Virus record (IMG/VR): IMGVR_UViG_2671181019_000011
Length of the DNA stretch: 4,179 nucleotides
From: a virus
Lineage: Duplodnaviria > Heunggongvirae > Uroviricota > Caudoviricetes
Reading direction: 5' to 3' (one strand)
A program made the position numbers and the translations under genes. How positions within the stretch are numbered: position 1 is the first letter of the stretch; every line of letters starts with the position of its first letter. This document shows, in pieces, positions 1 to 4,179 of this stretch. The notes below the pieces were generated by a model, which saw only the letters and a list, made by a program, of their open reading frames with translations, ran no database searches and had not been told where the DNA came from.

Positions 1-1242
1 ATGGCGAGAAAAACACACCCATTAACCACAGTGCAGATCAAAGCAGCCAGACCAGCGCAAAAGGAGTACACCCTGCAGGACGGCGGAGGGCTTTTTCTCC
101 TGGTCAAACCGTCTGGATCAAAACTCTGGAGATTTTCCTACTACCGACCATCGGACAAAAAAAGAATATTGCTGAGTTTTGGATCGCTTGAAGATGTTTC
201 CCTGGCTGATGCCAGAAAACGCCGTAGCGAGTACAGGACGTTAATCAGTGCCGGAACTGACCCGCAGGACCACGAGAGGCAAAAAAGAGAGACAGAGGCC
301 CGAAGACAAGGGAACACGTTCGAAAATGTGGCGGCGGCATGGTACCAGGTGAAAATCAGCCAGAATCTGGCCCCCAACACGATTAAAGACATCTGGCGTT
401 CGCTGGATAAATATGTATTCCCGTTCATCGGCAACACGCCAATAGATACCCTCACCGCCCGAAGGTTCGTTGAAGTGCTTACCCCCATCAAGGAGCGCGG
501 CAACCTGGAAACACTCAAGCGGGTTTTACAGCGCGTTAATGAGGTAATGGATTACGCCGCCAACAGTGGGCTGATTGATGCCAATCCGGCTATGAATGTG
601 CGTAAGGCGTTTCCCTCACCTGTAAAAAAACATATGCCAACAATCCGCCCCGAACAGCTGCCGGAGCTTATGCAGGCTTTATCAGTATCGGCAACAGAAC
701 GGCAGACCAGATTACTGATTGAATGGCAGTTACTGACCGTAACCCGTCCCGCCGAAGCGTCATCAACGCGGTGGGATGAAATCAACCTGGACGCGAAGCA
801 ATGGACGATACCTGCCGGACGTATGAAGATGCGCAGGGATCACGTTATCCCGCTTTCCGGTCAGGCTATGGCGGTGCTGGAGGCCATGAAACCAATCAGC
901 CACCACCGCAATTACGTTTTCCCAAGTCTGAAAGACCCACAGCAGCCGATGAACAGCCAGACAGCTAACGCAGCATTGCGGCGTATGGGATTCGCTGGCG
1001 TGCTGGTGTCTCATGGATTACGCGCCATATTCAGCACAGCAGCGAACGAGGAAGGATTCGAGCCGGACGTAATAGAGGCGGCACTTGCCCACGTCGACAC
1101 CAACGAAGTTAGACGGGCATACAACCGGAGCAACTACATAGAAAAACGCATCGTGCTGATGCGCTGGTGGGGCGAATTTGTCGAGGCTGCGGCGACGGGC
1201 GTAACCCTCGCCAGTGGTAAAAGGGGTATCCGAGCCGTGTAG
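1..1242 (+). CDS. int: Tyrosine-type site-specific recombinase, P4-family integrase (413 aa)
   Basis: ATG at 1, TAG at 1240-1242. N-terminal arm-binding-type region (LQDGGGLFLLVKPSGSKLWRFSYY) and C-terminal catalytic signatures: TVTRPAEA (Arg), HGLRAIFST (H-x-x-R), LAHVDTNEVRRAYNRSNY (Tyr nucleophile), LMRWWGEF tail typical of P4-like integrases. Confidence 0.95.
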   Translation: MARKTHPLTTVQIKAARPAQKEYTLQDGGGLFLLVKPSGSKLWRFSYYRPSDKKRILLSFGSLEDVSLADARKRRSEYRTLISAGTDPQDHERQKRETEARRQGNTFENVAAAWYQVKISQNLAPNTIKDIWRSLDKYVFPFIGNTPIDTLTARRFVEVLTPIKERGNLETLKRVLQRVNEVMDYAANSGLIDANPAMNVRKAFPSPVKKHMPTIRPEQLPELMQALSVSATERQTRLLIEWQLLTVTRPAEASSTRWDEINLDAKQWTIPAGRMKMRRDHVIPLSGQAMAVLEAMKPISHHRNYVFPSLKDPQQPMNSQTANAALRRMGFAGVLVSHGLRAIFSTAANEEGFEPDVIEAALAHVDTNEVRRAYNRSNYIEKRIVLMRWWGEFVEAAATGVTLASGKRGIRAV

Positions 1243-1250
1243 CTGTACAG

Positions 1251-1295
1251 AAAACCAGTAAAAACTACGAAAACCATGTAAAACCGTCGTATAAT
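1251..1295 (+). promoter_or_regulatory. Putative promoter: four phased A-tracts upstream of a consensus TATAAT
   Basis: AAAAC(C/T) at 1251, 1261, 1270 and 1280 (about 10-bp phasing) followed by TATAAT at 1290-1295. No good -35 hexamer (ACGAAA at 1267-1272), so the A-tracts may act as UP-like or curved DNA. Confidence 0.35.
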
Positions 1296-1319
1296 TGCAT
1301 CAAATTTAACGACAAGGCC

Positions 1320-1571
1320 GTGAAACATGAAACCGTTAAGATGCAAAAAAATATCAGATGCAATTGCGACGGGCTGCAACTGGCCCTGATGGTTCAGCAT
1401 GAATTTTGGTCAACCTACGATCCGGAGGACAGAACGACGGCCCCATCAAAAAAACAGGTAGTAGACTTTCTGGTATCCCGTGGCGCTTCCAGAAATCTGG
1501 CGGTAAGTATTGATAAGGTCGTACGTCCGGCATCTATGAAGATCGGAGGCAGGCCCAAAAAATGGCGGTAA
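1320..1571 (+). CDS. Hypothetical small basic protein (83 aa from GTG 1320; 76 aa if ATG 1341)
   Basis: ORF ending TAA 1569-1571, immediately followed by a strong intrinsic terminator. Promoter-like element upstream. C-terminus basic (IGGRPKKWR). No family recognised; start codon uncertain because neither candidate has a good SD. Confidence 0.45.
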   Translation: MKHETVKMQKNIRCNCDGLQLALMVQHEFWSTYDPEDRTTAPSKKQVVDFLVSRGASRNLAVSIDKVVRPASMKIGGRPKKWR

Positions 1572-1581
1572 CAATCCTGGA

Positions 1582-1606
1582 AGCGGCAGAAATGCCGCTT
1601 TTTTTA
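1582..1606 (+). terminator. Rho-independent terminator
   Basis: Perfect 7-bp stem AGCGGCA / TGCCGCT (1582-1588, 1593-1599) with GAAA loop, followed by T7 (1600-1606). Confidence 0.8.
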
Positions 1607-1632
1607 TAATTCCATTTCAAATCATCAATATA

Positions 1633-1722
1633 AAAAACGGTGTATACCGTTTAAAAACGGTGGGAACTGTTTTTACCCATATCCGATGATTTACCGTATT
1701 TGTCACCGGAATACACCGGATT
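1633..1722. promoter_or_regulatory. Repeat-rich regulatory region upstream of the AlpA-family gene (candidate protein-binding sites)
   Basis: Direct repeats AAAAACGGTG at 1633-1642 and 1653-1662; near-palindrome AACGGTGTATACCGTT at 1636-1651 (7 of 8 pairs); direct repeats CACCGGA(A/T)T at 1704-1712 and 1714-1722 (10-bp spacing); TTGTCA at 1700-1705. Confidence 0.3.
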
Positions 1723-1738
1723 CACAAGGTAAATCACG

Positions 1739-1945
1739 ATGGAAGCAATCAGAAAAATTATCTTTCGCCAGGAAGTAAAAAAAATTATCCACATCAAGGC
1801 AGACAGCACGCTGCAAAGCATGATCAACGCCGGAGAATTTCCGCAGGGTTTTCGCGCTGGTTTACGCCGTCGCGGATGGTATGAGGATGATGTGTTGGCC
1901 TGGCAGAAAGAACGCGAACAGGAAGCACGCGGAACGGCTGCTTAA
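1739..1945 (+). CDS. AlpA-family / excisionase-like HTH regulatory protein (68 aa)
   Basis: ATG 1739 with AAGGT 8 nt upstream; TAA 1943-1945. Size and sequence pattern (IIFRQEV...STLQSMINAGEFPQGFRAGLRRRGWYEDDVLAWQ) match the AlpA/Vis/Xis-type small HTH proteins found next to P4-like integrases. Family-level recognition only. Confidence 0.7.
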   Translation: MEAIRKIIFRQEVKKIIHIKADSTLQSMINAGEFPQGFRAGLRRRGWYEDDVLAWQKEREQEARGTAA

Positions 1946-1970
1946 CGGGTATCACAGATATGACAAACAC

Positions 1971-1998
1971 GAAAAAAGCGGCCCCGATATGGAGCCGC
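1971..1998 (-). terminator. Possible intrinsic terminator for the convergent minus-strand genes (weakly bidirectional)
   Basis: GC stem GCGGC(cc) / (gg)aGCCGC at 1978-1998. On the minus strand it is followed by TTTTTT (complement of A6 at 1972-1977); on the plus strand by CTTTCT. Confidence 0.35.
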
Positions 1999-2093
1999 CT
2001 TTCTGAACAATTAACCCGCTGCGCCTTATGTGTATGTGATCCCAAACATAAGCACGGGGATGATAGCCGCTATCAGGCTGGTGGGCAATGCAA

Positions 2094-2282
2094 TCAGTCT
2101 GGTTCAGTTCGTTGCCATACCTGCAATGAGCGCTTTTCCCTATACTCTTTAAGGAATTGCTCAAGGGCAAAAGCACATGGTGCGAATCTTTCTGATTCAT
2201 GCTCTATCTTTCTGCGCCGTCTTTTCCGTGCCGGTGATAATGTTTTGGTCAATTCTTTATCGGTCATTGTGTTGTCCTGCAT
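2094..2282 (-). CDS. Hypothetical small basic protein (62 aa; 57 aa if started at the second ATG, 2267)
   Basis: Minus-strand ORF downstream of the RHH gene and in the same frame. Contains RKRRRRK. AGGA lies 7 nt upstream of the second ATG. Codon usage resembles the RHH gene. No family recognised. Confidence 0.4.
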   Translation of the reverse strand: MQDNTMTDKELTKTLSPARKRRRRKIEHESERFAPCAFALEQFLKEYREKRSLQVWQRTEPD

Positions 2283-2324
2283 AGCAATGCGCCGTAATAC
2301 CTCACACCACGGCGCTGATAGTTT

Positions 2325-2516
2325 TTATCCTTTGGGTTCTATGCCGCGCCGCTTTAGTTCAGTGCGCCCCAACTCTTTAAGCCAGTTGGCTAGGCTTATG
2401 CCGTCGCTCTGTGCTTCTTTGTCGAATTGCTCTTTTAGCTCTGGAGAAATTCGCATTCTGAATTGTGGGGATTGCCCGTCCCCTTTAGGGCTTTTATCGC
2501 GTTTGATTGTTGACAA
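2325..2516 (-). CDS. Ribbon-helix-helix (Arc/CopG/Mnt-like) DNA-binding protein (63 aa, TTG start)
   Basis: QFRMRISPELKEQFDKEAQSDGISLANWLKELG matches the RHH beta-strand plus two-helix pattern (compare Arc QFNLRWPREVLDLVRKVAEENGRSVNSEIYQRV). TTG start at 2516 preceded by AGGTGA with 4-nt spacing; TAA at 2325-2327. Confidence 0.65.
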   Translation of the reverse strand: MSTIKRDKSPKGDGQSPQFRMRISPELKEQFDKEAQSDGISLANWLKELGRTELKRRGIEPKG

Positions 2517-2560
2517 GTGGTCACCTATTGAATTAGCCTTTCCATTGTTAGGTGGTCACC
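2510..2560. promoter_or_regulatory. Divergent promoter/operator region between the RHH gene and the Icd-like operon
   Basis: TTGACA at 2510-2515 (plus strand) with TAGCCT 18 bp downstream (2534-2539). Two copies of GTGGTCACC (2517-2525 and 2552-2560, each containing a GGTNACC palindrome); the first overlaps the RHH gene's own SD and start. Confidence 0.4.
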
Positions 2561-2577
2561 TTAACACAAGAGCACTT

Positions 2578-2621
2578 AAAAAAGCAAAGCCCCGCAAGTG
2601 TCATTACCACTCGCAGGGCTT
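2578..2621 (-). terminator. Hairpin with minus-strand U-tract (possible insulating terminator); same hairpin lies in the plus-strand leader of the Icd-like gene
   Basis: Stem AAGCCCCGC (2587-2595) / GCAGGGCTT (2613-2621), 8 of 9 pairs. On the minus strand it is followed by TGCTTTTTT (complement of A6 at 2578-2583). Confidence 0.3.
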
Positions 2622-2650
2622 CTAACCAACAACGTAAACTAGGAGCCGTT

Positions 2651-3211
2651 ATGGTTGCCGTAAATCATATACCACACCTTGTACACACACAAACGGCCTT
2701 TGTGTGGCGTTTTCTGGCCCTGAATATCGGAGAAAAAAACCAGTTGATCGCCAGTGTCGAAAATAGCTATGATTCCCGCGCACCTCATAAAACGGGTGCC
2801 GGGATTGGCGTCCTGGGCAAAACTGAAGCGCATAACACGCGCCCCGCGTGTTTTTTTGTGCCGCATAGTCACACCTTATCAATGGTGGGCTGTACGGGGG
2901 CGGAGCAATCCGCGCCGGTTTCTTCAGTGTCCGGTTACGCCAACCCTGCACAGTCCGCCACCAGCGAAATTGGCGTTTCCGGTGGCGGTTATCTTAACCA
3001 CACTGAGGAGGCTGCCAACATGGCTACTATCCCTACCCTTGTACATTCTCAAACCGCCTTTCTCTGGCGCTTTATCATCTTTGGCGCGTCAGAACATCAA
3101 ATCATCCACGTAACCGCCTGGACGGAACGCGAAGCGCGTAGCCGTTGCCCGTCCGGTTGTGTTGCTGTATTCGCCGCCCGTATTCGTCAGGAGGTGTGCC
3201 ATGTGCAATAA
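2651..3211 (+). CDS. Tandem Icd-like (host cell division inhibitor Icd-like) ORF: two Icd-like modules in one frame (186 aa as sequenced); the first module may be frameshifted
   Basis: AGGAG at 2641-2645, ATG 2651, TAA 3209-3211. N-terminal motif IPHLVHTQTAFVWRF repeats as IPTLVHSQTAFLWRF at residue 124. The modules are joined by a Gly/Ser/Ala-rich low-complexity stretch that coincides with GC-rich RNA hairpins. Icd-like assignment is from remembered family motifs, not a search. Confidence 0.45.
   Translation: MVAVNHIPHLVHTQTAFVWRFLALNIGEKNQLIASVENSYDSRAPHKTGAGIGVLGKTEAHNTRPACFFVPHSHTLSMVGCTGAEQSAPVSSVSGYANPAQSATSEIGVSGGGYLNHTEEAANMATIPTLVHSQTAFLWRFIIFGASEHQIIHVTAWTEREARSRCPSGCVAVFAARIRQEVCHVQ
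2897..3011 (+). promoter_or_regulatory. Structured RNA region upstream of the second Icd-like start: two hairpins plus anti-SD pairing (candidate C4/CI-like antisense RNA or translational control element)
   Basis: Hairpin 1: 2898-2904 / 2909-2916 with GCAA tetraloop. Hairpin 2: CCGCCACC 2955-2962 / GGTGGCGG 2981-2988. Long-range pairing 2921-2930 (UCUUCAGUGU) with 3000-3009 (ACACUGAGGA) sequesters part of the SD (AGGAGG 3006-3011). Confidence 0.3.
3020..3211 (+). CDS. Icd-like protein, second module, expressed from an internal start (63 aa)
   Basis: Strong SD AGGAGG at 3006-3011 with 8-nt spacing to ATG 3020. Product MATIPTLVHSQTAFLWRF...TEREARSRCPSGCVAVFAARIRQEVCHVQ has the size and motifs of a small Icd-like protein. 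Confidence 0.55.
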   Translation: MATIPTLVHSQTAFLWRFIIFGASEHQIIHVTAWTEREARSRCPSGCVAVFAARIRQEVCHVQ

Positions 3212-3422
3212 AACCACACCGGACGCAGCAGCCGCCGCGCTCACTACGCTGATGCACGCGCTTATCGATATTGAATGCACTGCAGAGCTTGCGCAGGGAG
3301 AAGAACAGAAAGACCGGACACAGTTCGCCCTGGAATGTATCCGATACATCGCAACGCGGTCGCTGAATGACGCTAAAAATATTCTTGTTGCTGATTGTGA
3401 AAATGGGGGGGGTTATGCGTGA
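3201..3422 (+). CDS. Hypothetical small acidic protein (73 aa)
   Basis: AGGAGG at 3189-3194, 6-nt spacer, ATG 3201; overlaps the Icd-like stop by 11 nt. TGA at 3420-3422. An Ala-rich segment; no family recognised. Confidence 0.6.
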   Translation: MCNKTTPDAAAAALTTLMHALIDIECTAELAQGEEQKDRTQFALECIRYIATRSLNDAKNILVADCENGGGYA

Positions 3423-3648
3423 TGATCGTTTTAATTCCCTGAAACAAGAATTTTCCGGCGTTCCTGATGATGCGGCTGATGCGCTTTCGTCAATGCCAGA
3501 ACTTATTAGAGCGGCTTTTTTCTTACTTTCCACGAGAGAATATAAATCAACGGGGCTTGATGTACTGAATATCGCCGCCGATTATGCGGAATATGTGGCA
3601 GAGGCGCGTTATAGAAGAAAATTTCCTGAGGATGTAAGCCATGCGTGA
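3415..3648 (+). CDS. Hypothetical protein (77 aa)
   Basis: ATG 3415 overlaps the upstream stop within ATGCGTGA; a G8 tract (3405-3412) serves as SD. TGA at 3646-3648. No family recognised. Confidence 0.55.
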   Translation: MRDDRFNSLKQEFSGVPDDAADALSSMPELIRAAFFLLSTREYKSTGLDVLNIAADYAEYVAEARYRRKFPEDVSHA

Positions 3649-3874
3649 TATTTACCACCAAACAATAGACCGCGCATTTCTTGCACTTTCTCACAGTGAA
3701 AACATGCTGGAAATATTGCGCATATGGCTTGAAACACTTGGCGACAATGAACGCGACAAACAAAAATCAAGAATTGCCACGGCATTAATAACGCTTCTTG
3801 AGCCTGTAATAATGGAACTGCAAGAAATAGATCTATTGCACGACAGATATAAAGAACAGCACACCGGAGAATAA
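3641..3874 (+). CDS. Hypothetical protein (77 aa)
   Basis: ATG 3641 overlaps the upstream stop within the same ATGCGTGA motif; GAGGA 7 nt upstream. TAA at 3872-3874. No family recognised. Confidence 0.55.
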   Translation: MRDIYHQTIDRAFLALSHSENMLEILRIWLETLGDNERDKQKSRIATALITLLEPVIMELQEIDLLHDRYKEQHTGE

Positions 3875-3879
3875 AAATA

Positions 3880-4179
3880 ATGAAACTTAAATATTCTGGC
3901 TTAACTGCCAGTGGCAACACTCACCCTAAATTTACGCGCGGTGATATTTACCGCGACCAGTACGGCGGCACGGTAATGATTAAGGGCGTGGCGGGACGGT
4001 GCGTAACTTACCGCCGTGAAGGTTACGAATATGATTGCGTGATGCCTGTTTATCAGTTCCGGCGTGATTTTTCTCTGGTACAGACCGCGCCGCATAACGT
4101 GCCCACCAGCAACGCCAGGGCACGGGCAAACATCCAGAAGCTGAAAACCATGATTAACGGATTCAGGGGCAAGAAATGA
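3880..4179 (+). CDS. Hypothetical protein (99 aa)
   Basis: GGAGA at 3866-3870, 9-nt spacer, ATG 3880; TGA at 4177-4179 (window end). Basic C-terminus (ARARANIQKLKTMINGFRGKK). No family recognised. Confidence 0.6.
   Translation: MKLKYSGLTASGNTHPKFTRGDIYRDQYGGTVMIKGVAGRCVTYRREGYEYDCVMPVYQFRRDFSLVQTAPHNVPTSNARARANIQKLKTMINGFRGKK

Follow-up and report, generated by a model that had tools for sequence, protein, structure and literature searches.

Two kinds of repeated site and a probable ribosome-binding-site lock upstream of the alpA-like gene of a Gram-negative PICI

The 134-bp region that precedes the alpA-like gene (positions 1605-1738) in the stretch of DNA analysed here (4,179 nucleotides, referred to as the window) is a control region with two different kinds of site, namely a tandem pair of dyads (block A) and a pair of CACCGGA direct repeats (block B). 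The best joint explanation that we can offer, held at about an even chance and argued from sequence and from analogy with characterised elements, is that block B would serve as an operator for AlpA, block A as an operator for a dimeric regulator, and a 9-bp inverted repeat as a lock on the ribosome-binding site. AlpA is the helper-activated switch of Gram-negative PICIs, and the work that established this did not map the cis-element or the inducer (PMC6092414). The question of how helpers switch on these islands dates from 2018, and defined, mutable candidate sites can now be offered: a probable AlpA operator, whose motif the att arm also carries, would link excision with autoregulation, a separate, lineage-specific dyad operator would be a natural place to search for the helper signal, and the inverted repeat would add a probable translational lock.

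Element and gene order

The window covers the left end of an EcCICFT073-type Gram-negative PICI, inserted at tRNA-Pro in E. coli. In the reference locus L001, the island measures ~8.5 kb and is flanked by tRNA-Pro, which adjoins int, and by yejO; its genes follow in the order int, small ORF, alpA, Icd-like, DUF4222, primase, terS and capsid(-family). The island carries the marks of a Gram-negative PICI (co-oriented int and alpA, a primase, packaging/capsid genes, small size and an att site), and a copy at 99.5% identity is present in the tractable strains Nissle 1917 and ATCC 25922. Within the window, int is followed by orf76, a terminator, the control region and alpA (Table 1). The phased (T/G)AAAAC units and the TATAAT hexamer behind int, kept in 5/5 aligned variants, are likely the orf76 promoter, while the terminator is predicted to insulate alpA from int/orf76 transcription; in the 78% clade, a hairpin and T run of different sequence occupy the same site.

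Table 1. Features of the window, from int to alpA
Positions	Strand	Feature	Basis
1..1242	+	P4-type tyrosine integrase with N-terminal arm-DNA-binding domain	Pfam Arm-DNA-bind_3, Phage_int_M, Phage_integrase
1250..1295	+	Four ~10-bp-phased (T/G)AAAAC units, then consensus TATAAT (1290-1295)	Alignment
1341..1571	+	orf76, conserved small helical protein with basic tail GGRPKKWR	Homologues, AF2 model
1579..1609	+	Rho-independent terminator	Terminator scan
1633..1652	.	Block A unit 1, AAACGGT-GTAT-ACCGTTT, centre 1643.5	Repeat and pattern searches
1653..1672	.	Block A unit 2, AAACGGT-GGGA-ACTGTTT, centre 1663.5	Repeat and pattern searches
1670..1697	+	Candidate promoter: -35 TTTTTA (1670-75), 16-nt spacer, -10 TACCGT (1692-97)	Sigma-70 scoring
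1687..1695	+	Inverted-repeat 5' arm TGATTTACC, predicted to pair with Shine-Dalgarno region	Repeat search
1704..1712	+	Block B copy 1, CACCGGAAT	Repeat search
1714..1722	+	Block B copy 2, CACCGGATT, 10 bp from copy 1	Repeat search
1726..1736	+	Shine-Dalgarno AAGGT (1726-30) overlapping 3' arm GGTAAATCA (1728-36)	Repeat search
1739..1945	+	alpA-like gene, 68 aa, small HTH excisionase/regulator	PHROG_66, BLASTP

The alpA product matches PHROG_66 ('excisionase and transcriptional regulator', E 7.9e-7) and, by BLASTP, both P4 Vis (E 7e-8, 31% identity) and EcCICFT073 AlpA (E 5e-7, 28% identity), and it is encoded by the first regulator gene after int in the PICI, so that homology and position together place it with AlpA/Vis. 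Some RefSeq copies are named 'AlpA family'. With Pfam PF05930, the score remained below the family threshold (15.4 bits, E 0.017, with the cut-off at 21), an NCBIfam search gave no match, and PDB sequence searches were non-significant (chain 8c3t, 'AlpA family', at E 0.95); the AF2 model was too poor for use (pLDDT 61). Scanning genome contigs with AlpA as the query returned no relative, and a word-indexed protein search only E. coli/Shigella AlpA at ≥78% identity; the distant homologues considered below were drawn from viral contigs. Antitermination in the manner of Pseudomonas AlpA was considered and rejected, as that is a different protein of the same name: it comprises at least 142 residues with HTH contacts at R128-H142 and a 21Q-like fold, and it acts as a Q-like antiterminator through a 6-bp ABE between -35 and -10 (PMC9371919), as compared to 68 aa here.

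Orf76 has homologues in E. coli only, all of them annotated as hypothetical. Its AF2 model (pLDDT 80) consists of three helices and gave no decisive fold match and no demonstrable DNA-binding fold. P0036, which appeared to bridge Orf76 and PF05930, turned out to be an orf76::alpA deletion fusion. In other lineages, ORFs of 257-271 aa lie between int and alpA and match no Pfam family.

Two conserved repeat blocks

The repeats that the initial annotation had picked out upstream of alpA are all present. The sequence AAAAACGGTG occurs at 1633-1642 and 1653-1662, start-to-start 20 bp, and lies within a block that exceeds the first description, in that a repeat search recovers a 20-nt tandem unit (1633-1652 / 1653-1672, 80% identical). 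The 16-bp near-palindrome corresponds to AACGGTGTATACCGTT (1636-1651, 7/8 pairs), and CACCGGA(A/T)T occurs twice at a distance of 10 bp upstream of the start codon, the second copy ending 16 nt ahead of the ATG at 1739.

Such an arrangement is rarely reached by chance. In 5000 dinucleotide-preserving shuffles of 1605-1738, a phased exact repeat of at least 10 nt arose in 0.16%, and two separate phased repeats of at least 7 nt in 0.08%. CACCGGA is found five times in the window (0.39 expected; 0/200 shuffles reach 5) and nine times on the + strand of the 8.5-kb island, with no occurrence on the - strand, whereas the dyad pattern of block A is present twice as compared to 0.23 expected (6/200 shuffles reach 2). 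Comparison of 22 distinct natural versions of the region shows the two blocks retained at the same spacing, without indels from block A to block B or from there to the ATG, whereas the flanks and the 13-15 nt separating the blocks have diverged. This conservation supports a function of the repeats, and the early view of protein-binding-type sites in place of random spacer thus appears sound. A chance origin of the repeats within an AT-rich spacer, without any function, is accordingly the least probable of the explanations considered, and barely credible: the motifs are short, and CACCGGA-N3-CACCGGA with three mismatches allowed does appear in 40/200 shuffles, but a shuffle p of ~0.001, the conservation in 22 variants against diverged flanks, the retention of block B down to 53% AlpA identity and the recurrence of its motif at attL contradict it.

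Block B is shared with the attL arm

The deepest conservation concerns block B. In 10/14 AlpA homologues of 53-65% identity, a CCGG(A/T)-N5-CCGG(A/T) pair precedes alpA, ~20-30 nt before the start codon, and the remaining upstream DNA is unrelated. Two loci (L004 and L155) carry three copies through a natural 10-bp insertion that preserves the helical phase. The same motif recurs outside the window in L001, where CACCGGA-type arrays lie in the attL arm at 14548/14558/14568 and 14632/14642/14662 in 10-bp phase; the three copies of the first array start 8 bp past the 3' end of tRNA-Pro, and the second phased cluster follows. CACCGGA itself is present in four copies in the 218-bp attL arm and in two ahead of alpA, and two or more copies in the attL arm were reached in a fraction of only 5e-5 of shuffles. 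In-phase units recorded for att arms also include AATCGGT, CATCGGT and AAACGGT. On the attR arm, no CACCGGA array was found. The expectation that the motifs might reappear near the att sites thus holds for CACCGGA, with its phased copies at attL, and fails for the AAACGGT dyad, of which there is none at the attL of the window's own island.

As a rule, recombination directionality factors recognise direct repeats spaced by one helical turn, and some of them act as promoter regulators as well (PMC7498355, PMC3936717, PMC2603039). Block B agrees with this: its short direct repeats have a spacing near one helical turn (10-11 bp), its motif is found at the att arm as well as at one of the element's promoters, and this motif differs from the integrase arm-type sites (see below). 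Since CACCGGA is common to the attL arm and to the DNA upstream of alpA, we infer that it is probably the binding site of AlpA, and block B would then be a pair of operators for AlpA as a dual excisionase/regulator. This reading draws on the sharing with the att arm, on the deep conservation together with AlpA and on the precedent of P4 Vis, 186 Apl and P2 Cox; as AlpA and Int co-vary in most loci of the comparison, the assignment leans on the exclusion of Int by a single swap and on analogy. A host factor may conceivably also read CACCGGA. Among the three readers initially proposed, AlpA acting on its own gene is therefore the best supported for the CACCGGA pair, judged by analogy, while block A is given to another regulator.

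A separate arm-type motif for the integrase

The initial annotation had also considered integrase arm-type sites. The integrase does possess an arm-binding domain, and, as with lambda P'1-P'3, it is the int-proximal att arm that carries the CACCGGA arrays. However, it is a different, doubled motif, TTAGTTATACG, that sits on both att arms (attL: L001 14673-96, ~132 bp past the core; attR: L001 22931-54, ~82 bp before the core), in the geometry of the doubled motif of HE-PICIs and of the annotated arm repeats of P4, which are likewise doubled on both sides of the attP core. A natural domain swap separates the two classes of site: between L192 and L195, the N-terminus of Int is 66% identical, as compared to 98% for the remainder of Int and 96% for AlpA, and the doubled motif goes from TTAGTTATAC to TTGGGACTAC with no change in the CCGG-type sites. 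As the doubled motif switches together with the Int N-terminus, TTAGTTATACG and not CACCGGA is taken to be the arm-type site; occurrence on both arms and co-variation with the arm-binding domain are seen for the doubled motif, and neither for CACCGGA nor for the dyads. The doubled motif of PICI attP sites, the reader of which had been left open when it was described (PMC10111431), can on the basis of this comparison be assigned to the arm domain of the integrase. Blocks A and B are in addition at least 1.6 kb from the att core, and the attR arm is without a CACCGGA array. It is thus very improbable that the repeats upstream of alpA are integrase arm-type sites.

Block A as a proposed lineage-specific operator

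The two units of block A are hyphenated dyads of the form AAACGGT-N4-AC(C/T)GTTT. Among the 22 variants, the half-sites are invariant or nearly so and the spacers are free to vary, one variant (L153) is a perfect 18-bp palindrome, AAACGGTTATAACCGTTT, and a natural 20-bp deletion in L133 and L148 leaves a single unit. Dyad symmetry, conserved half-sites and a variable spacer characterise operators of dimeric regulators, and two-fold half-sites with variable spacers are likewise found in tandem dyad operators and class I/II activator sites. The L153 palindrome, in which CGGTG is lost and symmetry gained, also points to a dimer that reads the dyad. No AlpA homologue below 66% identity has block A, despite a conserved AlpA recognition helix, and those lineages carry other repeats at its position (ACTTCCA four times, CTACCAACA twice and TTTACCAAAGT twice). 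Within the best explanation, block A is therefore most likely the operator, confined to this lineage, of a dimeric regulator that is not AlpA, as suggested by these sequence patterns.

A competing scenario, in our estimate rather unlikely, holds that AlpA reads all seven CGG-centred sites (four half-sites from block A, the ACCGT at 1693-97 and both copies of CACCGGA) as a Cox/Apl-like wrapped filament of ~90 bp that remodels its own promoter. A common core is indeed discernible, as AAAAACGGTG is similar to block B read as its reverse complement, (A/T)(A/T)TCCGGTG, and the repeat search returned an inverted 20-nt match (80%) between 1638-57 and 1699-1718. The sites within block A are spaced 9-11 bp apart, and Cox boxes come in either orientation and extend over at least 70 bp (PMC3936717). 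The half-site AAACGGT moreover resembles the in-phase att-arm units named above (AATCGGT and AAACGGT in L002 and L010); this likeness, by which AlpA might read block A too, counts against the best explanation. On the other hand, block A is absent from the homologues of 53-65% identity that keep both the recognition helix and the CCGG pair, the L153 palindrome suggests a dimer on a dyad, and the island's own attL is without such a dyad.

If block A is read by a regulator other than AlpA, Orf76 is a candidate. Gene and block occur together in 53/53 loci and are both absent in 15/15 others, but co-occurrence within a single clade and adjacency may reflect mere linkage. A tentative, further-reaching reading, which we consider possible though not probable, is that block A is the missing induction input, that is, an operator through which a helper phage switches on alpA of a Gram-negative PICI; the helper-encoded regulator invoked by the initial annotation thus survives for the AAACGGT dyads only and not for the CACCGGA pair. 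The helper could act by direct binding of its excisionase or regulator, as P2 Cox does on P4 PLL, or Orf76 could be an unrecognised PICI master repressor that is inactivated by a helper protein. If true, the differing repeats at the position of block A in other lineages would encode helper specificity.

Among the matches listed in a scan of viral contigs for AAACGGT-N4-ACCGTTT (at least 120 loci), the tandem dyad was found only in the 15 copies of this island, and it was absent from all phage sequences sampled; a BLAST search with the region as query returned nothing from 50,697 phage genomes. The remaining matches in viral contigs were set aside as chance or coding occurrences, for example, a capsid motif with the spacer CATG. 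A 27-nt block A pattern hit only two unrelated planctomycete MAG contigs among genome contigs, with ~0.3 expected by chance.

Promoter and ribosome-binding site

No strong conserved sigma-70 promoter was found in the region, nor any conserved promoter between the terminator and block A. The only sigma-70-like pair conserved across variants (Table 1) has a low score of 3.3; from its sequence, transcription might start near 1704, which would put the dyad centres, 20 bp or two helical turns apart as in tandem dyad operators, near -41 and -61. Sites for sigma-E, sigma-54, IHF, lambda CII (TTGC-N6-TTGC) and Ogr/delta (TGT-N12-ACA), sought by eye, were absent or unconserved.

The 5' arm of a 9-bp inverted repeat (1687-95/1728-36) is predicted to pair with the Shine-Dalgarno region. 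The 78% clade carries the compensatory exchanges A1689T and T1734A; a duplex test gave p = 0.0045, with several lineages individually non-significant, and the hairpin has an RNA fold z-score of -4.2. Other lineages have comparable arms over the Shine-Dalgarno (Fisher p = 2.4e-4, 9 lineages). RNAalifold on a MAFFT alignment of 11 sequences retained only an invariant apical CCGG/CCGG stem, because the basal arms of distant leaders are out of register. It is probable from these patterns that the inverted repeat sequesters the ribosome-binding site.

RNA structure might even account for the whole region, with a block A hairpin and the translational lock at 1687-1736 forming a structured leader or attenuator in a transcript started upstream; the repeats would then be by-products of RNA pairing because CCGG is self-complementary. 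The fold of 1625-1745 (z = -4.1), in which block A forms a 16-bp hairpin and the Shine-Dalgarno is paired, the compensatory pair 1689/1734, the invariant apical stem and the exchange G1639A in the 78% clade, which turns a G-U into an A-U pair, are in line with this. However, the CACCGGA direct-repeat arrays at attL occur without such a hairpin, all DNA palindromes fold as RNA, the block A variants u5 and L004 are not compensatory, and a terminator lies just upstream with no conserved promoter from there to block A. We regard an RNA-level main function as unlikely, slightly more so than a single AlpA filament on all seven sites. As an intrinsic terminator, block A was rejected: the terminator scan did not call it on the + strand, where no U tract follows, and gave only a weak call on the - strand (7 pairs, 3 G-C).

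A model for alpA control

Under the best explanation, AlpA would act as a winged-helix recombination directionality factor; it would bind the CACCGGA pair with one monomer per helical turn and would also bind the phased arrays in the attL arm and direct excision. A single protein would thereby couple excision with control of its own gene, like P4 Vis, 186 Apl and P2 Cox. Its effect on alpA may be positive, as measured with EcCICFT073 AlpA, or negative, as in P4 Vis, two signs that are not separable by sequence. Block A, whose dyads would lie at about -41 and -61 of a weak, activator-dependent-looking promoter (-10 TACCGT), would be the input that decides alpA transcription, read either by a helper-phage protein or by Orf76. 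In transcripts that start upstream of ~1687, the inverted repeat would hide the ribosome-binding site, so that read-through of the terminator would yield no AlpA; a transcript begun near 1704 would, by contrast, be open to translation.

Comparison with known systems

In EcCICFT073, AlpA stimulates its own promoter, and the lambda and phi80 helpers turn alpA on (PMC6092414). The present island agrees with it in element type and in gene order, and EcCICFT073 also shows a 10-bp-phased direct-repeat pair before alpA whose motif recurs in phased arrays in the attL arm; as the sites were not mapped in that work, this correspondence is one of sequence pattern only. In contrast, the motif there is GAACAAC/GACACAA, AlpA is 28% identical, and both orf76 and the AAACGGT dyads are lacking.

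In P4, vis, which encodes a homologue of the AlpA described here, is the first gene after the helper-responsive promoter PLL, upstream of which lie phased sites for helper proteins (three Cox boxes at 10-bp intervals and TGT-N12-ACA). Vis is cited as an excisionase at attP that represses Pint and regulates its own promoter (PMC2603039, PMC7286903). The upstream element here differs in that it consists of two AAACGGT-N4-ACNGTTT dyads and not of Cox boxes or an Ogr/delta site, orf76 and a terminator intervene between int and alpA, and this PICI type uses lambdoid helpers whereas P4 depends on P2-like ones. A CCGGA/TCCGG pair in the P4 vis leader is a mere lead, as the 5-mer is too frequent (4.4 per kb in P4).

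The operators of 186 Apl and P2 Cox are 10-11 bp direct repeats at att sites and promoters, bound cooperatively and with DNA bending (PMC7498355, PMC3936717), and P2 Cox exemplifies a helper protein that activates a satellite promoter driving an alpA homologue. Both belong to other sequence families, and the alpA promoter has two sites as compared to seven for Apl. It counts against the best explanation that sites at +1 to +19 would be a closer fit to repression than to positive autoregulation of the kind reported in EcCICFT073.

Layout of the element

The window DNA is 99.9 % identical to DNA of E. coli FDAARGOS_946, where it lies within an 8.5-kb island between tRNA-Pro and yejO with the gene order int, hypothetical, HTH regulator, Icd-like, DUF4222, primase, terS, and capsid-family gene, the same layout as in EcCICFT073, the model Gram-negative phage-inducible chromosomal island (PICI). 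Of 5426 complete E. coli genomes, 374 contain the region upstream of alpA; the copies in Nissle 1917 and ATCC 25922 are 99.5 % identical. The 68-aa protein scores under the Pfam AlpA threshold; it is homologous to EcCICFT073 AlpA (E 5e-7) and P4 Vis (E 7e-8) and matches PHROG_66 ('excisionase and transcriptional regulator'). The Pseudomonas 'AlpA' antiterminator, an unrelated, larger protein, was rejected as a relative.

Features from the integrase gene to alpA
Feature	Position	Description
int	1-1242	P4-type integrase; its ATG opens the window
orf76	1341-1571	conserved small ORF
Terminator	1579-1602 + T run	rho-independent
Control region	1605-1738	134 bp, intergenic, terminator to alpA
alpA	1739-1945	alpA-like HTH gene, 68 aa

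Directly after the int stop, four ~10-bp-phased (T/G)AAAAC units and a consensus TATAAT (1290-1295) occupy 1250-1295 and are kept in all variants; this stretch is probably the orf76 promoter. At the equivalent place, EcCICFT073 has six phased GAACAAC units (L007, the EcCICFT073 locus, 11181-11240).

Two sets of phased repeats

As the initial annotation had described, AAAAACGGTG occurs at 1633-1642 and 1653-1662, CACCGGA(A/T)T at 1704-1712 and 1714-1722, and the near-palindrome AACGGTGTATACCGTT at 1636-1651 (7 of 8 pairs palindromic). The first repeat, however, is larger than described there: a repeat finder delimits a 20-nt tandem unit (1633-1652 and 1653-1672, 80 % identical; block A), each copy being a hyphenated dyad AAACGGT-N4-AC(C/T)GTTT. 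The CACCGGA pair (block B) is bracketed by a 9-bp perfect inverted repeat (TGATTTACC, 1687-1695; GGTAAATCA, 1728-1736). A chance origin of the control-region repeats is unlikely, with a phased exact repeat of at least 10 nt arising in 0.16 % and two phased repeats of at least 7 nt in 0.08 % of 5000 dinucleotide shuffles of this intergenic region, and with five CACCGGA copies in the window as compared to 0.39 expected. Extra single copies lie within downstream ORFs or at their ends, at 2978-2984 (-), 3217-3223 (+), and 3862-3868 (+) of the window and at 17814, 19066, and 21316 of L001, which holds an ~8.5-kb copy of the island; they may reflect coding bias or weak additional sites.

In alignments with diverged E. 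coli copies (~90 % and ~78 % identical), the terminator region and the 13-15 nt separating the repeats have been exchanged or carry many substitutions, and what persists is block A (1629-1676, ATAAAAAACnGTGnnTACCGTTTnAAAACGGTGnGnACTGTTTTTnCC) and block B together with the sequence on its left (1690-1722, TTTACCGTATTTnTCACCGGAATACnCCGGATT). In 22 distinct control-region versions, drawn from E. coli genomes and from IMG/VR contigs, no indel alters the distances from block A to block B and on to the start codon, apart from whole-unit changes, namely the loss of exactly one 20-bp block A unit (L133, L148) and the gain of exactly one 10-bp CACCGGAATA unit (L004, L155). Block A substitutions are confined to the 4-nt spacers and one outer half-site position, and at L153 dyad 1 has become the perfect palindrome AAACGGTTATAACCGTTT, which improves the symmetry and destroys the CGGTG of the initial annotation. 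Judged from the sequences, this pattern is characteristic of a dyad that a dimer recognizes.

Two degraded copies were also encountered. P0036 is a 90-aa orf76::alpA fusion protein with the entire control region deleted, and its label, Cooperia oncophora, is probably due to contamination. In E. coli RM13745 (L003, 4119-4300), low-complexity sequence interrupts alpA after codon 10, with both blocks intact.

Block B and the attachment site

A search near the att sites for the same motifs found CACCGGA arrays in the attL arm of L001. The heptamer occurs nine times in this island, always on the + strand; three copies 10 bp apart start 8 bp past the tRNA-Pro 3' end (CACCGGAtatCACCGGAaagCACCGGAtaa), and a second phased cluster follows after a hairpin (CACCGAAcatCACCGGAttt...AGCCGGAttt). 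At least two copies within the 218-bp attL arm were obtained in 5e-5 of shuffles. The arm also holds another repeat, TTAGTTATACG, in two direct and two inverted copies just ahead of int (14673-14730), and this 11-mer recurs in doubled form ~82 bp before the attR core (22931-22954). A 'doubled motif' located about -81 and +132 from the core has been reported for HE-PICIs only (PMC10111431); the doubled TTAGTTATACG has the same geometry, which the annotated doubled arm repeats of P4 likewise match.

Two of the viral-contig loci with AlpA homologues (below), L192 and L195, separate these repeats as a natural experiment. Their AlpA proteins are 96 % and their integrase bodies 98 % identical, with just 66 % identity in the N-terminal arm-binding domain (95 residues). 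The doubled motif switches from TTAGTTATAC to TTGGGACTAC along with this domain, while the CCGG-type units remain unchanged in the arm and before alpA. This comparison identifies the doubled motif as the integrase arm-type site and assigns the PICI motif to the integrase arm domain, a point left open previously (PMC10111431). The CCGG-type units were rejected as arm-type sites on the same grounds.

AlpA homologues were found at 68 loci in a scan of viral contigs; at 15 of these, identity is 34-65 %. Conservation in homologous islands, one of the checks proposed initially, holds for block B: in 10 of 14 loci with AlpA at 53-65 %, a CCGG(A/T)-N5-CCGG(A/T) pair lies ~20-30 nt before the start codon, just 5' of the Shine-Dalgarno sequence, in upstream sequence that is otherwise not alignable. 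Deep conservation thus belongs to block B, which accompanies this AlpA clade. It does not extend to block A, whose dyads are absent at all 15 distant loci. EcCICFT073, with an AlpA just 28 % identical, has a different motif (GAACAAC/GACACAA) arranged on the same plan: the attL arm and the stretch after int hold arrays phased at 10 bp, and a pair spaced 10 bp apart precedes alpA.

Recombination directionality factors (RDFs) typically recognize direct repeats with a spacing of one helical turn, and several also regulate promoters: for 186 Apl there are five sites at att and seven at promoters, P2 Cox uses boxes spaced 10-11 bp and is an activator of P4 PLL, and P4 Vis, besides binding attP, is a repressor of Pint and a regulator of PLL (PMC7498355, PMC3936717, PMC2603039, PMC7286903). 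With the integrase excluded, this analogy leads us to infer that block B represents AlpA operators. Of the readers initially suggested for the repeats, AlpA acting on its own gene is accordingly likely for CACCGGA, and the integrase falls away.

Candidate readers of block A

The AAACGGT dyads are found nowhere else in the island. At their position, distant loci carry other repeats, such as four ACTTCCA (L183, L186), two CTACCAACA (L185), or two TTTACCAAAGT (L196). Since the AlpA recognition helix is conserved where block A is missing, AlpA appears unlikely to be its sole reader. Orf76 is a candidate, as block A accompanies an orf76 homologue at all 53 loci that have one and is missing from the other 15, an association within one clade, with the two lying side by side. 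The AF2 model of Orf76 (pLDDT 80) comprises three helices and a basic tail (GGRPKKWR), and fold and profile searches yielded no DNA-binding assignment. A helper regulator acting at the dyads, as also proposed initially, is possible; the tandem dyad was not found in the sampled phage sequences.

Two planctomycete MAG contigs, L199 (3342-3368) and L200 (4520-4630), contain ACCGTTTTAAAACGGTAC..ACTGTTTT, followed ~50 nt downstream by TTACCGTATTT and TTACCGCTTTT, respectively. The L200 match directly follows a tRNA gene and is accompanied by a tandem TACCGTTTTA repeat. Neither contig shows further similarity to the window, and the matches could be due to chance (~0.3 hits expected) or to an unrelated integrative element with a similar motif.

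Promoter and RNA leader

No good conserved sigma-70 promoter was found within the control region, the sole conserved candidate being TTTTT(A/C)-16-TACCGT with its -10 at 1692-1697. Transcription from it would start at ~1704, placing the dyad centres at ~-41 and ~-61 and block B at +1 to +19. These dyad positions are the usual places for a promoter-proximal and a promoter-distal activator dimer; the dyads may be activator sites or, equally, bind a repressor occluding the -35 region.

Folded as RNA, 1625-1745 gives z = -4.1, with block A as a hairpin, which is trivially expected for any palindrome. The predicted pairing of 1687-1695 with 1728-1736 covers the Shine-Dalgarno AAGGT (1726-1730), with a CCGG/CCGG stem at the apex. 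In the 78 % clade, A1689T with T1734A forms a compensatory pair, and analogous arms pair with the Shine-Dalgarno region in other lineages (L187, GCTCCACT/AGTGGAG, p = 0.001; combined p 2.4e-4 over nine lineages, several non-significant singly). RNAalifold on the MAFFT alignment recovered the apical stem alone. Transcripts reading through the terminator from upstream would be untranslatable, and one begun at ~1704, missing the 5' arm, would be translatable. The proposed lock resembles the fold-back inhibition of IS10 transposase.

Relation to known systems

The control region is of a known kind. Its closest parallel is P4 PLL-vis, in which a promoter responding to the helper, preceded by phased sites for helper proteins (Cox boxes, TGT-N12-ACA), drives Vis, an AlpA homologue active at attP too. 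Its counterpart in EcCICFT073 is PalpA, whose regulation is known at reporter level only: AlpA stimulates its own promoter and not Pint, and the helpers lambda and phi80 switch alpA on (PMC6092414). The present region differs by its dyad element, the extra orf76 and terminator, and a probable translational lock. It offers specific cis-elements that can be tested in asking how Gram-negative PICIs are induced by their helpers.

Observations downstream of alpA

On the + strand, the long 'Icd-like' ORF 2651-3211 contains three Rfam matches: a C4 antisense RNA (2878-2965, 73.8 bits), isrK (2780-2856, 66 bits), and, weakly, a c4 a1/b1 target (2767-2819); 2767-2965 is a P1/P4-type immunity RNA module in the PICI. 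The interval from the reverse-strand Arc/HicB-like gene (2325-2516) to the forward operon holds a perfect TTGACA (2510-2515) and, 35 bp apart, two GTGGTCACCT copies (2517-2526 and 2552-2561), each with the palindrome GGTCACC; the Arc-like protein likely uses this pair as operators.

Otherwise related islands differ in the reverse-strand module that follows alpA (window 2094-2516 (-); L004/L005, 3508-3958; L002, 3619-4353), which encodes the Arc/HicB-like protein and a 62-aa ORF in the window and YlcI/YnfO and a hypothetical ORF in others. Strong terminators flank the module (1972-2004, 2586-2622). In U90 it lies between two partial Icd-like pseudogenes, lacking the C- and N-terminus, respectively, and thus appears to split an Icd-like gene. 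The module looks like a swappable accessory cassette.

Follow-up and report, generated by a model that had tools for sequence, protein, structure and literature searches.

Two conserved palindromic repeats as candidate operators of an Arc-like repressor on overlapping promoters of a Gram-negative phage-inducible chromosomal island

In P1 the C1 repressor controls the immI promoter; in P4, PLE fires constitutively and termination is RNA-mediated. In the immI region of phage P22, Arc represses the overlapping promoters Pant and Pmnt from one operator (PMC2724298). For the Gram-negative phage-inducible chromosomal islands (PICIs), the published model of induction is activation by AlpA, and the global repressor was called "unclear" (PMC6092414). 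C4/isrK immunity RNAs were noted in PICI "Bro zones" by Tommasini et al., an RHH regulator being unmentioned there (PMC10111431). In a literature search of incomplete coverage we found no description of an RHH or Arc-like regulator in PICIs, Icd-like satellites or EcCICFT073, and a repressor-operator module for Gram-negative PICIs apparently has not been described so far.

The stretch of DNA analysed here (4179 bp; hereafter the window) is E. coli DNA and matches the left part of an island of ~9–10 kb, located at tRNA-Pro between yejM and yejO according to the annotation of two related loci (L001 and L028). In both of these loci we found int and alpA, a replication module and packaging/capsid genes, in the order tRNA-Pro, int, AlpA-like HTH, Icd-like, DUF4222, RepA helicase, terminase small subunit and major capsid protein, and by this gene order the island is a Gram-negative PICI. 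We propose, with a probability of about 0.8 and on the grounds of sequence comparison, that two short repeats in the window are the operators of an Arc-like repressor acting on overlapping promoters, and that they gate the PICI early operon. The genes, RNAs and terminator-like site of the window considered here are:

1–1242, plus strand: integrase gene (island gene order).
1739–1945, plus strand: AlpA-like HTH gene, co-oriented with int.
2004–1972, minus strand: intrinsic-terminator-like site (terminator scan; 14-bp stem and T6 run).
2282–2094, minus strand: possible 62-aa ORF, 3′ of the RHH gene (ORF list).
2325–2516, minus strand: gene of the putative RHH (Arc-like) repressor, 63 aa, TTG start at 2516–2514 (ORF list).
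2527–2523, minus strand: AGGTG, the SD of the RHH gene, 5 nt before the TTG, with the same arrangement in homologues.
2651–3211, plus strand: start of the early operon, downstream of the putative rightward promoter P_R (Rfam, NCBIfam and island annotation).
2651–2872, plus strand: Icd-like/"ash" ORF.
2780–2856, plus strand: isrK/seqA-like RNA (Rfam isrK, 66 bits; gathering score 50).
2878–2965, plus strand: C4/CI-like antisense RNA (Rfam C4, 73.8 bits; gathering score 45).
3020–3211, plus strand: Icd-like gene (NCBIfam phage_ICD_like, E 1.4e-15).

A short leftward unit, made of the 63-aa RHH ORF and possibly the 62-aa ORF, sits between alpA and the early operon, and its transcription probably ends at the terminator-like site at 1972–2004. 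No Pfam or NCBIfam match was obtained for the 62-aa minus-strand ORF, and no Pfam match for the plus-strand ORF fragments. In related loci the RHH gene is followed, on its own strand, by variable small genes, and in the window a pair of 20-nt tandem repeats (1633–1672) lies upstream of alpA. In the early operon, Rfam places a C4-family RNA and an isrK/seqA-like element upstream of an Icd-like gene, as in C4 immunity, the c4-a1b1 match being weak (21.2 bits, below threshold). Beyond the window, the island continues with the DUF4222 gene, a RepA-type helicase, the small terminase subunit and a capsid gene; many homologous loci are devoid of the C4/isrK segment.

The 63-aa product had been described as an RHH protein from its sequence, and structure prediction agrees. 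The AlphaFold2 monomer model (106 homologues; mean pLDDT 83.7) is extended at residues 17–24 and helical at residues 25–37 and 42–56, and the top eight matches of a Foldseek search of the PDB are Arc (TM to target 0.72–0.90), followed by CopG, AmrZ, NikA and RHH antitoxins. P22 Arc was also the best match in a PDB profile search with 15 homologues, over the full length, residues 11–58, and with a weak E value of 0.042. In the profile alignment, residues Q18, R20 and R22 of the beta-strand P17-Q18-F19-R20-M21-R22-I23 fall on Q9, N11 and R13 of Arc, the base-contacting residues in the Arc-operator structure. The invariant Arg22 is aligned with Arc Arg13, and the two residues that define the classes described below are aligned with Arc Gln9 and Asn11. 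Judged from the model, the protein has an RHH fold, with Arc as its nearest relative; palindromic sites agree with the symmetric dimer that an RHH protein would form.

The family of this protein comprises 629 proteins/protein clusters, and NCBI names most of its members HicB family antitoxin. The match to Pfam HicB (PF05534, RHH part) is weak (20.4 bits vs a cut-off of 21; E 4.9e-4), as is the NCBIfam TraJ match. We rejected an assignment as the HicB antitoxin of a HicAB pair: the 63 residues are RHH only, without the N-terminal domain of HicB (RNase H-like fold), and neither the window nor any of the at least 20 loci inspected has a HicA-like gene next to it. A 221-aa plus-strand ORF (1960–2625), which PGAP annotates instead of the RHH gene, was also discarded as a real gene and judged a shadow ORF in a wobble-sharing frame; the synonymous fraction is 0.50 in this antisense frame vs 0.63 in the RHH frame, and one frame antisense to the RHH gene is open in nearly all loci.

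The preliminary description of the window had pointed to two identical 9-mers 35 bp apart in front of this gene, and exact copies of GTGGTCACC are indeed found at 2517–2525 and 2552–2560 (start-to-start distance 35 bp), with no further copy in the window even when one mismatch is allowed. Much as had been described, the first repeat overlaps the SD of the RHH gene (AGGTG, 2527–2523) and adjoins both its TTG start at 2516–2514 and a TTGACA hexamer at 2510–2515. The elements that we assign around the two repeats are:

2510–2515, plus strand: TTGACA, −35 of the putative P_R, invariant in 29 of 29 loci, overlapping the start codon of the RHH gene, which is on the opposite strand.
2515–2526: candidate operator O1, AAGTGGTCACCT, which holds the first 9-mer; a class-specific site occurs at the homologous position in 29 loci.
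2534–2539, plus strand: TAGCCT, predicted −10 of P_R, with an 18-bp spacer and a start predicted near 2546.
2550–2561: candidate operator O2, AGGTGGTCACCT, which holds the second 9-mer and has the same N4 core as O1.
2566–2558, minus strand: TGtTAAGGT, extended −10 of the candidate leftward promoter P_L, with a start predicted near 2551.
2576–2621: conserved hairpin (2587–2621) with a plus-strand A-run before it (terminator scan and folding).

Both 9-mers do contain the GGTNACC palindrome that had been reported for them, but the conserved element is an even palindrome of the form AGGT-N4-ACCT, which in the window reads A(A/G)GTG-GT-CACCT over 12 bp at both sites. Equivalent sites such as GTGACCACC (L002 and L011) do not contain GGTNACC, and on this comparison we rejected it as the symmetry element and regard it as incidental. 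Statistics of the window do not single out the repeat: two or more matches with at most one mismatch were obtained in 30 of 200 shuffles, the shuffle statistics were not significant either for the 9-mer in the window or for the 12-mer pattern in the island-spanning locus, and three more direct repeats of at least 9 nt, with copies no more than 60 bp apart, are present in the window. Over 22 kb that take in the most similar complete island together with the chromosomal DNA on either side, O1 and O2 are the only matches to the AGGTGNNCACCT pattern with at most one mismatch. We take the repeat to be beyond chance because it is conserved and concertedly changed in related loci, and not from window statistics.

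These loci were collected in several ways. With positions 2320–2585 as the query, a DNA search of 5426 complete E. coli genomes detected the module in 217, many of them O157:H7, with identities from 100% to ~69%, and seven diverged E. coli copies were fetched. A protein-guided scan, with one genome per species, yielded 13 more loci (Erwinia, Xenorhabdus, Pantoea, Citrobacter, Buttiauxella, Yersinia, Providencia, Pectobacterium and an unclassified Enterobacteriaceae isolate), and further loci were found in Aeromonas, Morganella, Lelliottia, an ENA metagenome assembly and Pasteurella multocida Pmp8. The last of these, a "phage" with a homologous module, is deposited as a 15-kb phage genome.

The layout is constant in the 29 loci (TTGACA, site 1, a TAnnnT −10, site 2 and a minus-strand TGnTAnnnT), and conservation in homologous elements, a check named when the repeats were first noticed, came out in their favor. 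About 24–26 nt, including the TAnnnT hexamer, lie between the sites, TTAACA usually stands 3′ of site 2, and the layout ends with a hairpin followed by CTAACCA(A/C)C. The last bases of TTGACA overlap the start codon of the regulator (ATG, GTG or TTG) across loci, the TTG of the window being homologous to ATG or GTG in others. The sites are 12-bp even-dyad palindromes, AGGT-N4-ACCT, 35 bp apart (33 or 31 bp in some classes); site 2 is often a perfect 12-bp palindrome in homologues (AGGTGTACACCT, AGGTGGCCACCT, AGGTACGTACCT), and one site has been lost in two loci (L016 and L020). Protein identities among loci range from 57 to 90%. Within a class, the sites are 95–100% conserved across genera, vs 80–85% for the DNA between them, and the proteins are ~83% identical.

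Both sites of a locus share one N4 core, in direct or inverted orientation, and between loci the cores fall into nine classes that follow residues 18 and 20 of the RHH protein, the two variable positions x18 and x20 in the beta-strand motif P-x-F-x-x-R-I:

QR class, PQFRMRI (the window): N4 is GGTC, GACC or GGCC.
QK class, PQFK(M/V)RI: N4 is GGCC.
PH class, PPFHMRI: N4 is GTAC.
TQ class, PTFQ(I/V)RI: N4 is ACGT.
AQ class, PAFQ(V/I)RI: N4 is GTGT/ACAC.
MN class, PMFNVR(I/L): N4 is ATAG/CTAT.
VP class, PVFPLRI: N4 is ATAT/GCAT.
PQ class, PPFQIRI: N4 is AATT/AAAC.
QQ class, PQYQMRL (Pasteurella): N4 is ATAT/AATT.

The 8-bp core of site 1 was found without mismatch at the site-2 position of its own locus in 18 of 25 distinct loci, with a mean of 0.52 mismatches in the own locus vs 2.67 for loci of other protein classes. 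When the site-2 regions were permuted among eight class representatives, a total as low as the observed one had p ~1e-4; the classes share ancestry, and the covariation is one among related sequences rather than a set of fully independent events. Operator cores were also predicted from the protein motif before the DNA was fetched, and the prediction was correct in each of the three cases:

PAFQIRI: GTGTGTAC/GTACACAC predicted; correct.
PMFNVRL: GTATAGAC/CTATAC predicted; correct.
PTFQVRI: GTACGTAC predicted; correct.

The covariation and the three predictions are what palindromic boxes read by alternate residues of a beta-strand, as in RHH proteins, would be expected to give.

Neither promoter was reported by a generic sigma-70 consensus scan of the window; P_R and P_L are predicted from a position-anchored search across the aligned loci. 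Both are weak by consensus, the −10 of P_R being TAGCCT and P_L having no −35. A TAnnnT hexamer of varying sequence follows TTGACA at a spacer of 17–18 bp in 23 of 26 loci, and in 24 of 26 loci TGnTAnnnT occupies a fixed minus-strand position, where it overlaps the right arm of site 2. The latter motif persists where the operator arm differs (L026, TGATATTGT; Pasteurella, TGTTATGGT), and for this reason it is not just the operator read twice. P_L is likely the promoter of the RHH gene, whose predicted mRNA leader would be 35 nt long; other leftward −35/−10 combinations (TTGTGT, GTGACC/GCTAAT and TAACAA) were not conserved and were discarded. Relative to the predicted start of P_R, O1 spans about −31 to −20, between the −35 and the −10, where it abuts the RHH start codon and covers the SD, which is its right arm, and O2 spans about +5 to +16 and overlaps the −10 and the start site of P_L. 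The region had been described as divergent, with a TTGACA −35 hexamer directed toward an Icd-like operon. Two opposed promoters are indeed predicted, but their cores interdigitate (starts near 2546 on the plus strand and 2551 on the minus strand) rather than standing simply back-to-back, and the operon toward which TTGACA points is an early/replication operon with C4/isrK elements, not merely an Icd one.

On the minus strand the hairpin at 2587–2621 reads as an intrinsic terminator, located immediately upstream of P_L; on the plus strand it reads as a hairpin of the leader, after which comes the conserved CTAACCA(A/C)C. Folded singly, 22 of 22 homologues have a hairpin at the equivalent place, with differing stem sequences; RNAalifold returned no consensus structure on a MAFFT alignment of the leaders, because the stems were misaligned.

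This hairpin lies just outside a segment that appears to be exchanged as a unit:

2323–2584: exchangeable regulatory cassette, with the regulator gene, both operators and both promoters (comparison with L001).

In L001 the flanks are ~98% identical to the window and exactly positions 2323–2584 are replaced, by the gene of a small YlcI/YnfO-family regulator and three copies of GTGGCTGACA, two of which straddle a TTGACG-17-TAATAT promoter. The protein also reads as beta-alpha-alpha, and gave no Pfam match. From this replacement we conclude that regulator, sites and both promoters can be exchanged together as a single cassette, as in the immunity region of a phage. Compared with L028, L001 keeps the identical integrase (WP_000101718.1), a near-identical AlpA and a 98%-identical operon. 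Similarly, one AlpA allele (WP_000737990.1) occurs with the QR-type sites GTGACCACC/GTGGCCACC in L002 and with PH-type GTGTACACC sites in L005. Since the same AlpA and integrase alleles are found with different sets of sites, these two proteins can be excluded as the binders.

The same observation bears on the wider idea that the sites are bound by some factor other than the RHH protein (AlpA, an integrase/excisionase, a replication initiator acting on iterons, or a protein of the host or of the helper phage) and that their association with the RHH gene is one of linkage. Gene and sites are co-inherited, so that some association is expected from linkage, and the tandem repeats at 1633–1672 indicate that other regulators have sites in the region. 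Linkage leaves unexplained, however, why the paired sites stay identical to each other while the classes differ, and the differences between the proteins are located at the positions equivalent to the DNA contacts of Arc, where the protein motif was sufficient to predict the DNA core three times out of three; for a host factor, nine specificities would be needless. We therefore consider another binder very unlikely. Still less credible, to the point that we give it hardly any weight, is a repeat without binding function, arisen as a chance duplicate or as a by-product of promoter and SD constraints. The shuffles and the other short direct repeats of the window would agree with it, and AGGTG does double as SD and TAAGGT as −10, but such constraints cannot account for a matching central N4 in both sites, and position, symmetry and pairing are conserved over two orders and several families, with concerted class-specific changes, in loci whose protein identities of 57–90% argue against a recent-copy origin. 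The comparative data effectively refute this explanation.

A different alternative accepts the RHH protein as the binder and denies it the control of the rightward operon: it would only autoregulate the leftward unit in the manner of an antitoxin, or would act as an activator. The name HicB family antitoxin and the weak Pfam HicB match could be taken in this sense, as could the overlap of O2 with the candidate P_L and the variable small genes behind the RHH gene on the same strand. The protein, however, is too short to carry the N-terminal domain of HicB, the loci inspected have no adjacent HicA-like gene, and O1 lies between the invariant TTGACA and the conserved −10, a position suited to a repressor and not to an activator. 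Autoregulation or activation alone is, in our estimate, unlikely.

We favor the reading in which the repeats are the two operators of an Arc-like repressor, and the earlier suggestion of an autoregulated switch operated by the RHH protein is supported at the level of sequence by the covariation, by the predictions and by the positions of the promoters. The 63-aa protein would bind the two AGGT-N4-ACCT operators, presumably as dimers, by inserting the two-stranded beta-sheet of the dimer into the major groove; the specificity for the central N4 would reside mainly in the beta-strand residues 18 and 20, and the invariant Arg22 would pair with the invariant outer GT/AC of the sites. The sites fit a single symmetric dimer at the centre of each palindrome, in the manner of MetJ on the met box; an arrangement with two dimers on each palindrome, known from Arc and CopG, is also possible (PMC2724298). 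The spacing of 35 bp between the sites corresponds to ~3.3 helical turns and differs from the adjacent-site arrangement typical of cooperative RHH binding. As O1 lies between the −35 and the −10 of P_R, its occupancy should exclude RNA polymerase and thereby shut P_R, so that the early operon (C4/isrK immunity RNAs, Icd-like and replication genes) would be silent. On O2 the protein would cover the extended −10 of P_L; the overlap of this site with P_L makes negative autoregulation of the repressor mRNA plausible, and binding there may also hinder promoter escape from P_R. Because the core promoters interdigitate, only one polymerase would be bound at a time, and blocking of P_R may free P_L at low repressor levels, as Mnt does at Pant/Pmnt of P22.

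More tentatively, we suggest a joint reading, which we regard as possible but less probable than its opposite: that a large subset of Gram-negative PICIs has its missing master repressor in the RHH protein, that the operator classes are immunity or incompatibility types, and that they embody a recognition code. If this were so, the RHH protein would be the functional counterpart of Stl in islands where only the activator AlpA is known, nine or more operator classes would let several islands coexist in one cell, and the relation of residues 18 and 20 to N4 would be a natural, readable code for beta-sheet DNA binding; de-repression might then come from an anti-repressor encoded by the helper, or from rightward transcription that is driven by AlpA and passes through the RHH unit in antisense direction. 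The analysis offers a testable map of repressor, operators and promoters for a widespread PICI subgroup, and shows for these islands an immunity cassette that is open to exchange, as in phages. The matched residues and cores form an unusually clean natural dataset on DNA reading by RHH proteins, of use in the engineering of small orthogonal repressors. It also exposes two annotation problems, the gene being often missed in favor of the 221-aa antisense ORF and its product being named a HicB antitoxin.

Compared with known systems, the proposed module shares with MetJ and CopG a short palindromic box and a symmetric beta-sheet of which alternate strand residues read the bases; those proteins use tandem adjacent boxes with dimer-dimer cooperativity, whereas the sites of the island are isolated and imply no corepressor. 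With Stl (Rpr) of the SaPIs it has in common a divergent regulator at the boundary between the integration and replication parts of a satellite, a candidate for keeping the element quiescent (PMC6092414), but Stl proteins are larger HTH proteins with a fold unrelated to RHH. The operon itself resembles those of P1/P7 immI and of P4 immunity in its C4-family RNA, its isrK/seqA-like element and its Icd-like genes, and differs from P1 and P4 in having, on its promoter, an RHH protein with putative operators of its own. The similarity to P22 immI extends to several features: a small repressor of the RHH type that has an N-terminal arm and a P-Q-F-x-x-R strand (PQFNLRW in Arc), an operator inside the promoter of an anti-immunity/early operon, and an opposed, overlapping promoter for the regulator (PMC2724298). 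In P22 there is one 21-bp operator with adjacent dimers, whereas here two 12-bp palindromes are 35 bp apart; the identity to Arc is only ~25%, the element is a satellite island and not a phage, and the island family contains many natural specificity classes. The island regulator resembles Mnt in being transcribed away from the operon, but Arc in its size.

In the island L001, which is 98% identical to the one studied here, the whole cassette that comprises the regulator gene, both operators and both promoters has been exchanged for another one:

L001 14323-14633: replacement cassette, counterpart of window 2323-2584

The replacement is composed of a gene coding for a 59-amino acid protein of the YlcI/YnfO family and of three copies of GTGGCTGACA, distributed around a TTGACG-17-TAATAT promoter, and it is an alternative "immunity type" occupying the same slot. 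The promoter and operator layout of the window itself is also found in Pasteurella phage Pmp8 (OR544139.1). This record of 15 kb was submitted as a phage genome; its gene order is PICI-like (primase, small ORFs, RHH and AlpA-like excisionase), and the sites GGTATATACC and GGTAATTACC lie 31 bp apart, within positions 2340-2700.

RefSeq/PGAP annotates, at this position, a 221-amino acid "hypothetical protein" (WP_001329530.1; window 1960-2625, plus strand, corresponding to 10641-11306 in the island L028), whose ORF runs across the two operators, the two promoters and the RHH gene; the latter, which starts with TTG, is left out in the genomes annotated with this protein. The 221-residue antisense frame is a wobble-sharing shadow frame of the RHH gene, with a lower synonymous fraction (0.50) than the RHH frame (0.63), and WP_001329530.1 is probably a mis-annotation. 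Most of the 629 homologues of the RHH protein (window 2325-2516) carry the name "toxin-antitoxin system HicB family antitoxin", which appears to stretch the HicB C-terminal RHH model too far: the proteins so named have 63-64 amino acid residues and the RHH domain only, no HicA gene was found adjacent to their genes, and their setting is PICI-like, with AlpA, primase and DUF4222.

Two hairpins were identified between the cassette and the first ORF of the operon:

window 2587-2621 (within 2576-2631): conserved hairpin, with an A-run before it and CTAACCA(A/C)C after it
window 2633-2653: second small hairpin, AACG-taaactaggagc-CGTT ATG, with the Shine-Dalgarno sequence of the first operon ORF inside

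The first hairpin, located immediately outside the exchangeable cassette, has a counterpart in 22 of the 22 folded homologues, from E. coli to Pasteurella, with different stem sequences. Read on the minus strand it resembles an intrinsic terminator situated a short way 5' of the putative RHH promoter, and on the plus strand it constitutes a leader structure at approximately +40 of the predicted rightward promoter, P_R. The second hairpin may be a translational control element; in homologues, an analogous stem, CGATA...TATCG or GTTAT...ATAAC, surrounds the Shine-Dalgarno sequence.

Leftward of the cassette, we noticed the following elements:

window 2094-2282, minus strand: 62-amino acid ORF, 3' of the RHH gene and on the same strand
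window 1633-1672 and 1687-1736: pair of 20-nt repeats in tandem, AAAAACGGTGTATACCGTTT and AAAAACGGTGGGAACTGTTT; inverted repeat of 9 nt, TGATTTACC/GGTAAATCA

The same-strand content 3' of the RHH gene varies between the window and the equivalent position of L002-L008, a SWIM zinc-finger protein or hypothetical proteins of 115-160 amino acids being encoded in other loci in place of the 62-residue ORF, which suggests that these genes are cargo, expressed along with the repressor while the island is quiescent. Some loci also have DUF2971 and BRO-N genes in this variable zone, encoded on the alpA strand, opposite to that of the RHH gene. The repeats lie just 5' of the alpA-like gene (start at 1739) and are candidate sites for a regulator (AlpA?) at P_alpA.

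The first ORF of the rightward operon starts with MVAVNHIPHLVHTQTAFVWRF (compared over window 2651-2720), similar to the N-terminal sequence of the Icd-like protein, MATIPTLVHSQTAFLWRF (compared over window 3020-3090); the operon therefore has two Icd-like starts in tandem. Another partial Icd-like gene is annotated 3' of alpA in the related locus L007 (699-932).

The operon also contains, 3' of the operators, RNA elements:

window 2780-2856: isrK/seqA-like element, above the Rfam gathering score
window 2878-2965: C4/CI-type antisense RNA, above the Rfam gathering score
window 2767-2819: weak a1b1 target match

These elements are inside or adjoining an "ash"/Icd-like ORF (2651-2872). The isrK/C4 segment is absent from most homologous loci (L002-L007), where the leader is directly followed by an Icd-like gene. 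Together with the a1b1 match, the isrK/seqA-like and C4/CI-type elements are those of the RNA-based immunity known from P1, P7 and P4.

What the first reader, a model, noticed from the sequence alone, without database searches (positions are those of the whole stretch)
2587..2650. Hairpin plus anti-SD in the leader of the first Icd-like gene, doubling as a minus-strand terminator
The stem 2587-2595/2613-2621 is followed by CUUCUA (2619-2624), which can pair with UAGGAG (2640-2645), the SD of ATG 2651. This parallels the arrangement before the second module. On the minus strand the same hairpin is followed by a U-rich tract, so it could insulate the RHH promoter or end a leftward transcript.
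Basis: seen in the sequence. Interest (0 to 1): 0.45.

Follow-up and report, generated by a model that had tools for sequence, protein, structure and literature searches.

The report
Terminator of a conserved antisense RNA
The hairpin is most likely the transcription terminator of an uncatalogued ~77-nt antisense RNA that lies opposite the ribosome-binding site of the first early gene in many phage-satellite-like islands and probably keeps that gene silent.

Summary
The hairpin at 2587-2621 is real, but it reads best on the minus strand. There it is a 15-bp stem followed by UUUGCUUUUUU. It sits 35 nt downstream of a second stem-loop whose loop carries CUCCUA, the exact complement of the Shine-Dalgarno sequence of ATG 2651. 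A sigma-70-like promoter (TTGTGT-17-TATGAT, 2692-2664) lies inside codons 5-14 of that gene. Together these predict a ~77-nt cis-antisense RNA, about 2656 to 2580.

The cassette recurs in at least 120 viral contigs and in islands of Enterobacterales, Aeromonadales, Vibrionales, Pseudomonas and a Burkholderiales genome. Its stems covary. Its G·U pairs are valid only on the minus strand. Folding z-scores average -5.4 on the minus strand and -3.0 on the plus strand. The antisense -10 keeps a fixed position even where the first gene is unrelated. All 80 loci found through an Icd-like protein carry it.

No Rfam family matches, and I found no paper describing it.

The window fuses this cassette in frame to a P4-type immunity module (isrK/seqA, C4/CI, kil-like icd). 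No expression data were available.

The parts
2578..2656 (-). Predicted ~77-nt cis-antisense RNA. The 5' end is inferred at A2656 (+/-2) and the 3' end in the U-tract at about 2578-2581.
   Evidence: Covariance model R1 matches 2575-2658 on the minus strand at 62 bits, E 1e-13. The fold is -35.5 kcal/mol, z=-5.12. The ends are inferred from the promoter and terminator, not measured.
2586..2622 (-). Terminator hairpin with a 15-bp stem and loop GUAAUGA (2601-2607). This is the finding's hairpin read on the other strand.
   Evidence: The two C·A mismatches on the plus strand become G·U pairs on the minus strand. The helix covaries: 8 of 14 pairs and 10 of 14 pairs show changes on both sides.
2578..2588 (-). 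U-tract UUUGCUUUUUU. The first three U pair with AAG at the stem base.
   Evidence: In 66 non-redundant relatives the 12 nt after GGGC hold 7.2 U on average against 3.2 expected. Homology breakpoints in E. coli fall at 2579/2580.
2621..2628 (-). Conserved linker UGGUUAGA (TCTAACCA on the plus strand). UGGUU closes the 5' stem and AGA joins the two hairpins.
   Evidence: It was forced by the search pattern in set 1. In the protein-anchored set it is UGGUNAGA in nearly all of 60 distinct sequences.
2624..2656 (-). 5' stem-loop of the antisense RNA. AACCAUAACG pairs with CGUUG-UUGGUU around the 12-nt loop 2635-2646.
   Evidence: The equivalent helix is 94% paired with 4 double-change pairs in the protein-anchored set.
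2640..2645 (-). Anti-SD CUCCUA displayed in the loop of the 5' stem-loop. It is the exact complement of the SD UAGGAG.
   Evidence: Read from the sequence and the fold. The loop holds CUCC, CCUC or UCCU in 57 of 60 distinct relatives.
2664..2669 (-). Antisense promoter -10, TATGAT. An overlapping TGG-TATATG lies at 2666-2674.
   Evidence: Read. A TAnnnT hexamer starts 16 nt (41 of 66) or 10 nt (20 of 66) upstream of CAT, and in 65 of 66 between 10 and 16 nt upstream. It is kept where the first gene is unrelated.
2687..2692 (-). Antisense promoter -35 candidate, TTGTGT, with a 17-nt spacer.
   Evidence: Read from the sequence. The match is weak (3 of 6) and was not reported by the scan, which needs 9 of 12.
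2640..2653 (+). Target of the antisense RNA: SD UAGGAG and start codon ATG 2651.
   Evidence: The duplex of the antisense RNA with this region is -66.2 kcal/mol. It is complementary by construction.
2651..3211 (+). Long ORF of 186 aa. Its first 24 codons equal the N-terminus of the single 65-aa Icd-like genes of related islands. It then reads in frame through isrK and C4 into the second Icd-like gene, like the P4 eta/kil arrangement.
   Evidence: It is homologous to the P4 'cI' ORF region.
2510..2560 (+). Candidate sense promoter TTGACA (2510-2515), 18-nt spacer, TAGCCT (2534-2539). It is flanked by the repeated GTGGTCACC (2517-2525 and 2552-2560), which are likely operators.
   Evidence: Read from the sequence. 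L003 and L006 show the same layout with other operator sequences. This is inference only.
2325..2516 (-). RHH-type (HicB/Arc-like) gene. It is co-oriented with the antisense RNA and starts 62 nt beyond the terminator.
   Evidence: HicB, 20.4 bits, just under the cut-off. PGAP calls the homologue in L003 a 'HicB family antitoxin'. The arrangement recurs in relatives.

Best explanation
The hairpin is the intrinsic terminator of a small cis-encoded antisense RNA gene on the minus strand.

Transcription would start at about 2656 from a promoter buried in the first codons of the rightward gene (-10 TATGAT, 2669-2664). It would run leftward across the start codon and the SD and stop in the U-tract at about 2580.

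The ~77-nt RNA folds into two hairpins. The 5' hairpin shows the anti-SD CUCCUA in its loop. The 3' hairpin is the terminator.

Because the RNA is fully complementary to the 5' UTR and start of the early-operon mRNA, it most likely pairs with that mRNA, starting loop to loop at the SD. This would block translation of the first ORF, with probable RNase III cleavage and polarity on the genes downstream. It would act as a post-transcriptional lock on top of the operator-controlled sense promoter.

The terminator also stops this leftward transcription before the RHH promoter and operator region.

In this window the locked ORF is an eta-like frame that reads through the P4-type isrK/C4 immunity module. 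The antisense RNA would therefore also decide whether upstream transcripts are translated across that module.

Shown here: the structure, the strand asymmetry, the covariation, the conserved promoter position, the U-tract and the distribution. Inferred: that the RNA is made, its exact ends, and that it represses.
For: (1) The minus-strand fold is -35.5 kcal/mol, z=-5.12; the plus-strand fold is -22.1, z=-2.19. Over 66 non-redundant relatives the mean z is -5.36 on the minus strand (66 of 66 below -2) and -2.96 on the plus strand. The minus strand scores lower in 63 of 66.

(2) There are 70 G·U pairs on the minus strand against 20 on the plus strand. The minus-strand hairpin is more stable in 50 of 56 variants, and the whole region in 84 of 84. 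One base pair of the terminator stem reads CG 30, GU 22, AU 10, and the G·U form is valid only on the minus strand.

(3) Covariation in the pattern-collected set: 87.4% of cells paired against 76.5% in shuffles, score 0.302 against 0.132 (0 of 500 shuffles reach it), slid controls 0.05-0.07. In the protein-anchored set: 93.7% against 85.3%, 14 pairs with changes on both sides against 7.4, score 0.273 against 0.134, slid controls at most 0.074.

(4) The antisense -10 hexamer starts 10 to 16 nt upstream of CAT in 65 of 66 relatives, mostly at 16 or 10 nt. It is present as TAGAAT, TAAAAT, TATAAT, TACAAT or TACACT where the first gene is unrelated: HNH, GIY-YIG, integrase, ArdC-like or Cys-rich. 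The sense-strand -10 has no fixed position.

(5) The terminator scan and the U-tract enrichment support termination.

(6) E. coli homology breakpoints coincide with the 3' end of the predicted gene.

(7) 80 of 80 loci, and nearly all loci of a second set of 80, found through Icd-like proteins carry the model on the minus strand ending 8 nt past the ATG.

(8) The anti-SD sits in the 5' loop in 57 of 60 distinct sequences.
Against: No transcript data of any kind were available, so the promoter and terminator are consensus-level predictions.

The -35 is weak (TTGTGT). Many relatives lack a good -35 or an extended -10.

In the large Icd-like classes the -10 overlaps conserved codons, so part of its conservation could come from the protein.

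The first collection was made with a pattern that fixed GCCC, GGGC and TCTAACCA. The covariance-model alignments lean towards the model. The sequences are related, so the shuffle controls overstate significance.

The U-tract is interrupted (UUUGC...). In non-enteric variants it drops to as few as 4 U of 12.

The plus-strand RNA necessarily forms the mirror hairpins (mean z -2.96), so a role for them in the mRNA cannot be excluded.
Confidence: 0.7

Rival explanations
1. Plus-strand leader element. The hairpin forms in the mRNA 5' UTR, and its 3' flank CUUCUA pairs with the SD UAGGAG to throttle translation. A variant of this idea is that the hairpin stabilises the mRNA.
For: The hairpin lies inside the sense 5' UTR whichever sense promoter is used. 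It folds in the plus-strand minimum-free-energy structure. Plus-strand z-scores are mildly negative (mean -2.96).
Against: The CUUCUA:UAGGAG pairing has 1-10% ensemble probability in the window and at most 2.3% in 93 relatives. The plus-strand stem carries C·A and A·C mismatches exactly where the minus strand has G·U. This reading does not explain the fixed antisense -10, the U-tract, or the conserved second codon GCU/GUU, which pairs with UGGUU only on the minus strand.
Confidence: 0.07
2. Terminator or insulator only. The hairpin stops stray leftward transcription from entering the RHH promoter and operator region. The short RNA it produces is a by-product with no regulatory role.
For: The terminator is strong. 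RHH or YlcI-type genes and operator-like repeats lie just beyond it in most enterobacterial relatives.
Against: A promoter kept at a fixed distance of about 77 nt across unrelated genes and distant taxa implies selection for the transcript itself. So do the conserved 5' stem-loop with the anti-SD in its loop and the conserved linker. In distant relatives no co-oriented gene follows the terminator.
Confidence: 0.12
3. Leader and attenuator of the leftward repressor operon. The promoter inside the icd-like gene is the real promoter of the RHH gene, and the hairpin is a regulated attenuator in its leader.
For: The RHH gene is co-oriented and starts 62 nt after the terminator. I found no strong separate RHH promoter; the best candidate is TTGCTT-18-TAAGGT, read by eye.
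Against: The homology breakpoint lies exactly at the end of the U-tract. Upstream modules are swapped freely among at least three repressor types, and some relatives have no co-oriented gene at all. This argues that the cassette is autonomous. A 15-bp stem with a U-tract predicts efficient termination.
Confidence: 0.08
4. DNA-level element. The inverted repeat is a protein-binding palindrome, or a single-strand hairpin used in replication or recombination, with TCTAACCA as a conserved flanking site.
For: The layout of a hairpin followed by an invariant 8-mer resembles HUH-nuclease or nic-site architecture (own knowledge). The conserved 8-mer also coincides with recombination breakpoints between modules.
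Against: Wobble pairs valid on only one strand, bulges, and loops of variable length and sequence fit RNA and not duplex DNA recognition. No relaxase or HUH gene is annotated in the islands examined. The position between a promoter and an SD in every case also points to RNA.
Confidence: 0.03

Closest known systems
SymR antisense RNA of the E. coli symE-symR locus (own knowledge; Kawano, Aravind & Storz 2007)
   Same: It is a ~77-nt cis-encoded RNA whose promoter lies just inside the target's coding region. It is fully complementary to the 5' UTR, SD and start codon, and it represses translation of a harmful protein.
   Different: There is no sequence or covariance-model similarity: nothing of that kind was reported by cmscan up to E=10. 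The family here is carried by mobile islands, is attached to many different first genes, and has a conserved UGGUNAGA linker.
sar RNA of phage P22 immI (own knowledge)
   Same: It is a short antisense RNA made from a promoter that converges on the early or antirepressor promoter. It covers the RBS of the downstream gene and sits in an immunity-type region.
   Different: No Rfam match to the window was found. sar overlaps an intercistronic region of a phage, whereas this RNA covers the whole 5' UTR of the first gene of a satellite or island. It is absent from 50,697 phage records by blastn.
Plasmid countertranscripts (ctRNA_pGA1 RF00236, CopA-type)
   Same: They have a two-hairpin antisense RNA with a 3' terminator opposite the leader of a replication operon, with loop-loop recognition. 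The operon controlled here ends in a primase or helicase gene.
   Different: The score is only 15.1 bits against a gathering score of 45, so it is not a member. The element is chromosomal and integrative, not a plasmid copy-number system.
C4/CI antisense RNA with isrK/seqA (RF01695, RF01394): P1 and P4 immunity
   Same: It acts on the same kind of target, the translation-initiation region of an Icd/Kil-like gene, by antisense pairing through a loop complementary to the SD. Both systems are present in this window. C4 pairs significantly with the second initiation region (z=-2.95) and not with the first (z=-0.25).
   Different: C4/CI is encoded on the sense strand upstream of its target, is processed, and acts in trans through short loop sequences. 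The RNA here is encoded opposite its target and is fully complementary. P4 itself has isrK and C4 but not this RNA.
int-alpA RNA motif (RF02996)
   Same: It is found in the same sort of integrase/alpA islands of Gamma- and Betaproteobacteria. It was detected in related loci L217 and L013.
   Different: It lies at other positions in those loci and is not detected in the window. It is a different RNA.

Membership tests
Intrinsic (Rho-independent) terminator | A G+C-rich stem-loop immediately followed by a U-rich tract on the transcribed strand | tested here: met
   Minus strand 2622-2586: 15 pairs, 8 G-C, 7-nt loop, then UUUGCUUUUUU. The U enrichment is conserved, 7.2 of 12 against 3.2 expected. 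On the plus strand no U-tract follows the stem.
Intrinsic (Rho-independent) terminator | Transcripts end there in vivo or in vitro | not testable with these tools
   No transcript-end data were available.
Cis-encoded antisense sRNA (SymR / sar / ctRNA kind) | Its own promoter on the strand opposite the target, at a fixed short distance from a terminator | tested here: met
   TTGTGT-17-TATGAT at 2692-2664. The -10 position is conserved in 65 of 66 relatives and across unrelated first genes and distant taxa. This is prediction only.
Cis-encoded antisense sRNA (SymR / sar / ctRNA kind) | A conserved secondary structure specific to the antisense strand | tested here: met
   Supported by z-scores, G·U asymmetry and covariation.
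Cis-encoded antisense sRNA (SymR / sar / ctRNA kind) | The RNA accumulates and represses its target | not testable with these tools
   This needs a Northern blot or RNA-seq, and reporter fusions with compensatory mutations.
Type I toxin-antitoxin system | The antisense RNA is paired with a small toxic protein gene | tested here: inconclusive
   In many islands the target is a 65-aa Icd-like protein (NF033153), and P1 Icd and P4 Kil are harmful when expressed (own knowledge). But the same cassette precedes HNH, GIY-YIG, integrase, ArdC-like and Cys-rich genes. In this window the target ORF is a 186-aa fusion.
C4/CI antisense RNA (RF01695) | A match to the covariance model at or above the gathering score | tested here: not met
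   There is no C4 hit at 2575-2660. The window's C4 lies at 2878-2965.
Plasmid ctRNA (RF00236) and Pseudomonas rnk leader (RF01772) | A match to the covariance model at or above the gathering score | tested here: not met
   15.1 bits against 45 and 26.1 bits against 55, both on the minus strand. Both matches rest on a generic hairpin-plus-terminator shape.
int-alpA RNA (RF02996) and Esr41 (RF02676) | A match to the covariance model | tested here: not met
   Neither was reported in the window up to E=10. int-alpA was found elsewhere in L217 and L013.
   P(SD paired with CUUCUA) is 0.01-0.10 in the window and at most 0.023 in 93 relatives.

The most novel reading that the evidence does not exclude
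The cassette may be a portable antisense 'gatekeeper' that serves as the main maintenance or immunity determinant of a very large family of proteobacterial phage satellites and integrative islands. Its variable hairpins would set the specificity, giving cross-immunity groups. It would be functionally interchangeable with the P4/P1 C4-CI system, and this window would have captured the two systems fused in tandem.
Probability: 0.3. Interest if true: 0.75.

Novelty: new member of a known kind. Interest (0 to 1): 0.55.

Why it matters
How P4-like and PICI-like satellites of Gram-negative bacteria keep their early, replication operon silent until a helper phage arrives is known in detail only for P4 itself, through CI RNA.

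A conserved antisense RNA opposite the first ribosome-binding site of that operon would be a second, widespread RNA-based lock. The window region 2480-2720 matches 889 of 5,426 complete E. coli genomes, and the RNA occurs in several other proteobacterial orders. It gives a concrete, mutable target for testing satellite induction thresholds.

It also corrects annotation. The region is currently covered by spurious ORFs, and the RNA is missing from Rfam.

Finally, Icd/Kil-type genes appear to be placed under antisense control by two unrelated RNA solutions.

Tried and rejected
1. Esr41 and the Pas, AgvB and AsxR sRNAs of pathogenic E. coli. Esr41 lies on SpLE1 and is in Rfam, and it does not match the window.

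2. P4 itself. The model does not hit the P4 genome. P4 has only the isrK and C4 part.

3. Plus-strand ideas recalled from memory: a lambda nut or rrn boxB-boxA-like antitermination site (GCUUCUAACCAA against boxA GCUCUUUAACAA, 8 of 12 by eye), a tRNA-like RNase P substrate (ACCA tail), and an HUH nick site. I dropped these because the strand asymmetry and the antisense promoter point to the other strand. None was tested further.

4. Trans action of the antisense RNA on the second icd initiation region is not better than shuffles (z=-0.90). C4 on the first initiation region is also no better (z=-0.25).

5. YUNR U-turn motifs in the loops occur in about half of the loops on either strand, so they are uninformative.

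6. A fixed sense-strand -10 next to the hairpin holds for some distant relatives (TGnTAGAAT or TAAAAT) but not in general.

7. The search for related loci with a 12-sequence Icd alignment failed because no stretch was conserved enough.

8. mafft-qinsi was unavailable. The plain MAFFT alignment misaligned the middle of the stems, so I used covariance-model realignment.

9. The genome contigs pattern was too loose. Most of the listed loci were chance matches, and only those above about 45 bits with R1 were kept.

10. Literature searches by exact sequence and by keywords found no description of this RNA.

Full report
**What the window is.** The window is part of an E. coli-type integrative island. 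It is 98% identical to several E. coli chromosomes. It holds a P4-type integrase (1-1242) and an AlpA-like HTH gene (1739-1945). Two small leftward genes follow, including an RHH/HicB-like one (2516-2325). After them comes a rightward operon. In relatives that operon continues into DUF4222, a RepA helicase or DUF927 primase, SSB, PerC and a small terminase subunit, which is the make-up of a phage satellite or PICI-like element.

Rfam finds isrK (2780-2856, 66 bits) and C4 (2878-2965, 73.8 bits) inside the rightward ORF. P4 has the same isrK-C4-kil order, and its ORF there is homologous to the window's. IsrK and C4 are the seqA and CI RNA of the P4 literature (PMC3632133). A promoter-like site at 2744-2773 would start transcription at the isrK 5' end.

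**Checking the observation.** On the plus strand the stem has C·A and A·C mismatches, and the fold is unremarkable (z=-1.08 and -2.19). The CUUCUA:UAGGAG pairing competes with the base of the stem and has only 1-10% ensemble probability. On the minus strand the same bases give a perfect 15-bp stem with two G·U pairs, followed by UUUGCUUUUUU.

**The element is not specific to this window.** Most related E. coli islands have a single 65-aa Icd-like gene directly after the same leader. The window and L001 have the P4-type module inserted in frame after codon 24.

Reading these on the minus strand shows a constant layout:
- a -10-like hexamer a few bases before CAT, the complement of the start codon;
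- a stem-loop carrying CUCC or CCUC;
- the linker UGGUUAGA;
- a G+C-rich hairpin of variable sequence;
- a U-rich tail.

**Strand of action.**
- The minus-strand hairpin is more stable in 50 of 56 distinct variants. The whole region is more stable on the minus strand in 84 of 84. G·U pairs number 70 on the minus strand and 20 on the plus strand.
- With dinucleotide-preserving shuffles the mean z is -5.36 on the minus strand (66 of 66 below -2) and -2.96 on the plus strand. The minus strand is lower in 63 of 66. Base composition alone therefore does not explain the asymmetry.
- The conserved second codon GCU/GUU of the first gene pairs with the conserved UGGUU only in the minus-strand RNA, as AGCCA:UGGUU with a G·U pair.

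**Covariation.** I built a covariance model, R1, from 66 sequences less than 93% similar to one another. It hits the window at 2575-2658 on the minus strand (62 bits).

On the realigned pattern set, 87.4% of cells pair against 76.5% in shuffles. The covariation score is 0.302 against 0.132 (0 of 500 shuffles reach it), and slid controls give 0.05-0.07. Eight of the 14 terminator pairs change on both sides.

That set was collected with a pattern that fixes GCCC, GGGC and the linker. I therefore collected a second set through an Icd-like protein class. One of the two peptide patterns used lies far downstream of the RNA, and the other covers N-terminal codons next to the antisense promoter. All 80 loci carry the model on the minus strand, ending 8 nt past the ATG. 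In that set 93.7% of cells pair against 85.3%, 14 pairs change on both sides against 7.4, the score is 0.273 against 0.134, and slid controls are at most 0.074. There the linker reads UGGUNAGA, and the 5' loop holds an anti-SD in 57 of 60 distinct sequences.

Caveats: the rows are related to one another, and alignments fitted to a model lean towards it.

**Promoter and terminator.**
- On the antisense strand, a TAnnnT hexamer starts 16 nt (41 of 66) or 10 nt (20 of 66) upstream of CAT. In 65 of 66 sequences it starts between 10 and 16 nt upstream.
- It persists where the first gene is an HNH or GIY-YIG nuclease, an integrase, an ArdC-like protein or a Cys-rich protein. It also persists in Pseudomonas, Photobacterium, Oceanisphaera and a Burkholderiales genome. 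Protein coding therefore cannot explain it.
- In the window it is TATGAT (2669-2664) with TTGTGT 17 nt upstream. This places the start at about A2656, which is an inference.
- The sense-strand -10 has no fixed position.
- U content after the stem is 7.2 of 12 against 3.2 expected.
- Blast breakpoints in E. coli fall at 2579/2580, the 3' end of the predicted gene, and at the linker. The cassette therefore behaves as a recombining unit.

**Mechanism (inferred).** A ~77-nt RNA with a base-paired 5' end, an anti-SD loop and a strong terminator, fully complementary to the target's 5' UTR and start codon, is the classical design of cis-antisense repressors. I expect loop-loop contact at the SD, duplex extension, a block of translation initiation and probably RNase III cleavage. 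This would act alongside the RHH/operator-controlled sense promoter.

In this window the controlled frame reads in frame through isrK and C4 into the kil-like gene, and the same in-frame fusion recurs in two Icd classes. By analogy with P4 eta, where translation across the region prevents immunity-dependent termination (own knowledge; Forti et al. 1999), the antisense RNA would gate escape from C4 immunity.

C4 pairs significantly only with the second initiation region (z=-2.95). The antisense RNA pairs only with its own, z=-11.99, and gives z=-0.90 on the second. The two RNA systems are therefore separate and are not parallel copies.

**Comparison with what is known.** No Rfam 15 family matches on either strand. 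The best scores are rnk leader at 26 bits and ctRNA_pGA1 at 15 bits, both far below threshold. int-alpA occurs in related loci but at other positions. Esr41 is a different RNA on a different island. The segment is absent from 50,697 phage records and present in only 3 plasmid records. Exact-sequence and keyword searches of the paper library found no description.

In function it resembles SymR, P22 sar and plasmid countertranscripts. It is a member of none of them.

**Verdict.** The hairpin is real, and its best-supported role is as the terminator of a conserved, apparently undescribed cis-antisense RNA gene. Everything rests on sequence analysis, and expression has still to be shown.

Noticed in passing
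window 2744-3211: This is a P4-type immunity module. A promoter-like site TTGATC-18-TATGAT (2744-2773) would start transcription at the 5' end of isrK (2780-2856). C4/CI follows at 2878-2965 and a kil/icd-like gene at 3020-3211. The same order and homology are seen in phage P4 (L207: 8692-8168, minus strand).
   Followed up: partly
window 2919-2930 and 3000-3011: The C4 loop UUUCUUCAGUGU is complementary to ACACUGAGGAGG, which covers the SD of ATG 3020 (12 pairs, 3 of them G·U). The C4 duplex with the second initiation region scores z=-2.95. The duplex with the first scores z=-0.25.
   Followed up: partly
window 2768-3049 (aa 40-133 of ORF 2651-3211): The Pfam 'Phage_ASH' match (PF10554, 61 bits) covers exactly the stretch that encodes the isrK and C4 RNAs. 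The frame stays open in frame across both RNA genes, and the same in-frame fusion occurs in two Icd classes (L060, L097, L122; L070, L087, L108). This resembles the P4 eta/kil nesting.
   Followed up: partly
window 2991-3018, minus strand: A promoter-like site TTGGCA-16-TAAGAT points leftward, just right of the C4 3' end, and would transcribe antisense to C4. A weak partial match of the antisense-RNA model lies at 3027-2964 on the minus strand (10.4 bits). It has the 5' stem only and no terminator.
   Followed up: no
window 1972-2004, minus strand: A second strong terminator-like hairpin (14 pairs, tail TTTTTT) lies between the stop of the AlpA-like gene (1945) and the stop of the leftward ORF 2282-2094. 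It probably ends the leftward RHH operon.
   Followed up: no
window 2517-2527 and 2549-2560: GTGGTCACC is repeated 35 bp apart, flanked by CCTA and TAGG. The repeats bracket the -10 of a TTGACA-18-TAGCCT promoter, and the TTG start of the RHH gene overlaps the -35. Relatives keep this layout with other repeat sequences: GTGTACACC in L003 and TGTGTTTCATG/CATGAAACACA in L006. These are probably operators.
   Followed up: partly
window 1960-2625, plus strand: A 221-aa ORF rich in Cys, Ser, Arg and Leu runs antisense to the two small leftward genes. Its counterparts are annotated in RefSeq relatives as a 'hypothetical protein' or as a partial 'Icd-like' pseudogene (L001, L002, L005). It looks like an annotation artefact that hides the RHH genes.
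   Followed up: partly
L189 687-769 and 1425-1508; also L155, L177, L186, L190, L193, L203: Some islands carry two copies of the antisense-RNA cassette about 740 nt apart. In L189 the upstream copy faces only a degenerate Icd N-terminus. The downstream copy faces an intact icd, which is itself followed by C4 and another icd-like gene.
   Followed up: partly
L217 6497-6566 and L013 2505-2576: The int-alpA RNA motif (RF02996) occurs in two of the distant islands that also carry the antisense-RNA cassette, at unrelated positions.
   Followed up: no
window 1579-1602, plus strand: A terminator-like hairpin with a T-run lies right after the small ORF 1320-1571, between the integrase and the AlpA-like gene.
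   Followed up: no

Follow-up and report, generated by a model that had tools for sequence, protein, structure and literature searches.

The stretch of 4,179 nucleotides analyzed here (the window) very probably holds, with a probability of about 0.85, the immunity module of a P4-like satellite, that is, of a PICI-type island located at the tRNA-Pro of E. coli, in which a C4/CI-type antisense RNA (2878-2965) is preceded by an isrK/seqA-like leader RNA and followed by a small gene of the Icd/Kil family, all of them on the plus strand, as are the other features described below. This module is homologous to the c4-icd of P1/P7 and to the seqA-cI-seqC-kil of P4, and its C4 feature belongs to the C4/CI family, which was catalogued earlier and of which it is an ordinary representative.

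The two RNAs were recognized by a covariance-model scan, in which the C4 antisense RNA model of Rfam (RF01695) matched positions 2878-2965 with 73.8 bits (against a gathering score of 45; E 1.1e-13) over its full length, from model position 1 to 87 of 87, and the isrK model (RF01394) matched positions 2780-2856 with 66 bits (gathering score 50). The known systems give similar values, given that the CI RNA of P4 scores 74.9 bits and the c4 of a P1-like phage 75.9 bits on RF01695, with 60.8 bits for the seqA region of P4 on RF01394. An earlier note on this DNA had suggested a C4/CI-type immunity RNA and a search with these two models, and the suggestion is supported by both matches, as well as by the co-variation of the stems and targets and by the family of the Icd/Kil gene. 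The other Rfam matches in the window (rnk leader, mir-1824, PrrF, CrcZ, and others) were dismissed, as they lie far below the respective gathering scores.

The minimum-free-energy fold of the C4 RNA (-42.2 kcal/mol) is the family structure of RF01695. A closing stem of 17 bp (2883-2899 with 2944-2960) encloses hairpin 1, which is helix 2 of the Rfam model and has a GCAA loop (2900-2913), hairpin 2 (2914-2935, with the stem formed by 2914-2918 and 2931-2935), whose loop is the b' segment (2919-2930), and, on the 3' side of hairpin 2, the single-stranded a' segment (2937-2943). The closing stem is directly followed by a CCA (2961-2963), which is kept in 16 of the 18 aligned homologues. The fold is more stable than that of shuffled sequences for the C4 RNA alone (z-score -3.8; 0/200 shuffles), for positions 2780-3040 (-4.5; 0/200), and for positions 2890-3025 (-3.2; 1/200), the last of these being a folding that the earlier note had proposed.

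The comparison with homologues, which had been proposed as well, revealed compensatory changes in both of the stems that had been described. The co-variation was analyzed in 18 to 20 homologues, from satellites, one P1-like phage, and lambdoid phages. In 18 of these, the 27 pairs of the C4 fold are paired in 96.9% of the cells, and 14 pairs are changed on both sides, against 2-5 when the partners are slid, a control in which the paired share of the C4 fold and of the target pairings falls from 94-97% to about 40%. The GCAA hairpin originally described at 2898-2916 is real, and all five pairs of its helix present compensatory changes, although the conserved helix has only 5 bp (2900-2904 with 2909-2913, around the loop 2905-2908). 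The additional G/C pairs that had been proposed between 2897-2898 and 2915-2916 are formed only when the 5' strand of the C4 RNA is left out of the fold, and in the family structure these positions are part of the closing stem or of hairpin 2. The RNA starts about 20 nt further to the left than had been thought, and the original architecture, which included two hairpins and the b'/b2 pairing, lacked the closing stem, hairpin 2, the a' segment, and the whole of the upstream a1/b1 half.

The a' and b' segments each have two complementary targets in the window, one on either side of the C4 RNA. The a' segment is complementary, perfectly so in the window copy, to both a1 (2805-2811), in the loop of the second isrK-like hairpin, and a2 (2970-2976), in the loop of a further hairpin at 2955-2988, and the b' segment is complementary to b1 (about 2820-2828) and to b2 (3000-3014), which overlaps the GAGGAGG (3005-3011) that makes up the Shine-Dalgarno sequence of the ATG at 3020. 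A 10-bp pairing with one G-U, between 2921-2930 (TCTTCAGTGT) and 3000-3009 (ACACTGAGGA), had already been noticed from the letters; it is confirmed and co-varies and, given that b2 covers the GAGGAGG, it corresponds to the b'/b2 pairing, which, once G-U is admitted, covers 15 pairs (2916-2930 with 3000-3014). In the homologues, b'/b2 is 88.8% paired and 8 of its 12 pairs have changed on both sides; in the alignment A3, a'/a1 is 99.3% paired and the core of b'/b1 co-varies. The co-variation is in fact three-way, linking a', a1, and a2 on the one hand and b', b1, and b2 on the other, in 20 modules, which represent 14 specificity types. The cognate b'/b2 duplexes have a mean of -13.5 kcal/mol, in comparison with -5.8 kcal/mol for the non-cognate ones, so that for b' the cognate duplexes are approximately 8 kcal/mol more stable. 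The b1 pairing of the window, at -8.8 kcal/mol, is weak in comparison with the cognate mean of -12.7 kcal/mol, and this was counted against the reading of the region as an immunity module.

Another point counted against it is a single A.C mismatch in the closing stem of the window (A2894/C2949), which is an A-U pair in nine near-identical loci. As this mismatch is found in the window copy only, as the island is short, about 9 kb, and as the ash ORF carries a pseudogene flag in RefSeq, the module might be taken for a decaying relic in a defective island, with no regulation left. This is quite improbable, given that the window copy still adopts the fold of the family, at the energy reported above, keeps the perfect a'/a1/a2 pairing and the 10-15 bp of the b'/b2 pairing, and scores the same as the CI of P4, and that near-identical copies of the module are found in many E. 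coli genomes.

The gene whose ribosome-binding site is covered by b2 (3020-3211) encodes a protein of 63 aa of the Icd/Kil family, similar to host cell-division inhibitors, which matches the NCBIfam model NF033153 with 57.1 bits (cut-off 25), a model on which the Kil of P4 (65 aa) scores 76.1. The protein is 40% identical to the Icd of the P1-like phage, and its homologue in RefSeq is named "host cell division inhibitor Icd-like protein". A BLASTP comparison between the Icd-like protein of the window and P4 Kil yielded no alignment, and the kinship of the two is therefore visible only through the NF033153 profile and the longer alignment of the Eta ORFs. Among 20 loci, the distance from the end of the C4 RNA to the ATG is 54 nt in 19 and 51 nt in the remaining one, and the gene would probably be the first one controlled by the C4 RNA. 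Icd-like genes are not always placed under a C4 RNA, since 19 of 20 distant loci (L038-L081) have no C4 or isrK match at the gathering score, which made this set useless for the analysis of co-variation; the sole C4 match among them (in L045) is found downstream of the icd-like match.

The same gene is also the C-terminal part of a longer frame of 186 aa, the Eta-like ORF (2651-3211), which has a Shine-Dalgarno sequence (AGGAG, 2641-2645), begins ahead of the internal promoter described below, and runs in frame through isrK, C4, and a2/b2, with the ATG at 3020 also in frame. This ORF aligns to the Eta ORF of P4 (E 4e-7), and its residues 40-133 (nucleotides 2768-3049) match the Pfam family Phage_ASH (PF10554; E 1.8e-16). 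Given this, the stretch might be merely protein-coding, the middle of an Ash/Eta-like (Bro-network) protein in which the hairpins are incidental, and such a reading would find backing in the good Shine-Dalgarno sequence, in the Pfam match, in the annotation of the homologous ORFs as ash, Rha, or antirepressor, and in the frame itself, which in all 20 homologues stays open over 195 nt or more ahead of the ATG, and often over more than 1 kb. On the other hand, the variation of the module has no codon periodicity (entropy of 0.73, 0.63, and 0.70 at codon positions 1, 2, and 3), the changes are compensatory for the RNA pairs, two covariance models match above their gathering thresholds, and the homologous region of P4 encodes the CI RNA. 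Translation and an RNA function are, moreover, compatible, as both occur in P4 (PMC10111431), and it is very improbable that coding is the whole explanation. As the Phage_ASH match has nearly the same limits as the RNA module, which varies with no codon periodicity, the Phage_ASH "family" itself partly reflects conservation at the level of the RNA. The homologous "ash family" ORF is called a pseudogene in RefSeq, and the Eta-like arm of the immunity module may therefore be inactive in some copies.

Upstream of the C4 RNA, the isrK/seqA-like leader (2780-2856) consists of two hairpins followed by an intrinsic terminator (2834-2859), with a stem at 2834-2852 and then a T run. Of the 18 loci scanned, 17, among them P4, have an isrK match upstream of the C4 match on the same strand; the exception is the P1-like phage. 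A consensus scan identified a candidate sigma-70-like promoter at 2744-2773 (TTGATC, 18 nt, TATGAT), from which the predicted start, near 2780, is the 5' end of the isrK match, and whose TATGAT is conserved in the satellite homologues of A3. We propose that this candidate, inside the Eta-like ORF, may be the equivalent of the constitutive promoter PLE of P4, the role of which is described in PMC10111431. The candidate matches 9 of the 12 consensus positions, and the promoter scan provided no good candidate for the promoter of an upstream, immunity-insensitive transcript, both of which were counted against the immunity-module reading. The TTGACA at 2510-2515 was considered as a PLL-like upstream promoter and rejected, as the scan found no acceptable -10 element.

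An RNA with a promoter-like site and a terminator of its own may be more than a leader. By analogy with Gifsy-1, the short isrK-like RNA might be the main regulator, an activator that pairs in trans with a'/b' of the long transcript and thereby frees the ribosome-binding site and turns translation on, in which case the C4 RNA would be a by-product or a minor player. It fits this proposal that the co-variation of a1/b1 with a'/b' is as strong as that of a2/b2, and that the minimum-free-energy fold of the 261-nt precursor, which pairs a1/b1 with a'/b' in cis, resembles "structure A" of the IsrK paper (PMC4825925). The equal co-variation of a2/b2, with b2 placed on the Shine-Dalgarno sequence, is explained only by a repressing C4 RNA, however, and C4/CI is the genetically defined immunity factor in P1 and P4 (PMC8201110; PMC4825925, discussion). 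The roles of IsrK and C4 are complementary rather than exclusive. A module driven mainly by the activator seems rather unlikely, and repression by the C4 RNA remains the preferred reading.

Downstream of the C4 RNA, the hairpin at 2955-2988 displays a2 in its loop. The two arms of the 8-bp stem that had been described here, 2955-2962 (CCGCCACC) and 2981-2988 (GGTGGCGG), are indeed perfectly complementary, and the stem co-varies, although it is not part of the mature C4 RNA and its outermost pair is not conserved. Seven of the eight pairs are paired in 30/30 homologous modules, with compensatory exchanges at 2957/2986 (G-C<->A-U) and 2960/2983 (A-U<->G-C), and in 20/20 modules of A3, where the hairpin is 100% paired with three double-change pairs. 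The hairpin also forms when the 261-nt read-through transcript is folded to its minimum free energy. Given that the same nucleotides (2955-2961) are used by this hairpin as its 5' arm and by the C4 closing stem as its 3' strand, the two folds are mutually exclusive, and the hairpin is an alternative fold that presents a2 outside the mature C4 RNA.

The working of the module may be envisaged on the basis of P1, P4, and Gifsy-1, from which we infer the processing of the RNA, the Rho-dependent termination, the promoter used, and the biological read-out; repression by the C4 RNA of the window, and hence immunity in vivo, are likewise predicted from homology. Transcription would begin near 2780, from the promoter at 2744-2773 inside the Eta-like ORF, and most of the transcripts would end at the intrinsic terminator (2834-2859), which would yield a short isrK/seqA-like RNA containing a1 and b1. 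The read-through transcripts would hold the C4 RNA, which would be cut from this precursor. The processing of P1 C4 and P4 CI requires RNase P, and the tRNA-like closing stem and the CCA of the window would fit a similar processing of the 5' end. The mature C4 RNA would then display b' and a', which may pair with b2 and a2 on later transcripts, so that the b'/b2 duplex would hide the Shine-Dalgarno sequence of the icd/kil-like gene. Because this gene would not be translated, transcription is proposed to stop early, probably in a Rho-dependent manner, which would keep off the genes found downstream, one for a DUF4222 protein and, further on, one for a RepA-family helicase, and would leave the island quiescent. 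The upstream a1/b1 copy would compete with a2/b2 for the same C4 segments, either in trans, in the form of the short isrK-like RNA, or in cis, in a precursor that forms the a2 hairpin instead of the C4 closing stem. In transcripts from further upstream, the Eta-like ORF would be translated from the ATG at 2651 through the module and would be insensitive to the C4 RNA.

The closest parallel is the immunity region of P4 (PLE-seqA-cI-seqC-kil, nested in eta), in which the parts have the same order and strand as in the window and for which the mechanism involving eta, kil, and CI is summarized in PMC10111431. In both, the isrK/seqA match lies upstream of the C4/CI match, the targets flank the RNA gene, and a Kil/Icd-family gene of approximately 63-65 aa starts around 55 nt after the RNA, as the in-frame tail of an ORF of about 190 aa that begins upstream of the internal promoter, the P4 ORF at 8168-8812 (minus strand) presenting the same nested layout as 2651-3211 of the window. 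The type of element is also alike, both being satellites that carry an integrase of the P4 type and an AlpA-like regulator. The window differs from P4 in the spacing between seqA/isrK and the RNA (21 nt, against about 107 nt), in the a/b specificities, in the position of AlpA, which is not adjacent to the ORF, in the N-terminus of the Eta-like protein, which is a partial duplicate of the Icd N-terminus, and in the downstream genes, which in P4 are epsilon and the alpha primase rather than DUF4222 and the RepA-type helicase.

The immI operon of P1/P7 (c4-icd-ant1/ant2) has an RNA of the same family and, in the P1-like phage as in the window, a1/b1 are upstream, a2/b2 are downstream, b2 covers the ribosome-binding site of icd, and 54 nt separate the C4 RNA from the start of this gene. 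In P1, C4 and Icd control the expression of ant (PMC8201110), whereas no antirepressor gene follows icd in the window; the long upstream frame, open in the window, is closed in the P1-like phage by a stop 195 nt upstream, and the host element is a plasmid prophage in P1/P7 rather than a chromosomal satellite. In the isrK-orf45 (STnc1160)-anrP region of Salmonella Gifsy-1, an isrK match and a terminator are followed by a C4-like RNA of approximately 80 nt, as in the window. IsrK is a structural homologue of the P4 seqA, the RNA processed downstream of it is STnc1160, and complementarity between the two with alternative conformers of the precursor, as in the window, has been reported (PMC4825925). 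The gene controlled in Gifsy-1 is the antirepressor anrP, through translational coupling with orf45, rather than an Icd/Kil-like gene, and the frame does not run on without a stop as it does in the window. The published emphasis has been on activation by IsrK, not on repression by C4, and the constitutive expression of the C4-equivalent RNA worsened, rather than relieved, the IsrK-mediated growth arrest (PMC4825925), a result that was counted against the immunity-module reading; elements may therefore differ in how repression and activation are balanced.

The a specificity reassorts independently of the b specificity: there are 14 combinations in 20 modules, which come from satellites, P1-like plasmids, and lambdoid phages. 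It may be suggested, tentatively, that the a2 hairpin acts as a bistable switch between the processing of the C4 RNA and an mRNA paired in cis with a1/b1, and that it is joined to a two-part a/b code of immunity. The switch part of this suggestion draws on the conserved and co-varying a2 hairpin that shares an arm with the C4 closing stem. Heteroimmunity between P1 and P7 is classical. As alternative precursor conformers have also already been described for the IsrK of Gifsy-1 (PMC4825925), a switch and code of this type would only extend the known biology. A scan of IMG/VR for the a2/b2 specificity of the window (TTGGCGT, 18-30 nt, ACACTGAGGAGG) returned 10 matches, nine of which come from the satellite family of the window itself; the remaining one, in L096, which lacks C4, arose by chance. 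Among these 10 matches there is no evidence of the window specificity in a full-size phage, and the scan thus lends no support to cross-talk with large helper phages through it.

In E. coli, the island of about 9 kb carries int, an AlpA-like HTH gene, ash, icd, a RepA helicase gene, TerS, and a capsid gene beside tRNA-Pro, and, among 5,426 complete genomes of this species, 1,938 contain matches to parts of the region 2500-3250. Matches to the C4 and isrK profiles had already been reported in Gram-negative PICIs in 2023 (PMC10111431), so that no new principle is involved here, only the immunity mechanism of P4/P1 in a PICI-type satellite. If the a/b code is true, it could set which co-resident satellites and helper phages repress one another. 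For annotation, the region is currently labeled only as an "ash family protein (pseudogene)" and an "Icd-like protein", with no RNA feature, although what many E. coli genomes contain at this place is an immunity switch made of two RNAs.

The Rfam scan, which covered the whole window, returned two matches above their gathering scores: the C4 antisense RNA (RF01695) at 2878-2965 on the plus strand, with 73.8 bits against a gathering score of 45 and the full model covered, and isrK (RF01394) at 2780-2856 on the same strand, with 66 bits against 50. The proposal of the earlier note, that a C4/CI-type immunity RNA lies in front of the second Icd-like start, is thus correct, and the locus has all those features defining the C4/CI family that can be tested on sequence. 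The finding is already known, given that C4 and isrK matches in Gram-negative PICIs were published earlier and read there as P4-like immunity in "Bro-network" genes such as eta (PMC10111431), and that IsrK has been equated with P4 seqA and STnc1160 with CI (PMC4825925). The same models recover the P4 CI RNA (8420-8507, minus strand, 74.9 bits) and the P4 seqA region (8615-8692, 60.8 bits), and the Rfam C4 model also matches the c4 gene of a P1-like phage.

Folded alone thermodynamically, 2878-2965 adopts the C4 family structure, which comprises a 17-bp closing stem (2883-2899 with 2944-2960), a first hairpin with a 5-bp helix (2900-2904 with 2909-2913), a second hairpin (2914-2918 with 2931-2935) with a 12-nt loop, and a single strand of 8-9 nt ahead of the 3' half of the closing stem. 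The first hairpin is the GCAA hairpin of the earlier note, and all five of its pairs show compensatory changes in homologues. Relative to shuffled sequence, the fold has z-scores of -3.2 (2890-3025), -3.8 (2878-2965) and -4.5 (2780-3040). In an alignment of 18 C4 sequences, drawn from satellites, P4, a P1-like phage, five lambdoid phages and the second copies from relatives, 96.9% of the cells are standard pairs and 14 of the 27 pairs have changed on both sides, whereas sliding the partners by 1-3 columns left 36-49% paired and 2-5 double-changed pairs. At 2949 the window has a C where nine near-identical loci have a T, which produces an A.C mismatch (2894/2949) in the closing stem and leaves the C4 fold otherwise unaltered.

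The exposed segment a' (ACGCCAA, 2937-2943) is complementary to an upstream target a1 (TTGGCGT, 2805-2811) and a downstream target a2 (TTGGCGT, 2970-2976), while b', the loop 2919-2930, is complementary to b1 (ACTGAAG, 2822-2828) and b2 (3000-3014). Across 20 distinct modules, these RNA segments and both target sets vary in concert: the a' variants ACGCCAA, AGGCTAA, GTGAGAA, GTCCTAA and GTGGTAA are matched by a1/a2 TTGGCGT, TTAGCCT, TTCTCAC, TTAGGAC and TTACCAC, respectively, and each of eleven different b' loops has its own b1 and b2. Paired cells amount to 99.3% for both a'/a2 and a'/a1 (each with both-side changes in 5/7 pairs), 88.8% for b'/b2 and 80% for b'/b1 (each 8/12), and the mean b'/b2 duplex energy is -13.5 kcal/mol for cognate against -5.8 for non-cognate partners. 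The 10-bp pairing that the earlier note had seen, TCTTCAGTGT (2921-2930) with ACACTGAGGA (3000-3009), including one G-U, lengthens to 15 bp (2916-2930 with 3000-3014). Given this co-variation, and because the Shine-Dalgarno GAGGAGG (3005-3011) that serves the ATG at 3020 lies within b2, the pairing is the one known as b'/b2 in the classical C4 system. The distance from the C4 end to the ATG is 54 nt in 19 of the 20 loci and 51 nt in the remaining one.

The a and b types also reassort, with 14 distinct (a', b') combinations among the 20 modules; the window and the homologous locus L007 have a common b' and different a', and the loci L024 and L029 a common a' and different b'. The a' ACGCCAA is common to satellites and lambdoid phages such as SfV, and a search of IMG/VR for the window's a/b specificity found it in no full-size phage.

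The second hairpin of the earlier note, an 8-bp stem in which CCGCCACC (2955-2962) is exactly complementary to GGTGGCGG (2981-2988), is real but does not belong to the mature RNA. Its stem (2955-2961 with 2982-2988) is paired in 30 of 30 modules, where the pairs 2957/2986 and 2960/2983 show compensatory changes, and in the alignment of 20 modules it is 100% paired with three double-change pairs. The hairpin 2955-2988 displays a2 in its loop, as isrK hairpin 2 displays a1. Because the C4 closing stem uses the 5' arm of this hairpin as its own 3' strand, the a2 hairpin and the mature C4 fold exclude each other within one molecule. Conserved, presenting a2 and sharing this arm, the hairpin therefore looks functional and is placed on the precursor and target side. 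The closing stem has an invariant 5' strand, AUGGUGGG, in which G-U wobble absorbs the compensatory changes of the a2 hairpin. In the minimum-free-energy fold of a 261-nt read-through transcript, a1/b1 pair with a'/b' in cis and the a2 hairpin is formed, which resembles the alternative precursor conformers of the Gifsy-1 isrK locus (PMC4825925).

The 63-aa ORF at 3020-3211 matches the Icd-like NCBIfam model NF033153 with 57.1 bits; P4 Kil, read in the P4 genome as the final 65 codons of the ORF 8168-8812 (minus strand), scores 76.1 bits with this model, and Icd of a P1-like phage shares 40% identity with the window's protein. A 186-aa ORF (2651-3211), which aligns with P4 Eta (E 4e-7), contains the 63-aa ORF in frame as its tail, and this nested layout is that of P4 eta/kil. 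The longer frame starts at an ATG (2651) with a good Shine-Dalgarno, upstream of a promoter-like site (2744-2773) whose predicted start is the isrK 5' end. The Pfam family Phage_ASH (PF10554) matches aa 40-133 of the 186-aa ORF (nt 2768-3049), almost exactly coextensive with the isrK, C4 and a2/b2 module. No stop interrupts the frame within the module in any of the 20 homologues, the open stretch reaching 195 nt or more ahead of the ATG, and module variation showed no third-position excess (entropy 0.73, 0.63 and 0.70 at codon positions 1, 2 and 3). Since the variation lacks codon periodicity, the conservation of the module is RNA-driven, with the frame kept open, and the Phage_ASH "protein family" signal looks largely RNA-driven.

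The Eta-like ORF opens with a partial duplicate of the icd-like gene's 5' part (2651-2740 vs 3020-3110; protein MVAVNHIPHLVHTQTAFVWRF vs MATIPTLVHSQTAFLWRF), the copies sharing about 40 nt around CCTTGTACA...CAAAC.GCCTTT.T.TGGCG.TTT; P4 Eta, on the other hand, lacks this Icd-like N-terminus. An ATG at 2882-2884, in frame with 2651 and 3020 and within the invariant closing-stem strand, is by position probably the counterpart of the "orf45" start of the Gifsy-1 locus, where translation of orf45 is coupled to the downstream gene (PMC4825925). Opposite the a2/b2 region there is a minus-strand promoter-like site (3018-2991; TTGGCA, 16 nt, TAAGAT), which has only 9 of 12 consensus positions and is one of two such sites in the region, where 0.9 are expected by chance.

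The 260-nt block 2780-3039 is conserved in 320 phage records with 69-75% identity; SfV, Stx-converting phages, P1-like phages and a Hafnia phage are among them, and P1-like plasmids have the block as well. In ten relatives an Icd-like gene is followed, about 150 nt further downstream, by a second, divergent C4 (66-75 bits with our own model); these copies are tandem immunity modules. The copy follows a first isrK-C4-icd module in nine of them (at about 2836-2925 in L013, L017, L023, L024, L027, L028, L031, L035 and L037), while in L045 the C4 at 2825-2912 is the sole one found, neither C4 nor isrK being present upstream of its Icd-like match. The c4-a1b1 family (RF03163) precedes the second copy in three (L028, L035, L037) of six Rfam-scanned loci, and the window has a single C4 copy only. 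Near more distant Icd-like genes (79-85% identical protein), neither C4 nor isrK reached Rfam gathering in 19 of 20 loci sampled from L038-L081, and Icd-like genes are thus not always C4-controlled.

The window corresponds to the left-hand portion of a small integrative element, with a P4-type tyrosine integrase (1-1242), a 68-aa AlpA-like ORF (1739-1945), a short ORF on the minus strand (2325-2516) whose HicB/RHH-like Pfam match is weak and below cut-off, and a plus-strand block of small ORFs that ends in a DUF4222 gene. A near-identical copy in E. coli CFSAN027350, about 9 kb in total, adjoins a tRNA-Pro gene between yejM and yejO and further encodes a RepA-family helicase, a small terminase subunit and a major capsid protein; this element is a PICI/P4-like satellite. 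Whole-window matches occur in 2,198 of 5,426 complete E. coli genomes, and left of 2580 homologous E. coli loci differ from the window. A strong intrinsic terminator on the minus strand (2578-2622; 15-bp stem from 2622 to 2586, then a T run) separates the Eta-like start from the minus-strand ORF, and a direct repeat, GTGGTCACC (2517-2525 and 2552-2560), with TTGACA (2510-2515) adjacent, could be an operator.

The sequence analysis itself establishes the RNA family, its fold and targets, the position of b2 on the ribosome-binding site and the nested ORFs, and it locates the promoter-like site and an intrinsic terminator (stem 2834-2852, then a T run) of the isrK-like RNA. From the models for P1, P4 and Gifsy-1 (PMC8201110; PMC10111431; PMC4825925), we infer that the module may work in six steps. 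The internal promoter would yield a short, terminated isrK/seqA-like RNA together with some read-through transcript, from which C4 would be processed. RNase P is required for the processing of C4/CI RNAs, and the tRNA-like C4 stem followed by CCA (2961-2963) appears suited to it. C4 bound to a2/b2 would then block icd/kil-like translation, and the untranslated RNA would terminate early, which may keep the satellite replication genes silent. The a1/b1 targets may serve as a competing or decoy site, and transcripts with the Eta-like ORF translated from further upstream would escape control. The practical value of the result lies in annotation: RefSeq has no RNA feature at this locus, where its entries are limited to an "ash family" pseudogene and a CDS labelled Icd-like.

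Follow-up and report, generated by a model that had tools for sequence, protein, structure and literature searches.

Does the stretch between positions 2651 and 3211 hold two genes of one kind, or a single locus that begins twice? Two Icd-like beginnings lie in it, and a sequence-only reading had taken them for a tandem duplication of a regulatory-toxic module in which each copy is preceded by a hairpin and a CUUCU-type anti-SD. We examined this stretch within the 4,179 nucleotides of viral DNA that surround it (the window; positions are counted from its first letter) and in related loci. The stretch is probably one P4-type satellite immunity locus, in which an eta-like frame runs over a promoter, an IsrK RNA, a C4 RNA and a nested icd/kil gene, and in which C4 would silence that gene much as in P4. 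Such an arrangement is already known from P4, and is therefore fairly ordinary.

One frame with two Icd-like beginnings

The window, 4.2 kb long, covers the left part of a phage-satellite island. The AlpA-like gene is followed by a variable zone and then by small ORFs and a DUF4222 gene; in RefSeq relatives, icd is followed by a hypothetical protein, then DUF4222, then a RepA-family helicase. The genes and repeat copies that concern us are these:

1-1242: P4-type integrase
1739-1945: AlpA-like regulator
2325-2516, minus strand: small RHH gene, divergent
2651-3211, plus strand: long eta-like frame, 186 codons from ATG 2651, with the SD AGGAG at 2641-2645
2668-2713, plus strand: repeat copy 1 (codons 7-21, IPHLVHTQTAFVWRF), a truncated N-terminus of Icd lineage
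3020-3211, plus strand: complete Icd/Kil gene of 63 codons, nested as the 3' end of the long frame and served by an SD and ATG of its own
3028-3073, plus strand: repeat copy 2, within icd
3201-3422, plus strand: first ORF 3' of icd, 73 aa, with no family match

The two supposed modules are the two ends of a single uninterrupted frame (2552/2651-3211), which spans copy 1, an internal promoter, both RNA genes and the icd/kil gene; because the copies are spaced by 360 nt, exactly 120 codons, both lie in that one frame. This long-frame architecture recurs in 880 database proteins. The sole Pfam match on the long ORF is Phage_ASH (PF10554, 'ash family protein'), at 61 bits against a threshold of 26, and it covers residues 40-133, or nt 2768-3049. 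Since these residues lie on the promoter, isrK, C4 and the icd SD, the family largely reflects conservation of the RNA genes.

Both modules had been called Icd-like, and a profile search bore this out for the second module but not for the first. Module 2 matches the NCBIfam profile NF033153 (phage_ICD_like) at 57.1 bits (cutoff 25), has 40% identity (E 1e-9) with Icd from a P1-like phage and also aligns with P4 Kil. The 70-aa translation of module 1 (2651-2860) gave no match to the same profile even at E<=1. Its Icd-like stretch ends near codon 29 (…LALNIGE, at about 2737), where the promoter and RNA genes follow, and it is without the conserved C-terminal part of Icd, CPSGCVAVFAARIRQ. Module 1 is homologous to the Icd N-terminus, and consists only of a ribosome-binding site and some 29 codons that stem from another, diverged lineage of Icd. 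Past the other end of the frame, the ATG of the 73-aa ORF overlaps the icd stop (ATGTGCAATAA), which suggests probable translational coupling to icd; this ORF probably belongs to a C4-controlled operon leading toward the replication genes.

The likeness between the two beginnings is itself well founded. A repeat search of the window aligned 2668-2713 with 3028-3073 (46 nt, 76% identity), and over 2677-2716 and 3037-3076, where identity had been put at about 75%, we count 31/40 (77.5%). The local-alignment score of the DNA is 40, as against 17.2 +/- 2.2 (maximum 27) in 300 shuffles, and that of the peptides 80, as against 21.9 +/- 4.2 (maximum 42) in 1000 shuffles. The shared peptide motif, IPxLVHxQTAFxWRF, was also read correctly (IPHLVHTQTAFVWRF in copy 1, IPTLVHSQTAFLWRF in copy 2), as was the presence of an SD and ATG for each copy: AGGAG at 2641-2645 before ATG 2651, and GAGGAGG at 3005-3011 before ATG 3020. 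The likeness in DNA is limited to about 45 nt (copy-1 codons 7-21) and falls to the random level on both sides, the SD regions included; when the copies were aligned together with their flanks, no duplication reaching the SD regions or extending past codon 21 was found.

Within the 15 core codons, 7 are identical between the copies, 5 differ synonymously and 3 non-synonymously, a pattern that points to Icd lineages that split long ago, evolved apart and were brought together by recombination. We conclude that the copies are the homologous N-termini of two long-diverged Icd lineages, both shaped by selection at the protein level, and that recombination, as opposed to a recent in-situ tandem duplication, placed them on either side of the RNA cassette.

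The RNA cassette between the copies

The stretch between the two beginnings is occupied by a compact series of RNA-level elements, all of them on the plus strand:

2744-2773, plus strand: sigma70-like promoter TTGATC-18-TATGAT, of predicted activity, the counterpart of P4 PLE
2780-2856, plus strand: IsrK / P4 SeqA-like leader RNA (Rfam RF01394, 66 bits, GA 50)
2802-2811 and about 2820-2827, plus strand: upstream C4 target sites a1 and b1, in the leader
2834-2856, plus strand: intrinsic terminator closing the isrK element (terminator scan)
2878-2965, plus strand: C4 / P4 CI-type antisense RNA gene (Rfam RF01695, 73.8 bits, GA 45, E 1e-13)
2970-3011, plus strand: downstream C4 target sites a2 (TTGGCGTTTCCGG, 2970-2982) and b2 (ACACTGAGGA, 3000-3009), inverted repeats

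The promoter ends 7 nt before the start of the isrK model, and its -35 is encoded by conserved 'NQLIA' codons, which form the left border of the cassette shared among relatives. A c4-a1b1 Rfam match also overlaps the isrK element, at 21 bits and below GA. The covariance-model search found a single C4 in the window, with its b' loop (UUUCUUCAGUGU) at 2919-2930 and its a' strand (ACGCCAACCC) at 2937-2946. Its minimum free energy fold (-42.2 kcal/mol, z -3.8) is the same as the three-helix Rfam structure. Across 24 distinct C4 sequences, in an alignment that was fitted to the covariance model, 98% of cells are paired, 12 pairs show compensatory changes, and covariation scores 0.381, falling to 0.085 or less when the partners are slid.

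Inverted repeats link the loop and strand of C4 to sites before and after its gene. The best duplex of the b' loop in the whole window lies at 2996-3011 (-15.3 kcal/mol), over the SD GAGGAGG of ATG 3020, and the second best in the leader, at 2814-2829 (-11.8 kcal/mol); the a' strand pairs best at 2797-2812 (-16.6 kcal/mol) and again at 2970-2982. Site b2 covers the icd SD at 3005-3011, and the downstream sites are the counterpart of P4 seqC and of P1 a2/b2. At the copy-1 initiation region, the window-wide duplex scan gave C4 pairing of -4.5 kcal/mol, which equals the background mean of -4.4, and C4 control of module 1 was ruled out on this basis. The hairpin and anti-SD proposed for each module are thus real for module 2, where they correspond to the C4 RNA and its CUUCA-containing b' loop, and absent for module 1, the hairpin of which is a terminator on the minus strand.

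We infer the working of the locus, both silencing and escape, by analogy with P4 and P1. Transcripts from the internal promoter would be processed into stable C4 RNA, which would pair with the leader sites and the icd SD, block translation of icd and cause premature termination, such that icd and the downstream replication genes are silenced. On transcripts from upstream, ribosomes would start at ATG 2651, out of the reach of C4, and translate across the cassette; this translation would keep transcription going and would yield a long Icd-containing protein.

Relatives and alternative readings

Relatives were retrieved from IMG/VR by the downstream Icd protein only (a four-protein alignment), a search that is blind to the upstream ORF and that returned 80 loci; an earlier single scan of genome contigs had given 3 loci only. 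C4 was sought in the relatives with a covariance model, single-sequence nhmmer having given fewer copies. With the window and the earlier loci counted, 38 loci bear C4, in each case fixed at 142 nt upstream of the icd ATG.

The alternative that holds up best is that copy 1 is a dead relic of recombination and that the long ORF is never translated, being open by a chance of the RNA genes, in which case the locus would be a P1-like series of promoter, IsrK, C4 and icd. Several observations favor it, some of which count directly against the P4-type reading: PGAP/RefSeq calls the upstream pieces pseudogenes in relatives; in Escherichia albertii (L006) the Ash frame is open yet out of phase with icd; and a P1-like phage does without a long frame. 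Furthermore, the only Pfam match falls on the RNA genes, the amino acids over the C4 hairpins change radically along with compensatory RNA changes, and the N-terminal segment upstream ranges widely in length. Conservation at the RNA level could also have partly frozen the open frame across the RNA genes. However, all 38 C4-bearing loci (which are related, so that these counts are not independent events) keep the icd phase free of stops over 246-1500 nt upstream, far past the RNA genes, while each of the other two phases is closed within 15-276 nt; and over 18 distinct 240-nt cassettes, the three frames contain 0, 19 and 89 stops. There are at least four upstream junction types, all of them in frame and all joining the cassette at the 'NQLIA' codons: the upstream segment is that of the window in one type, a longer or shorter Icd-like remnant in two, and almost nothing in one. 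The copy-1 SD and ATG (2641-2653) are, moreover, identical to those heading an intact icd in an allele that lacks C4. Finally, eta is translated in P4, where this translation prevents termination and is needed for read-through (Forti et al. 1999, as summarized in the passages of PMC10111431 considered here). Taken with this evidence, a dead and untranslated copy 1 seems to us unlikely, and we retain the P4-type reading, in which the long frame would be translated.

The C4-less allele is exemplified by a locus of Shigella flexneri (L005), in which an Rfam search of the locus found neither C4 nor isrK. It has one intact icd, with the head of copy 1 and the body of copy 2 (MVAVNHIPHLVHTQTAFVWRFLALSAGE followed by SQIIHVTAW…), in flanks that are nearly identical to window positions 2615-2723 and 3098-3500, and exactly 360 bp are missing. 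In-register recombination between the Icd copies accounts for this allele; the direction of the 360-bp difference, deletion or insertion, is a matter of inference. About 44 of the 80 IMG/VR loci have the C4-less, single-icd form, with the same SD and 29 codons as copy 1, and in another locus (L050) a copy-1-type head is joined to a copy-2-type body at a different codon. Across relatives, copy 1 of the window type shows only about 4 polymorphic sites, which are also present in the C4-less allele. Among complete E. coli genomes, 149 of 5,426 have the window-type arrangement, and the C4-less allele appears as two-piece matches spanning about 228 bp, O157:H7 strains included. E. coli 97-3250 (NZ_CP027599) carries the island with 99.8% identity to the window over 2615-3211. 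Many islands, some of them in O157:H7, have probably lost the RNA cassette through an in-register join, and their icd must then be controlled in another way.

Elements that might provide such control lie around ATG 2651:

2510-2561, no strand: operator-like direct repeat TTGACAAGTGGTCACCT / TTGTTAGGTGGTCACCT with the palindrome GGTCACC
2578-2622 (hairpin 2586-2622), minus strand: intrinsic terminator with a perfect 15-bp stem and a U-run (terminator scan)
2664-2692, minus strand: candidate promoter TTGTGT-17-TATGAT, its -35 below the scan threshold

The operator-like repeat contains a perfect -35 (TTGACA, 2510-2515) with a weak -10, and relatives have other palindromes at the same position. 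The region 2510-2561 is a candidate regulated promoter region for the long frame, facing the RHH gene. Two points here count against the P4-type reading: the upstream promoter of the long frame is not placed with confidence, and a strong hairpin, without a U tail on the plus strand, stands between the candidate promoter and ATG 2651. This hairpin (2586-2622) had been considered as the anti-SD element of module 1 on the plus strand, a role that we reject: its fold is far more stable on the minus strand (-27.6 kcal/mol, z -5.9), which also has the U-run, than on the plus strand (-16.3), where the stem contains A.C mismatches. It is kept in relatives with different stem sequences (23 distinct variants, one compensatory change), and together these features identify it as a minus-strand terminator. 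A minus-strand Rfam match to 'rnk_pseudo' (26 bits, GA 55) is this same terminator, at 2578-2622, and does not denote membership in that family.

A conserved minus-strand terminator requires some minus-strand transcript. Hypothetically, a promoter reading 2692->2664 and the terminator at 2622->2578 would together give an antisense RNA of about 80 nt over the copy-1 SD and ATG. Extending this, the two diverged Icd repeats might act as in-frame borders for recombination, by which the 360-bp cassette is recurrently lost or swapped, and the Icd/Kil and replication operon of the island would thereby switch between C4 immunity and a second layer of control not described before, formed by an upstream repressor-operator module and by the cis-antisense RNA of about 80 nt, which would start within copy-1 codons 5-14, end at 2622->2578 and mask the copy-1 SD and ATG. 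We offer this as a tentative extension that has more chance of being wrong than right by a wide measure.

Far less probable still is that a tandem duplication produced two complete Icd modules, each under hairpin and anti-SD control and each inhibiting division. What speaks for it, besides the shared motif and the strong SD and ATG of both copies, is that RefSeq names relatives 'Icd-like protein (x2)' and that some relatives do carry tandem cassettes: in about 10 loci, icd is followed by another C4-like RNA and one more Icd-like gene, and in one of them (L034), which has two complete C4-icd cassettes, each C4 pairs with its own target (-25.1 vs -9.1, and -22.0 vs -10.9). The tandem idea is thus realized, with orthogonal pairing, in relatives and not in the window, since a complete tandem C4-icd module needs two C4s and two full icd genes and the window has one of each. 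Copy 1 is truncated, with no Icd profile match, the C-terminal CPSGCVAVFAARIRQ missing, and only about 29 codons before the promoter and RNA genes; the one C4 does not pair at its start, and the hairpin upstream of it belongs to the minus strand. The short extent of the DNA likeness, its synonymous divergence and the unrepeated flanks also argue against a duplicated regulatory-toxic module.

The remaining proposal takes the repeat for an element at the RNA level, such as a doubled C4 target site or an attenuator of transcription, and not for homologous coding sequence; we regard it as hardly credible. In its favor, target sites on either side of the RNA gene are indeed a feature of C4 systems, and a terminator scan did report a copy-1 hairpin (2686-2706) followed by GCGTTTTCTG. 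Against it, C4 has its actual targets at 2797-2829 and 2970-3011 and pairs with the repeat copies at -9.6 and -8.7, close to background, the differences between copies are enriched for synonymous changes, and the same sequence forms the N-terminus of intact Icd genes. The copy-1 hairpin was rejected as an attenuator, being no more stable than dinucleotide shuffles (z -0.12) and having no counterpart in copy 2; the codons of its stem do not vary in relatives, in a sample too small for this to be meaningful.

Meaning of the locus and comparison with known systems

The main value of reading 2651-3211 as a P4-type immunity locus is correct annotation. Thousands of enterobacterial satellite islands are labeled 'Icd-like protein (x2)' or 'ash family protein', and 'ash' is still listed as a protein-coding derepressor gene in recent surveys (PMC13612085). 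At this locus, these labels cover an RNA immunity switch (IsrK/SeqA and C4/CI) in an eta/kil-type frame. Recognition of the switch would identify what controls the replication genes of the island and would explain why the frame is kept open. The tandem, orthogonal C4-icd cassettes of relatives are of possible interest for the specificity of immunity between satellites, or between satellite and helper.

The closest comparison is with P4 itself (NC_001609), in which the ORF at 8168-8812 on the minus strand is eta (199 codons from its MMM starts), ending as kil (65 codons), and contains an isrK-like element (8692-8615) and C4 (8507-8420). The long frame of the window is 32% identical to P4 Eta/Kil over 111 aa (E 4e-7). 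The nesting is the same, from the long frame through the internal promoter, the isrK/SeqA leader, C4/CI and the SD target to the in-frame kil/icd, and so is the order of the island: integrase, AlpA/Vis-type regulator, immunity region, replication genes. The window, P4 and a P1-like phage all place the kil/icd ATG 54 nt after the end of C4. According to the passages of PMC10111431 that summarize Forti et al. 1999, transcripts of the P4 promoter within eta are terminated through interactions of CI and seqA and are processed into CI; Kil is the truncated product, and full-length Eta is translated from the upstream promoter only. The two loci differ in that P4 Eta has no Kil-like N-terminus, whereas the frame of the window opens with the start of a second Icd lineage; in that eta abuts vis in P4, whereas in the window alpA and the start of the frame are separated by about 700 bp (containing the RHH gene, the operator-like repeats and the minus-strand terminator); and in that the replication gene of relatives is a RepA-family helicase and not P4 alpha.

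The immI region of P1 and P7 has a C4 of the same Rfam family, with target sites before and after the RNA gene, of which the latter overlies the icd SD, a homologous Icd (40% identity) and identical spacing. In P1, however, icd is followed by the antirepressor gene ant, where the window has small ORFs without assigned function and replication genes, and the P1-like phage has no long in-phase upstream frame (195 nt only), a difference that counts against the P4-type reading. The IsrK-orf45-anrP region of Salmonella Gifsy-1 resembles the window in its isrK-family leader with an intrinsic terminator and its processed C4-like RNA downstream (PMC4825925), but there the short IsrK RNA activates translation of the antirepressor mRNA in trans, a role that does not carry over to the leader of the window, where the next gene is icd/kil and not an antirepressor gene. 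The same paper treats IsrK as equivalent to SeqA and gives the layouts of P1 as a1/b1-c4-a2/b2 and of P4 as seqA-CI-seqC, to which the C4 target sites of the window conform.

The island as a whole resembles the 'Bro zone' of Gram-negative PICIs, as described in the passages of PMC10111431 considered here: int, alpA, a dynamic zone with C4/isrK in a Phage_ASH-type ORF, and replication genes. That homologs of CI and seqA lie within eta-like genes of Gram-negative PICIs has been noted there already (Mageeney et al. 2023). An Icd-type N-terminal repeat, a C4-less in-register allele and tandem orthogonal cassettes do not figure in those passages. What the present locus adds to these systems may be of modest novelty: a long frame with an Icd-type head, a cassette polymorphic for in-register presence or absence, and perhaps an antisense RNA over the upstream start.

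An RNA-level reading of the ash family

The long eta-like frame that ends as the icd/kil gene carries a match to a family still listed in recent satellite surveys as a protein-coding derepressor gene, ash (PMC13612085):

2768-3049, Pfam Phage_ASH (PF10554, 'ash family protein'), aa 40-133 of the 2651-3211 translation

Nearly all of the matched stretch in the window is taken up by the internal promoter, by the isrK-like and C4 RNAs and by the icd Shine-Dalgarno sequence (SD), so that the conservation of Phage_ASH seems, from this coincidence of positions, to lie at the level of RNA. In the E. albertii locus L006 (2759-3189), icd is preceded by isrK and C4; the Ash frame stays open over 483 nt, yet it is out of phase with icd, and the locus is thus an exception, found in nature, to the eta-like fusion. 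The E. ruysiae island L007 has neither C4 nor isrK; one of its frames (2125-3159) fuses two different Icd-like domains (MAGTQHTQTHPKFIYTF… followed by …FIWRFIALSTAQPRVIHIEATSEQEARQQ…), and an int-alpA RNA (RF02996) is also present at 78-146.

Flanks of the long frame

The zone between alpA and the long frame, together with the start of that frame, contains the following:

1960-2625 (+), putative 221-codon ORF, antisense to both small minus-strand ORFs
2094-2282 (-), second small ORF, putative, 62 aa
2325-2516 (-), small putative ORF, divergent, weakly resembling ribbon-helix-helix proteins (HicB, Arc, RelB, MobA; E 5e-4 to 0.2)
2510-2561, operator-like repeats with GGTCACC, adjoining the two small ORFs
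2578-2622 (-), strong, conserved intrinsic terminator, ~20 nt ahead of the SD of copy 1
2664-2692 (-), weak promoter-like motif inside copy 1, the first Icd-type repeat

Relatives carry other palindromes at the position of the GGTCACC repeats, which suggests that repressor-operator modules are exchangeable here. In L001 (2092-3390) and similar loci, the counterpart of the putative 221-codon ORF forms an in-frame fusion with the eta-like frame, and the result is an open frame of 432 codons from just past alpA to the icd stop. On the minus strand, the promoter-like motif and the terminator would delimit a candidate antisense RNA of ~80 nt that spans both the SD and the ATG of copy 1 and matches no Rfam family.

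At the other end of the long frame lies one further ORF:

3201-3422, next ORF, its ATG overlapping the icd stop (ATGTGCAATAA)

Its SD (AGGAGGTG) is located within the icd 3' end (region 3189-3211), and this overlap of signals suggests that the downstream genes are translationally coupled to icd.

C4-icd cassettes and their spacing

Some relatives (L034, 1359-2146; also L019, L023, L029, L030, L033, L037, L041, L042 and L050) have a second, divergent C4-like RNA (48-54 bits) ~150 nt past the icd stop, followed by an additional Icd-like gene (MAVSARPYFVWRFMQC…) nested in a long frame of its own that begins at the icd stop. For L034, the prediction is that its two C4 RNAs are orthogonal to each other.

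The gap between the final position of the C4 model and the icd/kil ATG measures exactly 54 nt in all three of the window (2965-3020), P4 (L004, 8365-8420) and a P1-like phage (L003, 1688-1743), although sequence identity is ~70%.

Follow-up and report, generated by a model that had tools for sequence, protein, structure and literature searches.

Introduction

Phage-inducible chromosomal islands (PICIs) occur in many E. coli genomes, making up a large proportion of them, and mobilise virulence and defence genes. The island EcCICFT073 is induced by helper phage and transferred at high frequency, and its AlpA counterpart, itself induced by the helper, activates the rightward operon (PMC6092414). 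PICIs follow a four-zone layout designated Integration-Bro-Replication-Late (PMC10111431). The genes between the PICI regulatory region and the primase have so far been without an assigned role in the island life cycle; in the literature (PMC6092414, PMC10111431), RgdR, as a virulence regulator, is the only small gene lying between Bro zone and primase to be given a function.

RgdR is encoded by all E. coli PICIs analysed (PMC6092414). It was described as ECs1581 from the prophage-like island Sp7 (O-island 51) of E. coli O157:H7 Sakai, with C1493 as its CFT073 orthologue, and has been reported to activate LEE type III secretion; the purified protein binds DNA without sequence specificity (PMC3378721). 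RgdR has hitherto been treated solely as an EHEC virulence regulator.

In P4, the corresponding genes are arranged in the order cI - epsilon - orf151 - cnr (orf106) - alpha. Cnr controls P4 copy number via the alpha protein. The present work concerns a stretch of 4,179 nt, henceforth referred to as the window. A first-pass annotation had placed a chain of four small coupled genes directly 3' of an Icd-like gene at its right end, and had compared their position with that of the helper-manipulating genes of P4.

Results

The element is a Gram-negative PICI of the EcCICFT073 type

The left end of the window encodes a P4-type integrase (int, 1-1242, + strand) followed, in the same orientation, by an AlpA-like HTH regulator (1739-1945, + strand). 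The regulator matched phrog_66/2790 (excisionase/regulator) and, weakly, Pfam Phage_AlpA/HTH_17, and is 31% identical to P4 Vis. Further downstream are an isrK-type RNA comprising a P4 seqA-like target and a terminator (2780-2856, + strand; Rfam RF01394, 66 bits against a gathering score of 50, E = 4.5e-13), within which a terminator-like hairpin was located at 2834-2852, and a C4/CI-type antisense immunity RNA (2878-2965, + strand; Rfam RF01695, 73.8 bits against 45, E = 1.1e-13). An Icd-like ORF of 63 aa (3020-3211, + strand; NCBIfam NF033153 phage_ICD_like, E = 1.4e-15) is the first cistron of the coupled chain. The replication module is represented in the window by the ATG at 4176 only. 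This codon lies in the terminal ATGA (4176-4179, + strand), in which the start codon of the initiator overlaps the ORF4 stop; the gene itself extends beyond the window and, in the near-identical locus L002, encodes a RepA-family AAA_25 helicase. Loci L001 and L003 encode a D5-type primase and SSB downstream.

The remaining hallmarks of a PICI lie beyond the window and were found in the relatives of the element, namely a small size, an attachment site of their own, terS, capsid and decoration genes as the sole morphogenesis genes, and an absence of lysis and tail genes. Near-identical islands sit at tRNA-Pro (yejM side) and related islands in tqsA, with sizes of ~8.5-11 kb, and the relative islands encode a primase or RepA helicase, SSB, the small terminase (terS), the major capsid protein and a decoration protein. 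This gene content agrees with that of EcCICFT073, in which c1499 is the capsid gene and c1500 encodes a decoration protein (PMC6092414). The four-zone layout (PMC10111431) is likewise matched, with int and alpA co-oriented at the left, Icd/Ash (the "Bro zone") with C4 and isrK, then replication and late genes. The 979-nt module was matched in 1360 of 5426 complete E. coli genomes (about one quarter), over at least 80% of its length in 783, and is 96.8-98.3% identical to copies in CFT073-like strains, Nissle 1917 and many others.

Like P4, the element has a CI-type immunity RNA and a seqA-like target ahead of its early genes, here C4 and isrK. P4 carries sid, delta and psu, whereas the full-length relatives of the element carry capsid, decoration and terS genes with no sid, delta or psu annotated. 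The element is an EcCICFT073-type Gram-negative PICI rather than a P4-like sid/delta/psu satellite.

ORF1-4 form a conserved chain of coupled coding genes

The four small ORFs, of 73, 77, 77 and 99 aa, were confirmed from the ORF list and its translations at 3201-3422 (ORF1), 3415-3648 (ORF2), 3641-3874 (ORF3) and 3880-4179 (ORF4), all on the + strand. Their coupling in a chain 3' of the Icd-like gene was borne out by reading of the junctions and by the conserved spacing in relatives. Five cistrons (the Icd-like ORF and ORF1-4) and the replicase gene are joined by overlaps of 11, 8, 8 and 4 nt and a single 5-nt spacer. The 11-nt overlap between the Icd-like ORF and ORF1 was seen in 40 loci, the two 8-nt overlaps (ORF1/ORF2 and ORF2/ORF3) share the identical motif ATGCGTGA, and the spacer between ORF3 and ORF4 measured 5 nt in 81 of 81 loci. 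The SD-like sites noted in the first-pass annotation were also recovered, as AGGAGG at 3189-3194, a G-run at 3405-3412, GAGGA at 3628-3632 and GGAGA at 3866-3870.

The order of ORF1-4 was identical in every locus retrieved with ORF3. Ratios of dN/dS were 0.34, 0.27, 0.40 and 0.34 for ORF1 to ORF4, respectively, and internal stops were absent from all copies examined. ORF1-4 are conserved protein-coding genes under purifying selection. Long ORFs on the - strand (3102-3533, 3506-3763 and 3609-3920) were judged spurious because family matches, annotation and codon-level conservation favour the + strand frames.

No terminator-like site was found on the + strand within 3201-4179. Promoter-like sites in the region numbered 6 against a shuffled expectation of 4.0 ± 2.2, showing no excess; an internal promoter-like site upstream of ORF4 (3785-3813) was set aside because this total lies within the shuffled expectation. 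Paralogy among ORF1-4 and an optional extra ORF, "X", was not detected, with hhalign probabilities all below 1%.

ORF4 is an orthologue of RgdR

ORF4 had been regarded as unassignable to any known family, which proved incorrect. Its basic 99-aa product (pI 10.2) matched Pfam DUF4222 (PF13973) at 82.1 bits against a cut-off of 27 (E = 2.1e-23), and the match covered profile positions 1-53 of 53. Aligned to RgdR/ECs1581 without gaps over 99 aa, it showed 78% identity and 83% positives, above the value of >77% "homology" over 99 aa by which orthologues were defined in the original RgdR paper (PMC3378721). ORF4 is an orthologue of RgdR/ECs1581. The two proteins differ by 22 substitutions, most of them within the first 20 or the last 30 residues. 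ECs1581, like ORF4, is a 99-aa DUF4222 protein encoded directly upstream of, and overlapping, the primase gene of its island; the downstream initiator is a RepA-like AAA_25 helicase in the closest relatives of the ORF4 locus and a DUF927 protein in Sp7. The residues reported as functionally important, R20, G21, D22 and K35, are all present in ORF4. In the wider DUF4222 family, only G21 (~70% of sequences) and D22 (~90%) among these residues are largely conserved; R20 is usually replaced by P, so that P-G-D is typical.

In the predicted structure of ORF4 (AF2 core pLDDT ~91), the conserved N-terminal peptide is left disordered and is followed by a five-stranded Tudor/SH3-like barrel at approximately residues 20-68 and a basic C-terminal helix at residues 77-96. 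The barrel was compared with the C-terminal Tudor domain of UvrD/PcrA, the RNA-polymerase-interacting domain of CarD and the KOW domain of Spt5/NusG. The model shares the five-stranded Tudor/SH3-like barrel of the UvrD/PcrA/CarD domains, with 13-17% identity in structural alignments, and phmmer and profile searches of PDB sequences returned nothing. ORF4 was not classed with the UvrD/PcrA/CarD family because sequence homology is undetectable. Unlike those domains, ORF4 is free-standing and has an additional conserved N-terminal peptide and a basic C-terminal helix. A Foldseek search of BFVD retrieved uncharacterised or DUF1653 proteins only.

DUF4222 genes overlap unrelated replication initiators

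The ORF4 stop and the initiator start overlap by 4 nt in 80 of 80 E. coli satellite loci, in which the gene following DUF4222 encodes a RepA-like AAA_25 helicase, a D5_N/DUF5906 primase or a DUF927 protein. The same 4-nt overlap was found in Citrobacter, where the DUF4222 protein is 38% identical, and in 44 of 46 assessable metagenomic loci from a clade ~35% identical to ORF4; this metagenome context scan used a DUF4222 sub-clade alignment. Ten representative proteins encoded downstream in the metagenomic loci were scanned, and all ten contained D5_N, Zn-ribbon/Toprim/D5_N, DUF927 or Zn-ribbon/Toprim/DUF927 domains. A context scan of genome contigs for DUF4222 yielded 2 loci only, and searches of viral contigs with three single distant DUF4222 members gave no match. 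Among 50,697 phage records searched by tblastn, the sole DUF4222 match was a Klebsiella "phage" fragment (8.6 kb, unverified), in which a 59-aa, barrel-only DUF4222 protein gene overlaps that of an HTH_36/DnaD_N/Phg_2220_C initiator. DUF4222 genes therefore overlap at least four unrelated initiator families. No mention of this invariable overlap was found in the literature searched.

As the overlap is conserved with initiators that are themselves unrelated, RgdR was read as partnering or regulating the replication initiator, a role suggested by its gene neighbourhood, its predicted fold and its published non-specific DNA binding. ORF4 had been proposed as a candidate for interaction with the helper; its neighbourhood favours the island's own initiator instead. 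Because the initiators are mutually unrelated, direct and specific contact of RgdR with all of them is unlikely, and the adjacency could also reflect a shared expression signal alone.

A poly-G tract appears to separate or fuse ORF1 and ORF2

ORF1 encodes an acidic protein (pI 4.5) matching phrog_5146 and positions 1-76 of the 154 positions of phrog_2512. ORF2 is likewise acidic (pI 4.8) and matched phrog_24341 and positions 78-154 of phrog_2512 (E = 1.8e-49). ORF1 and ORF2 correspond to the N-terminal and C-terminal halves, respectively, of a protein of ~150 aa, which some relatives encode as a single fused gene. At their junction lies a poly-G tract (G8, 3405-3412, + strand) which encodes a Gly run in ORF1, acts as the SD of ORF2 and, by its length, appears to set whether the genes are split or fused. 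The fused gene was present in approximately one third of tract-bearing relatives. Across 80 instances, G7 occurred 18 times (16 fused), G8 27 times (26 split), G9 10 times, G10 three times (fused) and G11 once, and more than one tract length was found within 7 of 12 groups sharing identical flanks. Speculatively, the two ORFs each encode half of a single protein, with the length of the poly-G tract determining whether the halves are joined or separate. The length differences could in part be homopolymer sequencing or assembly errors; frameshifted database entries also occur at a T6 run in ORF2.

ORF1 and ORF2 are restricted to the E. coli group, and the 122 homologues of ORF2 came from E. coli or Shigella in every case with the organism named. 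The split or fused pair was not mentioned in the literature searched. It provides a small example of a homopolymer tract altering gene structure in a mobile element, and its tract-dependent split or fusion accounts for the inconsistent "frameshifted" annotations of these genes.

ORF3 and the variable content of the ORF1-3 position

ORF3 encodes an acidic protein (pI 5.1) that was confidently modelled as a long alpha-helical hairpin, and is a remote homologue of ECs1580 from the Sakai Sp7 island. The expectation that ORF1-3 could not be assigned from sequence was upheld, as profile searches led to no characterised family. Homologues of ORF1-3 were absent from the 50,697 phage records when each protein was searched by tblastn, and a DNA search of the phage collection gave no match. 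For all four families, sequence and profile searches of PDB chains returned nothing below E = 0.25, and PADLOC defence models matched none of the four ORFs. The outcome in which all four would belong to well-characterised housekeeping phage families was also considered and was not observed.

In other satellites, the interval from the Icd-like gene to DUF4222 contains different small ORFs. ORF1-3 may thus, speculatively, represent a variable slot of small acidic proteins, which most likely act by binding other island, helper or host proteins, although this too is speculative.

The resemblance to P4 is positional

The comparison with P4 holds in part. The segment between the immunity region and the primase is matched, in that both elements have small genes, chained by 8-nt overlaps, from the RNA immunity region up to the primase gene, with a small gene directly ahead of the initiator. 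The genes themselves are not equivalent. Epsilon (PF25738) had no Pfam match in ORF1-4, while P4 epsilon itself scored 170 bits, and BLASTP of ORF1-4 against P4 epsilon, orf151 and cnr gave a best E of 0.08 with no significant hhalign result. As ORF1-4 are unrelated to epsilon, orf151 and cnr, the analogy to P4 is positional only. A weak two-motif resemblance of ORF4 to orf151 was noted (hhalign probability 6-14%, even with an orf151 family profile), consisting chiefly of one "P..RF.REF" motif. ORF X and ECs1579 were dismissed as cnr relatives, their weak BLASTP matches being lost in hhalign. Furthermore, cnr and alpha are separated by a 14-nt gap, whereas ORF4 and the initiator overlap.

Discussion

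The region is probably part of a PICI early operon in which RgdR is tied to the initiator and ORF1-3 occupy a variable slot. It would form the promoter-distal portion of the early operon that runs rightward in an E. coli PICI, placed between a P4-type RNA immunity cassette with its Icd-like ORF and the island initiator gene. By analogy with the publications on EcCICFT073 and P4, the chain would be silent in the resting island and switched on once a helper phage induces AlpA. Transcription would then run past the isrK/C4 terminator region, and gene-to-gene re-initiation by ribosomes would allow the small proteins and the replicase to be made together. RgdR may use its modelled Tudor/SH3-like barrel for protein contact and its basic C-terminal helix for DNA, and would resemble, in position and logic, Cnr ahead of alpha in P4. 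The LEE and motility effects of RgdR in EHEC would then be a by-product of initiator-linked activity.

An unlikely alternative is that the small proteins, and especially ORF1-3, manipulate the helper phage by derepression or interference, as epsilon of P4 does on P2. ORF1-3 occupy the position of epsilon, orf151 and cnr, and their absence from the phage records indicates that they are satellite-specific and not phage-derived. They are also small and acidic, ORF3 is predicted with confidence to be a helical hairpin as in many protein-binding inhibitors, and the content of the slot varies among satellite lineages, as expected of arms-race genes. ORF1-4 nevertheless lack similarity to the P4 proteins, and dN/dS values of 0.27-0.40 give no sign of diversifying selection. 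The known interference function of E. coli PICIs (Rpp) reportedly resides in the packaging module, which also counts against this alternative. In PICI induction, moreover, it is the helper that acts on alpA and not the reverse (PMC6092414), and no experimental data on the small genes were found in the literature searched.

We regard it as improbable that RgdR is instead a host-directed virulence regulator, a "moron" cargo gene tuning LEE type III secretion and motility, with its adjacency to the replicase being incidental. The published phenotypes of RgdR do concern LEE and motility only (PMC3378721). Deletion of ecs1581 reduced type III secretion and adherence, expression of RgdR activated the LEE1 promoter and repressed motility, and deletion of O-island 51 reduced shedding in sheep (PMC3378721; reviewed in PMC10877973). 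Since the ecs1581 deletion alters type III secretion in uninduced cultures (PMC3378721), the gene must be expressed without island induction, which fits a host-directed regulator as well. However, the RgdR family was also found in LEE-negative UPEC, probiotic and commensal strains (genome search; PMC3378721), and DUF4222 occurs at 35-40% identity in Citrobacter and in satellites from gut metagenomes. The R of the "RGD" residues is not conserved in the wider family, and a 4-nt initiator overlap kept in more than 120 loci over unrelated initiator families is not the pattern of a cargo gene.

An anti-defence role of ORF1-3, as DNA mimics or inhibitors of restriction or immunity first expressed on cell entry or induction, appears very improbable. 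The proteins are short (73-77 aa) and acidic (pI 4.5-5.1, net charge -4 to -6), are encoded early in the operon and occupy a slot that varies by lineage, yet their charge density is modest beside that of known DNA mimics and the predicted fold of ORF3 is a plain helical hairpin. Profile searches of ORF1-3 gave no match to anti-defence families, and PADLOC, which covers defence rather than anti-defence, was negative for them. That some of the ORFs are non-genes, either frames open by chance or what is left of a longer gene that has decayed, can be practically dismissed: in one near-identical island PGAP did annotate a frameshifted pseudogene over the ORF1 and ORF2 stretch and other copies have the two ORFs fused, but each ORF separately shows dN/dS well below 1 with no internal stop in any examined copy, ORF2 has its own ATG directly 3' of the tract in all states and mostly stand-alone database entries (73-89 aa), and the junction geometry is conserved among relatives.

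A broader version of the favoured reading, in which DUF4222/RgdR is the universal coupled partner of enterobacterial-satellite initiators and the poly-G tract is a genuine slippage switch, is put forward tentatively, as a possibility that we rate as doubtful. If true, RgdR would not be a virulence regulator by origin, but a small adaptor, Tudor-like and bearing a basic DNA-binding helix, that serves any of at least four unrelated initiator families. Use of one RgdR with unrelated initiators would imply a common target, such as origin DNA or its nucleoid state, RNA polymerase or a host replisome factor. The increase in LEE expression and decrease in motility would then be a spill-over of RgdR activity; an hns-like phenotype would give precisely this combination. 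Slippage would, in turn, let the island produce ORF1-ORF2 as one protein or two.

The element type (PICI) and ORF4 (RgdR) were already known, and the overall picture of PICI biology is unchanged by these findings. The strict coupling of DUF4222 to the initiator offers a concrete and cheaply testable hypothesis on island replication, and such coupling could account for the influence of a satellite gene on LEE expression.

Organization and conservation of the coupled chain

The module at 3201–4179 contains four small plus-strand ORFs, ORF1 (3201–3422, 73 aa), ORF2 (3415–3648, 77 aa), ORF3 (3641–3874, 77 aa) and ORF4 (3880–4179, 99 aa), with exactly the coordinates and lengths proposed in the first-pass annotation. 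They follow an Icd-like ORF (plus strand, 3020–3211; NCBIfam phage_ICD_like, E = 1.4e-15), and the overlaps and minimal spacing described previously were recovered: as read from the sequence, the Icd-like ORF and ORF1 share 11 nt, the ORF1/ORF2 and ORF2/ORF3 junctions (3415–3422 and 3641–3648) are 8-nt start/stop overlaps with the identical motif ATGCGTGA, and ORF3 and ORF4 are separated by 5 nt. Since this motif is used at both junctions, ORF2 and ORF3 both start with M-R-D. A purine-rich stretch is located 2–9 nt upstream of each of the four start codons, no plus-strand terminator-like hairpin was detected within 3201–4179, and, in near-identical relatives, the following gene starts within the ATGA that closes the window, overlapping the ORF4 stop. 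The five small cistrons form a coupled chain running into the replicase gene.

The four ORFs were confirmed as real genes. With ORF3 as query, 80 loci were retrieved from IMG/VR, and the order ORF1-ORF2-ORF3-ORF4 was intact in every locus whose contig was of sufficient length. Across related loci, spacing was +5 between ORF3 and ORF4 (81/81), −4 between ORF4 and the next gene (80/80), −8 or +1 between ORF2 and ORF3, and −11 between the Icd-like gene and ORF1 except where an extra small ORF is inserted. Pairwise Nei-Gojobori dN/dS values among unique alleles were 0.34, 0.27, 0.40 and 0.34 for ORF1 to ORF4, respectively, and none of the unique alleles contained an internal stop. Matches to the 979-nt module were present in 1360 of 5426 complete E. 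coli genomes and covered at least 80% of the module in 783.

Two ORF2 C-terminal alleles were observed, "...AEYVAEARYRRKFPEDVSHA" in combination with the −8 spacing and "...ADFVTEVILRKTTDGD" in combination with the +1 spacing to ORF3; together with the shared ATGCGTGA overlaps, these hint at module exchange through recombination at the junctions. About one quarter of related islands have a further small acidic ORF, "X" (76–77 aa; L001, 13778–14011; L003, 8781–9011; L004, 3876–4067), which separates the Icd-like gene from ORF1; the window lacks it. ECs1579 is a 63-aa homologue of X.

Nature of the element

The window opens with a P4-type tyrosine integrase gene (1–1242, plus strand), followed by an AlpA-like HTH gene (1739–1945, plus strand), two small minus-strand genes (2094–2282 and 2325–2516), one of them ribbon-helix-helix/YlcI-like, and two RNAs scoring over the Rfam gathering threshold, isrK (2780–2856, 66 bits) and a C4/CI-type antisense RNA (2878–2965, 73.8 bits). 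In annotated relatives the whole island is 8.5–11 kb, adjoins tRNA-Pro (yejM side) or lies within tqsA, and encodes a primase or RepA helicase, SSB, small terminase, major capsid and head-decoration proteins; no tail, lysis or sid/delta/psu genes were present in the full-length ones. This architecture is that of a Gram-negative PICI as described for EcCICFT073, in which c1499 encodes the capsid and c1500 the decoration protein (PMC6092414), and the layout fits the Integration-Bro-Replication-Late scheme, C4 and isrK matches having been noted previously in the Bro zone (PMC10111431). The P4-type RNA immunity cassette is common to this island and P4-like satellites, but the element is not strictly a P4-like satellite, because the gene content of its full-length relatives fits an EcCICFT073-type PICI and lacks sid/delta/psu.

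Several further features of the region were recorded. A 46-nt direct repeat (76% identity; 2668–2713 and 3028–3073), whose copies flank the isrK and C4 cassette, encodes the Icd-like N-terminus twice ("IPHLVHTQTAFVWRF" and "IPTLVHSQTAFLWRF"), and a single ORF (2651–3211) with the Pfam name "Ash" spans both copies. As the repeats flank the cassette and the Sakai island carries one uninterrupted 65-aa Icd-like gene without it, the cassette appears to have inserted into an Icd-like gene that had been duplicated, and much of the "Ash" match may stem from conservation of the RNA sequence. Two 17-nt direct repeats (2510–2526, TTGACAAGTGGTCACCT; 2545–2561, TTGTTAGGTGGTCACCT), 35 nt apart and each containing the palindrome GGTCACC, lie at the start of the ribbon-helix-helix gene (2325–2516), upstream of the Icd/RNA region, and are candidate operators for this small repressor-like protein. 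A 221-aa Cys/Ser/Arg-rich plus-strand ORF (1960–2625), annotated as ECs_1576 in Sakai and as an Icd-like pseudogene by PGAP, overlaps both minus-strand genes, which have family support (Arc/HicB/YlcI-like, and phrog_21027); the plus-strand ORF is probably a mis-annotation.

ORF4 is an orthologue of RgdR

ORF4 belongs to Pfam DUF4222 (E = 2.1e-23) and is 78% identical across all 99 residues to ECs1581 of the E. coli O157:H7 Sakai Sp7 island. ECs1581 is RgdR, described in a review of EHEC island regulators as a DUF4222 protein with an RGD motif (PMC10877973); R20-G21-D22 and K35 are all present in ORF4. The earlier statement that none of the four proteins could be assigned was therefore wrong for ORF4, which is the orthologue of a named protein. 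ECs1581 and its CFT073 orthologue C1493 increase LEE1 expression and type III secretion and decrease motility, purified ECs1581 binds DNA without sequence specificity, and orthologues also occur in LEE-negative strains (PMC3378721).

An AlphaFold2 model of ORF4 (pI 10.2), built from 39 homologues, had a mean pLDDT of 76, with a core (residues 20–68) at about 91. It predicts a barrel of five strands with one short helix, a C-terminal helix of basic character (77–96) and an N-terminal peptide that is disordered, yet conserved in sequence across the DUF4222 family. The closest structural matches were 5dma_A and 9dqs_A, followed by CarD, Spt5 KOW domains and DUF1653, while Foldseek against viral models returned uncharacterised and DUF1653 proteins only. 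The predicted fold is described as Tudor/SH3-like; ORF4 is not placed in Tudor/CarD/KOW-type families, because sequence and profile searches of the PDB revealed no sequence-level relationship to solved chains.

DUF4222 is coupled to unrelated replication initiators

The strongest new evidence is the overlap between DUF4222 genes and initiator genes. DUF4222 is a small family (1.84 billion proteins yielded 45 representatives at 50% identity). Across all contexts recovered, its stop overlaps the start of a replication initiator gene by 4 nt. This holds in 80/80 E. coli loci, the next gene encoding an AAA_25 RepA-like helicase, a D5_N/DUF5906/Pox_D5 primase or a DUF927 protein. A Citrobacter amalonaticus island (DUF4222 38% identical) has the same 4-nt overlap, followed by a RepA-like AAA_25 gene, as do 44 of 46 assessable metagenomic loci from a clade about 35% identical to ORF4, where Pfam analysis of 10 representative downstream proteins identified D5_N/DUF5906, Zn-ribbon+Toprim+D5_N, DUF927 or Zn-ribbon+Toprim+DUF927. 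A 59-aa barrel-only DUF4222 overlaps an HTH_36/DnaD_N/Phg_2220_C initiator in an 8.6-kb Klebsiella "phage" fragment, and DUF4222 genes were otherwise absent from 50,697 phage records. That sole record (PV189483.1, "Klebsiella phage KpnBHU6", 8587 bp, unverified) contains an antirepressor C-terminal domain, the 59-aa DUF4222, the DnaD-like initiator and a methyltransferase-like ORF, and could represent the replication region of a satellite or prophage instead of a complete phage.

The persistence of this junction in different genera and ahead of unrelated initiators leads us to infer that DUF4222 cooperates with satellite replication initiation or regulates it. A cargo gene selected for host virulence would not retain the junction in this way, and that reading is disfavoured. 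Since the initiators are unrelated, a common target in DNA or a host factor is more likely than recognition of an initiator fold.

The position of the DUF4222 gene resembles that of Cnr (orf106), upstream of P4 alpha; Cnr regulates P4 copy number through alpha. The P4 analogy of the first-pass annotation thus stands for position and fails for sequence, no similarity between ORF4 and Cnr having been found by BLASTP or hhalign. P4 orf151 (7440–7895, minus strand) carries both barrel end motifs of DUF4222 ("PGEIYR" near the start and "PLGRFLREF" at the end), separated by a longer insert, and the match is weak (BLASTP E = 0.09; hhalign probability 6–14%). If this likeness is real, P4 too would encode a DUF4222-like protein in the interval from its immunity region to alpha.

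ORF1–3 and the poly-G tract

ORF1–3 have no family in Pfam or NCBIfam and fall in PHROGs of unknown function, in agreement with the earlier reading. All three are acidic (pI 4.5–5.1), with no homologues in the phage collection (50,697 records), no PADLOC match and no solved relative among PDB chains. Paralogy among them was rejected, profile comparison revealing no relationship. ORF3 was confidently modelled as a long two-helix hairpin (pLDDT 89.9); it has a remote homologue, ECs1580, at the equivalent position of the Sakai island and occurs at 28–30% identity in two distant satellites. ORF2 homologues came from E. coli/Shigella wherever the source organism was named. No ORF1 or ORF2 was detected in the Sakai, Citrobacter and metagenomic islands, where different small ORFs fill the interval from the Icd-like gene to DUF4222. 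Because of these differences, the frame from the Icd-like gene to DUF4222 and the initiator is considered conserved and the content of the slot lineage-variable, a pattern compatible with the first-pass proposal that these genes may encode helper- or host-directed factors.

ORF1 and ORF2 are a single gene of about 150 aa in some relatives: the first half of phrog_2512 (154 positions) matches ORF1 and the second half ORF2. A G8 tract (3405–3412) lies at their junction, followed by TT and the ORF2 ATG, and its length switches between a fused gene and two overlapping genes. Among 80 instances, 21 without a run of at least six G before the ATG, G7 occurred in 18 (16 fused into an ORF of 144–170 aa), G8 in 27 (26 split, as in the window), G9 in 10 (split, ORF1 extended by 28 nt), G10 in three (fused) and G11 in one. 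More than one tract length was observed in 7 of 12 locus groups with identical flanks (150 nt upstream, 200 nt downstream); the tract therefore changes faster than its surroundings, owing to slipped-strand variation or else to homopolymer error. Some of the fused alleles, at least, are probably genuine, as full-length fused ORFs were seen on several distinct haplotypes.

PGAP labels the pair "frameshifted" in a near-identical island of strain RM8385, a call explained by the G7–G11 variation. Several database proteins are frameshifted exactly at a T6 run inside ORF2 (3516–3521; "...AAFSYFPRENINQRGLMY"), a warning that public assemblies of this module contain some erroneous homopolymer lengths.

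Proposed working and significance

In P4, CI RNA pairs with seqA-type sites and early transcription is terminated (summarised in PMC10111431). From published P4/PICI work, the chain would probably be silent at rest, until transcription driven by AlpA runs through the isrK/C4 region, after which re-initiating ribosomes could deliver the small proteins and the replicase together. Judging from its neighbourhood and fold, RgdR is a putative accessory factor or regulator of initiation; more speculatively, ORF1–3 may act through protein binding. Deletion of ecs1581 altered type III secretion in uninduced cultures (PMC3378721), so some basal RgdR expression must exist.

The first-pass description was accurate overall, save for ORF4 and for the P4 analogy beyond position. 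The module is a further copy of one found in about one quarter of complete E. coli genomes, in a well-described satellite class, and of its four genes one had previously been named and characterised in part. Three observations were not found reported in the literature searched: the universal coupling of DUF4222 to unrelated initiators, its Tudor/SH3-like model and the poly-G-dependent split or fusion of ORF1/ORF2. All three are testable and add modestly to what is known; they do not amount to a new kind of system.

What the first reader, a model, noticed from the sequence alone, without database searches (positions are those of the whole stretch)
3405..3422. G8 homopolymer at an overlapping gene junction; the ATGCGTGAT junction motif recurs 226 bp downstream
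The G8 tract (3405-3412) sits in the last codons of ORF 3201..3422 and is the only SD-like element for ATG 3415. Losing one G would fuse the two ORFs in frame (...ENGGV-MRDDRF...). The next junction (3641-3649) uses the identical 9-mer ATGCGTGAT, and both downstream proteins are 77 aa starting with MRD, hinting at an old duplication or a conserved coupling signal.
Basis: seen in the sequence. Interest (0 to 1): 0.45.

Follow-up and report, generated by a model that had tools for sequence, protein, structure and literature searches.

The report
Slippage-prone poly-G at satellite gene junction
A run of eight G's between two small genes of an E. coli phage-satellite island changes length often among strains (7 to 11 G's), so the two genes are fused in some strains and separate in others; this is a real mutational hotspot of a familiar kind, and the function of the genes is unknown.

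Summary
G8 lies at 3405-3412, ORF1 stops at 3420-3422 and ORF2 starts at ATG 3415. ATGCGTGAT occurs exactly twice, at 3415 and 3641. The window is the early region of an E. coli PICI/cf-PICI-type phage satellite: integrase, AlpA-like gene, isrK and C4 antisense RNAs, an Icd-like ORF, then overlapping small ORFs leading to DUF4222 and the replication gene.

The G-run is hypervariable.
- IMG/VR elements: G7 23, G8 34, G9 18, G10 4, G11 2, interrupted 9.
- Complete E. coli genomes: G7 256, G8 155, G9 146, G10 21.
- A tree of 79 flank haplotypes needs at least 37 length changes, the same as with shuffled labels.

G7 and G10 give one fused protein of 144-155 aa. G8 gives the 8-nt stop/start overlap seen here. 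G9 gives ORF1 a 9-residue tail. No frame is purged, and ORF2 stays intact under purifying selection in every state.

Distant relatives have two separate genes, with a canonical GGAGG where the G-run sits. So the run is most likely ORF2's Shine-Dalgarno element, degenerated into a slippery homopolymer at a junction that tolerates frameshifts.

ORF2 and ORF3 are unrelated (hhalign 0.2%), so duplication is rejected. Adaptive switching is neither shown nor excluded.

The parts
3405..3412 (+). Poly-G run (G8 in this window): the hypervariable element. It encodes the Gly-Gly-Gly end of ORF1 and lies 2 nt before the ORF2 ATG.
   Evidence: Sequence. It is the only G6+ run in the window. Relatives carry G7-G11. 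At least 37 length changes are needed on a 79-tip tree.
3201..3422 (+). ORF1, 73 aa in the G8 state. It is the N-terminal module of the fused protein in G7/G10 relatives.
   Evidence: phrog_2512 positions 1-76 and phrog_5146. pN/pS 0.31-0.35. Stand-alone homologues of 72-76 aa exist.
3415..3648 (+). ORF2, 77 aa, starting MRDDRF. It is the C-terminal module of the fused protein in G7/G10 relatives.
   Evidence: phrog_2512 positions 78-154 and phrog_24341. Intact in 74/79 haplotypes in all frame states. pN/pS 0.29-0.39 in all states. Stand-alone 75-77 aa homologues start at the same Met.
3415..3422 (+). ATGCGTGA, the 8-nt start/stop overlap of ORF2 and ORF1 in the G8 state.
   Evidence: Sequence. 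Present at the ORF2 start in 79/79 haplotypes.
3440..3442 (+). TGA used as the ORF1 stop when the tract is G9, giving ORF1 the tail LCVMIVLIP.
   Evidence: Alignment of the G9 relatives and their annotation. 80-aa and 86-aa proteins.
3393..3444 (+). Island of complete nucleotide conservation around the variable tract: four codons before it and ORF2 codons 1-10.
   Evidence: Third-position diversity is 0 over this span, against about 0.2-0.5 elsewhere, in 60 haplotypes retrieved at protein level.
3407..3440 (+). Predicted mRNA hairpin in which the G-run pairs with UAAUUCCCU and encloses the ORF2 AUG. Weak evidence.
   Evidence: about -12 kcal/mol, z between -0.6 and -1.8, not significant. The same 3' arm is used in the second lineage.
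3641..3649 (+). Second ATGCGTGAT: the start of ORF3, overlapping the ORF2 stop (TGA 3646-3648).
   Evidence: At the ORF3 start in 59/79 haplotypes.
3641..3874 (+). ORF3, 77 aa, starting MRDIY. Unrelated to ORF2.
   Evidence: phrog_2196. No BLASTP alignment. hhalign probability 0.2%.
3020..3211 (+). Icd-like ORF, first cistron of the coupled operon. It overlaps the ORF1 start by 11 nt.
   Evidence: NF033153, E 1.4e-15. PGAP annotation in relatives.
2878..2965 (+). C4 antisense RNA gene, the immunity regulator upstream of the operon (context).
   Evidence: Rfam RF01695, 73.8 bits against a gathering score of 45.
2780..2856 (+). isrK RNA gene (context).
   Evidence: Rfam RF01394, 66 bits against a gathering score of 50.
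3880..4179 (+). DUF4222 gene, the next cistron. In relatives it is followed by a RepA helicase or a primase with an ATGA overlap (context).
   Evidence: PF13973, E 2e-23. Annotation of relatives.

Best explanation
The G-run is a replication-slippage-prone homopolymer. It sits at the Shine-Dalgarno position of ORF2, inside the last codons of ORF1. The junction belongs to a chain of translationally coupled small genes: C4 RNA, Icd-like ORF, ORF1, ORF2, ORF3, DUF4222, replication gene. The element is an E. coli PICI/cf-PICI-type phage satellite.

Shown: the run changes length often in evolution (7 to 11 G's), and this sets the relation between the two reading frames.
- 3n+1 (G7, G10): one fused protein with two modules joined by Gly-Gly(-Gly)-Val.
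- 3n+2 (G8, this window; G11): ORF1 stops at the TGA inside ATGCGTGA, overlapping the ORF2 start.
- 3n (G9): ORF1 gains the tail LCVMIVLIP and stops 25 nt into ORF2.

Inferred: ORF2 keeps its own ATG and a G-rich ribosome-binding stretch in every state, so both protein modules are still made whatever the length. No frame is therefore selected against, and the length drifts around 8. On this reading the junction tolerates frameshifts; it is not an ON/OFF switch.

Inferred: two separate coupled genes are the ancestral arrangement. The G-run arose from a GGAGG-type ribosome-binding site.

The repeated ATGCGTGAT is the conserved M-R-D start with an embedded TGA at two junctions of this mosaic operon. 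It is not a trace of gene duplication.
For: Variation
- The window has G8; two close relatives (96% and 94% identical over 1.2 kb) have G9.
- 90 IMG/VR elements: G7 23, G8 34, G9 18, G10 4, G11 2, interrupted 9.
- About 650 of 5426 complete E. coli genomes carry the junction. Exact matches: G7 256, G8 155, G9 146, G10 21.
- 6 of 10 flank haplotypes with several members carry more than one length.
- Fitch parsimony needs at least 37 changes on 79 tips, against 38.4 +/- 1.9 for shuffled labels.
- O111:H8 genomes have G9 or G10 at the same site.

Not an assembly artefact
- 15 of 15 sampled O157:H7/O145 complete genomes are identical, all G7, whatever their origin.

The frame is not selected
- Unique haplotypes: fused 21, G8-like 39, G9-like 19.
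- The length distribution is unimodal and shows no period of 3.

Both modules are maintained
- ORF2 is intact in 18/19, 20/21 and 36/39 haplotypes of the three frame classes.
- pN/pS is 0.29-0.39 in every class.

Two genes are ancestral
- Representatives at 50% identity include stand-alone ORF1-like (72-76 aa) and ORF2-like (75-77 aa) proteins, the latter starting at the same Met.
- In Salmonella and Raoultella the ORF2 homologue is a separate gene with GGAGG or GAGG 7 nt upstream and an ATGA or ATGTATGA overlap.

The G-run belongs to ORF2's start region
- A second E. coli lineage has an unrelated upstream gene ending ...GGKHA*. It carries CAG(6-10 G)(T)AAACATGCGTGAT before the same ORF2.

Structure
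- The AlphaFold model of the fused form shows two helical halves joined by a low-confidence linker at residues 70-89.
Against: - No expression data: that ORF2 is translated from its own ATG in all three states is inferred, not shown.
- The run ends only 2 nt before the ATG, which is short for a Shine-Dalgarno element. Only its 5' part has normal spacing.
- A fused-state lineage has lost the internal start (ATG to ATA), and the O157:H7 clone is stably fused. Fusion may therefore be the working form at least there.
- PGAP treats a G9 copy as a frameshifted pseudogene.
- An uninterrupted run persists in about 90% of diverse haplotypes. It sits inside a 52-nt island with no synonymous variation. 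Simple neutral drift does not explain this; it could mean selection on the run or on an RNA element.
Confidence: 0.55

Rival explanations
1. Adaptive contingency locus. The poly-G is kept by selection as a reversible switch. It toggles a helper-phage-interacting protein between a fused and a split form, or tunes coupling to the downstream replication genes. This would give the satellite population bet-hedging diversity.
For: - All frames are common and there is no phylogenetic signal, as is typical of phase-variable genes.
- The run stays uninterrupted in about 90% of haplotypes although synonymous diversity in the flanks is 0.15-0.38.
- A G-run precedes the same ORF2 in a second, unrelated upstream context.
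- An alternative ORF3 allele carries its own variable G5-G9 run.
- Contingency loci have recently been reported in coliphages T2 and T4 (preprint PMC12633550).
Against: - About 230 O157:H7/O145 complete genomes appear uniformly G7 (15/15 sampled), so switching is not fast at G7.
- The outcome is not ON/OFF, because both modules remain encodable.
- No phenotype or function is known. Pfam, NCBIfam, PADLOC and PDB searches found nothing for ORF1, ORF2 or the fused protein.
- The conservation of the run cannot be separated from that of the whole 52-nt island.
Confidence: 0.2
2. The single fused gene is the functional state. G8 (this window) and G9 copies are then ordinary inactivating frameshifts in a dispensable accessory gene, that is, pseudogenes in decay.
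For: - PGAP labels a G9 copy 'frameshifted'.
- Fused proteins are numerous, and phrog_2512 models the fusion.
- The O157:H7 clone is stably fused.
- A fused lineage tolerates ATG to ATA at the internal start.
Against: - Split states make up two thirds of diverse haplotypes.
- ORF2 is as intact and as constrained in split as in fused lineages.
- Distant relatives encode the two halves as separate genes with their own ribosome-binding site.
- In the second E. coli lineage ORF2 stands alone behind an unrelated gene.
Confidence: 0.12
3. Recoding. Ribosomal frameshifting or RNA-polymerase slippage on the G-run makes some fused protein from G8 or G9 templates, or some split products from G7. The DNA length would then matter little.
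For: - A run of 7 or more identical bases allows tRNA-Gly to re-pair in the -1 or +1 frame and allows transcript slippage (general knowledge).
- This would also explain why every frame is tolerated.
- A possible hairpin overlaps the site.
Against: - Programmed sites are normally fixed in length and in frame relation. Here the length is not conserved.
- There is no significant downstream stimulator: hairpin z is about -1.
- As far as I recall, transcript slippage in E. coli is documented mainly for long A or T runs. I did not check this in the literature.
Confidence: 0.08
4. Sequencing or assembly artefact. The homopolymer is miscalled and the true length is the same everywhere.
For: Homopolymers of 8-10 bases are error-prone on some platforms (general knowledge). 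No reads were available for this window.
Against: - The same lengths recur in hundreds of independent assemblies, both drafts and complete genomes.
- A large clone is uniformly G7, so the miscall rate at this site is low.
- Interrupted variants and substitution variants also exist.
Confidence: 0.03

Closest known systems
Simple-sequence contingency loci (phase-variable poly-G/poly-C tracts of Campylobacter, Neisseria, Haemophilus, Helicobacter), including tracts at the boundary of two ORFs that fuse or split them (I recall C. jejuni Cj0031/Cj0032 as an example; from memory, not checked here)
   Same: An uninterrupted G-run of 7 or more in coding sequence. Its length differs between closely related strains, and length changes shift the reading frame and fuse or split two ORFs.
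   Different: The host is mismatch-repair-proficient E. coli and the carrier is a phage satellite. The switching rate is unmeasured, and a large clone is stable at G7. The downstream module keeps its own start, so the change is fused versus split, not ON versus OFF. No phenotype is known.
Hypermutable tracts in phage genomes: contingency loci of coliphages T2/T4 (Gomez, Barrick and Waters, bioRxiv 2025, PMC12633550), and poly-G tracts of Campylobacter phages (from memory)
   Same: Homopolymer slippage creates frameshift diversity in a mobile viral element of enterobacteria.
   Different: Those cases have measured frequencies and a selectable phenotype (escape from host defence). Here there is only comparative evidence, and the element is a satellite (PICI/cf-PICI), for which my two literature searches found no such report.
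Phage P1/P7 immI operon (c4 antisense RNA, icd, ant), with translational coupling of icd to ant (established knowledge)
   Same: A C4 RNA gene (Rfam, 73.8 bits) and an Icd-like ORF are followed by overlapping downstream cistrons.
   Different: The downstream genes (ORF1, ORF2, ORF3, DUF4222, rep) are unrelated to ant. Control by C4 and coupling were not tested here.
Start/stop-overlap translational coupling (ATGA, ATGnnTGA) in phage and satellite operons
   Same: ORF1/ORF2 and ORF2/ORF3 overlap by 8 nt (ATGCGTGA). Distant relatives use ATGA or ATGTATGA at the same junction.
   Different: The ribosome-binding site is replaced by a variable homopolymer, so the overlap geometry differs between strains.
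E. coli PICI and capsid-forming PICI satellites (EcCICFT073, EcCIEDL933; Fillol-Salom 2018, PMC6092414; cf-PICI preprint 10.1101/2022.09.08.507074)
   Same: The same module order: int, alpA-like, small ORFs, DUF4222, rep/pri, then terS or capsid genes. The O157:H7 island next to roxA has the fused G7 gene, and the CFT073 island next to roxA has the split G8 pair.
   Different: In the one cf-PICI paper I searched, the small ORFs between alpA and rep are not characterised and the G-run is not mentioned. I infer, and did not verify, that the O157:H7 island is EcCIEDL933.

Membership tests
Simple-sequence contingency (phase-variable) locus | Uninterrupted homopolymer (about 7 or more) within or just before a coding region | tested here: met
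   G8 at 3405-3412. G7-G11 in 81 of 90 IMG/VR copies.
Simple-sequence contingency (phase-variable) locus | Tract length polymorphic among closely related strains, with repeated independent changes | tested here: met
   6 of 10 identical-flank haplotype groups hold several lengths. At least 37 changes on 79 tips. G9 and G10 both occur within O111:H8.
Simple-sequence contingency (phase-variable) locus | A length change alters the gene product | tested here: met
   Predicted from sequence and seen in annotated proteins: fused 144-155 aa, split 73+77 aa, or 80-aa ORF1. Protein expression was not measured.
Simple-sequence contingency (phase-variable) locus | High-frequency reversible switching within a clonal population | tested here: inconclusive
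   No reads or cultures were available. Indirectly, O157:H7/O145 genomes are uniformly G7 (15/15 sampled), while O111:H8 is mixed.
Simple-sequence contingency (phase-variable) locus | The alternative states have different phenotypes under fluctuating selection | not testable with these tools
   Function is unknown. No hits in Pfam, NCBIfam, PADLOC or PDB. The AlphaFold model has pLDDT 58.
Programmed ribosomal frameshift or transcriptional slippage site | The slippery run and the out-of-frame relation of the two ORFs are conserved among homologues | tested here: not met
   All three frame relations occur at comparable frequency.
Programmed ribosomal frameshift or transcriptional slippage site | A stimulatory structure or element next to the slippery site | tested here: inconclusive
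   A hairpin is predicted at 3407-3440, but it is no better than shuffled sequence (z -0.6 to -1.8). The region is invariant, so no covariation test is possible.
Paralogous pair from tandem duplication (ORF2/ORF3) | Detectable sequence or profile similarity beyond the first three residues | tested here: not met
   BLASTP finds no alignment. hhalign on family alignments gives probability 0.2%, E 0.36.
PICI / cf-PICI phage satellite | Integrase, AlpA-type regulator, replication gene, and a packaging gene (terS) or capsid module, in that order, within about 10-15 kb | tested here: met
   The window has int and an AlpA-like HTH, the latter below Pfam cut-offs (E 0.015-0.017). Close relatives continue with RepA helicase and terS, or with primase and capsid genes. 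Helper-phage induction was not tested.
P1-type immI module (C4 RNA / icd) | A C4 antisense RNA gene followed by an icd-like ORF | tested here: met
   RF01695 scores 73.8 bits (gathering score 45) at 2878-2965. NF033153 scores 57 bits (cut-off 25) at 3020-3208. The a1/b1 target hit is below threshold (21 against 46.7 bits).

The most novel reading that the evidence does not exclude
The poly-G is a selected, reversible switch built into the ribosome-binding site of a phage-satellite gene. By slippage, the satellite population continually produces fused, split and tail-extended versions of a two-module early protein, which may act on the helper phage. It may also vary translational coupling into the replication genes, hedging against different helpers or host defences. 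To my knowledge this would be the first simple-sequence contingency locus described in a phage satellite. The second variable G-run in an alternative ORF3 allele would make it a recurring design.
Probability: 0.15. Interest if true: 0.65.

Novelty: new member of a known kind. Interest (0 to 1): 0.4.

Why it matters
PICI and cf-PICI satellites are studied as agents of gene transfer and phage interference. Their small early genes between alpA and rep are uncharacterised.

- If the prototype-type islands differ only by a slippery G-run (O157:H7 island fused, CFT073 island split), constructs and annotations that treat the locus as one gene, two genes or a pseudogene are not equivalent. Strain-to-strain differences in satellite behaviour could trace to this run.
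- Current pipelines label the same locus 'hypothetical protein (x2)', a single CDS, or 'frameshifted', so there is an annotation problem.
- If the run proves to be a selected switch, it would extend contingency loci to phage satellites.
- If it is a neutral hotspot, as I think more likely, it is a clean natural example of a gene junction that tolerates all three reading frames.

Tried and rejected
- ORF2 against ORF3: BLASTP and hhalign on family alignments found no relationship, so duplication is rejected.
- Function of ORF1, ORF2 or the fused protein: Pfam and NCBIfam gave nothing. PHROGs gave only unknown-function families. PADLOC gave nothing. A PDB profile search gave nothing. tblastn against 50,697 phage records gave no match, so there is no detectable relative in deposited phages.
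- AlphaFold2 on a 20-sequence alignment gave mean pLDDT 58. That is too poor for a meaningful fold search, so none was run.
- The exact junction pattern in one genome per species (GTDB) matched only a Shigella flexneri genome. At nucleotide level the junction is therefore confined to E. coli/Shigella.
- RNA hairpin around the tract: predicted in all variants but not better than shuffles, and it cannot be tested by covariation because the region is invariant. I keep it only as a possibility.
- Compensatory frameshift: the ENGGGMRDD proteins turned out to be a T-to-G substitution (G7TT to G8T), not a second indel.
- Literature: searches for homopolymer or poly-G in PICIs, the EcCIMP1 paper and the cf-PICI paper do not mention this locus.
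- Not attempted: a metagenome scan, because the three other collections gave enough copies; and read-level analysis, because no reads were available.

Full report
**1. The observation**

The coordinates and arithmetic of the finding are correct.
- G8 is at 3405-3412.
- ORF1 (3201-3422, 73 aa) ends AAT GGG GGG GGT TAT GCG TGA.
- ORF2 starts at ATG 3415 in the +1 frame and is 77 aa.
- ORF3 (3641-3874) is also 77 aa, and both start with MRD.
- ATGCGTGAT occurs only at 3415 and 3641, against 0.05 expected from shuffles.
- The tract is the only run of six or more G or C in the window.
- Deleting one G gives ...ENGGVMRDDRF..., a junction that exists in natural proteins.

**2. Context**

The window is the left end of an E. 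coli phage satellite of the PICI/cf-PICI type. Its features, in order:
- a tyrosine integrase (1-1242);
- an AlpA-like helix-turn-helix gene (1739-1945; below Pfam cut-offs);
- a YlcI/YnfO-like gene on the minus strand;
- the RNA genes isrK (2780-2856) and C4 antisense RNA (2878-2965), both above Rfam gathering scores;
- an Icd-like ORF (3020-3211);
- ORF1, ORF2, ORF3 and a DUF4222 gene, joined by overlaps of 11, 8 and 8 nt and then a 5-nt gap.

In close relatives the chain continues, by an ATGA overlap, into a RepA-type helicase and later terS. In others it continues into a P4-type primase and capsid genes.

The same locus lies in the O157:H7 island next to roxA and in the CFT073 island next to roxA, which carries capsid genes. 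The cf-PICI paper I searched characterises int, alpA, rep and the packaging genes of such islands, not these small ORFs.

**3. The tract is hypervariable**

- Two relatives that are 96% and 94% identical to the window over 1.2 kb differ from it at the tract. Both have G9. One is annotated as two CDS, the other as a 'frameshifted' pseudogene.
- A pattern scan of IMG/VR returned 90 copies: G7 23, G8 34, G9 18, G10 4, G11 2, and nine interrupted runs.
- In complete E. coli genomes about 650 of 5426 carry the junction. Exact-length matches are G7 256, G8 155, G9 146 and G10 21. Nearly all alignments span the tract.
- Among 71 distinct flank haplotypes, 6 of the 10 with several members hold more than one length.
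- On a neighbour-joining tree of 79 unique flanks, parsimony needs at least 37 length changes. Shuffled labels give 38.4 +/- 1.9, so length carries no phylogenetic signal.
- Variation is not assembly noise. All 15 sampled rows of the O157:H7/O145 group, standing for roughly 230 complete genomes, are identical and G7. The related O55:H7 strain has one more base and a split annotation.
- The uniform G7 also shows that switching is not very fast, at least at G7. O111:H8 genomes carry G9 or G10 at the same chromosomal site.

**4. Consequences of length**

- 3n+1 (G7, G10) gives one protein of 144-155 aa. Many such proteins exist in E. coli, and GG and GGG versions alternate within each sequence lineage. 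phrog_2512 models the fusion: ORF1 matches positions 1-76 and ORF2 matches 78-154.
- 3n+2 (G8, G11) gives the arrangement of this window.
- 3n (G9) gives ORF1 the tail LCVMIVLIP and a stop at the position of 3440-3442.
- Among unique haplotypes the three classes number 21, 39 and 19. The length distribution is unimodal around 8 with no period of three. No frame is purged.
- ORF2 is intact in 74 of 79 haplotypes irrespective of class. pN/pS is 0.29-0.39 for both halves in every class, with synonymous diversity of 0.15-0.38. Both modules are real genes under purifying selection, and the split state shows no decay.

**5. Which state is ancestral, and what the run is**

- The family is small: 42 representatives at 50% identity among 1.8 billion proteins.
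- The more distant members are stand-alone ORF1-like proteins (72-76 aa) and ORF2-like proteins (75-77 aa). The latter begin at the same Met.
- In Salmonella and Raoultella satellites the ORF2 homologue is a separate gene in the same position, before DUF4222 and a primase. It overlaps its neighbours by ATGA or ATGTATGA, and a canonical GGAGG or GAGG lies 7 nt before the ATG.
- In a second E. coli lineage the gene upstream of ORF2 is unrelated and ends ...VIQGGKHA*. A G-run again precedes the same start: CAG(6-10 G)(T)AAACATGCGTGAT. This has normal Shine-Dalgarno spacing and again varies in length.
- I conclude that two coupled cistrons are ancestral, that the G-run occupies ORF2's ribosome-binding position, and that fusions are slippage products.
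- The AlphaFold model of a fused form is of low confidence (pLDDT 58). It shows two helical halves joined by a disordered linker at the junction, which is compatible with fusion being harmless.

**6. The repeated 9-mer**

- ORF2 and ORF3 are unrelated: no BLASTP alignment, and hhalign probability 0.2%.
- ATGCGTGA occurs only on the + strand in these elements. It is at the ORF2 start in 79/79 haplotypes and at the ORF3 start in 59/79.
- At ORF3 it is kept even where the upstream gene ends earlier at TAA. Other ORF3 alleles start MCD, MHD, MHN or MDK.
- Upstream genes of several unrelated types end ...(H/Y)A* on this motif.
- The motif therefore marks conserved gene starts at boundaries of a mosaic operon. 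A role in coupling or in module exchange is possible but untested.

**7. Unexplained**

- From four codons before the tract to ORF2 codon 10 (3393-3444) there is no third-position variation in 60 haplotypes retrieved at protein level. Elsewhere diversity is about 0.2-0.5.
- The island ends just after the stop used in the G9 frame.
- A hairpin pairing the G-run with UAAUUCCCU and enclosing the AUG is predicted in all variants and in both lineages. It is not better than shuffled sequence.
- Multi-frame coding, a translation-initiation structure, or recombinational homogenisation could each account for the island.

**8. Verdict**

The duplication idea does not.

- Best reading (about 0.55): a slippage-prone run derived from a ribosome-binding site, at a junction that tolerates frameshifts, in the coupled early operon of E. 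coli PICI-type satellites.
- An adaptive contingency switch (about 0.2) is not excluded. It is made somewhat more plausible by the persistence of the run, its recurrence in another context, and a second variable G-run in an alternative ORF3 allele.
- Pseudogenisation (about 0.12), recoding (about 0.08) and artefact (about 0.03) are less likely.

The kind of element is known. I found no report of it in a phage satellite. A 2025 preprint presents contingency loci in coliphages as new. The function of the genes remains unknown.

Noticed in passing
window 2651-2999 (overlapping isrK 2780-2856 and C4 RNA 2878-2965): The translation of this stretch matches Pfam Phage_ASH (PF10554, E 1e-11), and PGAP calls 'ash family protein' or 'Icd-like' pseudogenes here in relatives. 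Rfam assigns the same DNA to two RNA genes above their gathering scores. The protein family may partly be a translation of RNA genes.
   Followed up: no
related loci, about 300-350 nt downstream of the main tract (alternative ORF3 allele starting MDKIPF...), e.g. IMG/VR loci used: A second variable poly-G lies inside this ORF3 allele: GCCGAACA-G5/G7/G8/G9-ATTTATTTTCTGC. It gives the in-frame variants AERGGDLF and AEQGDLF, and a frameshifted product AEQGGGFIF...
   Followed up: partly
window 3393-3444: A 52-nt island with no synonymous variation among 60 diverse haplotypes surrounds the hypervariable run. It ends just after the stop codon used in the G9 frame.
   Followed up: partly
proteins P0002, P0003, P0006-P0010 (217-221 aa); EC4115 locus L172 3594-3806 and 3796-4260: In some elements an extra 70-72 aa ORF (MSQEITLQQ...) lies between the Icd-like gene and ORF1. 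It is sometimes called as one 217-221 aa protein fused to ORF1-ORF2, so a second junction of the chain also appears in fused and split forms.
   Followed up: no
L176 about 1735 (P0097 lineage) and L174 about 1730 (P0107 lineage): Two O157-like fused lineages carry point changes at the junction. One changes the internal start ATG to ATA. The other has a T-to-G change that turns G7TT into G8T (Val to Gly) without changing the frame.
   Followed up: yes
window 2651-2725 and 3020-3090: The N-terminal motif of the Icd-like ORF (..PTLVHSQTAFLWRF..) is repeated about 370 nt upstream (..PHLVHTQTAFVWRF..), before the isrK/C4 RNA genes. This recalls the duplicated C4 target regions of phage P1 immI (from memory). 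The Rfam c4-a1b1 hit at 2767-2819 is below threshold.
   Followed up: no
window 3629-3640, and relatives (ACGGGGATTAATATGCGTGAT; GGCAGGGGGTAATATGCGTGAT): The ORF3 start is preceded by GAGGA in the window. In relatives with the shorter ORF2 allele it is preceded by GGGGA or G5, so G-rich ribosome-binding stretches recur in front of the ATGCGTGAT starts.
   Followed up: partly
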